A stretch of 35,436 bases of DNA from Candidatus Woesearchaeota archaeon. Its GTDB lineage: Archaea > Nanobdellota > Nanobdellia > Woesearchaeales > GCA-2687795. The DNA lies in NCBI GenBank assembly GCA_030753365.1, contig JASMCJ010000058.1, positions 1-35,436 on the forward strand. The letters are read 5' to 3'. Numbering within the stretch: position 1 is the stretch's first letter; each line of letters starts with the position of its first letter. The translations under genes were made by a program, and so were the position numbers. Below, piece by piece: positions 1 through 35,436 of this stretch. The notes beneath the pieces were generated by a model. That model saw only the letters and a program-made list of their open reading frames with translations. It ran no database searches and was not told where the DNA came from.

Positions 1-859
1 AAAAGCCTTCGAAGTCTCAGGCATTAAACAAATAGCAGACAACTACAATGCTAAACTAATAAACTTTGACTCCTCACCTCTCAGAAGAATAGAAATCAAA
101 GAAGGAGCAATCTTAAAAGAGCTCTACTTACCTGAAATCTTATTCAAAGTTGACATGCTCATCAACCTTCCCAAACTCAAAACACACTCCTTAATGCTCT
201 ATACCGGCGCAGTAAAAAACCTCTATGGCTTCATCCCAGGTGGAAAAAAGCAGGCATATCATCTAGTAGCAATCTCAAAAGAAAAGTTTGCAAAACTCCT
301 TCTAGACATCCACCAAATAATCAAGCCACAACTCACTATAATGGACGGCATCATAGGACTTGAAGGCAATGGCCCTGGAGCTGCCGGCAATCCAATAAGC
401 ACAGGTATAATCTTAGCCTCAGAAAGCTGTGCTGCTCTGGACATAATCGCTTCCGGAATAATAGGCTACAACACATTAGACCTGCCAACAAACACAGAAT
501 GCATCAAAAGAGGGCTTGTAAAGCAGGAATCAATCCATATAATTGGTGATTTGATAAAAATCAACTACAAGAAACCTTTTAAAAACATCTCAAAAGTCCC
601 CCAATTCTTATCAAATTGGATATTCAAACAAGCAATCGCATACCCAGTAATAAACAAAGAGCTATGCAGAAAATGCAATGTCTGCGTCAACTCCTGCCCT
701 CCCAAAGCATTGACAATGAAAAGCTACCCTACATTAGAAAAATCCAAATGCATCAACTGCTACTGCTGCCATGAGCTCTGCCCGCATAAAGCAATAACAT
801 TAGAAAAGTCAACAATCTTAAAAGTCTTATTAAAAGTAAAGAAAGTCTTAAAGAAATAA
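1..859 (+). CDS. DUF362 domain 4Fe-4S dicluster protein (5' partial)
   Basis: Frame open from position 2. DUF362-type INLPKLKTH...GAVKNLYG and DGIIGLEGNGP motifs; two C-terminal CxxCxxCxxxCP ferredoxin motifs. Confidence 0.88.
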   Translation, partial: KAFEVSGIKQIADNYNAKLINFDSSPLRRIEIKEGAILKELYLPEILFKVDMLINLPKLKTHSLMLYTGAVKNLYGFIPGGKKQAYHLVAISKEKFAKLLLDIHQIIKPQLTIMDGIIGLEGNGPGAAGNPISTGIILASESCAALDIIASGIIGYNTLDLPTNTECIKRGLVKQESIHIIGDLIKINYKKPFKNISKVPQFLSNWIFKQAIAYPVINKELCRKCNVCVNSCPPKALTMKSYPTLEKSKCINCYCCHELCPHKAITLEKSTILKVLLKVKKVLKK

Positions 860-959
860 AATGGGGACGCGTTAAAATTCTCTTCGAGAATTCACTGGCC
901 CTCATTTTTATCATATGTAATATAAGCAGAAAGCCAGAAATGAAGTTAAACAATAAAAA

Positions 960-1115
960 TGGGGACGCTGGGACTTTCGCCAGCTTTTCTGTTTTTATAA
1001 AAAAGCTGTTTCGAACCCAGATCCAGCGGTATCTTCTTGGATAATCATCAGCAATTAAGCCTCATCGCTCCAACAACTGGAGCCGCTTATTCTAGCCAAG
1101 TTATACTACGTCCCC
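960..1115 (-). tRNA. trnW: tRNA-Trp(CCA) with two introns: 37/38 (1031..1076, 46 nt) and 59/60 (974..1009, 36 nt)
   Basis: Minus strand reads GGGGACG TA GTAT AACTTGGCTA GAAT A AGCGG CTCCAG[intron]A CCGCT GGATC then T-arm CTGGG TTCGAA[intron]T CCCAG CGTCCCC A. Acceptor, anticodon and T stems pair; the T-loop intron forms a BHB (TTCG/CGAA helix, bulges AA|A and AG|T). Confidence 0.92.
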
Positions 1116-1367
1116 TTAGACTAAATATAAAAAAGCTCATTATTTAAAAAACTTGTCAAAAACTTTAAATATTACCTTGAACTTCAGTATAACAATGATA
1201 AATAATCAAACAAATTTAAAATCAGCAAGTCTTTCTTTGAATAGTTCTTTTTATAGATATCTCTATTTCTTTTGGTAAGTGCGTGAAGAATATCCCAATA
1301 TTCTTAATGCACCATTGTTACAAACTTAGTTTTCTAAATCTTTTTAAGAAATTTGGAGGAAATAAAA

Positions 1368-1628
1368 ATGGAACATACAGAACAACTCGAAAACAATAAT
1401 GGCACAGCAATATGTAAAAGCTGTTTGCATGATAGCTTAGATGGTAAACTGGAAGCTGACAAAGTTTATCATAATATAAATGGCAGATGGATACGAAAAA
1501 AGCCTGAAGAGCAATCTGAGCATATATCTTATGATACTTGCCCAGATCATTATAAGAAATATGCCATGCTCTATGTAAAAATACTAGATGAAATAGCCGG
1601 GCCAGAAACAAAACCAAAGAATTATTAA
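1368..1628 (+). CDS. Small hypothetical protein, possible Zn-binding (CxxC...CxxH)
   Basis: GGAGG RBS before ATG 1368; CKSC and HISYDTCPDH motifs. Confidence 0.6.
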   Translation: MEHTEQLENNNGTAICKSCLHDSLDGKLEADKVYHNINGRWIRKKPEEQSEHISYDTCPDHYKKYAMLYVKILDEIAGPETKPKNY

Positions 1629-1652
1629 CTCATTTATCTTACAAAGCAAAGA

Positions 1653-2324
1653 ATGGAACCAACTGAACCAGAAACATTTGAAGAGGAAAAACCTTCTTGG
1701 TACAAAGGCCCCTTAAAACTAATCCTCTCCCTATTCCTAATCCTATTAATAATCTTAATGGCAATCCCTTATTACTCAATCAGGCTGGACCCTGAGCCAA
1801 AATACGTCCCTAAAATAAGCGAAGTCCTACTAGACCAATCCAATATCAACCTAACCAATCCTATAAAACTAACCAACATAAATCAATTAGGGCTCTTAGT
1901 AAACCCAAAAGATCCAGTCATAAAAAGAACATCCGACAAAACAGTCTCATTATCCTGCACAGAAGGAAAAATCTGCCAGGCAAAAGCAATCTATTACTTT
2001 GTAAGGGACAACATCCAATACGTAAGCGATCCACTAGGCAGTGAATACTTAGAAGATCCAAAAGAAGTGCTCTACACTGGGGCAGCAGACTGCGAAAGCG
2101 GCTCAATTCTATTATCATCAATGCTTGAATCCATCGGCATAGATACTCAATTAGTACTAATCACTGGCCATGCTTATCTTAGAGCAAAAATTCCTGATGC
2201 CTTAGGCAAATACAAAATAGATGACTGGGTATACCTTGACTGGACCTGCAAAACTTGCGAGTTCGGAGAAATCCCTTGGAAAAACATAAGAAAACAGGCA
2301 TCTTACCTTGAAGTAGGAAACTAA
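1653..2324 (+). CDS. Membrane-anchored transglutaminase-like (Cys-His-Asp) protein
   Basis: N-terminal TM helix; AIYYFVRDNIQYVSD, GAADCES, GHAY and WVYLDWT motifs. Confidence 0.85.
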   Translation: MEPTEPETFEEEKPSWYKGPLKLILSLFLILLIILMAIPYYSIRLDPEPKYVPKISEVLLDQSNINLTNPIKLTNINQLGLLVNPKDPVIKRTSDKTVSLSCTEGKICQAKAIYYFVRDNIQYVSDPLGSEYLEDPKEVLYTGAADCESGSILLSSMLESIGIDTQLVLITGHAYLRAKIPDALGKYKIDDWVYLDWTCKTCEFGEIPWKNIRKQASYLEVGN

Positions 2325-2620
2325 TTTCCATTAATCTCTTCAGCCATTTCCTTTCCAGACTTCTCCAGAATCATAAACTCATACGCTTTATCCAAAAGCA
2401 TCACAGCCCTTGGCAAATCATTCACTCTATACGTATTAGAAGCCTTCCATTCACCATCCTTCTTATATCTTCTCTCAAGCGTAACAGTATAATAATACGC
2501 CACTTTATCAGCATTAATCTGCTTCTTATTCTTCCATATTGTCAAATATACAGATCCTGACCTAAGCTTCTTCTCAGGCAGGTTTTTATCCTCAATCTTG
2601 CTTAAATCCAGTTCAGGCAT
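2321..2620 (-). CDS. Hypothetical protein, possible PC4-like ssDNA-binding fold
   Basis: Likely start ATG at 2620 (MPELDL). Pattern PEKK.R.G.V.LTIW.N...VTLERRYK.DGEWK.S..YR.NDLP; fold is inferred. Confidence 0.6.
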   Translation of the reverse strand: MPELDLSKIEDKNLPEKKLRSGSVYLTIWKNKKQINADKVAYYYTVTLERRYKKDGEWKASNTYRVNDLPRAVMLLDKAYEFMILEKSGKEMAEEINGN

Positions 2621-2683
2621 TTTAACTCTAATAATCTCAAATATTACGAAAATCTTATATATTATATGTTTTTCTATTCCTTT

Positions 2684-2860
2684 ATGGCAAACAATAAGAT
2701 GCAAATGCCTTCTGGAATGGGAGGTCTCACAAGATACTTTGAAGATTACAAAAGCAAAATAACCTTCAAACCAGGTCATATCATAATATTAGTAGTAATA
2801 GTAATAATCATAATGATAATTCTGCACACTCAAGGCTATGCTCTGATGGGTATAAGATAA
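2684..2860 (+). CDS. secG: Preprotein translocase subunit Sec61-beta
   Basis: SGMGGLTRYFEDYKSKITFKP followed by one TM helix; ATG 2684. Confidence 0.9.
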   Translation: MANNKMQMPSGMGGLTRYFEDYKSKITFKPGHIIILVVIVIIIMIILHTQGYALMGIR

Positions 2861-2875
2861 ATTTAAGGTGAAACT

Positions 2876-3232
2876 ATGTTCCCTGGAATGAATCCAAGAA
2901 AGATGAACCAGATGATGAAAAGAATGGGCATTGCTCAGACAGAAATCCCTGCCACTGAAGTCATAATAAAACAGAACGACAAGGAAATCGTTATAGCCAA
3001 TCCTCAGGTCAGCCTTGTAAAAATGATGGGTCAAGACACTTACCAAATCGTAGGCAGCGCAGAAGAAAGAGCTATTTCTTCAACACCAGAATCCTCAACG
3101 CCAGAAATCAATGAAGATGATATAAAAACTGTAATGGAACAGACAGGCGCAGAAGAAGACAAAGTAAAACAAGTTCTTGAAGAAACCAAAGGCGATTTAG
3201 CTGAAGCGATTATTAAATTAAAAGGCGAATAA
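2876..3232 (+). CDS. nac: Nascent polypeptide-associated complex protein
   Basis: MNPRKMNQMMKRMGI N-terminus; UBA-like C-terminus EDDIKTVMEQTG...GDLAEAI; GGTGA RBS. Confidence 0.95.
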   Translation: MFPGMNPRKMNQMMKRMGIAQTEIPATEVIIKQNDKEIVIANPQVSLVKMMGQDTYQIVGSAEERAISSTPESSTPEINEDDIKTVMEQTGAEEDKVKQVLEETKGDLAEAIIKLKGE

Positions 3233-3255
3233 GAAGATTTCTAAATTATAAAAAA

Positions 3256-3371
3256 TGGGCCTGACCGGACTTTCATCAACCTTATAAAAGCTGTTTTGAA
3301 CCGGTGATCCTCGCCAAGTCAAGGCGATATCATCTGTGGTTTTTAACAAATAGCCACTAGACCACAGGCCC
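3256..3371 (-). tRNA. trnV: tRNA-Val(GAC) with two non-canonical introns: D-loop 20a/21 (3334..3351, 18 nt) and T-loop 59/60 (3270..3294, 25 nt)
   Basis: Spliced sequence GGGCCTGTGGTCTAGTGGCT|ATGATATCGCCTTGACTTGGCGAGGATCACCGGTTCAAA|TCCGGTCAGGCCCA. BHB central helices GTGG/CCAC and TTCA/TGAA with 3-nt bulges. Confidence 0.88.
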
Positions 3372-3492
3372 TTTTAGTTTAAGATAAACCTTTGTTTCTT
3401 TATAAAAATGTCGGAATGACATCCTCCTACAACTGAATTTGTAACTATTATTTTTTGTATATAAATAAGCATATTTTCTCTCAAATCAACCC

Positions 3493-3608
3493 CACTGGTC
3501 AACTTTTTTTGACCAGTGCATTTCCTACTCACAAGCCTTCTATATTAAAAATATTGCACTTCGCCTACCCACTGGTCACTGGTCAGGTCCCCCAGTGAGC
3601 TATATAAA
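3493..3608. promoter_or_regulatory. Cluster of CACTGGTCA motifs upstream of a TATA-like box
   Basis: CACTGGTCAA 3493-3502 and its inverse 3509-3518; direct copies 3570-3578 and 3577-3585; inverted half-site CCAGTG 3592-3597; TATATAAA 3601-3608. Confidence 0.5.
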
Positions 3609-3644
3609 GGGGTTTGAATATTCTACTATTTAAGGTGATAAAAA

Positions 3645-3773
3645 ATGAAAAACATAAACTTAGGAAATGTAAACAACAGAATATTCGGTTTTGTAAAACA
3701 GTTTGATGATATAGACTTCAGGGAAATAGCTGTATATGAAGACGAATTTTTGATTGGAAACTTGTTAGTTTGA
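3645..3773 (+). CDS. Small protein (42 aa) absent from the ORF track
   Basis: AAGGTGAT RBS, ATG 3645; MKNINLGNVNNRIFGFVKQFDDIDFREIAVYEDEFLIGNLLV. Confidence 0.55.
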   Translation: MKNINLGNVNNRIFGFVKQFDDIDFREIAVYEDEFLIGNLLV

Positions 3774-3819
3774 TGCTAAACAGCTTCATTCAACCTCCAG
3801 AGTTTTAGTACCACAAACT

Positions 3820-3839
3820 GGGTGTTCAATCACCCTTTT
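3820..3839 (+). terminator. Short hairpin followed by a T-run
   Basis: GGGTG-TTCAAT-CACCC then TTTT, between the two small ORFs. Confidence 0.35.
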
Positions 3840-3871
3840 ATTTATCAATTAAAAAAAATCGAGGTGATCAT

Positions 3872-3994
3872 ATGTTTTGGAAAAAGAAAATATTTGTGGA
3901 TTGGGATGATTATATGGAAAAGATAGCTCTTATTGATGACTATGTCTTCAGGCAGAACATAAGAAGGGCTAACATCAGGAACTTGGAAACTTAA
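3872..3994 (+). CDS. Small protein (40 aa) absent from the ORF track
   Basis: GAGGTGAT RBS, ATG 3872; MFWKKKIFVDWDDYMEKIALIDDYVFRQNIRRANIRNLET. Confidence 0.55.
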   Translation: MFWKKKIFVDWDDYMEKIALIDDYVFRQNIRRANIRNLET

Positions 3995-4698
3995 TCCAAG
4001 TCCTTCAGCTTCCCAAACCTATACACCTTATCTCCAACAACAAACACTTCAAAGCCAGAAATGTCCTGTTTGAGATAAGGACTTAACACTCTTTCTCTCA
4101 GGGGGTCTGTGCCCTCTGTTACTAAATTAAAAGAAGGCATCACAATAAGCTTCTTGCCTTCAAACTTTCCTTTAAGGAAACATTTATACTTTTCCTTTCT
4201 AACTCCTTCCCTTATGCCAATCGCAGGATGCTCATGCCCTATAATAATAGTTTCATAATCTCCTTCATCAAAAACCTTATGTCCATGCACTATCAACACC
4301 TTCCCAGCAAGATAATACTCTTTTACTTCTATATCTCTTTTGCCTGCAATAGGCCCAAGCACTGTGTCATGATTACCTCTAATCAATACAACCTTCCTGC
4401 ACTTCTCAATCAAGAAATCCAATAACTTCAGTGTAAGCCTCCATTCCTGCTCAGAAATTGTGCCAAACTCATGCTTAACATCCCCATTAATAATAATAAT
4501 CTCAGGCTTTACTTCCTTAAGAATACCCTTCAGCCTTTTAATTAACTCATCAAACTGAAACCTTGGCACCATTAAGCCCTGCTTATTAAGCGCCTCTTCA
4601 AACCCTATATGCACATCTCCAATTACCAAAATCCTTTCTTTGGTTAAATACAATCCCAAATCAACTATCTTTATCCCTTTCAAAATGTTCATATTCAC
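3991..4698 (-). CDS. Calcineurin-like metallophosphoesterase (archaeal ICC-like)
   Basis: GDVHIG, INGDVKH, RGNHD, HGH and GHEHP motifs. Confidence 0.9.
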   Translation of the reverse strand: MNMNILKGIKIVDLGLYLTKERILVIGDVHIGFEEALNKQGLMVPRFQFDELIKRLKGILKEVKPEIIIINGDVKHEFGTISEQEWRLTLKLLDFLIEKCRKVVLIRGNHDTVLGPIAGKRDIEVKEYYLAGKVLIVHGHKVFDEGDYETIIIGHEHPAIGIREGVRKEKYKCFLKGKFEGKKLIVMPSFNLVTEGTDPLRERVLSPYLKQDISGFEVFVVGDKVYRFGKLKDLD

Positions 4699-4793
4699 TA
4701 AAAACAGTGTAGAATATAAAAAAATTGCCCAAATTAGTAAACTTTTTAACCATAAGAAAAATATTTAAATAAAAGCAATTATTTAATCATAAA

Positions 4794-5501
4794 ATGAGCG
4801 AAACAGAAAAAGTCCCAAGGCATATCGCTATCATCATGGATGGTAATAGAAGATTCAGCAAGAGATTAATGATGAAACCCTGGAAAGGCCATGAATGGGG
4901 CGCAAAAAAGGTTGAGAAGCTACTTGACTGGTGCAGAGAATTGGATATAAAAGAATTAACCTTATACTCATTCTCAGTTGAAAACTTTAACAGGCCTAAA
5001 ATCGAGTTTGATTATCTTATGAACATCTTCAGGAAAGAGTTTGACAGATTCAAAGATGATGAAAGAATACATAAGCACAAAATCAAAATCAACTTCATTG
5101 GCAGGCTCTACATGTTCCCTAAAGATATCCAGGAAAAAATAAGCTCTTTAATGGCCATGACCAAAGATTATAACGATTATCAAATCAACTTTGCAATGGC
5201 TTATGGCGGCAGAGCTGAGGTAATGGATGCAACTATTAAGCTCGCTAAACAGGTCAAAGAAGGCAAGCTTGACATAGACCAAATAAATGAAGAAACCTTC
5301 TCAAAAAACCTTTACTTTGACCATGAGCCAGACTTAATCATAAGAACTGGCGGTGAAAAAAGAACCTCCAATTTCCTTGTATGGCAGTCTCATTACAGCG
5401 AATGGTGCTTCCTTGAAAAGATGTGGCCAGAGTTTGAGAAAGAAGACCTAGAAATAGCCATTGAAGAATTCTCTAAAAGAGAGAGAAGGTTTGGGAAATA
5501 A
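4794..5501 (+). CDS. uppS: Cis-prenyltransferase / polyprenyl diphosphate synthase
   Basis: PRHIAIIMDGNRR, YSFSVENFNRP, YGGRAE and DLIIRTGGEKRTSNFL motifs. Confidence 0.96.
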   Translation: MSETEKVPRHIAIIMDGNRRFSKRLMMKPWKGHEWGAKKVEKLLDWCRELDIKELTLYSFSVENFNRPKIEFDYLMNIFRKEFDRFKDDERIHKHKIKINFIGRLYMFPKDIQEKISSLMAMTKDYNDYQINFAMAYGGRAEVMDATIKLAKQVKEGKLDIDQINEETFSKNLYFDHEPDLIIRTGGEKRTSNFLVWQSHYSEWCFLEKMWPEFEKEDLEIAIEEFSKRERRFGK

Positions 5502-5503
5502 CT

Positions 5504-5776
5504 TCAAAGCAAGCTAAACACAACCTTCTGGCCAAGGAATAATACTGCTAAGATGGTTATTATTGGATTGGATAGGTTGAATGCAAGGAAGATGACATAG
5601 ATACCGCAGATGATGTCAAGATAGCTTGCAAAGTCTCTGCTTGTTAGTACAAACATGAGTCCTTTTGCTATTAAGTAAAAGGCTCCATAGAAGATGAGGT
5701 TCTTAGGGAATAACGGAGCAAATATGATAATCAAAGTCACCAACAAATCTAATGCTCCAAGTACTTTTGCTAACAT
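5504..5776 (-). CDS. Small integral membrane protein
   Basis: 90 aa, almost entirely hydrophobic helices. Confidence 0.7.
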   Translation of the reverse strand: MLAKVLGALDLLVTLIIIFAPLFPKNLIFYGAFYLIAKGLMFVLTSRDFASYLDIICGIYVIFLAFNLSNPIITILAVLFLGQKVVFSLL

Positions 5777-6136
5777 TTAAAATACCCCTAATACCACAAT
5801 AAGGGCTATAAATATTAACATAAACTTAAGAATCCCCTTAAAAGCGTTCTTTTCAATCATTGAGCTATAGCAGTTAAATAGCCTTATCAAAGCCTCTATT
5901 AAGATTATACCTAATAAGCCTACTAATAGAATATTAATAATCTGTGGCACAACCCGCAGATTGCCTGTAATAACCTTAAACACAACAAGCAGCATAAATA
6001 ATCCCATCATCCTTATCCTAAACAGTCTTATACCAACACTGTTAAAAGAATGAGAACTGCTTTCCTTAAATAGATTAACAACTATCTCATAAGGCTCCAT
6101 TACAAATGTAAGGTTTTTTTTATCAAATATTTGCAT
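5777..6136 (-). CDS. Integral membrane protein
   Basis: About three TM segments; abuts the next gene with no gap. Confidence 0.6.
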   Translation of the reverse strand: MQIFDKKNLTFVMEPYEIVVNLFKESSSHSFNSVGIRLFRIRMMGLFMLLVVFKVITGNLRVVPQIINILLVGLLGIILIEALIRLFNCYSSMIEKNAFKGILKFMLIFIALIVVLGVF

Positions 6137-6193
6137 AGAACCTGGATTTAGAAGATAGGTTAAAAAGGTTTTGGTTGGATTTAGAAGGTTAGT

Positions 6194-6514
6194 TTATGGT
6201 ATTAGAGCATGGCAGCAGATCTGGTCTATAGCACAACCTTTTACGGATTCACCTTTTTTAGGATATGTTACTATAAAATCTACACCTTCTGTGAGTTTGC
6301 CATCTCCACTTGCATCTACTATATTTGAGCCACATATTGGATTTTGATCGCTATTATAACAGAATCCTGCCTGAGCAGCACAACTATCAAGATCTTTAGT
6401 AAATCCTCCTATCCTGCCTGTAAATATCATAATAAGAACAACAAGCACAAGCAAGGCAATTGCAGCGATGACAATTGTTGTCATAGACATTCCTTGAGCT
6501 TTCTTTGTAGTCAT
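6194..6514 (-). CDS. Class III signal peptide pilin-like protein with Cys-rich head
   Basis: KKAQGMSMTTIVIAAIALLVLVVLIMIFTG; six C-terminal Cys ending in CC. Confidence 0.8.
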   Translation of the reverse strand: MTTKKAQGMSMTTIVIAAIALLVLVVLIMIFTGRIGGFTKDLDSCAAQAGFCYNSDQNPICGSNIVDASGDGKLTEGVDFIVTYPKKGESVKGCAIDQICCHALIP

Positions 6515-6545
6515 TTTAAATAAAAAAAAGTATTAAAAATAAAGG

Positions 6546-6785
6546 TTATGGTCTCGAAACACAACATTTCTTATTATTATCACATTTTGCAGTTATTTCT
6601 ATTGAATTCGTAGGACAACTATCTGTATCGCAGTTACCACCCTGATTCACGCAACTACCAACTCCGCCAGTAAACACGCTCATTCTTCCTGTAAATATCA
6701 TCACAAGAACAACCAGAACTAATAACGCAATTGCTGCTATAATAATCGTATTCAAAGAAAGACCTTGTCCCTTTTTATTTTTCAT
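6546..6785 (-). CDS. Class III signal peptide pilin-like protein with Cys-rich head
   Basis: KKGQGLSLNTIIIAAIALLVLVVLVMIFTG; C-x6-C-x4-C-x10-C-x5-CC; GAGGTG RBS. Confidence 0.82.
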   Translation of the reverse strand: MKNKKGQGLSLNTIIIAAIALLVLVVLVMIFTGRMSVFTGGVGSCVNQGGNCDTDSCPTNSIEITAKCDNNKKCCVSRP

Positions 6786-6908
6786 TGATAAACACCTCTT
6801 ATATAGTATTATTTAATTGAGTTATATAGGAGTTAATAAAAGAAGTCCTATATAAAACTTTCTTTCTATACAAATATTTTTATAGCTTATATTAAAACAT
6901 TTATTAAA

Positions 6909-7586
6909 ATGAATCTTCCAGAACAGGCATTTAACCTTCTTTATCCCGAAAAGGAAACAATTTACAGTTTCTCACTAAACTACTCTGGTAAATTTAAGTC
7001 TTACAACGCTAACATAAAGAAAATAAACAGTAGGATTGAGCTCAACTTAAGCAAAAACTGGGTTAATATCAATGAGGATATACAAATAGGCCTTATGCAA
7101 GAACTTCTCTTAAAAATCTTTAAACATAAAAAGACAACCCTTAACATTGACTTATACAATAGTTTCATGAGAAACATTCACCTTGCAGCTCCGAAAACCA
7201 AATCTCATCCAATCCTTGAAGCATCTTTCAATAGAATAAATGAGGAATACTTCAACAACATCATGGAACAACCCAATCTCATGTTCGGAAACCATTCAAG
7301 GAGAAAGCTGGGATCTTACGAATACGGCACAGACACAGTAATAATCAGCAAAATTTTCTTAGAATCATCAGAACGTCTTTTAGACTACATCATGTACCAT
7401 GAGTTATTACACAAACAACATAAATTCACCTCTAAAAATAATAGAAACTACCACCATAGCAATGAGTTTAAGAGAAAAGAGCAAGGTTTTAGGGATTTTA
7501 AGGCTATAGAGGTTGAATTAAACTCATTTCTAAGAACAATAGGCAGAAAATATAAATACAAGTTGTTCTTTATGAGAAAAAGATAA
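6909..7586 (+). CDS. SprT-like / YgjP-like zinc metalloprotease domain protein
   Basis: RKLGSY, YIMYHELLH (HExxH) and HHSNEFK motifs. Confidence 0.8.
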   Translation: MNLPEQAFNLLYPEKETIYSFSLNYSGKFKSYNANIKKINSRIELNLSKNWVNINEDIQIGLMQELLLKIFKHKKTTLNIDLYNSFMRNIHLAAPKTKSHPILEASFNRINEEYFNNIMEQPNLMFGNHSRRKLGSYEYGTDTVIISKIFLESSERLLDYIMYHELLHKQHKFTSKNNRNYHHSNEFKRKEQGFRDFKAIEVELNSFLRTIGRKYKYKLFFMRKR

Positions 7587-7602
7587 TCTTGGGGGTTTTT
7601 AA

Positions 7603-7809
7603 ATGTCAAAAAGAATTTTACCACTGGCCGCTATGGAAAAAATATTAAAAACATGCGGTGCAAAAAGAGTATCTGACAAGGCAAAGACTGCTTTAAAAGA
7701 AGTATTAGAAGACATCGCAGAAGACATAGCAACAAGTGCTATAAGGTTTGCAATGCATGCAGGAAGAAAAACAGTAAAGGCAAAAGATATAAAGCTTGCT
7801 GCTAAATAA
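7603..7809 (+). CDS. Archaeal histone (HMf-like)
   Basis: LPLAAMEKILK..GAKRVS..AK..L...AMHAGRKTVKAKDIKLA. Confidence 0.95.
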   Translation: MSKRILPLAAMEKILKTCGAKRVSDKAKTALKEVLEDIAEDIATSAIRFAMHAGRKTVKAKDIKLAAK

Positions 7810-7832
7810 ATAAAAAAAGAGGTTTGAACTAA

Positions 7833-8486
7833 ATGGAAGCAATCACAATAATCATTCTATCGTTCTTTATACTATTCGGAGCAACATCCATAATACTACT
7901 AATAAAAAAACTATTCAAAATCTATTTTTTTTTAAATTTGTCTATGATCATAATCATGCTAATCCTCAGCTTTTTCATCTACAAAGATGTAATGGACATG
8001 AAAGACAACTTTGGCAAGAATTCTAACCTTCTTTTGTTAGAGGACAATGACAAAGCACTGACAGGATTTGTCATGCAGGAACCGCCTCAAATCCTCACAG
8101 AAGAACAACTTGATCAATATTCAACATATCTAGCTGATGATGATTATCCAAAAGTTCTTGGCTCAAGCTATAAGCTCCTTCTCATAGATATTGAAACAAT
8201 ATCAAACATAAATCAAGAGAGTTTTATGGTGGAAAATGAGGAGCTTACAAAAAATGAAGTATTAACTGAATTAAGAACTTCTAATGACATAGAGTATAGG
8301 GCTGCTCTCTTCAGCATGATTTTCAGCAATTATATCATTGGGCAAGGCAATGTATTATACCTCCTGGAAAGCTACAAAAAAGGAAACATATTTATCTATC
8401 CTGAAACAATAGTATTTAAGCTTATGAAATCAGTGCCGCTTTCATTGGTTAAGCCTGCAATTGAAAAGACTCTTGCAAAAGCTTAA
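7833..8486 (+). CDS. Membrane-anchored hypothetical protein
   Basis: Two N-terminal TM helices and a soluble domain; GAGGT RBS. Confidence 0.75.
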   Translation: MEAITIIILSFFILFGATSIILLIKKLFKIYFFLNLSMIIIMLILSFFIYKDVMDMKDNFGKNSNLLLLEDNDKALTGFVMQEPPQILTEEQLDQYSTYLADDDYPKVLGSSYKLLLIDIETISNINQESFMVENEELTKNEVLTELRTSNDIEYRAALFSMIFSNYIIGQGNVLYLLESYKKGNIFIYPETIVFKLMKSVPLSLVKPAIEKTLAKA

Positions 8487-8530
8487 CAATCATCAGCTAA
8501 AACAGAATTATCAAAAAGAGGTGAACAATA

Positions 8531-8923
8531 ATGGGTATTTTAGATAGGTTAGCATTCTGGAAAAAAGAGCCTGACTTAGGAGAGTTACCAGATTTAGCTG
8601 AAGGGCCTGACTTAACAAGGGATACAACAGGATTAGGCAAGCCAGAATTTGGCGCTCCACCCCTTTCTCCGCAGCAGCCATCATCTTTCTCTCCTCAGCC
8701 TCCAGAACTCTCAGCCCAACCGCAATCATCATTTCAGCAACCAATGCAGCAGCCTGTAGCTATACAACAGGAGACAATGATTTCAAAGGATATGGAGATA
8801 TTGTCTACCAAGCTTGATGTGATAAAAGCTAATTTAGATAACATCAATCAGAGATTAGAAAACATAGAAAGAATTGCTTCCGGTGAGCATGAAGAAGAAC
8901 ATGAACCTGGTGAAAAGTGGTAA
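8531..8923 (+). CDS. Hypothetical protein with Pro/Gln-rich linker and C-terminal coiled coil
   Basis: GAGGTGA RBS; amphipathic MGILDRLAFWKK start; heptad repeat KDMEILSTKLDVIKANLDNINQRLENIE. Confidence 0.8.
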   Translation: MGILDRLAFWKKEPDLGELPDLAEGPDLTRDTTGLGKPEFGAPPLSPQQPSSFSPQPPELSAQPQSSFQQPMQQPVAIQQETMISKDMEILSTKLDVIKANLDNINQRLENIERIASGEHEEEHEPGEKW

Positions 8924-8925
8924 GC

Positions 8926-9501
8926 TTATCTTCTCCTCCGTTCTCTTGCGATTAAGGTTTTGAGCTGTTCGTTTTCTCTTACTAATTCCAGCTTTTCTTT
9001 GTCGTTCTTTTCTAAAGTTTTTGTGTGTTTTGCGAGCTCAAAGTCTTCTGCCTTAATATTATTGCTTATATTAATAAACTTGGTTAATTCAGAGTTTAAG
9101 TCATTGACTTCTTCAGAGGTTTTGGTCAGTTCAGACTTGAGTTCGTTGAAGGTTTTTACATTGGTTCTTAGGCTTTCAATGTGAGGCTCTAATTCTTCTT
9201 TCAGTTGGTCAAAGATTTTCTCTGGCAGTTGGTTTTTGATGAGCCTGAAGTCGCTGATTTCATTTTCAAATTTTTCTTTGAGTTCTTCAATGGTTTCTGA
9301 GCTTTCTTTAAAGTTTGAGATGAATGCGGCCTGGTCTTCGATTGCATTGCTGAGCTTTTCTTTGAGTTCTGAGGATTCTGATTTTAGATTGGTGATGGAA
9401 TTGGTTAATGAGGTGATGGATTCTTTGTTGCTTTCTATGGCTTTTGCTATTTCATCTATGTGGTCTTTTATTTGAAGAAGATCTTTGATTTTTTGGATCA
9501 T
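8926..9501 (-). CDS. Coiled-coil hypothetical protein
   Basis: 191 aa of E/K/L-rich heptads. Confidence 0.75.
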   Translation of the reverse strand: MIQKIKDLLQIKDHIDEIAKAIESNKESITSLTNSITNLKSESSELKEKLSNAIEDQAAFISNFKESSETIEELKEKFENEISDFRLIKNQLPEKIFDQLKEELEPHIESLRTNVKTFNELKSELTKTSEEVNDLNSELTKFINISNNIKAEDFELAKHTKTLEKNDKEKLELVRENEQLKTLIARERRRR

Positions 9502-9552
9502 TTTCTAGGAGAAATCAAAAGTTTTATTAAATCTTTTCCTTAAACAGGCTTT

Positions 9553-9837
9553 ATGAAGGTTGATAAAGAGTTGATAGAGCATGTTGCTGAGGTTGCAAGG
9601 CTGAAGCTTACAAAGGAAGAGTTGAAGGAGTTTCAGCCGCAGTTGAAAGAGATTTTGAATACTTTTTCTGAGATTGATGAGGTTGATACAGGTAATACAA
9701 AGCCGAGCTTGCAGCCTGTTGAAATTAAGAATGTTATGAGAGAGGATGTTGCTGAGGGTTCTTTGAGCCAGGGGGAGGCGTTGGCTAATGCGGGACATAA
9801 GAAAGACGGCTATTTTAAAGGACCTAAGGTTATTTAG
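9553..9837 (+). CDS. gatC: Asp-tRNA(Asn)/Glu-tRNA(Gln) amidotransferase subunit C
   Basis: HVAEVARLKL...MREDV...ALANA...GYFKGPKV. Confidence 0.93.
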   Translation: MKVDKELIEHVAEVARLKLTKEELKEFQPQLKEILNTFSEIDEVDTGNTKPSLQPVEIKNVMREDVAEGSLSQGEALANAGHKKDGYFKGPKVI

Positions 9838-10360
9838 AATAGATGCAGCCGCAGTAGTGCTGCCTGTAAAGATTGTGTTTTCTGCTTAGCTGGATGCTTT
9901 TATTGTAACCGTCTTTCTTCTTGAAGTTTGATGAAAGGAATTTAATGTTATGTTTTTTTTCAAGTTCTCTGCCAATTTGGCTAATGATTTCTGCGTTCTT
10001 ATAAGGGCTTACTGTTAATGTGGTTGTAAAGAAATCAAAAGGTTTTTCTTTTGCAAGTTTTACTGTTTTTTCTAGTCTTAGTTTGAAGCAGAGTTTGCAT
10101 CTTTCTCCGCCTTCTTTGGCTTTTTCATGGCTTTTGACTGTGTTGAACCAGCTTTTAGGATCATAGTTTCCTTCGATTAAAGGAGCTTCCAAAGCATTAG
10201 CAATCTTTTTAGTTTCTTCTAACCTCTTATTGTATTCTTCTTCAGGATGAACATTAGGATTATAGAAGAACAAGGTTACAGTGTAATTCTTCTTCAGCTC
10301 AGTTATTACATGGGTTGAGCATGGCGCGCAACAGGTGTGAAGTAAAATCGAAGAAGTCAT
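9830..10360 (-). CDS. queH: Epoxyqueuosine reductase QueH (DUF208)
   Basis: LLHTCCAPCS, FFYNPNVHP..EY.KR, ERC..CF..RL and YRQHYCGC motifs; ATG 10360 overlaps the upstream stop (TAATG). Confidence 0.9.
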   Translation of the reverse strand: MTSSILLHTCCAPCSTHVITELKKNYTVTLFFYNPNVHPEEEYNKRLEETKKIANALEAPLIEGNYDPKSWFNTVKSHEKAKEGGERCKLCFKLRLEKTVKLAKEKPFDFFTTTLTVSPYKNAEIISQIGRELEKKHNIKFLSSNFKKKDGYNKSIQLSRKHNLYRQHYCGCIYSK

Positions 10361-11247
10361 TATATACACTCCTCAATAAGCTTAGACCTTTCCACCAAAT
10401 CATCATAAAAATCTTTGTAAAGGCTCACAACTTCCTCACTCTGTATAAGGACTCCTGTTGTAATGCCAAGATGAATAATAGAAAGCATCACCTTTTTCTC
10501 TGTAATAAAAATATGCATTGGAACATATTCTTCAACAACATAAATCTTCAGATTATACTTCTTAATCTTCTCCTTAATGCCTTCAACCATCTTCTCAAGA
10601 AAAGGTTCACCTAACTTTGTCTTAATAATATTAAGATTAAAATCAAGAGCACTCTTTTCAATAATTGCACTAAACCGTTTCCCTTTCTTATAAGCATCCT
10701 TATACGCTTTATATATCATAAAAGTCATTTCATGCGTTGTATGCGCCAATGTTGGTCGGTTCTTCACAATAACATCCCTAGCTTTCTGGAAATCTACGCT
10801 ATTAGAAGGATAAATTGGGAAAGGTATAGAGCCATGCCTTACAACAGTCCTTATTCCCTTACACTCAGACAAAAGCTGTATCTGTTTAAAGGTAAACTCA
10901 TCTCCACTATGAATAGTTTCCATGCTTTCAATTGACTGTTTTCTTTGCATAAGATCAAGAATTCTGTTCTCTTTTTCAACAAGCCTATCAAACTTATGTT
11001 TTAGAAAGTTTGTGATTTTCTCACTTGGGTTTGCCATGCTATACAACGCAGGCTTTCCTGAAACCTTCTCAATCAGATCATAAGACAACAGTTCATTAAG
11101 AAAATCATAAATCCTTCCAATAGGAATCTCAGTTCTCCTGCAGATTTCCGGAGCAGGAAGATCACCGTCGTATAATGTATTAAGTATAAGTGTGTGCTTG
11201 CTTTTTAGGTTAAACTCATTTGCAAGCTCTTTGATAACCTCTTTCAT
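10360..11247 (-). CDS. TrmB-family transcriptional regulator
   Basis: N-terminal wHTH EICRRTEIPIGRIYDFLNELLSYDLIE...GKPALY..NP; C-terminal effector-like domain. Confidence 0.85.
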   Translation of the reverse strand: MKEVIKELANEFNLKSKHTLILNTLYDGDLPAPEICRRTEIPIGRIYDFLNELLSYDLIEKVSGKPALYSMANPSEKITNFLKHKFDRLVEKENRILDLMQRKQSIESMETIHSGDEFTFKQIQLLSECKGIRTVVRHGSIPFPIYPSNSVDFQKARDVIVKNRPTLAHTTHEMTFMIYKAYKDAYKKGKRFSAIIEKSALDFNLNIIKTKLGEPFLEKMVEGIKEKIKKYNLKIYVVEEYVPMHIFITEKKVMLSIIHLGITTGVLIQSEEVVSLYKDFYDDLVERSKLIEECI

Positions 11248-11356
11248 GCAAAAAGAGTATTATTGAAATATATAAACTTTCTCGTTTAAACCAAAAAAAC
11301 GTTTTTTTGTAGAAAATGTATATAAGGTAGTTTAGGTTGTTTATAAATAGAGGAAA

Positions 11357-11863
11357 ATGGAATCTCCAACAAAAGATTTGGAAACCAGAGCTGAGGAAAC
11401 TATGTTTGTTGAATCGGCTTCTCTGGAAGAATTGGATTTGAGACAATGTATTGATTTCTATGTAGGAAAGTTTATTCTTGAGAAAGGAAGCAGAAGCCAG
11501 GAATATATTGATGTAATTGTAATAGAAATTCATGATAAATTTACACGTAATGGACATTCATCTAAGTTTGATGAAGATAAATGCAGGTTAATACAGGAAT
11601 ATGCTGGCTACTTAAACAGAAATGGTGTTTCAGATGAACAGAAAGAATGTTTAGAATCATATAATGTTCCTTTTGTTGAAGGGAAACCTGTTACAAATAC
11701 AATGGCAGGGGTTTTATGGACAAGCTTTCCAGACTGTAACAGTTCTCCTGCTTGGAAATATGAAGAAAGATTAATGGAAAAAATAGAGGATGCTGCTCGA
11801 GGTAAGATAACCAGATGGATGAATGGAGAGCCAATAGAATATTCTATACATTCTTTGCATTGA
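11357..11863 (+). CDS. Hypothetical protein
   Basis: 168-aa ORF with GAGG RBS; no motif recognised. Confidence 0.65.
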   Translation: MESPTKDLETRAEETMFVESASLEELDLRQCIDFYVGKFILEKGSRSQEYIDVIVIEIHDKFTRNGHSSKFDEDKCRLIQEYAGYLNRNGVSDEQKECLESYNVPFVEGKPVTNTMAGVLWTSFPDCNSSPAWKYEERLMEKIEDAARGKITRWMNGEPIEYSIHSLH

Positions 11864-11910
11864 CTCTAAAGCACAAATTATTAATATAGTTTATTATTAA
11901 CCTTTTTCTT

Positions 11911-12330
11911 ATGGAATCCCGAAAGATAAACAACAAATTTCTTATAAGATTAAAGAAGGGTGAAAAGATAATTGAAACATTAATAAAATTCTGCAAAGAG
12001 AATAATATTAACTCAGGTTACTTGTTTGCGATAGGAGCAATAAGCAAAGCTGAGCTTGCACACTATAACCTTAATAATAAAGAATATTCCTCTAAAACAT
12101 TTGATGAGCAGCTTGAGGTATGCTCTTTAACAGGAAACATTGCTTTTGTTGAGGAAGAATTGTTTCTTCATGTTCATGTTGTGCTTGCGGATGATAAGAT
12201 GCAGACCTACGCAGGACATTTAAAAGAAGGTGTTGTGTCTGCAACGCTTGAAGTAATTCTTACGCCTTGGAATGAAAGAATCGACAGAAAACATAGCGAA
12301 GAGATTGGGCTGAATCTGTTGGAGATTTGA
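11911..12330 (+). CDS. PPC/DUF296 domain protein
   Basis: RLKKGEKIIE, AIGA, EVCSLTGNI, HVHVVL and AGHL motifs. Confidence 0.9.
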   Translation: MESRKINNKFLIRLKKGEKIIETLIKFCKENNINSGYLFAIGAISKAELAHYNLNNKEYSSKTFDEQLEVCSLTGNIAFVEEELFLHVHVVLADDKMQTYAGHLKEGVVSATLEVILTPWNERIDRKHSEEIGLNLLEI

Positions 12331-12382
12331 ATATAAAACATTATCTTTTTATATCTGCACCTTCTTGATATGAATAATTAAC

Positions 12383-13792
12383 ATGAACAGCCTTGAATTT
12401 ATCCAAAAAGTAAAAAACAAAGAGATTGATGTAGTTGAACACACAAAAAAAGTAATCGAAGAATGCAAAAAGCTCAACAAGGAATACAATTACTTCAATG
12501 TTATCTCAGAAGACTTAGCAATACAACAGGCAAAACAAATAAAAAAAGAGCCAAAAGGAAAATTAGCAGGCCTTCCTGTCTCTGTAAAAGACTGCATCTG
12601 TGTAAAAGATGTTGAAAGTAGGGCAGGCTCTAAGATTCTCTCAGGCTATAAGCCAGTATTTGATGCTGACGTCATTGAGCGAATAAAAAAAGAAGGAGCC
12701 ATCATAATAGGAAAAACTGCTCAGGACGAGTTTGGATTTGGCAGTTTCTCCGCCAACATAGGTTTAGGAATGAAAACTCCTCTAAACCCTTTCGACAAGC
12801 AAAGAAGCTGTGGAGGCTCTTCAGGCGGCAGTGCTGGAATAACTCAAAAAGCAAGCTTCCCTCACATTGCAATCGCAGAATCAACCGGCGGCAGCATAGA
12901 ATGCCCAGCATCCTTCTGTGGTGTCACAGGCCTCTGCCCAACCTATGGAAGAGTATCAAGATATGGCCTCATTGACTATGCAAACAGCCTAGACAAAATA
13001 GGAGCAATGGCAAAAACAATAGAAGAGCAGGCACTAATGCTAAACGTACTATCTGGCTATGACAAAAGAGACTCAACTTCAATAAACAAGCCCTCTGAAG
13101 ACTACAAATTATCTTTAACCAAACCCTTAAAAGGATTAAAAATAGGTATCATAAAAGAATCCCTCGGGCAGGGAGTTGACAACACAATAAAAGAAAATAT
13201 CATGAAATCCATTCAAAGTTTAGAAAAGCAAGGCGCAAAAACAGAAAAAACCTCTCTGCTATTAACCTCAAAATATTCTCTCCCAACATACTACATCATT
13301 GCACTCTCAGAAGCTTCAACAAACCTTGCAAAATATTCAGGGATGAGATACGGTGCTAATGAAAAGCTTGAAGGAAACTTTAATCAATACTTCTCAAAAG
13401 TAAGAAGCGCTAACTTCACCAAAGAAACAAAGCGAAGAATCATCATAGGCACATTCGCCAGAATGGCAGGCTTCAGGGACGCATACTACATCAAGGCAAC
13501 GAAAATAAGAACACAAATCATTCAGGAATACAAAAAAGCATTCAAAAAATATGACTGCCTCATAACACCCACAATGCCAATCACAGCTCCCAAATTCAAA
13601 GACCTGGAAAAGCTCACACCCTTGCAAAATTATATGATGGACACAATGACAGTCGGCCCTAACCTTGCAGGCCTGCCCCACATAAGTATTAATATTGGCT
13701 CAAAAGACAAAATGCCCATCGGCATGATGCTCACAACAAACCACCTTGAGGAGGGGAAACTATTGCAAATAGCTTCCAAACTAACACAATGA
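12383..13792 (+). CDS. gatA: Asp-tRNA(Asn)/Glu-tRNA(Gln) amidotransferase subunit A
   Basis: Amidase signature SVKD, GGSSGGS, STGGSI, PTYGRVSRYGL; EASTNLAKYSGMRYG. Confidence 0.95.
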   Translation: MNSLEFIQKVKNKEIDVVEHTKKVIEECKKLNKEYNYFNVISEDLAIQQAKQIKKEPKGKLAGLPVSVKDCICVKDVESRAGSKILSGYKPVFDADVIERIKKEGAIIIGKTAQDEFGFGSFSANIGLGMKTPLNPFDKQRSCGGSSGGSAGITQKASFPHIAIAESTGGSIECPASFCGVTGLCPTYGRVSRYGLIDYANSLDKIGAMAKTIEEQALMLNVLSGYDKRDSTSINKPSEDYKLSLTKPLKGLKIGIIKESLGQGVDNTIKENIMKSIQSLEKQGAKTEKTSLLLTSKYSLPTYYIIALSEASTNLAKYSGMRYGANEKLEGNFNQYFSKVRSANFTKETKRRIIIGTFARMAGFRDAYYIKATKIRTQIIQEYKKAFKKYDCLITPTMPITAPKFKDLEKLTPLQNYMMDTMTVGPNLAGLPHISINIGSKDKMPIGMMLTTNHLEEGKLLQIASKLTQ

Positions 13793-14526
13793 TAAAAAAA
13801 CTCTTAATCACAGACTCAGGAAAAAGATTCTTTGTAAAAGACCTTAATGCAGACTACCACACCCAGTATGGTTTCATAAAAAAAGAAGACCTCAAAAAAG
13901 CAAAAGAAGGAACTATACTAACCTCAAACAAAGGCATAGACTTCAAAATCTTCAACCCCTCCTTCATAGACATCTACAGCAAAATCAAGCGCGGTGCCCA
14001 AATCATCATGCCAAAAGACATAGGAATCATCATCGGAGAAACCGGCATAGGAAAAACCTCCAAAATCATTGACGCAGGCTCAGGCTCCGGCGCACTAGCA
14101 TGCTTCCTTGCAAACATTGCAAAAGAAGTAATAACCTATGAAATCAGAAAAGACTTCCATGACCTTGTAAAAAACAACATAGAATCATTAGGCATAAAAA
14201 ATATCAAGCAAAAAAACAAAGACATCTACACCTCCAAAGTCACAGAAAAAAATATAGACGTAATCATTCTTGACCTACCCGAACCCTGGAAAGCATTAGA
14301 CAACATAACAGACGCCTTAAAAATAGGCGGCTTCCTTGTAACCTACTCACCCTGTATAACATCCGTAATGGAAACAATAGACTCAATCAAAGCAAGAAAA
14401 GAATTCACTTACATAAAAACCCTGGAAGCCTTAGAAAGGGAATGGCACATAGACGGCAAGAAAGTAAGGCCAAGAAGTGATATGATAGCCCACACAGCAT
14501 TCTTAAGTTTTATTAGGAAAGTTTAG
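13789..14526 (+). CDS. trmI: tRNA (adenine-N1)-methyltransferase, m1A57/58
   Basis: RGAQIIMPKD, DAGSGSGAL, LDLPEPW, YSPC and HTAFL motifs. Confidence 0.93.
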   Translation: MIKKLLITDSGKRFFVKDLNADYHTQYGFIKKEDLKKAKEGTILTSNKGIDFKIFNPSFIDIYSKIKRGAQIIMPKDIGIIIGETGIGKTSKIIDAGSGSGALACFLANIAKEVITYEIRKDFHDLVKNNIESLGIKNIKQKNKDIYTSKVTEKNIDVIILDLPEPWKALDNITDALKIGGFLVTYSPCITSVMETIDSIKARKEFTYIKTLEALEREWHIDGKKVRPRSDMIAHTAFLSFIRKV

Positions 14527-15758
14527 AAAAACCTGCTCAGCTTGCTCTGCTCTCTCATCTCCTTCAGCATAACACTCTCTCTCAGCAAATTATCAGCATC
14601 ATATCCAAACTTTCTCTTAACCAATAACCTTGCATAATCCAACATCAACTCCTTAGAACCAAACTCAATACCCTTACCCTCCAACGCCTTCCTAGCCGCA
14701 AACCTTGTTACCCACACACCAAGCGGAGCAAAGTATTCACCTGTAATAAACCTCAAAGCTAAGACTGAACATTGCCTCTTCATCTTCTTTAATTTCTCAA
14801 GAATAGCCAATCTAACCGAATAAAACCCACCCGCACAATTCTCAGCATACTTCTTCCTTCCCCTATAAGGTTCATAATCTGTCATAAACTCAATCTTATC
14901 GCTAACATTAAACTCTGCATTAGGCATATAAGTCTCAAACAACTCATAACTCCACGGCTCGGGAAAACACAAAATCAAATAATAATTCCCAATATACGAA
15001 CCAAAAAAAGCCAAATAATCTCCCTCGTTAAACTGCTTAACCTCCTTAACAACATCATTCCCTAAATTAGAATCAGTAGCAGTAATGCTCCATCTGGTAG
15101 GCACAAGCTTCCTTCCCTTCTTCAGCCCAAGATTACCAACAGACAATAATTTAGAAAGCGCATTCTCATCAAACCCTTTCTCATACAAAATCTTTAACCC
15201 TTCCCCAGCCTTCAAATCATAATCAGAAACAACCTTATCAACTTTAGAAGGAATCTTAGGATTCTCCCCTAACCTTAACCTCTCAAGCTGAGCATTAGGC
15301 CCCATAGGAAGATTAAAAGCATCAAGCTTCACTCTAAACTTCGGCTTATCCTTCAGATTAATCTCAACCTCAGCAGGCTTAGAAGCCATTGCAAGCTCCT
15401 GGTTAATCTCCAGAAACTTAGAAGACTTCTTCACATTAGTTTTAAACCTTGAATTAATCAACGCTCCTCTATAACCAATAATCTGCTGAATCTGAAAATC
15501 ATTAGCAGCCCAATGACTCGGCGCATCATACAACCAGTCATCATCAACCTTCTCAGGAGGAGATAGTGTACCAACATTAATATTAGGATAACCATATCTG
15601 CCAACAAACGGCGTATTAGAACTGCTCTGAAAATTATCTTTCCCTATTTTCTCCTTAACCTTAAACATACTAGAAGCCTTTGCATAAATCGGGCAGTAAG
15701 TTCTGCCGCAATTCTTCATAGGATCAGAGCCTTTGCACTTAATGCATGGAACTTGCAT
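14523..15758 (-). CDS. nreA: Archaeal DNA repair protein NreA
   Basis: N-terminal CxxC...C...CP; FVGRYGYP, RKLVPTRWSITATD, PLGVWV; C-terminal PIP box QSKLSRFF. Confidence 0.93.
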   Translation of the reverse strand: MQVPCIKCKGSDPMKNCGRTYCPIYAKASSMFKVKEKIGKDNFQSSSNTPFVGRYGYPNINVGTLSPPEKVDDDWLYDAPSHWAANDFQIQQIIGYRGALINSRFKTNVKKSSKFLEINQELAMASKPAEVEINLKDKPKFRVKLDAFNLPMGPNAQLERLRLGENPKIPSKVDKVVSDYDLKAGEGLKILYEKGFDENALSKLLSVGNLGLKKGRKLVPTRWSITATDSNLGNDVVKEVKQFNEGDYLAFFGSYIGNYYLILCFPEPWSYELFETYMPNAEFNVSDKIEFMTDYEPYRGRKKYAENCAGGFYSVRLAILEKLKKMKRQCSVLALRFITGEYFAPLGVWVTRFAARKALEGKGIEFGSKELMLDYARLLVKRKFGYDADNLLRESVMLKEMREQSKLSRFF

Positions 15759-15978
15759 ATTATAAAATAGAATCTAAAACTATATTTATATCTATTCTTC
15801 TTTACGAATTTAAAAACGTTTAAATACCTTTATAATACCATCTCTCCTAACTTCCACTAATTCCGACGGTAACACCCATAACTAACACATTAATTCTTCA
15901 ATACTTTAGCATAGAAAACTATTTAAACTCATATTTCTTCTATATAAAATTGATTCAATTTTTGGGGGGTAAAAAAAG

Positions 15979-16527
15979 TTGTATAATAGAAACTGGTTAT
16001 TTTATACTATAGCATTCTCAATGCTCAGCATTTCTACTCTCTCCTCCTGTGAGAAAAGGCCAACTGAATCTCTTCAACAAGACACACTTATTCTCGAAAA
16101 CAAAGAATCTCCTTTAGAAGAAAAAACATCTAAAATCTATGTCTTAGACCTAGCATACAACGAAGACAAAACCATCGAACTCTTCACAAAAGAAGCCAGG
16201 CAAGGCTATCCTGACCAAAACTATGAAGATGGAACCTACAGTTATACTATAATCTCCTTAGATAACCAAATACTCCACTCAGCAAACTTCAGAGACCCTT
16301 CTTTAATAGAAACATCCCTTTCAGGAGAAGAACCAGCAATAACACCTCCTCAAAGTTTTGTTGAAAACGGAACACCTATCCAAGAAACTGAATCCCTCTC
16401 AACATATCCTATAGACTTTGTATTATTAGTCCCTTACTTTGATAATGCTGAAAGAGTTGACATCTACGATGACCTTAGCAGTCTTGTAACATCCATTCCC
16501 GTTTCAGACATTCAGATGGGAAGCTAA
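15979..16527 (+). CDS. Putative lipoprotein, paralogous to the post-M64 domain of the giant protein
   Basis: TTG start after GGGGGT; lipobox-like LSSC; shares YPD...DGTY.Y.IISL....L.SANF.DP...FVL..P.F..AE...IYD. Confidence 0.75.
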   Translation: MYNRNWLFYTIAFSMLSISTLSSCEKRPTESLQQDTLILENKESPLEEKTSKIYVLDLAYNEDKTIELFTKEARQGYPDQNYEDGTYSYTIISLDNQILHSANFRDPSLIETSLSGEEPAITPPQSFVENGTPIQETESLSTYPIDFVLLVPYFDNAERVDIYDDLSSLVTSIPVSDIQMGS

Positions 16528-16560
16528 ATCATTATTAAAACAAAAACTAAGTGATATCAA

Positions 16561-19500
16561 ATAGAAAACAAAAAAAAGTGTGATAAACTAATAGGCTTAA
16601 TATTTTTACTCTTAATAATAATAGGAGTAACAAGCCTTACTGGCGCAGAAAACGCCGTTAACTCAGAAGCTGACCTTAACTGCGAGCAAGTTGCTTCTGA
16701 AGACATGCCATCCTTTTCATACTTTGGAATAGAACCCCCAAATACACCTTCCATATCCTCCATACCATATTCTGATCCCTTACCAGACGACCTCTTTAAA
16801 CCCGTAATGGTAAATCTAATGCTTGACATCGAAAAAGAAGGCGATGAAGTTCATGTCTACAAAGTTCTGGACATAGTAGAAGAAAAAGGCTGGACACTAA
16901 CCATCTTTGTAACAGGCGAGTTCGCATCCAACCATCCAGACATTATAAAAGACTTCAATGCCCGAGGCCATGAAATAGGAATCAGTGGCTGGGACAATCA
17001 AGACATCAACTCATTAAGCTATGAAAACCAATTAGACTTAATCAGCAGGTCAATAACCGCTGTAAAACAAGCATTAGAAGTTGAAGAATTTGATATTCAC
17101 TTCAAGCCCTCAAATATTATCTTAGACTATGATAACAATGCAGACACTTTCAAAGTTATGCAAACTCTCAATGTAAAATCCATAGTAGGCATAATCTCTG
17201 TTGGCGAAAACTATCAATGTTGGTACAGCAGGTCAAAAGGCGGAATTTATGACCCTGTTCCAACTCCTTACAATGTTAACGCAATCCCTATATCACGTAT
17301 AGAAGTTAACTCTGAAGAAACACCAGTAGTTGATGATCTCAACCTAATCTCAAATAAATACACCGAACTAACCTCTCCAGAATTTCAAAAAGTCTACCAG
17401 GAAGCATCCACAATAGAAGGTGAAGTCTTTGAAGGCAACACAAAGCCATACGTAAGAACAGTTCTACATTCCTCTGAGCTAAACACCAAAGAAAAGCTTG
17501 AAGACCTCTCAAATTTCCTTAACAGAGTAGAAAAAGCTGAAGGCCAGGTAGAGCCAATAGGAATCTATGCATCAATCCAGGGTTATATAACCACTTTAGA
17601 CTTGAAAGGTCCTGACTCTTCATATCCAGACAAAAGTCAAACACTCAATATAACCTACTATGCAAACCTATACTGCCCATGGTACTACTTTAGAATATAC
17701 GGAAAATACGACTCTCAAAACTGGAAACTATTAGGCCAGGCATCTTATTATGTTACTACAGGAACTAAGAAATTTCAAAAAGGCATCACCGTCCCTAAAC
17801 CTCCAACAGATGCAGATGATGAATACAATGTGAGAATCGTTGGAAGAGCCTGCGCTGGCGCAGCATGCTGGCCAAGCTATAACAATTATGAAAACATGGA
17901 TGAAATCAAAATCAAAATCAACAAAACATGCCAATTAGTATTTGGAAGCGGGAATGCTGCAAGATACGATATAGTCTTTGTCCCTGCAGAATTTGATGAA
18001 GCAGAATTTGACACAACCTTTGCAGCAGCAGTAACAAGCAACTGGAACGCAATCGGCAATGCCGCCCCTTTCAGCGCTAGCAAAAACAAGTTCAATGTTT
18101 GGAAAGTAAACAAATTAGACGATGCAGGCTTAAACTGCCATCAAAACTGTTCTGGATTACCTGCCTGGGCAAGCTCATACTGGTGCTGTAACAAAGCAAA
18201 GGCCAAAGCATTAGCAAGCGAATGTAAAAACAGGGACACAGTAATCACCTTAATTGATTCAACAGACTGGACCGGTTACAGAAGTGGGCCAAGATGCACA
18301 ACAGGTGGAGACCTCATTGTTAAAGCCAGGAACAACCCTGCTATCAACCTGCACGAAATGGGCCATGCCTTTGGCTTAGGAGACGAATATGTGCCTTATA
18401 ACCAAAACTTTACACCTGCCTATGCCCCTTGTGACAACTGCGACAAAAACAGCGCCTGCCCCAAATGGAACGCCAGTCCTAGTTGTATCATGGGATGCAC
18501 CTATAGGAATGATTACAGGTCAACAGCAACATCTGTAATGAGAGACAACCAACTTCCTTTCAATGCAGTCTCTGTTACGCACTTAAATGCTGAGCTTACA
18601 GCATTCTCTTCAGCCGAAGTGAGAGATGTAGGAGACTTAGATGAGCCAGAAATAAAAACATACATCCTTTCATTCATTTATCATGTTGGAAATGACTCTC
18701 TTGCCTTAGAAGATAAAGAGGTTAGAGAAACATATCCAGACGAAAATGACACAGACGGCACTTATAGGTATGAAATTATCTCATTATCTGAAACCAGCCT
18801 TTATTCAGCTAATTTCGTGGACCCCTATTTAGTAACAGATTCTGTCACTCTACTGGAAAGTTCTTTAACACCTCCTGAAGATTTTGTTATCAACGACACA
18901 CCTATACCAGACTATCCTCCACCAGAAGCACCGTCACAGGAATTTGTGTTAATAACGCCATTCTTCTTTGACGCTGAAACAATCAACATCTACGATGAAA
19001 ACAACAGTCTTAAACTTTCCATAGACGTTTCAGAATTTATGAGTGGAGACCTGACAGGAGTGATAAAAGATCCCACTGGTAATCCAGTAGTCAACGCAAT
19101 AGTCTACGCAATCCAGGATAATTACAACTACAGCTCTTCTTCATACACTAATACTAATGGAACCTATGCAATGAGAGGATTAGGTTCAGGCACAGCAAGC
19201 ATAAGAGTCACAGCATTACACGACCTTAACCTAAGAGAAGCTTCAACATCATTTACTATAGTTCCAGGCCAGAGAAATTTACTTAATATTACCCTTGCCC
19301 AATCATCAAGTATCAGCGGTACTGTTACATACCTCAATGGAACAGGCATGCCAAACCCTATCCTTTACTTAGAATACTATGAAGCCCCTCGTTACACTGG
19401 AGATGAAAATGGCAGCTACCTTATGCCTTGGTTAACTCAGGGAGCTCACACACTAAACATAGACACAGGCAACTGGTATATATGGGTTAATAACGACTAT

Positions 19501-22500
19501 ACAAGTTACGGCAGAAACACTCCTTTAAACATTATACTTGGAGAAACAACAACAGTTGATTTCAGTCAGCAGCCACCACCAACATTCAATGATATCACCA
19601 TAAGCCCTCAATATCCAAATGTAAATACAGACGTAACAGTCTCAGCAAACATAACCTCTGAATTTGTTAACATAACTGAAGCTAGATTATTCTATCGTTA
19701 CAACACTTCAGCATGGAACAACCTTACCATGCAGAACACAGGTGACATCTACTCTGCAGCAATCCCTGGAAATGAAAACACATCAAGAGTCTCTTTCTAT
19801 ATAGCTGTAACCGACAGCTCTGGAAGAAGAAAAAGCAATATAAACAAATTCATCATAGACGGAGAAAGTCCCACATTAGCAGGCATCACTGTTCCACAAT
19901 TTGCAGATGTAAATGAAAGCATAACAATCAATGCAAACTTTCAGGACAATGTAGGATTAGCAGCTGCAACCTTATACTATCAGTTCGATGCAGGCTCATT
20001 CAATCCAGTGGCAATGACAGTCGTTGGCAACTCCAGCTCAGGAACAATTCCTCAAAAGAATACTCCCGGCACCGTGGAACTTTATATTCAATCCACTGAC
20101 TTAAGCGGAAACTCTTTCAACACATCCGCATATTATTACATTGTCAAAAGGTTTGGCAGGCTTGAGCCATACTTAATAACCCCCTCAACCAACATACCAG
20201 TATCCAGAAGCCATTTATTTAACTTCAGCTCTGGTGTAAGATGCGTAGGAGGAGAATGCGGTAATATAACATCAATCTTAGATCCTTACGGTCCAGACGG
20301 ATTCAATTACACAGCCCTAAACTCAACAGAAGAAGGAGGCGACCCTTTCGAATGGGAAGAAATCATAACCAATGGTGAAGGAATACCTTTATGGGACATT
20401 GGCCAATCAGCTGATGACAGTTATCAAACTGCGCCCATTAACTTCACATTCCAATTTTACGGAATAAATTACACCAACGCCTATGTATCATCCAATGGGA
20501 GGATACATCTCACAAATAGTGGAGCTGGCAGCACATCTATAAGTTTGCCTTCAAACAGCTATAAAGTAATTGCTCCTCTTAACAGAGACATGTATGTAAG
20601 GTCTAACACTCAGGTATTCTATAAGAATTATGACAATCCTAAGAGGATGGTTATTGAATACAAAAACCTTGATTATTATAGTGGAATCGGTAACTTCAAT
20701 TATGAAATAATCTTATATGAAGATGGAAAAATAAAGATTCAATACAACCAATCAAGCAGCTCCTATGCTCCGGGAAATCAAGCAGGAATAAACCATGGCT
20801 CAACAAACAACTACTATTTATTAATAGAAAACGATGCTCCTGACCTACACAAAGGCGAAGCTGTCACATTCTACCCTCCTTATTATAGTGGCATGTGGAA
20901 AGGAGTCATCCCTATGAACAATGGAACACCTTTCTACACAATAGACCAAAACCCAGCAAGCTGCTACAACATGCAGGAAAACGACACTTGTGAACACACT
21001 TGGAGAGTGAACGCCACAGGTGAGCATCTAACCAACTGGACATTCTTCACAATCTATAATTCACAATACACTAACCACATTGAAGAAAAACAAACTGATA
21101 AAATAAATATAACAATAATCGGCAACAATCTGCCTATTATTTCATCTGTTGAATGTCAGGAAAACAATTCAATCTGGCAAGACTGTTCAAACATCATCTA
21201 CAATGACCTATTAACAAGAGTAAGAGTCAATTGCACAGACTCTGACGGTACTGTCACCAACGTTAATGCAAAACTGGAAAATATTCCAGACAACAACATA
21301 TTCTTTAACAGCTCTTCTGTCCAGAACGGTGATTGGTGGACTTATGACAATGCTGATATCACTATCCAAGACTCAGGCTACTGGAAACTCTCTGTAAGCT
21401 GTACAGACAACGGAGGCGTTGACGGAATAAAACAAGACAATAAAATAATTCAATGGTTAGTTGACTGGGGACATTTAAGCTCTTACATGGCTCAACCTAT
21501 TGGCAATAACCTTAGTGTTAAGCAAAGCATACCTTTCAGTGTCACAACTGGCGTAAGCTGTATTGGCGGAGAATGCGGCAGTATTGAATCTGCTTTAGAC
21601 CCGCAAGGTCCAATCAGAGTTGCTGTCTATAATCATAATGGGATTACAAGTGTGCTTAATGAAGCTTTAGACATAAACGCCACTCAGGTAAGCACTTATA
21701 ATTCTGCAACGCTTGAAAATTATGATGTGCTGATAAATGTTCGTAATTCAAACCTAAACCAGGCAGATGTGCTAAACTTTATCCAGAACGGCGGAGGCTG
21801 GGTAGGTGAATGGACAAGCAATGAGATTCCTGTCACTAACTGGGGCGCAATATCAGGTACATTATCAGGTTCAGGTACTAGCGGCTCTCAAAGTGTAAAC
21901 ATCCTTCTCCCAAACCACTACCTTGCCACTGAAATTGATTGGGCCAACATCCCTGTTGGGGCAAATCCAGTAGACTATATGCGAGACTTAAGAGGCATAA
22001 ACGATCCTGATGCAGAAACCGTAGTCACTGTAAACCATAATTCTTACCCAAACAATCCTTTAATAGTTGACAAAGGATATGGAACCGGGAGAATTGTTCT
22101 ACTCAATTGGGATTATCAGGATTCTCCTAATTATAATGCTTACATAAAAGATATGATTCAGGAAACTGTAAGATGGGCTGCAACTATGGGCAAAGGAGTA
22201 ATCCCTATGAACAATGGCACACCCTTCTACACAACAAACCAAAACCCAGCATTATGCGTCAACATGATAGCAGGCGATGTATGCGAGCACACATGGAATG
22301 TTATGCCAACTGGTGAAGACAACACAACCTGGGACTTCTTCACTATCTATACACCATTAAACTACTCAGCTTATCTAATAGAAAACCGAACAAGAACAGT
22401 CAAAGTAATAATTCTTACCAATCCTCCACCAGCAATCAACCAGCTTGAATGCAATGACGGCAGCAGCTGGCAGTCATGCTCCAACATACAATACAATGAC

Positions 22501-25500
22501 ACACTAACTCAAGTAAGAGTAAACTGCACAGATGCTGATGGTTATATACTATCTGCAAATCTAAGCCTGAAAAACATCCAGGACAGCAACATATTCTTTA
22601 ACAATGCTGCCACCCAGCAAAACGGCTGGTGGACATATGACAACACAGATTTACTAATAGAAGACTCAGGAGATTGGAAATTAACAGCAATCTGCACTGA
22701 CAATGAAAGCACTCAAAACAGCGGTTCTGCTGACAGGTTAGTTAACTGGGGTCATTTAGAATCCTATTTTATTGAACCTCTAGAAAATATCAGCATTATG
22801 CAAAACAAGTTTTTCAATGTCACAACCAGAGTAAGATGTATTGGCGGTGAGTGTGGAAATGTAAGCACTGCTTTAGACCCAGAATCTGCAGCACCAGAAG
22901 AACCAAACCTAAATAAGGCAAGTGACAAAATAGAAACTGAAATAATTGAAGACCTTGACACAGAAGACACCGTCTCTGTAATAGTCATACTAAAAGATGA
23001 AGAACCATCGCAAAAGAGTATGCCAGAAATCAAAGCAAAAGTAAAAGAAAACCAGGACACTGTTTTATCTAACCTTGAAACCGAAGAATTCGACATAAAA
23101 TACAAATACAACACAATAAACGCAATCTCTGGAGAAGCAACAGAACAGGGAATAGAGAAACTAAAGGATAACCCTAACGTTGAAGCAGTTTACAAAAACC
23201 AAGAGTTAAGGATAGTTCTTTCTGAAAGCGTTCCTTTAATAAATGCAGACGACCTTCATTCATTGGGAATAACTGGTGAAGGGCAGACAGTATGCGTTGT
23301 TGACACAGGAATTGATTACGCGCACCCTGACCTTGGAGGCTGCACCCAAAGTGAATTTTTGAATGGACAATGCGCCAAAGTTCCATCTGGCTATGACTTC
23401 TATAACAGTGATACTAACCCAATGGACGACCAGTCTCATGGAACACATGTTGCTGGAATAGTAGCAGCAAACGGTGTTTTAACTGGAGTAGCCCCTAACG
23501 CAAGATTACTTGCTCTAAAAGTATGTAGTTCTGGAGGCAGTTGCAATGGTGATGCAATGATAGCTGGCGTTGACTGGTGCAATGAGCACAAAGACCAGTA
23601 CAACATTGTTGCAACAACAATGAGCATTGGCGATGGTGGGCAATATAATACAAACACTTGCCCTACATGGATGGACACTGCCATAACCACAGCCCATGAC
23701 TTAGGAATAGCTGTAACAATAGCATCCGGAAACGAATATCATAGCAATGGCATCTCTTATCCTGGCTGTTCACCAAACGCAATATCTGTTGGTTCAACAA
23801 CAAAAGCTGATGTCATCTCAGGCTTTTCTAACACTGGAAGCTTGCTTGACGTTTTAGCTCCAGGCAGCAGTATATATGCTCCAATACTCAATGGAGGTTA
23901 TGGCTATAAATCAGGCACATCAATGGCAACACCTCACGTTGCAGGCGCAGTAGCATTACTCTCGCAATACAGTAACCCTTCTGGAGTCAACCAAATTGCT
24001 GCCAGTCCAGATAGGATAAAAGAAGCACTACAGAACACAGGCGTTCCAATAACTGACCCTGACAATGGATTAAGTTTCCCAAGGATAGACTTATTAGCAG
24101 CTCTTGATGAGTTTGGTAAAGGTATAATCCCAATGAACAATGGCACGCCATTCTATACAATAGACCAAAACCCTACAACATGCCAGGACATGAAAGCAAA
24201 TGACGAATGCGATCGTACATGGAGTATTATGCCAACAGGTGAAGAAAACACAACTTGGGACTTCTTCACAATCTATACCCCTACAACCTACTCCAATTAC
24301 TTAAACGGAACTGAAACCAACAAAGTAAGCATAACAATCCTTGGAGCTATTTTGCCTCAGATTAACCAACTTGAATGCAACGATGGCAGTAGCTGGCAGT
24401 CATGCTCCAACATACAATACAATGACATATTAGATCAGGTAAGAGTAAACTGCACAACCCCTAATGGTTCTATAGTCTCTGCTAACCTAAACCTGAAAAA
24501 CATCCAGGACAACAACATCTTCTTTGATAGTACCGCCACCCAACAGAACGGCTGGTGGACATATGATAACACAGATTTCATAATAGAAGATTCAGGCGAC
24601 TGGAAACTAACAGCAGCATGTGTTGACCATGAGGGCATCCAAGGCGATGGTCACTTTGACTGGTTAGTTGATTGGGGTCATTTACAACCTTACTTAATTA
24701 ATCCTACACAATCCACAAATGTTAATCAAAACAAGTTTTTCAACGTCTCAACAGGAGTAAGATGTATAACAGGTGAATGTGGTGATATCGATGTAACATT
24801 AGACCCAGAAGAAATGTCTATTGAGCCAATAGATGTTCTCATAGTTAGCGCAGACTCATCTGTTGACACTGAAGTAAGAAATAAAATATTAACTGCAGGT
24901 GGCTCAAATATAAATTCGGTTGCTATTTTTAATGCGCAATATGGCACACCTACTTTAATCCAATTACAGAATTATAGTGTGGTATTAACCTATTCAAACT
25001 ATCCATATTCTAGTAGTACTGCATTAGGTAACGTATTAGCAGAATATGTAAATAATAGCGGAGGTGTGGTAGTAACTGTATTTTCTCATCACCTATCAAC
25101 CTGGGGCATTACTGGACAATGGCTCTCAGGCCAGTATAATCCAATATTACAACAGAATTCCTATACCAGCGGCACTGTATACCAAGGAACAGTTTACGAA
25201 CCTGGACATCCAATTATGAATGGAGGAGATAATATCAATGGTGGATGGTATTTCCAGACCTCTAGCATAACTCCAAATGCAATCAGAGTTATGGATTGGA
25301 CTAATGAATATATTGGAGCAGCAGTAAAAGAGATTAATAGTGGAAAAGTTGTTGGCCTAAATCTTCGTTATGGTGAGACAACAACATCAGATGGAGCTGA
25401 TTTATTATTAGTTAATTCACTTCTTTGGGCTGCTGGAAGAAGCGGTAGTGCAAAAGGTGTAATCCCAATGAACAATGGAACACCATTCTACACCATAGAT

Positions 25501-26715
25501 CAGAATCCAGCTCAATGTCCAGACATGAGAGCTGGCAACACCTGTGAACACACATGGAGAGTCAACGCAACAGGAGACCTTAATTCATCCTGGCTCTTCT
25601 ATACAATCTATAACTCTATTATTGCAACAAACACAACTGAGAAATTTAATGTAACAATCGTTGATACTATTTGCACTCCAGACTGGGTACTAAACGACAC
25701 CTGGTCAACCTGTGACATCACGGACAATCAATTCAAGAACTATTATGACGCTAACAACTGTGACCTGCCAGAAGCAAGACCTGGCCATATAAACCAAACA
25801 TGCGACTACTGTACACCTGCTCCAACCTACACATCATGGTCAGCTTGGGAAAATCAAGGCAGCTGCTTAATCAATGACACTCAGCTTCAGCAAAGAAACA
25901 GGACAGAATACGATGCAGACTATGACAGCTGCTATGCAGTAACCAACCTAAATTCAGACCTTTGGAACAATGGCAACAACAACACTCACTTAGGCTACCA
26001 GGGTATTGCTTGCGACTACTGCACACCTATTTGGGAAGAAGTCATCAATGAATGTCAGCCAGACGACACTTATACCGGTTGGTACAACGACACCAACGAC
26101 TGTTATGCAATAACAGGCTTAGACTCAGACAATAACCCACCTGCTAACAACATCTATAACTGTGAATATATATGGCAATTCCAAGCTCCACTAAACCAGG
26201 ACTGGAACCTAATCAGTATACCTTTAACACTAAGCAACAACTCCTTTAGCTCTGCCCTTTCATCAATAGAAGGCAAATATAACACACTATTTGCATACGA
26301 CTCTATAGGGAACAGCTGGGACAGTTATTACACAGACGAGCCAGAATTTTTGAACAGCATCTACTCAATAAGTCCTGAAAAAGGTTACTGGGTAAATCTC
26401 TTAGAAGATGCAACATTAACTTTCAGTGGCAGGCTTATAACACAGTTAATCTACAACCTTAAAAATGATTGGAACCTAATCAGTTACCCATCACTAACAG
26501 AACAGCCAGTTACAACAGCATTAGCAGACGTTAATGAGACCTACACAACCATGTTTGCCTTCATCAACGGCACATGGATAAGTTACTCCCCTGAGAAACC
26601 TAGTTTCATGAATAGTTTGGAGATTATGAAACCAGGCTATGGTTACTGGATTAAAGCCAACCAAGATGTAACATGGGTATTCAATGGAACAGTCTATAAA
26701 CTAAGGGACCAATAA
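16561..26715 (+). CDS. Giant secreted modular protein (~3,384 aa): degenerate NodB deacetylase, M64-type metallopeptidase, Ig-like domains, four scaffold repeats with inserts (nidogen-like, two alpha/beta domains, I9+S8 subtilisin), Cys-rich repeats, C-terminal WNLIS double domain
   Basis: HEMGHAFGLGDEY; subtilisin triad VVDTG/HGTHVAG/GTSMATPHVAG; four KG(V/I)IPMNNGTPFYT repeats. The frame extends upstream of ATG 16705 into a signal peptide (ATA start at 16561 inferred). Confidence 0.88.
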   Translation: MENKKKCDKLIGLIFLLLIIIGVTSLTGAENAVNSEADLNCEQVASEDMPSFSYFGIEPPNTPSISSIPYSDPLPDDLFKPVMVNLMLDIEKEGDEVHVYKVLDIVEEKGWTLTIFVTGEFASNHPDIIKDFNARGHEIGISGWDNQDINSLSYENQLDLISRSITAVKQALEVEEFDIHFKPSNIILDYDNNADTFKVMQTLNVKSIVGIISVGENYQCWYSRSKGGIYDPVPTPYNVNAIPISRIEVNSEETPVVDDLNLISNKYTELTSPEFQKVYQEASTIEGEVFEGNTKPYVRTVLHSSELNTKEKLEDLSNFLNRVEKAEGQVEPIGIYASIQGYITTLDLKGPDSSYPDKSQTLNITYYANLYCPWYYFRIYGKYDSQNWKLLGQASYYVTTGTKKFQKGITVPKPPTDADDEYNVRIVGRACAGAACWPSYNNYENMDEIKIKINKTCQLVFGSGNAARYDIVFVPAEFDEAEFDTTFAAAVTSNWNAIGNAAPFSASKNKFNVWKVNKLDDAGLNCHQNCSGLPAWASSYWCCNKAKAKALASECKNRDTVITLIDSTDWTGYRSGPRCTTGGDLIVKARNNPAINLHEMGHAFGLGDEYVPYNQNFTPAYAPCDNCDKNSACPKWNASPSCIMGCTYRNDYRSTATSVMRDNQLPFNAVSVTHLNAELTAFSSAEVRDVGDLDEPEIKTYILSFIYHVGNDSLALEDKEVRETYPDENDTDGTYRYEIISLSETSLYSANFVDPYLVTDSVTLLESSLTPPEDFVINDTPIPDYPPPEAPSQEFVLITPFFFDAETINIYDENNSLKLSIDVSEFMSGDLTGVIKDPTGNPVVNAIVYAIQDNYNYSSSSYTNTNGTYAMRGLGSGTASIRVTALHDLNLREASTSFTIVPGQRNLLNITLAQSSSISGTVTYLNGTGMPNPILYLEYYEAPRYTGDENGSYLMPWLTQGAHTLNIDTGNWYIWVNNDYTSYGRNTPLNIILGETTTVDFSQQPPPTFNDITISPQYPNVNTDVTVSANITSEFVNITEARLFYRYNTSAWNNLTMQNTGDIYSAAIPGNENTSRVSFYIAVTDSSGRRKSNINKFIIDGESPTLAGITVPQFADVNESITINANFQDNVGLAAATLYYQFDAGSFNPVAMTVVGNSSSGTIPQKNTPGTVELYIQSTDLSGNSFNTSAYYYIVKRFGRLEPYLITPSTNIPVSRSHLFNFSSGVRCVGGECGNITSILDPYGPDGFNYTALNSTEEGGDPFEWEEIITNGEGIPLWDIGQSADDSYQTAPINFTFQFYGINYTNAYVSSNGRIHLTNSGAGSTSISLPSNSYKVIAPLNRDMYVRSNTQVFYKNYDNPKRMVIEYKNLDYYSGIGNFNYEIILYEDGKIKIQYNQSSSSYAPGNQAGINHGSTNNYYLLIENDAPDLHKGEAVTFYPPYYSGMWKGVIPMNNGTPFYTIDQNPASCYNMQENDTCEHTWRVNATGEHLTNWTFFTIYNSQYTNHIEEKQTDKINITIIGNNLPIISSVECQENNSIWQDCSNIIYNDLLTRVRVNCTDSDGTVTNVNAKLENIPDNNIFFNSSSVQNGDWWTYDNADITIQDSGYWKLSVSCTDNGGVDGIKQDNKIIQWLVDWGHLSSYMAQPIGNNLSVKQSIPFSVTTGVSCIGGECGSIESALDPQGPIRVAVYNHNGITSVLNEALDINATQVSTYNSATLENYDVLINVRNSNLNQADVLNFIQNGGGWVGEWTSNEIPVTNWGAISGTLSGSGTSGSQSVNILLPNHYLATEIDWANIPVGANPVDYMRDLRGINDPDAETVVTVNHNSYPNNPLIVDKGYGTGRIVLLNWDYQDSPNYNAYIKDMIQETVRWAATMGKGVIPMNNGTPFYTTNQNPALCVNMIAGDVCEHTWNVMPTGEDNTTWDFFTIYTPLNYSAYLIENRTRTVKVIILTNPPPAINQLECNDGSSWQSCSNIQYNDTLTQVRVNCTDADGYILSANLSLKNIQDSNIFFNNAATQQNGWWTYDNTDLLIEDSGDWKLTAICTDNESTQNSGSADRLVNWGHLESYFIEPLENISIMQNKFFNVTTRVRCIGGECGNVSTALDPESAAPEEPNLNKASDKIETEIIEDLDTEDTVSVIVILKDEEPSQKSMPEIKAKVKENQDTVLSNLETEEFDIKYKYNTINAISGEATEQGIEKLKDNPNVEAVYKNQELRIVLSESVPLINADDLHSLGITGEGQTVCVVDTGIDYAHPDLGGCTQSEFLNGQCAKVPSGYDFYNSDTNPMDDQSHGTHVAGIVAANGVLTGVAPNARLLALKVCSSGGSCNGDAMIAGVDWCNEHKDQYNIVATTMSIGDGGQYNTNTCPTWMDTAITTAHDLGIAVTIASGNEYHSNGISYPGCSPNAISVGSTTKADVISGFSNTGSLLDVLAPGSSIYAPILNGGYGYKSGTSMATPHVAGAVALLSQYSNPSGVNQIAASPDRIKEALQNTGVPITDPDNGLSFPRIDLLAALDEFGKGIIPMNNGTPFYTIDQNPTTCQDMKANDECDRTWSIMPTGEENTTWDFFTIYTPTTYSNYLNGTETNKVSITILGAILPQINQLECNDGSSWQSCSNIQYNDILDQVRVNCTTPNGSIVSANLNLKNIQDNNIFFDSTATQQNGWWTYDNTDFIIEDSGDWKLTAACVDHEGIQGDGHFDWLVDWGHLQPYLINPTQSTNVNQNKFFNVSTGVRCITGECGDIDVTLDPEEMSIEPIDVLIVSADSSVDTEVRNKILTAGGSNINSVAIFNAQYGTPTLIQLQNYSVVLTYSNYPYSSSTALGNVLAEYVNNSGGVVVTVFSHHLSTWGITGQWLSGQYNPILQQNSYTSGTVYQGTVYEPGHPIMNGGDNINGGWYFQTSSITPNAIRVMDWTNEYIGAAVKEINSGKVVGLNLRYGETTTSDGADLLLVNSLLWAAGRSGSAKGVIPMNNGTPFYTIDQNPAQCPDMRAGNTCEHTWRVNATGDLNSSWLFYTIYNSIIATNTTEKFNVTIVDTICTPDWVLNDTWSTCDITDNQFKNYYDANNCDLPEARPGHINQTCDYCTPAPTYTSWSAWENQGSCLINDTQLQQRNRTEYDADYDSCYAVTNLNSDLWNNGNNNTHLGYQGIACDYCTPIWEEVINECQPDDTYTGWYNDTNDCYAITGLDSDNNPPANNIYNCEYIWQFQAPLNQDWNLISIPLTLSNNSFSSALSSIEGKYNTLFAYDSIGNSWDSYYTDEPEFLNSIYSISPEKGYWVNLLEDATLTFSGRLITQLIYNLKNDWNLISYPSLTEQPVTTALADVNETYTTMFAFINGTWISYSPEKPSFMNSLEIMKPGYGYWIKANQDVTWVFNGTVYKLRDQ
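26188..26715 (+). repeat. WNLIS...P(E/G)xGYW double domain, copy 1 (copy 2 at 34142..34663)
   Basis: Ungapped hand alignment gives about 112/170 aa identical; near-identical DNA stretches such as TGGAACCTAATCAGTTA and ATGAAACCAGGCTATGG. Confidence 0.9.
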
Positions 26716-26754
26716 TCATAAGATTATTAATTATTATATTATTTCCTAGTAAGA

Positions 26755-27960
26755 ATGAAGACAACTAAATACTTTTTAGGTTTGCTATTGTTATTAATCA
26801 TACCATTAGCTTTAGCAACGCCTTCATTTCCATATGATGTCTTTCCATATGTAATAGGTGGAGAAGTAACCATCAACGGGGAGCTTGCCCCAGACAATGT
26901 TGACATTGACGCTTACATCAATGGAGAAAAGTATGCAAGTGACCTAACTGAAGATGGACATTATCGACTCTCCATCCCGGGAGACGATCCTGACACACAT
27001 GGAAAAGAAGGTGGAACAGCTGGTGAAATTGTAACAATAAAAATAAACGGGGAAACAGCCTCACAAACCTCAACATGGCGGGAAGGTTTGATGATAGTAG
27101 TTGACATAACCTTAGAAACTGACAATCCACCTCAACCGCCTCCACCACCGCCTCCGCAACCTGAAAATCATGCTCCTAGCTTGGACTACATACAGGACAT
27201 ACCAGCAACAGAAGGAGACCTTATAACAATCGACCCCTCAGCTTCAGACCAGGATGATGACATACTAAGCTTCAGCTTCACACCACCTTTGGACGACAAT
27301 GGCGAATGGCAAACCGAAGACGATGACGCAGGCACTTACACAGTAACAGTCACAGTATCCGATGGGGAATTAACAGACACACAGGACGTAGAAATAACAG
27401 TTGAACAATTACAGGATAATCCACCAGACGCTCCACCAACCACTCCACCAACCACTCCACCAACTACTCCACCAACTACTCCACCTGACCATTCTCCTAA
27501 CCCTACTCTTGTCACTATCTACAACGACCTTTCAAACCCTGGCTACTCTGAAGAAATTTACAATAGTGAAAGTCAAACTAGCACAACAAATTATGCAAAT
27601 CCAGAACCAACAGAAAAGAGAGAAAAAAACAAAGAGAAAAGCAAGCCATTAGAACTTGGAACAATAAGGCAGTCTGGCTCAATAACAGATTCAGCTGCTG
27701 GAGAAGACTTTGGTTTTGGCATCAGCCTCAAGAACACTAACACTAAAAAAATAAAAAACATCAAAGTTTCAGTAACAGTTCCTGAGCTTGGGCTCTCCTC
27801 AGAAATAGGACCTTTCAATCTAAAAAGAGGTGAAAGTTTATATAAAACAATTCAATTACCAATACCAGAAGACACAGACTATGGGGAGTACTTTGCAAAA
27901 GTCACAATCAAAAACAACAATCATAAAACAGTCAAATTCAGAAGATTTTATATCGAGTAA
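26755..27960 (+). CDS. Secreted Ig/cadherin-like surface protein with Pro/Thr linkers
   Basis: Signal peptide; N-terminal GDDPDT..KEG domain; NHAP...SDQDDD...VTVSDG cadherin-like domain; CARDB-like C-terminus. Confidence 0.85.
   Translation: MKTTKYFLGLLLLLIIPLALATPSFPYDVFPYVIGGEVTINGELAPDNVDIDAYINGEKYASDLTEDGHYRLSIPGDDPDTHGKEGGTAGEIVTIKINGETASQTSTWREGLMIVVDITLETDNPPQPPPPPPPQPENHAPSLDYIQDIPATEGDLITIDPSASDQDDDILSFSFTPPLDDNGEWQTEDDDAGTYTVTVTVSDGELTDTQDVEITVEQLQDNPPDAPPTTPPTTPPTTPPTTPPDHSPNPTLVTIYNDLSNPGYSEEIYNSESQTSTTNYANPEPTEKREKNKEKSKPLELGTIRQSGSITDSAAGEDFGFGISLKNTNTKKIKNIKVSVTVPELGLSSEIGPFNLKRGESLYKTIQLPIPEDTDYGEYFAKVTIKNNNHKTVKFRRFYIE
27433..27485 (+). repeat. 12-bp coding tandem repeat (CCACCAACYACT, about 4.4 copies) encoding PPTT
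   Basis: Directly visible in the sequence. Confidence 0.9.
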
Positions 27961-27985
27961 TCAAACAATACAAAGGTGATAAAAA

Positions 27986-29302
27986 ATGAAAAGTCTAAAA
28001 GATATAGGTCAAATTATTAAGCACACAGGTCAAATTATAAAACATTCTGCAAAATATTTAATCTTAACAGCTGCTTTTTCCGCAGTCGTATTAGCATGCC
28101 AAGATATCTATCCTCCCGTCACAAAATTTGATGCAGACCCTACATCTGGTGTTGTGCCTTTAATCGTCAATTTTGATGGAGGAAATTCTTATGATGTAGC
28201 TAGTCCTACAGGTATGGGAGGTGTTATAACAGACTCCAGATGGGATTATACTTATAATCCAGGCGAAGGTCCACAAACCGATGGTACAGGACTTACTGGT
28301 CGACATACATATCCTGATATTGGTACTTTCACAGCAAGACTGACTAACCGAGATGCTGCAGGCAACCCAAGTTTTGCTGATGTAATTATCCATGTATTAG
28401 CAGAACCTGACGAAATTCCACCTTATGTATTAGAATCTACTATTGGGTTAGAACCGAATGACCCTGATCAGCACCGGAATGATCTTGAAGCATTAGTAAC
28501 ACCTAATGAAAATGTAAAAGAAGGCAAGCTTTACGTTGATGGTGTGCTAAGAGATACTTTTACATCAAACGAAGGCTCAACAGAAGTAACCCTTGATTAT
28601 AGTAATCTAGGTCTTGGCAGCCATGACATCGCTGTCATATTAACAGACATGTCTAATAATGAATCAGAACTTTACTCCCTTGGCAGTATTACCATCGGAG
28701 AAGCGCCTGACCTGGAAGCTCCTGTTGCAAGAATAACTATAGACCGGAACGAGCTTTATCTGCCTGGCACAGTCAATCCCAGTGCAGTTACTTCAACAGA
28801 TAATCGAGGAATAGTCACATATGAATGGGACCTTAACAACGATGGCACAACAGATGCCACTGGAGTCACAGCATCAAAAGCGTATACTGACTCAGACGCA
28901 GGCTACCATACCATTAAACTAACCGTAACAGATGCAGCAGGGCGTACAGATTCAGCCACTCTGGAAATAATAGCAGCAAAGGATATACCTCCTCCATTGC
29001 CTTATACGCCATATGGTGCAGTACAAGGTGCAAATGTGAACGAAGGCGACCTTGTTGAATACTTTGTAGGCGGGAGAAGATATGCTTCATCTAATGTCCA
29101 AACTGAAACTCTTGATGACGTTAGCCAGCTAGTATACTTTAAACACATTAGCGCAGATGACCCAAATACAGCCATCATGGAAGGCGTGGCACATGCAGGC
29201 GGACAACCAGTTACCATAAGAATTAATGGCACAGACTATTCTCCTGTTATAGGCAGTTCTCCTCTATGGTCAACTGGTGTAACTGAAAGAAAGGACATGT
29301 AG
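27986..29302 (+). CDS. Putative lipoprotein with two PKD domains
   Basis: GGTGAT RBS; lipobox-like VVLAC; PKD motifs PLIVNFDG..SYD...HTY...G.FTARLT and YEWDLNNDG...IKLTVTD; C-terminal ADDPNT..MEG domain. Confidence 0.85.
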   Translation: MKSLKDIGQIIKHTGQIIKHSAKYLILTAAFSAVVLACQDIYPPVTKFDADPTSGVVPLIVNFDGGNSYDVASPTGMGGVITDSRWDYTYNPGEGPQTDGTGLTGRHTYPDIGTFTARLTNRDAAGNPSFADVIIHVLAEPDEIPPYVLESTIGLEPNDPDQHRNDLEALVTPNENVKEGKLYVDGVLRDTFTSNEGSTEVTLDYSNLGLGSHDIAVILTDMSNNESELYSLGSITIGEAPDLEAPVARITIDRNELYLPGTVNPSAVTSTDNRGIVTYEWDLNNDGTTDATGVTASKAYTDSDAGYHTIKLTVTDAAGRTDSATLEIIAAKDIPPPLPYTPYGAVQGANVNEGDLVEYFVGGRRYASSNVQTETLDDVSQLVYFKHISADDPNTAIMEGVAHAGGQPVTIRINGTDYSPVIGSSPLWSTGVTERKDM

Positions 29303-29554
29303 CCTGCGCTTTAAAACAGGATTAGTTAGCAAACATTTTTCTTTTTCTCTCTCTTTATAAATAAAAGTCTAAATCTTTATATAATGCAAAGCATTCTCAT
29401 TCTCTATGGGGGTTTGATATGATAAAAGTATTAGAATATACTTTATTACTAACAACACACAACATTTATTCTTCCACTTTAAAAACAGGGCCCTCTAACG
29501 ATTCTCAAGCAATTATTGATTCTAATAATTTTTTTAATAGAGAATTAAAAAAAC

Positions 29555-31009
29555 ATGAAACCTAACTTATCAAAACTCTTTGCAATCCTTGTAACATTCT
29601 TAATCAGTTTAACCCCTATCTGCTCTGCAAGCCAATCATACAATCTTCAATATGATCTTAATGGAAATTTAATTCAGGACAAAGATAACTTTTATGAATA
29701 TAACAGTCTAAATCAGTTAACCAGAATAAGACAAAATAATGAAAATGGCAGAATTCTTGAAGAATACGATTATGATAATAACGGAGACAGAATAAAAAAG
29801 GTCAGCTATCATGAAGACCTCTCTAACACAATAACATATTATATAAATAAAAACTTCATAAGGGTCATAAACAATTCAGGAACTTACGACTTTATATACT
29901 ATTATAATGATGGCCAGCTAATAGCCAAGCAAAACCCTGACAATTCTAAATCCTATTACCACCCAGACCATTTAGGAAGCAACAATATCATAACCGATGA
30001 AGCTGGAAACAAAATAGAAGAAACCACTTACTTACCCTTTGGAGACATTCTTGAAGGAGGCAACGACAGGTTCACATACACCGGAAAAGAAAAAGACTCC
30101 ACTGGCTTAATGTATTATGGTGCAAGATACTATTCTCCATTCTTAAGAAGATTCACCCAACCAGACACATTAATCCAGGACATCTATGACCCTCAATCAT
30201 TAAACAGATATGCCTATGCAAGAAACAATCCTTTAGTATACAAAGATGATAGCGGTCATTTCTGGCATATAGCATTAGGCATGGCAATTGGTGGTGTAAT
30301 AGGAGGAGGAGCTAATCTAATAGGCCAGGTATTAAATGGTGCTTCATTATTTGATGGTTCTGTTAACTGGGGTTCTGTTGGTATAAGCGCTGTTGCAGGT
30401 TCAGTTTTTGGAGGAGTAGCCACTGCAACATTTGGCTTAGGAATAGCAGCTGCAGGTACAGGATATGGAGGATATGCTTTAGGAGGTGCAATTTCATGAT
30501 TAACTGGAGGAAGAGCCTCGCAATTAACTTCTAACTTAATAACCAAAGACAACTCTTGGAATGATGACCTTCTCAATGTAAAAGATATTACCATAGAAAC
30601 AGGCGGCGGTGCTATATTCGGTATGGCTGGGAAAGCTGTAGGTTCGGTTTTCGGCAAAGGAAAAGTCTCTTCTAAACCAAATCTTAAATCTGGAAAAGTT
30701 CAGGAATTTCCCATCAAAGATTTGTATGGTACGCATCAGTTAAGTAAAAAATACGTTTTAGCACCTGAGAAAATAAAGTTAGGTAAGAGTAAAGGACCTA
30801 TAGAAATTTTTAATTATGAAGGAAAATTAATAATTAATGATGGAATGGGGAGAACAGCAAGATCAAAATTAGTGTATGGGAAAGATACTGTATCAGGTAG
30901 GATTAGTAACCCTTCTCCTGGAGATATTGGTGGGTGGGAATATGCTAGATATCTTAATCAAAGAAGTAATCAAGAGAATATGATTGAATTAATTGGAAAC
31001 ATGAAATAA
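29555..31009 (+). pseudogene. Secreted mini-Rhs: signal peptide, Rhs core, Gly-rich segment and ParB/Srx-like C-terminal toxin, interrupted by one in-frame TGA at 30497..30499
   Basis: YHPDHLGS, RFTYTGKEKD.TGLMYYGARYY, NRYAYARNNP....D..G. ORFs 29555..30499 and 30623..31009 share a frame with no other stop; C-terminal PIEIF...GKLIINDGMGR. Confidence 0.8.
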
Positions 31010-31011
31010 AA

Positions 31012-31743
31012 ATGATATTGAAAAATAGAAACCAAAACTTTAGTAAACTAATAACTCAGTTTAATAGAGAATATATCAAAGATACTCCTTGGCCCAATGG
31101 CACCTTTAATAAGCTAATTAAAGGAGGGTACAAGAACGAGATAGAAGAATTATTAACAAGAGATATAGACTACAACTTATTTAAATTTCTTTTAAATGTT
31201 TATATTAGATATGAGAATATTGATTTAGAGCTTATTAAAAAATTATTTAAGAATAACTTTAATAATATAAATAATCTAAATGCCATTGTAAGTATTGTTC
31301 TACATATTAATAGAGGTGATTTTGGGGATATGCTTCAAAAAGCTCTTGATAAATATTATAATGAATTTTTAAAATCAAATCTTAAGATTATCAACACCAA
31401 AGGGGGAGTCTCTTTCTTAGCAATAATTATTCTTGCATTAGGGAATTATAATCAAACAAGCTGTATTCCAAAACTGAAAGAAATAGCCAAAACTCAAAAA
31501 ATAAACGAACCCAGTCTGGCAATGGCTGCAGAACATTCACTTGAAAGATTAGGACTAATCAAAAAAGTTGAGTCCCCCAAAAATATGGAAAAACAAGATT
31601 GGAAAAAAATAAAACAGTGTTTTGAGTGTAAAAGTAAAAACATTTTCTTAGATAAAAAAAGAAAAGAACTAGTCTGCCAAAAATGCGGCTTAGTTCAAAC
31701 AGGTAAGGAGGATTATCTCAAAGCAAAAAGTATGGGTCAATAA
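31012..31743 (+). CDS. Candidate immunity protein: helical/HEAT-like body with a C-terminal TFIIB-type Zn ribbon
   Basis: Starts 2 nt after the toxin stop; very AT-rich; ALG.....CIPKL...AAEHSLERL; CFECKSKNIFLDKKRKELVCQKCGLV. Confidence 0.65.
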   Translation: MILKNRNQNFSKLITQFNREYIKDTPWPNGTFNKLIKGGYKNEIEELLTRDIDYNLFKFLLNVYIRYENIDLELIKKLFKNNFNNINNLNAIVSIVLHINRGDFGDMLQKALDKYYNEFLKSNLKIINTKGGVSFLAIIILALGNYNQTSCIPKLKEIAKTQKINEPSLAMAAEHSLERLGLIKKVESPKNMEKQDWKKIKQCFECKSKNIFLDKKRKELVCQKCGLVQTGKEDYLKAKSMGQ

Positions 31744-31783
31744 CCACCCCAAGCAGTACCTTCTAAAGGAAATCAAAAACAGT

Positions 31784-34663
31784 TTGGGAGGAATAACAAC
31801 CCTTGACTATAAAAAAATAGCATCATTAGACAACACTGGAAATGATAATATAAATGATTTAGGATTTAATGGTTGGGTAGTTAACACTATAGAAAATAAC
31901 AATAACATTTTTGGAACTCAAAACACCATCTCAACTCATAATATTAGTTATGAAAATGGAATGTTTGATCCAGATGAAAGGCAATTTGCAGGGTTTGCTT
32001 ATGTTGAAGAAACAAGAAACCAAAAAACCAAAATAAGACATAATTTCTTCCAAGATAAAGGAAAAAGGGGCTTGGAATATGAAACAGAAATCTTGAATAC
32101 TAGCAATAATCTTTTCAAAAAAATTCAAAATGAATTCACATCCACTTATGATGATGAATATTATGTCAACACTTTACTCTGGACAATTAACTCCTTATAT
32201 GATGAATCAGTTGAAACTCCTTCACAAACTAAAATCCAATTTGGCTATGATAACTATGGAAACATAATAAGCACATCTTATCTAGGAGACACTTCAAAAA
32301 CAGGAGACGAAAAATATCTCTACAATGAATATCTTTACAACACTGACAACTGGATTATCGACCTGCCAAAACATACCTATCTATTAGAATCTGACGATTC
32401 AACCAAAGTAAGTGAAACTTGGTATAGCTATGACAGCAATGGGTACAACGAGAACCCAACAAGGGGCGACATAACTTCTATAGAATACTGGCTTGACATA
32501 GGAACAAACCCAGTTGAAACATACCACTATGACACCTACGGAAACGTTTTAACCTACACTAATCCTCTAAGCCATTCCACTCACTACACATATGGCTCAA
32601 ACAACACATTCATCATAAGAGAAACAAACGCAATAGGTCATGAAACAAATTATGAATATGACAAAGGAACAGGTAACATTCTATCAGAAACAGACCCAAA
32701 CGGTATCAGAATAGAATATCACTATGATGTATTTGGAAGAAAAGTTAAAGAAATTCTTCCTTATGATTCTATAGACTATCCTTCTATTCAGATAGAATAT
32801 AATTTAGACGGTACTGCTCCCGAAGAAATAAAAGTAATGAACAGAGAACAATCTGGTACAACCAACACATTTGATACTTACTTTTATTATGACGGATTTT
32901 GGAGATTGATTCAAAAAAAGAGTGAATCAGAACAGCAGGAATTAATAACATCTGATATCTACTATGATAAAACTGGAAAAATAAAGCAAGAAAGCAATCC
33001 TTACTATTCCAGCACAGGGTATACCATCCCCAATGAAAACATAAACTCTATAACTTATACTTATGACCCTCTCGGAAGAATAACACACACAAACTATCCT
33101 GATGGTTCTGCTGAAAACATTATTTATAATAACTGGGAAACCTTGATTTATGACAGGAATGGCAACATCAAAGAATACGAACATGATGCATACGACAGAA
33201 CAACCAAGGTAAAAGAACATAATAATAATGAAATATACACAACATCATACTTCTACGATGATAATGATAACCTTATCAAAATATTAGACAACCAAGATAA
33301 TTTTATCCAGTATGAATATGACAGCCTTAGCAGAAAAATAGGATTAGACGACATGGATTTAGGTATATGGTCTTATATTTACGATACTATTGGAAACTTA
33401 ATAACACAAACAGATAACAAAGGCAATATAATACATTTAACATATGATCAATTAAACAGGATTACACATAAAGAATTCAGTGAAGGAGACATTACATATA
33501 CTTATGATGTTAACACTCTGGGAACCCTCACCTCAATCCAAACACCTACTCTCCTAAGAAATTTCTGGTATGATAATAAATTCAGAAAAATAAGAGAAGA
33601 AAAGGTCATTGATGGAACATCTTTTGACACACTGTATAGTTATGATTCAATGGACAGGTTAATATCCAAAACTCTTCCCAATGAAGAAATTATAAACTAT
33701 GAATACAATGACCAATCCCTTCTTGAATCTATCCCTTCAATCATAAACAACATTGATTATAATGAAATGTCTCAAACATCAACTAGAAACTATGCTAACA
33801 ATCTTGATACTCAATTTGAATATGAGCCTTACAATTATAGGTTGCATGAAATAAGCACAGAAAATATTCAGGAACTTGAATATTCTTATGATAACATAGG
33901 GAACGTTTTACAAACAAATGACATTATGAACAATAAAATAAGTGAATTTGAATATGATGATTTACACAGGTTAACACATGCTCAACGCCCTTCAGATTTT
34001 GACATTCATTATATATATGATAGTATAGGAAACCTCTTGGACATATCTTCAGAAAGACTTAATGCTACATTCTACTATAATAATGGACTTGCGCACACTC
34101 CAATTATGATAAATGATAAGAGCGTACCTCTTCTCACCATCCCTTTGGAAAAAGAATGGAATCTTATATCCATACCATTGGTTTTAGAAGAAAACACTTT
34201 CCCAAAAACTCTTTTATCATTAACTGGCAAATACACCACCATCTTTGCATACAACTCATCAGAAAATACCTGGGACAGCTATTACACAAACCAACCTTCT
34301 TTCCTAAACTCAATAGACTCAATAACTCCAGAGAAAGGCTACTGGATAGAAATGATTGAAAACGCCACACTAACCATCCCAGGAGACCTTCCAACATCAA
34401 CCGTCTACAACCTTTACAACGGCTGGAACCTAATCAGTTATCCTTCACTAACAGAGCAGCCAATCGCCTCAACCTTAGCCAACGTAAACGAAACCTTCAC
34501 AACTATCTTCACATTCAACAACAATGTTTGGGAAAGCTACTCTCCAAACAAACCATCCTTCCTCAACACACTGCAAACCATGAAACCAGGCTATGGCTAC
34601 TGGATAAAAGCAAATCAAAATGTAACTTGGCAATTCAACGGCACGCATTACAACATAAACTAA
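31784..34663 (+). CDS. Rhs/YD-repeat shell (TcdB-midN-like start), N-terminally truncated, lacking Rhs core and toxin, with C-terminal WNLIS double domain
   Basis: Frame open from 31694 (KVWVNNHPKQYLLKEIKNSLGG); ERQFAGFAYV; many YDxxG(N/R) repeats; ends LAHTP then the WNLIS domain. Confidence 0.82.
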   Translation: MGGITTLDYKKIASLDNTGNDNINDLGFNGWVVNTIENNNNIFGTQNTISTHNISYENGMFDPDERQFAGFAYVEETRNQKTKIRHNFFQDKGKRGLEYETEILNTSNNLFKKIQNEFTSTYDDEYYVNTLLWTINSLYDESVETPSQTKIQFGYDNYGNIISTSYLGDTSKTGDEKYLYNEYLYNTDNWIIDLPKHTYLLESDDSTKVSETWYSYDSNGYNENPTRGDITSIEYWLDIGTNPVETYHYDTYGNVLTYTNPLSHSTHYTYGSNNTFIIRETNAIGHETNYEYDKGTGNILSETDPNGIRIEYHYDVFGRKVKEILPYDSIDYPSIQIEYNLDGTAPEEIKVMNREQSGTTNTFDTYFYYDGFWRLIQKKSESEQQELITSDIYYDKTGKIKQESNPYYSSTGYTIPNENINSITYTYDPLGRITHTNYPDGSAENIIYNNWETLIYDRNGNIKEYEHDAYDRTTKVKEHNNNEIYTTSYFYDDNDNLIKILDNQDNFIQYEYDSLSRKIGLDDMDLGIWSYIYDTIGNLITQTDNKGNIIHLTYDQLNRITHKEFSEGDITYTYDVNTLGTLTSIQTPTLLRNFWYDNKFRKIREEKVIDGTSFDTLYSYDSMDRLISKTLPNEEIINYEYNDQSLLESIPSIINNIDYNEMSQTSTRNYANNLDTQFEYEPYNYRLHEISTENIQELEYSYDNIGNVLQTNDIMNNKISEFEYDDLHRLTHAQRPSDFDIHYIYDSIGNLLDISSERLNATFYYNNGLAHTPIMINDKSVPLLTIPLEKEWNLISIPLVLEENTFPKTLLSLTGKYTTIFAYNSSENTWDSYYTNQPSFLNSIDSITPEKGYWIEMIENATLTIPGDLPTSTVYNLYNGWNLISYPSLTEQPIASTLANVNETFTTIFTFNNNVWESYSPNKPSFLNTLQTMKPGYGYWIKANQNVTWQFNGTHYNIN
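34142..34663 (+). repeat. WNLIS...P(E/G)xGYW double domain, copy 2
   Basis: Paralog of 26188..26715. Confidence 0.9.
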
Positions 34664-34701
34664 TTTTTAACAAAATATATAAACAAGTAAACTCCAATTA
34701 A

Positions 34702-35436
<735 letters not shown>

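Follow-up and report, generated by a model that had tools for sequence, protein, structure and literature searches.

The window analysed here, a stretch of 35,436 nucleotides in its whole length, encodes a giant secreted protein in which an Ig-like scaffold domain occurs four times and is interrupted each time, at the same loop, by a different passenger domain. That these scaffolds represent a split Ig chassis carrying diverse cargo is well supported and, from our point of view, close to certain. In the homologues of this chassis, the Asp-Pro at the end of the N-terminal half (N-half) and the Lys at the start of the C-terminal half (C-half) are coupled, and the two halves also occur on separate genes; both observations are new here and had been missed by the first-pass annotation. 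We interpret them as signs of a clip-and-link reaction, namely self-cleavage at Asp-Pro followed by formation of an Asp-Lys isopeptide between the two halves of one Ig domain, a reading to which we assign a probability of roughly 0.55. The more general claim that the halves become covalently linked through Asp and Lys is, taken by itself, likely.

The gene lies in a genome of 0.9 Mb (94.5% complete) and is organised as follows:

16705..26715, + strand: gene of the giant secreted protein, 3336 aa counted from the first ATG
20149..20286, + strand: scaffold 1 N-half, with the first Ig strands, the CxxxxC loop and the LDP end (Asp-Pro codons 20281-20286)
20287..20898, + strand: passenger 1, nidogen-like beta domain, 204 aa (Pfam)
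20899..21120, + strand: scaffold 1 C-half, with the KG start and Lys1399
21121..21462, + strand: linker Ig-like domain 1 (weak Big_7 match)
21463..21603, + strand: scaffold 2 N-half (Asp-Pro 21598-21603)
21604..22191, + strand: passenger 2, ThuA-like alpha/beta domain, 196 aa (Pfam)
22192..22416, + strand: scaffold 2 C-half, Lys1830
22417..22743, + strand: linker Ig-like domain 2
22744..22881, + strand: scaffold 3 N-half (Asp-Pro 22876-22881)
22882..24117, + strand: passenger 3, I9 propeptide and S8 subtilase with catalytic motifs, 412 aa
24118..24342, + strand: scaffold 3 C-half, Lys2472
24343..24669, + strand: linker Ig-like domain 3
24670..24807, + strand: scaffold 4 N-half (Asp-Pro 24802-24807)
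24808..25452, + strand: passenger 4, 215 aa, without family, common to the congener G001
25453..25662, + strand: scaffold 4 C-half, Lys2917
25663..26715, + strand: Cys-rich repeats and duplicated C-terminal domain, in which no transmembrane anchor was found

The first-pass annotation had proposed four scaffold copies, each with an LDP and a KG half, and its insert boundaries are identical to those of the four passengers above. V.C..GECG.....LDP indeed occurs at residues 1178, 1617, 2043 and 2685 and KG[VI]IPMNNGTPFYT at residues 1399, 1830, 2472 and 2917, while neither motif was seen in 2000 shuffles of the protein. The scaffolds are separated by spacers of 230-235 aa, each composed of a C-half, a linker Ig domain and the next N-half, with 54-55% identity to the first spacer. 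With regard to the passengers, the proposed I9 and subtilisin domains of insert 3 were recovered by Pfam as I9 and S8 with intact Asp, His and Ser motifs; insert 1 matched NIDO (E 1e-4) and insert 2 a ThuA-like family (E 7e-7), both below cut-off, and insert 4 gave no useful Pfam match. Passenger 1 has 14 homologous inserts in other scaffolds. The 5' part of the gene encodes a polysaccharide deacetylase-like domain, a weakly M64-like HExxH domain and carboxypeptidase-regulatory-like domains.

The reading frame is open from 16555, and a hydrophobic, signal-like stretch without an in-frame ATG, GTG or TTG start is encoded upstream of the first ATG; a GTG at 16551, in another frame, runs through an A8 tract to a stop. 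A non-standard ATA start or slippage is possible, and no indel near the start was found among the matches listed in four metagenome runs. Further upstream (15979-16527) lies a small lipoprotein-like gene with 43% identity to residues 645-781 of the giant protein. The window also holds two RHS-repeat ORFs (29555-30499 and 31784-34663), the longer of which gave a TcdB_toxin_midN-like match and closes with the duplicated C-terminal domain of the giant protein.

The postulated discontinuous Ig-like domain is supported by the AlphaFold model of repeat 1 (pLDDT 85.8, pTM 0.71), in which the two halves align as one Ig sandwich of about 100 residues. The model was computed from a 28-row alignment that included 14 natural empty copies; these rows aided the prediction, yet they are natural sequences and as such themselves evidence for one domain. 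In a structure search the model aligned from residues 1-6 to residues 323-324 on contiguous Ig domains of about 100 residues, the matches to 9fyo (Z 10.5), CARDB 3idu (Z 10.2, rmsd 2.5, 101 aligned, chain 436-540) and CLIPPER 9ifr (Z 9.1) being effectively tied. Since the alignment runs end to end on contiguous domains, both halves are predicted to form one sandwich. The insert would consequently leave the sandwich behind the strand formed by model residues 38-44, at an internal loop that has Asp45 and Lys251 (model numbering) on its two sides. Foldseek of the model against PDB returned nothing at E 0.001 or better, a PDB sequence search gave no match for the scaffold at E up to 1, and Pfam scans of the separate halves gave no family match (CARDB/NEW3/DUF11 and PF08985 included). 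Language-model neighbours of the scaffold include CARDB/NEW3 at 0.85, which we regard as a lead only; in the homologue P0064 a CARDB match lies at 1348-1458, outside its empty scaffold at 265-393. A single-sequence prediction of repeat 2 (pLDDT 31) was set aside.

The chassis is widespread. The N-half profile matched 971 proteins among 50%-identity representatives, and the named homologues belong chiefly to Woesearchaeota, Pacearchaeota and other DPANN archaea. In a sample from the order, about one genome in three carries it (N-half in 50 and C-half in 47 of 151, tallies that include G120), compared to 41 and 43 of 201 genomes, respectively, in a class-level sample; the holders among those listed stem from marine, seawater or vent metagenomes, with one unlabelled, and from 16 studies. 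RNA data sets did not appear among these holders, which says nothing about expression. Among 446 sequences searched, 227 had matches, which gave 267 N-then-C pairs, 28 lone N-halves and 33 lone C-halves, many of the lone ones being due to contig ends, and a further set of 114 proteins yielded 237 pairs. The first-pass annotation had suggested that homologues should carry varied inserts and that empty versions be searched for, and both were found: 485 inserts of at least 80 aa fall into 148 clusters, or 102 if grouped by any BLAST link, and 36 natural empty copies have loops of at most 12 aa. In 20 selected proteins, Pfam matches within the inserts comprise S8, papain C1, gingipain C25, CBM96, MAM, F5/8, fibrinogen C, GEVED, FG-GAP, glycine-rich and propeller domains. 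Some scaffolds are apparently nested one inside another's insert (P0243, P0260, P0306; L045), with N-to-C spans of up to 2665 aa. Two patterns found no relatives in viral contigs, and a literature search with poor coverage of subscription papers found no description of a split-Ig LDP/KG family.

To quantify the coupling, 476 of 514 non-redundant pairs were counted as loaded (insert of at least 80 aa) and compared to the 36 empty copies (loop of at most 12 aa), with Lys scored at the last insert position or the first C-half position. Among the loaded scaffolds, in counts that kinship inflates, 412 carry both Asp-Pro and Lys, 46 neither, 10 only Asp-Pro and 8 only Lys, and six of the ten with Asp-Pro only have a Lys one place earlier. 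Asp-Pro is absent from 35 of the 36 empty copies. The later set of 114 proteins gave the same picture (197 both, 20 neither, 3 Asp-Pro only, 2 Lys only; empties neither in 15/15). In 24 groups of scaffolds without Asp-Pro, which include a few doubtful pairings, Lys was lost entirely in 19, partly in two and kept in three, whereas the nearest Asp-Pro-bearing scaffold kept it in all 24 cases. On the best tree Asp-Pro changes at least 19 times, but just three independent pairs lie on well-supported branches; these go nearly always in the same direction (p 0.25), the tree test being underpowered.

Further residues follow the same pattern. Pro follows in 422 of the 430 scaffolds with Asp; Glu-Pro or Asn-Pro in place of Asp-Pro was found in none of the loaded scaffolds, and Arg in place of Lys in none of the ten with Asp-Pro only. 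Coupled to Asp-Pro are also the Gly after Lys, the PF in the PFYT motif and a pair of Phe with which a later strand begins (98% vs 50%, 81% vs 34%), columns that, judging from strand order, would sit at the same pole of the Ig fold; in copies without Asp-Pro, conservation is also somewhat lower at other columns. The empty loop of P0064 reads D-P-E-K, with Asp and Lys three residues apart, and the two must hence be neighbours. The residues after Pro are unconstrained, be it at the start of one of the 148 insert clusters or of a short tail, and the motif is LDP-x; a His stands behind the Pro in only 2 of 220 scaffolds. No second conserved acid or other catalytic helper residue was found in the scaffold. 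Three other candidates were rejected: the Glu of GECG as a catalytic residue (present in 34%, uncoupled from Asp-Pro), a Lys-Asn bond via NP or NATG (these Asn are kept equally in copies without Asp-Pro) and cleavage of a trypsin type at the Lys (Arg was not seen there). All 18 protease-like passengers sit in scaffolds with both Asp-Pro and Lys, which is near expectation given the background of 87%. As 54 loaded scaffolds do without Asp-Pro, the motif is dispensable for carrying cargo, and a Pro and then Gly at this loop are also compatible with a structural turn in CARDB/NEW3-like domains, which counts against self-cleavage.

The second line of evidence comes from split genes. Ten genes with verified stop codons end 0-62 residues past LDP (N-half at most 70 aa from the stop), and all ten of these donors keep the Asp-Pro:

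G000:C5 (own genome; L016 5508-7190): 0 residues after LDP
L075: 0 residues after LDP; 84% identical to G000:C5, different stop codon
G001: 1 residue after LDP
G039: 3 residues after LDP
G125, two donors: 12 residues after LDP
G147: 31 residues after LDP
G134: 32 residues after LDP
G078: 59 residues after LDP
L073: 62 residues after LDP

G000:C5 and L075 thus both end at the Pro itself. Lone C-half genes, the putative acceptors, occur in five donor-bearing genomes and keep the Lys in all five. They lie one or two places 3' of the donor and begin with a signal-like stretch in G125, G134 and the single-contig genome G078, whereas that of G039 lies on another contig and that of G147 on a contig truncated at the 5' side. 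The donors of G039, G078, G134 and G147 contain an internal hydrophobic helix, the acceptors only an N-terminal one. Two observations speak against a simple pairing. In the window's own genome, which is 94.5% complete as noted, the donor is present and a lone C-half was not found. One lone C-half (L048 in G061) has no Lys and is probably a degenerate cis copy. A comparison of donor kinship, based on just 46 residues, hints at several origins, most candidates resembling cis copies at least as closely as they resemble each other.

Contig-cut ORFs (G275, G185, L076) were left out of this count, as were candidates known as protein only, with ends unchecked in the DNA, two of whose tails match passenger starts. 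Frame breaks within inserts of G008 (L024), G032 (L043), G086 (L038) and G091 (L036) were rejected as frameshifts or in-frame stops; they may be assembly errors or decay, and in G091 the passenger breaks twice at similar places. Lone N-halves with a long tail and without Asp-Pro (e.g., with a YAQY end) were taken to be divergent intact domains, and apart from the fragment P0028 the first protein set contained no stand-alone subunit running from C-half to N-half. In the candidate donors P0295, P0312, P0270, P0044 and P0051 the tail past LDP ends in an amphipathic-looking helix, P0295 comprising only 124 aa (signal, N-half and tail). G000:C5 and L075 both start with a signal-like stretch, after which come just ~30 residues from the end of a LamG domain; this may be a second split-domain connector. 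One G125 donor (L037 3782-5083) carries I9 together with a subtilase domain reduced to its N-terminal part.

From these observations the following sequence of events can be proposed. After secretion, (i) the two halves would pair by strand complementation, (ii) the Asp side chain would attack its own carbonyl, releasing the Pro and leaving an anhydride, and (iii) the adjacent Lys would capture the anhydride as an Asp-Lys isopeptide. In cis, the 3336-aa protein would become a covalent branched stalk of five pieces with each passenger attached through its C-terminus and its N-terminus free; such a stalk would outlast zymogen processing of the I9-subtilase passenger, whose inhibitory propeptide would be shed. 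Because a passenger that is cut needs no closely spaced termini, new cargo could be gained over evolution. In trans, the reaction would couple a protein that ends in LDP and an expendable tail to a secreted KG-half protein from another gene, which amounts to sortase-like chemistry without a sortase. The strictness of both Asp and Lys is suggestive of a covalent bond, and that of the Pro, which persists even where it is the final residue, together with the lack of a catalytic acid favours the FrpC anhydride route over the CnaA/CnaB triad.

The same residues could also be joined differently. If an isopeptide formed between the Asp and Lys side chains with the backbone uncut, the passenger would be ringed and bypassed by the stalk, as happens in pilin domains that hold an inserted domain, and the split genes would correspond to SpyTag/SpyCatcher-like pairs. 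The coupling of Asp-Pro and Lys, the absence of Glu or Arg and the coupled aromatic residues agree equally with such a bond, and the bonds of RrgA and Spy0125 span inserted domains (PMC12617251). It would, however, lack a second conserved acid as catalyst, it leaves both the Pro after Asp and its retention at the very end of donors unexplained, and the residues lie at a loop instead of on the first strand and the last or next-to-last one, for which reasons we consider it unlikely. A non-covalent clasp, in which the Pro kinks the chain outward, an Asp-Lys salt bridge pins the linkers and the split genes dock by strand complementation only, seems to us no more probable than the uncut isopeptide. 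It accounts for the single fold, for the loss of the residues in empty copies and for the functional-looking loaded copies without Asp-Pro. A salt bridge should tolerate Glu and Arg, though, so that their absence speaks against it, and at the extreme end of a donor there is nothing left to kink. One could also speculate that LDP and KG are sites at which a separate sortase-like transpeptidase cuts and ligates, since the donors, with a motif and a short and in some cases amphipathic tail, resemble sorting signals and the same residues would be coupled; given the unconstrained residues past the Pro and the lack of a candidate enzyme beside the loci read, we hold this to be improbable.

Lastly, the flanks could serve as DNA recombination sites for cassette exchange, with the split genes as by-products. 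This had been part of the first-pass reading, which described the spacers near 22435 and 24360 as nearly identical in DNA. Such identity holds over ~90 nt (92%; 55/60 identical in two windows, longest exact run 37 nt) but drops to 81% over 300 nt. Between the copies in the gene the linkers are 63-80% and the scaffold halves just 56-74% identical as DNA, conservation being at the amino-acid level. The idea of swappable cargo stood insofar as cargo differs between species: in G001 the first KG flank (C-half) is 88% identical, yet carries a different 152-aa insert, and its N-terminal region differs, whereas it has the last part of insert 4 as well as the C-terminal region in common with the 3336-aa protein. 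Recombination-driven exchange within the species was not detected. Among the matches listed, contigs of all four metagenomes (four studies) showed no joint or loose end at the LDP/KG junctions and no strain-level swap, contigs being prone to lose rare variants; the contigs show point differences, and in two runs single contigs span every insert. P0002, 99% identical to the 3336-aa protein, has the same four inserts. Strain differences cluster in two runs at 19599-20049, upstream of scaffold 1, and at 22735-22741 in linker 2. Cargo hence turns over between species and not detectably within this one, and neither near-identical DNA sites among the copies nor, in the four runs, mixed cargo in the population, as in a shufflon, were seen. 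Since cassette exchange also leaves the coupling of Asp-Pro and Lys and the cross-species retention of donor ends unexplained, we consider it very improbable; coupling and split genes instead point to a protein-level reason for the conserved flanks.

We therefore return to self-cleavage and Lys capture as the preferred reading. It leads to a wider proposal, for which we judge the odds to be slightly short of even, namely that DPANN archaea possess an enzyme-free ligation module in which folding triggers cleavage and a fixed Lys captures the product, both to build branched, bottlebrush-like surface proteins from a polyprotein and to staple secreted proteins to partners that come from other genes and are sometimes membrane-anchored. 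Little is known of how DPANN symbionts assemble giant surface proteins and hold them in place while lacking the greater part of the envelope machinery. Considering its presence in about a third of the order's sampled genomes and its protease, lectin-like and adhesion-type cargo, the chassis may be a main assembly device of the host-contact surface. Even without the chemistry, one loop that accepts more than 100 unrelated domains, nests within itself and is also split across genes is unusual. If the chemistry is true, the chassis would represent a clip-and-link reaction that is site-specific and built on an Ig fold, and its two parts (~46 and 75 residues) would make a ligation tool, comparable to a SpyTag pair but of natural origin, that could stand in for a sortase by itself.

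Among known systems, CARDB/NEW3 is the nearest fold, yet neither half has a Pfam match to it. In the DP-EP family (PF08985; SO1698), a small beta protein cleaves itself at Asp-Pro and forms an Asp-Lys bond within the same molecule. The family is not known to have passengers or split genes, and its profile gave no matches in the window's own genome, nor in control genomes. An autocatalytic Asp-Pro cut in repeated extracellular domains, some of them without the motif as in the scaffold, is described for the GDPH-cleaved VWD domains of FCGBP and mucins (PMC10880436); what is described there is hydrolysis only, at a GDPH motif that differs from that of the scaffold, in another fold and with no cargo insertion. 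Strand complementation of a partial Ig fold is found in archaea as well, since in the thread protein Saci_0406 an incomplete Ig fold is completed by another chain and strengthened by an isopeptide-type bond (PMC9715654). There, a single N-terminal strand is donated within a homopolymer and Asn is bonded to the N-terminal amine, whereas in the scaffold ~46 residues pair with ~75, usually in cis.

CnaA and CnaB domains rely on a triad of Lys, Asn (or Asp) and a catalytic acid on the first and the last or penultimate strands, with the backbone uncut, and in RrgA, Spy0125 and CLIPPER/DUF11 an Ig-like stalk domain is likewise interrupted by a functional domain with the bond across the insertion (PMC12617251). 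The scaffold has no such triad, only one conserved acid, and its residues flank an internal loop; CnaA/CnaB have few insert types, whereas the scaffold has over 100 of them and also occurs split between genes. A counterpart in chemistry is the SPM of FrpC (RTX clip-and-link), for which extracellular Asp-Pro cleavage, an aspartic anhydride and an Asp-Lys isopeptide are described (PMC7078468, PMC7846742), i.e., the same chemistry as proposed here from a sequence signature. The SPM is a 177-residue calcium-binding domain that directly follows the Pro and links to non-specific lysines, whereas in the scaffold anything can follow the Pro, and an Ig sandwich offers one fixed, conserved Lys.

Follow-up and report, generated by a model that had tools for sequence, protein, structure and literature searches.

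The prevailing view of Rhs and Tc cocoons is that each folds around the toxin it encloses. In Enterobacteria orphan rhs cassettes lie downstream of single-chain Rhs toxin genes. The single-chain Rhs toxins, as described in the sections of PMC3482391 used here, share with the archaeal module reported below a YD-repeat shell, a core with a PxxxxDxxG motif and several alternative toxin modules per locus; they also have a variable C-terminal toxin with a neighbouring immunity gene, of which the archaeal module has putative counterparts. The motif and its autoproteolytic role are treated in parts of PMC7861908 and PMC8765631, and in the latter the conserved C-terminal region spirals into the cocoon and seals one end.

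The closest known system is the TcB/TcC (BC) cocoon of the Tc (ABC) toxins, e.g., TcdB2-TccC3 and YenB/YenC. Like the archaeal pair, it is an Rhs cocoon made from two gene products, the larger bearing an FG-GAP propeller and a TcdB_toxin_midN region and the smaller an aspartyl autoprotease core plus a variable toxin. The concept of a cocoon of two proteins with interchangeable toxin subunits has precedent: in the portion of PMC11067744 drawn on here, a single B subunit accepts C subunits of different loci. Naturally fused TcB/TcC forms also exist, and 97.2% of TcC proteins are 851-1050 aa long (both from excerpts of PMC7861908). Bacterial teneurin-like proteins (TLPs) are YD shells that are exported by Sec and anchored at the surface, each with a small, polymorphic toxin at its C-terminus, features that are also predicted for the archaeal proteins; TLPs differ in being single chains with an FN-plug and an NHL domain, and the available text of PMC13018210 describes no split form. 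The SPEARE proteins of Nanohaloarchaeota likewise lie at the surface of DPANN cells and have adhesion domains that include laminin-G, and one region was modelled on a BC toxin shell; they differ in that each is a single giant chain anchored in the membrane, and the parts of PMC6642349 used report neither a separate cartridge nor an Rhs core.

Here we analyze a stretch of 35,436 nucleotides (the window; JASMCJ010000058.1, positions 1-35,436, forward strand) from Candidatus Woesearchaeota archaeon, assembly GCA_030753365.1. On balance, we consider its locus to be a decayed copy of a three-gene module kept across an order of small-genome (DPANN, Woesearchaeota-type) archaea. The first gene of the module, the cartridge, encodes a signal-peptide-like start, a stretch of ~200 aa that comprises YD repeats and the Rhs core with PxxxxDxxG, and a variable toxin tail. 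After it comes a small cytoplasmic ORF, and the third gene encodes the shell, a TcB-like protein of 1500-3000 aa with a signal peptide, an FG-GAP propeller, TcdB_midN and a YD barrel. The shells have no core and end in variable non-Rhs domains, and the cut between shell and cartridge falls at one conserved point. The module has the YD (RHS) repeat shell of the Rhs toxins and their Rhs-associated core with PxxxxDxxG, at which cleavage is predicted, but shell, core and toxin are not on one polypeptide, the core lying, in the window, in a separate upstream ORF.

Results

The window encodes a cartridge, a small ORF and a core-less shell

The features of the locus are as follows.

29555..29629, +, N-terminal part of the cartridge resembling a signal peptide, aa 1-25, ending ...CSA (translation; heuristic)
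29630..30259, +, plug module, YD repeats plus Rhs-associated core, aa 26-235 (TIGR03696, own-genome search)
30029-30259, +, Rhs core within the plug module (TIGR03696)
30230..30256, +, PxxxxDxxG autoproteolysis motif, aa 226-234 (read from the translation)
30260..30496, +, start of the variable toxin tail, a Gly-rich hydrophobic stretch (translation; aligns with full-length homologues)
30497..30499, +, in-frame TGA breaking the cartridge gene (translation; homologue alignment)
30500..31009, +, remaining toxin tail in the same frame, 169 codons (frame translation)
31012..31743, +, ORF243, probable immunity gene (position; homologue in locus L053)
31718..31783, +, shell homology before the first start codon, with the 5' truncation junction (tblastn, alignment)
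31784..34123, +, Rhs shell remnant, aa 1-780, TcdB_toxin_midN tail plus YD-repeat barrel (profile searches, alignment)
34010..34102, +, shell-end motif and breakpoint, aa 743-773, ...YDSIGN...AHTP (shell alignments)
34133..34657, +, C-terminal domain unrelated to Rhs, aa 784-958, made of two ~85-aa units in tandem that bear a WNLIS motif (sequence comparison)

The cartridge ORF (29555-30499, +) encodes 314 aa. A sequence-only reading of this DNA had given it its own signal peptide and a mature part opening at YNLQYDLNGN, and both points held. Inspection of the sequence and a crude rule for hydrophobic runs, the heuristic used for signal peptides throughout, both make the N-terminus Sec-like; related cartridges align with the same kind of N-terminus, and the mature start is aa 29. 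About 130 aa of YD repeats precede a complete Rhs core, which TIGR03696 matches at aa 159-235 (profile 1-76 of 76, E 1.3e-18). D204, P226, D231 and G234 are invariant across 38 aligned cartridges. In alignments the plug module corresponds to the C-terminal ~210 residues of two solved YD shells, that of a teneurin-like protein and that of TcdB2-TccC3, and among PDB sequences the TLPs 9pt5 and 9ifo match the cartridge best. As judged from its sequence, the cartridge represents the conserved Rhs module at the C-terminus, predicted to seal the cocoon, plus a toxin. Profile searches of Pfam and NCBIfam returned no family for the toxin tail. A ParB-like reading is a lead from weak ParB_N matches in two tail homologues only (E 0.0054 and 0.062) and one motif aligned by eye.

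ORF243 starts 2 nt past the end of the cartridge frame and has no signal peptide by the same heuristic. Its C-terminal ~50 aa form a TFIIB-type zinc ribbon (Zn_Ribbon_TF, E 3.1e-7). In L053 a 195-aa homologue (E 6e-21) lies directly after a cartridge whose tail is related, and among the loci with related tails this is the one that such a homologue adjoins. Three of the four ORF243 variants among sequencing runs are synonymous. ORF243 is a probable immunity gene.

The shell ORF (31784-34663, +; 959 aa) contains YD repeats (PF05593, RHS_repeat, E 3.7e-33; TIGR01643, E 2.9e-22), preceded at aa 1-91 by profile positions 79-170 of 181 of TcdB_toxin_midN, the only part of that region present in the window shell. 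No Rhs core was detected in it with TIGR03696, an own-genome search or our own core profile. Residues 1 to ~776 align with full-length shells of 26 relatives. The sequence-only reading had the Rhs part ending at ...YDSIGN...AHTP and switching to an unrelated domain, as we find, the domain spanning aa 784-958. This domain is 64% identical to 26179-26703, the C-terminus of a 3336-aa ORF on the same contig, and also terminates many surface proteins of relatives. Its predicted model has a pLDDT of 91.8, and comparison with the PDB gave no fold match (best Foldseek E 0.011, best VIA-align Z 3.2); no Pfam family matched and a protein atlas returned unnamed clusters only.

The split recurs at a conserved point in related genomes

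The sequence-only reading had proposed that the two genes are complementary halves of one Rhs protein and had called for a survey for a conserved split, with a conserved breakpoint and a core:shell ratio above 1. The survey supports these points: the split is not unique to this contig but widespread among related genomes, the cut point and the cartridge-first order are conserved among relatives, and cores exceed shells in several genomes.

Layout could be assigned at 31 loci of the same archaeal order, the window included; these were chosen from match lists and are therefore not a random sample. The cartridge comes first at 18 of them, in 17 of these (all but the window) with intact genes and in many families of the order, the shell comes first at 10, and three are single-chain. 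At seven of the shell-first loci the genes share a 4-nt stop/start overlap, which suggests coupled production. In the fetched loci our core profile found no core in 32 of 33 shell ORFs, and 48 of the 54 core-bearing ORFs were shorter than 600 aa. Across the order, 72 of 401 genomes were core-positive with 207 core matches; among the 150 matches listed, 132 lay in open frames shorter than 600 aa and four in frames of at least 1200 aa. In a library-wide survey, 120 of the best 150 representatives were at most 550 aa long with an N-terminal core match; 109 of these 120 have M as their first residue, and 99 satisfy the heuristic for signal peptides. Cluster members were retrieved for 10 such proteins. 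Among the 13 listed, five are named, all generically ('RHS repeat-associated ...' or 'hypothetical protein').

Ten aligned shells run in register to ...YDSIGN...HAP and then diverge, the motif being degenerate in the G024 shell and one shell being cut by its contig end. The consensus of 27 shells at this point is ...YDSIGNxL...FxY...HAPS, and cartridges begin xLxYDxNGN immediately past the signal peptide. Single-chain relatives are collinear with the two genes and carry a variable insert of about 20-650 aa exactly at the breakpoint. FG-GAP_3 and TcdB_toxin_midN were found in six of seven relatives' shells scanned, the exception being the G006:C8 shell, and SpvB was also seen in one relative's shell. 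Cartridges residing together at a locus have plugs that are 60-98% identical (median 83, versus 44 between loci), and their tails are unrelated in seven of eight pairs.

Decay of the window copy

The caution in the sequence-only reading that this copy looks damaged stands for the internal TGA and for the truncation of the shell; the truncation, however, is N-terminal. The cartridge frame contains the single TGA and is otherwise open to 31009. The closest homologue, P0001 (486 aa), has a sense codon there and aligns on both sides, and beyond the TGA (30500-31009) the tail shares 53% identity with that of an intact L054 cartridge of 479 aa. Covering contigs of four public runs have the same letters, which rules out a sequencing error. 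As to an alternative code, no other gene needing TGA as sense was noticed in the window or related loci.

Some 700-1000 residues are missing from the N-terminus of the shell, the signal peptide and the propeller among them. Its frame opens at 31694 (stop-to-stop ORF), and shell homology can be traced from about 31718; neither a start codon nor a signal peptide precedes it. A relative's 720-aa query for the missing N-terminus, run without a positive control, gave no match in the window's genome (94.5% complete). Contigs of runs X7 and X8 bridge the truncation junction and rule out a misassembly, and the 3-kb stretch is present in 20 runs from 16 studies. With a fixed nonsense codon in the cartridge and a shell without its signal peptide and propeller end, the module in the window has probably ceased to work as a surface device. 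The shell remnant still looks mildly constrained, with 10 synonymous and 10 non-synonymous variants, and loss of function is therefore not proven.

Discussion

The archaeal shells have the propeller and TcdB_toxin_midN region of TcB, whereas the cartridges, most of which measure 350-530 aa and include just ~210 aa of Rhs sequence, lack the dimensions of a TcC subunit, which has ~850-1050 aa (PMC7861908, in part) and makes up about a third of the cocoon. Because the cartridges are so much shorter, the cut lies roughly 450-500 residues further C-terminal than in TcB/TcC, at the border of barrel and plug. Also unlike TcB/TcC, both archaeal partners have signal-peptide-like N-termini, a small ORF occupies the immunity position, the gene order is often cartridge first and the hosts are archaea. 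No TcA-size gene was noticed among the ORFs in the flanks read at related loci. The literature searched contained neither a barrel/plug split nor signal-peptide-bearing core genes, although Makarova et al. 2019, on archaeal polymorphic toxins, may bear on this.

In the model that we favour, with odds somewhat better than even, shell and cartridge would both be exported by Sec and then assemble outside the membrane. The cartridge would supply the inward-spiralling C-terminal plug that closes the barrel, carry the toxin into it and then cleave the toxin off, while the propeller would act as a gate and the shell tail domains would hold or aim the device. One shell could serve several cartridges of one plug type with different toxins. 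In its most far-reaching form, which we rate somewhat below an even chance, these DPANN archaea would build the cocoon outside the cell, with an open barrel held at the surface being closed and loaded by an interchangeable cartridge; this would permit arming with different toxins without recombination, and in lineages without shells the plug would act as a minimal self-cleaving toxin carrier. Against assembly counts the literature, in which we found no precedent for an extracellular cocoon folding around a toxin on a separate chain.

Less likely, although the strongest of the alternatives, is that the cartridges are autonomous secreted toxins with the YD/core part as a self-cleaving pro-domain, and the core-less shells independent surface adhesins, adjacency then reflecting descent from a split gene and shared regulation, not assembly. 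In genome G139, which is 92% complete, 12 cores were found and RHS_repeat matched nothing at E <= 0.001, as this explanation would have it, and 26 of the 72 core-positive genomes gave no shell match at E <= 1e-10 with the query used, in a search that scored at most two candidates per genome and with many of the 72 incomplete. At loci L036 and L037, cartridges of a minimal kind (a signal peptide followed by a short linker, the core and a tail) form arrays with no shell in the fetched stretch, and the tail domains of relatives' shells (PKD, Laminin_G_3 and beta-helix) are adhesin-like. Since some genomes have many cartridges and no shell, a role independent of shells may exist. Yet the shell-less cases are mostly of the minimal subtype or from incomplete genomes, and window-type cartridges retain the whole ~200-aa plug, well beyond a protease motif. 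Several window-type cartridges (L038, L040 and L041) have no shell in the stretch fetched, which counts against assembly, as does a shell (L028) with no adjoining cartridge. The conserved breakpoint, shells that keep a full barrel without a plug of their own, the 4-nt overlaps and the near-identical plugs of co-resident cartridges also speak for a two-protein cocoon over separate toxins and adhesins.

It is very improbable that the cartridge ORFs are silent orphan cassettes, recombination donors of toxins for a single-chain gene. The presence of several cartridges at a locus with a common conserved part and different tails would fit, as would the L025 cartridge (395 aa), which lacks a signal peptide, and an N-truncated one (L050). 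Orphan cassettes, however, have no start or export signal of their own and have a core in common with the main gene. The archaeal modules are complete genes, nearly all with their own start codon and signal-peptide-like N-terminus, and they often lie upstream of the shell, as at the 18 cartridge-first loci. The main gene, unlike that of single-chain Rhs toxins, has neither core nor toxin, and the adjoining shell offers no core for recombination in 32 of 33 cases. That the split is an accident of the window contig, through misassembly or through a single-chain gene that was rearranged just once, can be dismissed despite the nonsense codon and deletion, given the same layout with intact genes at 17 other loci, the recovery of the 3-kb stretch across studies and the contigs that bridge the junction.

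The lesson for the window is that its locus is a decaying copy. If the two-protein cocoon is real, a natural family is cut between the barrel and the plug that seals it, with the halves exported separately, which would give a direct handle both on barrel closure and on the entry of the toxin into the cocoon. The ways in which ultra-small archaea interact with other cells are poorly known, and the arsenal of secreted polymorphic toxins in these archaea would then prove to be both large and diverse.

A split Rhs locus in the window

Three reading frames follow one another in the region.

29555-30499, + strand: cartridge ORF, 314 aa, Rhs core and signal-peptide-like N-terminus
31012-31743, + strand: ORF243, 243 aa, without a signal peptide, TFIIB-type zinc ribbon near its end
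31784-34663, + strand: shell ORF, 959 aa, TTG start, Rhs shell

In translation the cartridge opens with a short charged stretch followed by a hydrophobic run and CSA, a putative Sec signal peptide judging from visual inspection and a crude hydrophobic-run rule; the mature protein begins at aa 29 with YNLQYDLNGN. It contains a complete Rhs-associated core (TIGR03696, aa 159-235, profile positions 1-76 of 76, E 1.3e-18) with the PxxxxDxxG motif at aa 226-234. Downstream of the motif lies a glycine-rich hydrophobic stretch and then a TGA at 30497-30499, past which the same frame is open up to 31009. The shell ORF matches RHS_repeat (E 3.7e-33) and YD_repeat_2x (E 2.9e-22) and starts in the middle of a TcdB_toxin_midN region (profile 79-170 of 181); family profile searches found no Rhs core in it. 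The sequence-only reading of a Rhs system split over two genes was thus borne out, with the core and signal-peptide-like N-terminus in the first gene and a core-less shell in the last. This was the single Rhs locus found in the 897-kb genome, and among the genes of archaeal type in the window are NreA and an archaeal phosphoesterase related to SbcD.

The window copy is broken

The same reading had called the copy damaged, and it is: the cartridge has an in-frame TGA and the shell lacks its N-terminal portion. When X stands in for the stop, the read-through product and the 486-aa representative protein P0001 align end to end (64% identity in the conserved part); P0001 has a sense codon where the window has TGA. 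The 3-kb stretch is present in 20 public runs from 16 studies of seawater, marine and hydrothermal-vent metagenomes. A sequencing error was ruled out, as the covering contigs of four runs from four studies reported no other letter at position 30497.

Homology of the shell to full-length shells begins at about 31718, 5' of the first possible start codon, in a frame that opens at 31694, within the 3' end of ORF243. Its residue 1 aligns to residues 260-1023 of the relatives' shells (mostly 650-1020), in which the part missing here carries a signal peptide and an FG-GAP propeller. A 720-aa N-terminal query from a relative's shell gave no match in the window's genome (94.5% complete; the search had no positive control). 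The truncation junction is bridged by contigs of the public sequencing runs X7 (29301-31825) and X8 (31149-32206). Contigs of a third run, X6, break at 31700-31729 and a minor branch of lower depth diverges after 31733, hinting at a strain with different sequence downstream of ORF243. Synonymous and non-synonymous variants among the four runs numbered 3:0 in the cartridge before the stop, 3:1 in ORF243 and 10:10 in the shell; until recently, at the least, the frames were constrained.

The split is conserved among relatives

Long shell homologues in relatives (60 searched) are open frames of 1367-2241 aa aligning to shell aa 2 to about 780, and nearly all cores in ten of those genomes lie in frames of 350-500 aa. 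We took 41 stretches from the hit lists, picked by hand rather than sampled at random; 40 of these (L019, L022-L061) and the window were tabulated, and a layout was assignable in 31 loci, window included.

Gene layout in the 31 assignable loci
Cartridge first, same strand as shell: window, L019, L030, L042-L056 (n=18)
Shell first: L022, L023, L024, L025, L031, L034, L057-L060 (n=10)
Shell and core joined in a single frame: L026, L061, L033 (n=3; L033 broken by a stop)

Shells of the cartridge-first loci are full-length except where cut (split in L045, contig end in L046), and almost all satisfy the signal-peptide rule, the L054 shell being one that does not. Cartridge start and shell stop overlap by 4 nt in seven shell-first loci. 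The layout of L027 is ambiguous, its upstream frame being cut by the contig end, and nine further stretches hold one partner only: a shell without an adjoining cartridge (L028), a shell cut by the contig end (L029) and cartridges with no shell within the fetched stretch (L035-L041). A core profile built from alignment A2 found no core in 32 of 33 ORFs with a long shell match, and 48 of the 54 core-bearing ORFs in the fetched loci were shorter than 600 aa. In a quick-search tree of 27 shells, one clade (SH-aLRT 99) unites six coupled shell-first loci, and the window groups with two cartridge-first loci. Given the layout counts and this grouping, both gene orders look like inherited states.

L034 (G042:C2, 7929-15521) is in three parts. 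An N-terminal piece of 1229 aa is followed by one of 836 aa, which has YD repeats and a signal peptide of its own, and then by a cartridge of 469 aa; neighbouring parts abut or overlap, and a further cartridge lies upstream. At L045 (G371:C21, 2644-9900) cartridge stop and shell start overlap by 4 nt with no ORF between, and a break shortly ahead of the shell-end motif divides the shell into pieces of 1631 and 360 aa. L056 (G072:C2, 4541-18000) has two upstream cartridges, a 3013-aa shell and, directly after it, a second shell gene of more than 1408 aa, which runs off the fetched stretch.

Cores were found in 72 of 401 genomes of the order (207 matches); among 150 listed matches, the open frame was shorter than 600 aa in 132, 600-999 aa long in 12, 1000-1199 aa in 2 and at least 1200 aa in 4. 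These counts include the unpublished genomes G182 and G315; leaving both out gives 70 genomes, with 130 of the 148 frames listed being shorter than 600 aa. The shell query matched 49 of the 401 genomes, with at most two candidates scored per genome, so that an exact core-to-shell ratio is not derivable. Cores do outnumber shells in several genomes, as anticipated, and several have 7-13 cores. Against 1.84 billion protein representatives, the conserved 240 aa matched 1064 proteins at E <= 1e-30. Among the best 150, 120 are at most 550 aa with the match at the N-terminus (109 start with M and 99 pass the signal-peptide rule) and 7 are at least 1200 aa. Named members of 10 clusters are called 'RHS repeat-associated core domain-containing protein', 'RHS repeat-associated protein' or 'hypothetical protein', and the organisms given are Candidatus Woesearchaeota and Candidatus Nanoarchaeia.

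The cut lies between barrel and plug

The Rhs parts of 10 aligned shells run in register to one end motif, YDSIGN...AHTP in the window (aa 743-773) and HAPS in most others; among the 10, the shell of genome G024 has a degenerate motif and another is truncated at the end of its contig. The consensus of 27 shells likewise ends in HAPS. Past the motif the shells diverge, with PKD in two, a NosD/beta-helix region in one and the non-Rhs WNLIS domain in the window, L019 and L051. Window-type cartridges have xLxYDxNGN straight after the signal peptide and are alignable up to the catalytic motif PxxxxDxxG; D204, P226, D231 and G234 are invariant in 38 cartridge sequences. Single-chain relatives are collinear with shell plus cartridge, with a variable insert between the two parts (about 20-45 aa in P0130, 60 aa in P0058, 130 aa in P0052, 230 aa in P0137, and 650 aa with Laminin_G_3 domains in L026); in proteins of 600-1015 aa it is the cartridge side that carries the extra domains. 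These alignments and inserts uphold the proposal of complementary, non-overlapping halves and indicate that the cut sits in a region tolerating insertions.

The WNLIS domain occurs elsewhere. A 3336-aa ORF of the window (16705-26715, +) ends in a two-unit WNLIS domain 64% identical to that of the shell (26179-26703), and the domain closes many other large ORFs in relatives; in L032 it directly precedes a core. A confident model of the shell's domain (pLDDT 91.8, 7 sequences) found no match among solved folds in fold searches.

A sequence search against solved structures matched cartridge aa 29-243 to the last ~210 residues of YD shells, namely 1940-2152 of 2237 in the bacterial teneurin-like protein 9pt5 and 1984-2190 of 2191 in the TcdB2-TccC3 fusion 4o9x. 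According to the accessible part of PMC8765631, a conserved C-terminal region is common to all characterised Rhs proteins. It consists of 14 Rhs repeats, runs as a spiral into the cocoon and closes it at one end, and is the aspartyl autoprotease in Rhs and Tc toxins; in Tc toxins the other end is closed by the TcB propeller as a gate. As the cartridge corresponds by sequence to this sealing region, the archaeal split falls at the border between barrel wall and plug.

ORF243 and the toxin tail

ORF243 is probably an immunity protein, because it lies in the immunity position and because a 195-aa homologue (E 6e-21) is found directly 3' of a cartridge with a related tail in L053, one independent co-occurrence. 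The zinc ribbon of ORF243 (TFIIB-type, E 3.1e-7) spans aa ~199-230 (window 31606-31700), a part that the L053 homologue does not have. In the tail domain past the stop (30623-31009), a conserved NDGMGR aligns with DGHHR of homologues that have weak ParB_N matches (E 0.0054 and 0.062). The tail is possibly a ParB-like nuclease preceded by a glycine-rich membrane-type stretch.

A proposed two-protein cocoon

The closest known system is the TcB/TcC cocoon of Tc toxins, which shares with the archaeal loci the two-protein principle and the B-type N-terminal architecture of the shell (as far as the available text of PMC7861908 goes) and, in the portion of PMC11067744 available, the usability of C subunits from different loci. 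In contrast to TcB/TcC, the archaeal cut lies roughly 450-500 residues further C-terminal, since 97.2% of TcC proteins measure 851-1050 aa (PMC7861908, same portion), both partners have export signals by the heuristic rule, an ORF occupies the immunity position, the cartridge gene often comes first and the hosts are archaea. The archaeal loci differ from canonical Rhs genes with orphan cassettes in that their main gene is without any core and each module is a complete gene. Sec-exported bacterial teneurin-like proteins and the SPEARE proteins of Nanohaloarchaeota are single chains in the parts seen of PMC13018210 and PMC6642349, respectively. No description of a barrel/plug split was found in the literature searched, which did not extend to the survey of polymorphic toxins in archaea that Makarova and colleagues published in 2019. 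The architecture is conserved at the family level and, as far as the searches reach, undescribed.

Co-resident cartridges share their plug (60-98% identity, median 83, versus 44 between loci), and their tails are unrelated in seven of eight pairs. Both partners have export-type N-termini by the heuristic rule, and a small ORF without a signal peptide lies 3' of many cartridges. We think it somewhat unlikely that the cartridges are autonomous secreted toxins. Several observations do argue against an obligatory complex: in genome G139 (92% complete) there are 12 minimal-type cores, but RHS_repeat has no match at E <= 0.001; 26 of the 72 core-positive genomes gave no shell match with the query used (at most two candidates per genome); and the fetched stretches L038, L040 and L041 contain window-type cartridges with no shell alongside. 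Minimal cartridges consist of a signal peptide, a short linker, a ~100-aa core and a variable tail; L036 and L037 (both G006) and G139 have arrays of them (345-425 aa) with no shell nearby.

We favor, with some reserve, assembly of the two proteins into one cocoon. Shell and cartridge would both be exported, and the cartridge would close the open barrel, bringing the toxin inside, where it would be cleaved off. Different cartridges could arm one shell, and the shell tail domains may anchor or aim the device. The archaeal system would then be a variant of the two-protein Rhs cocoon.
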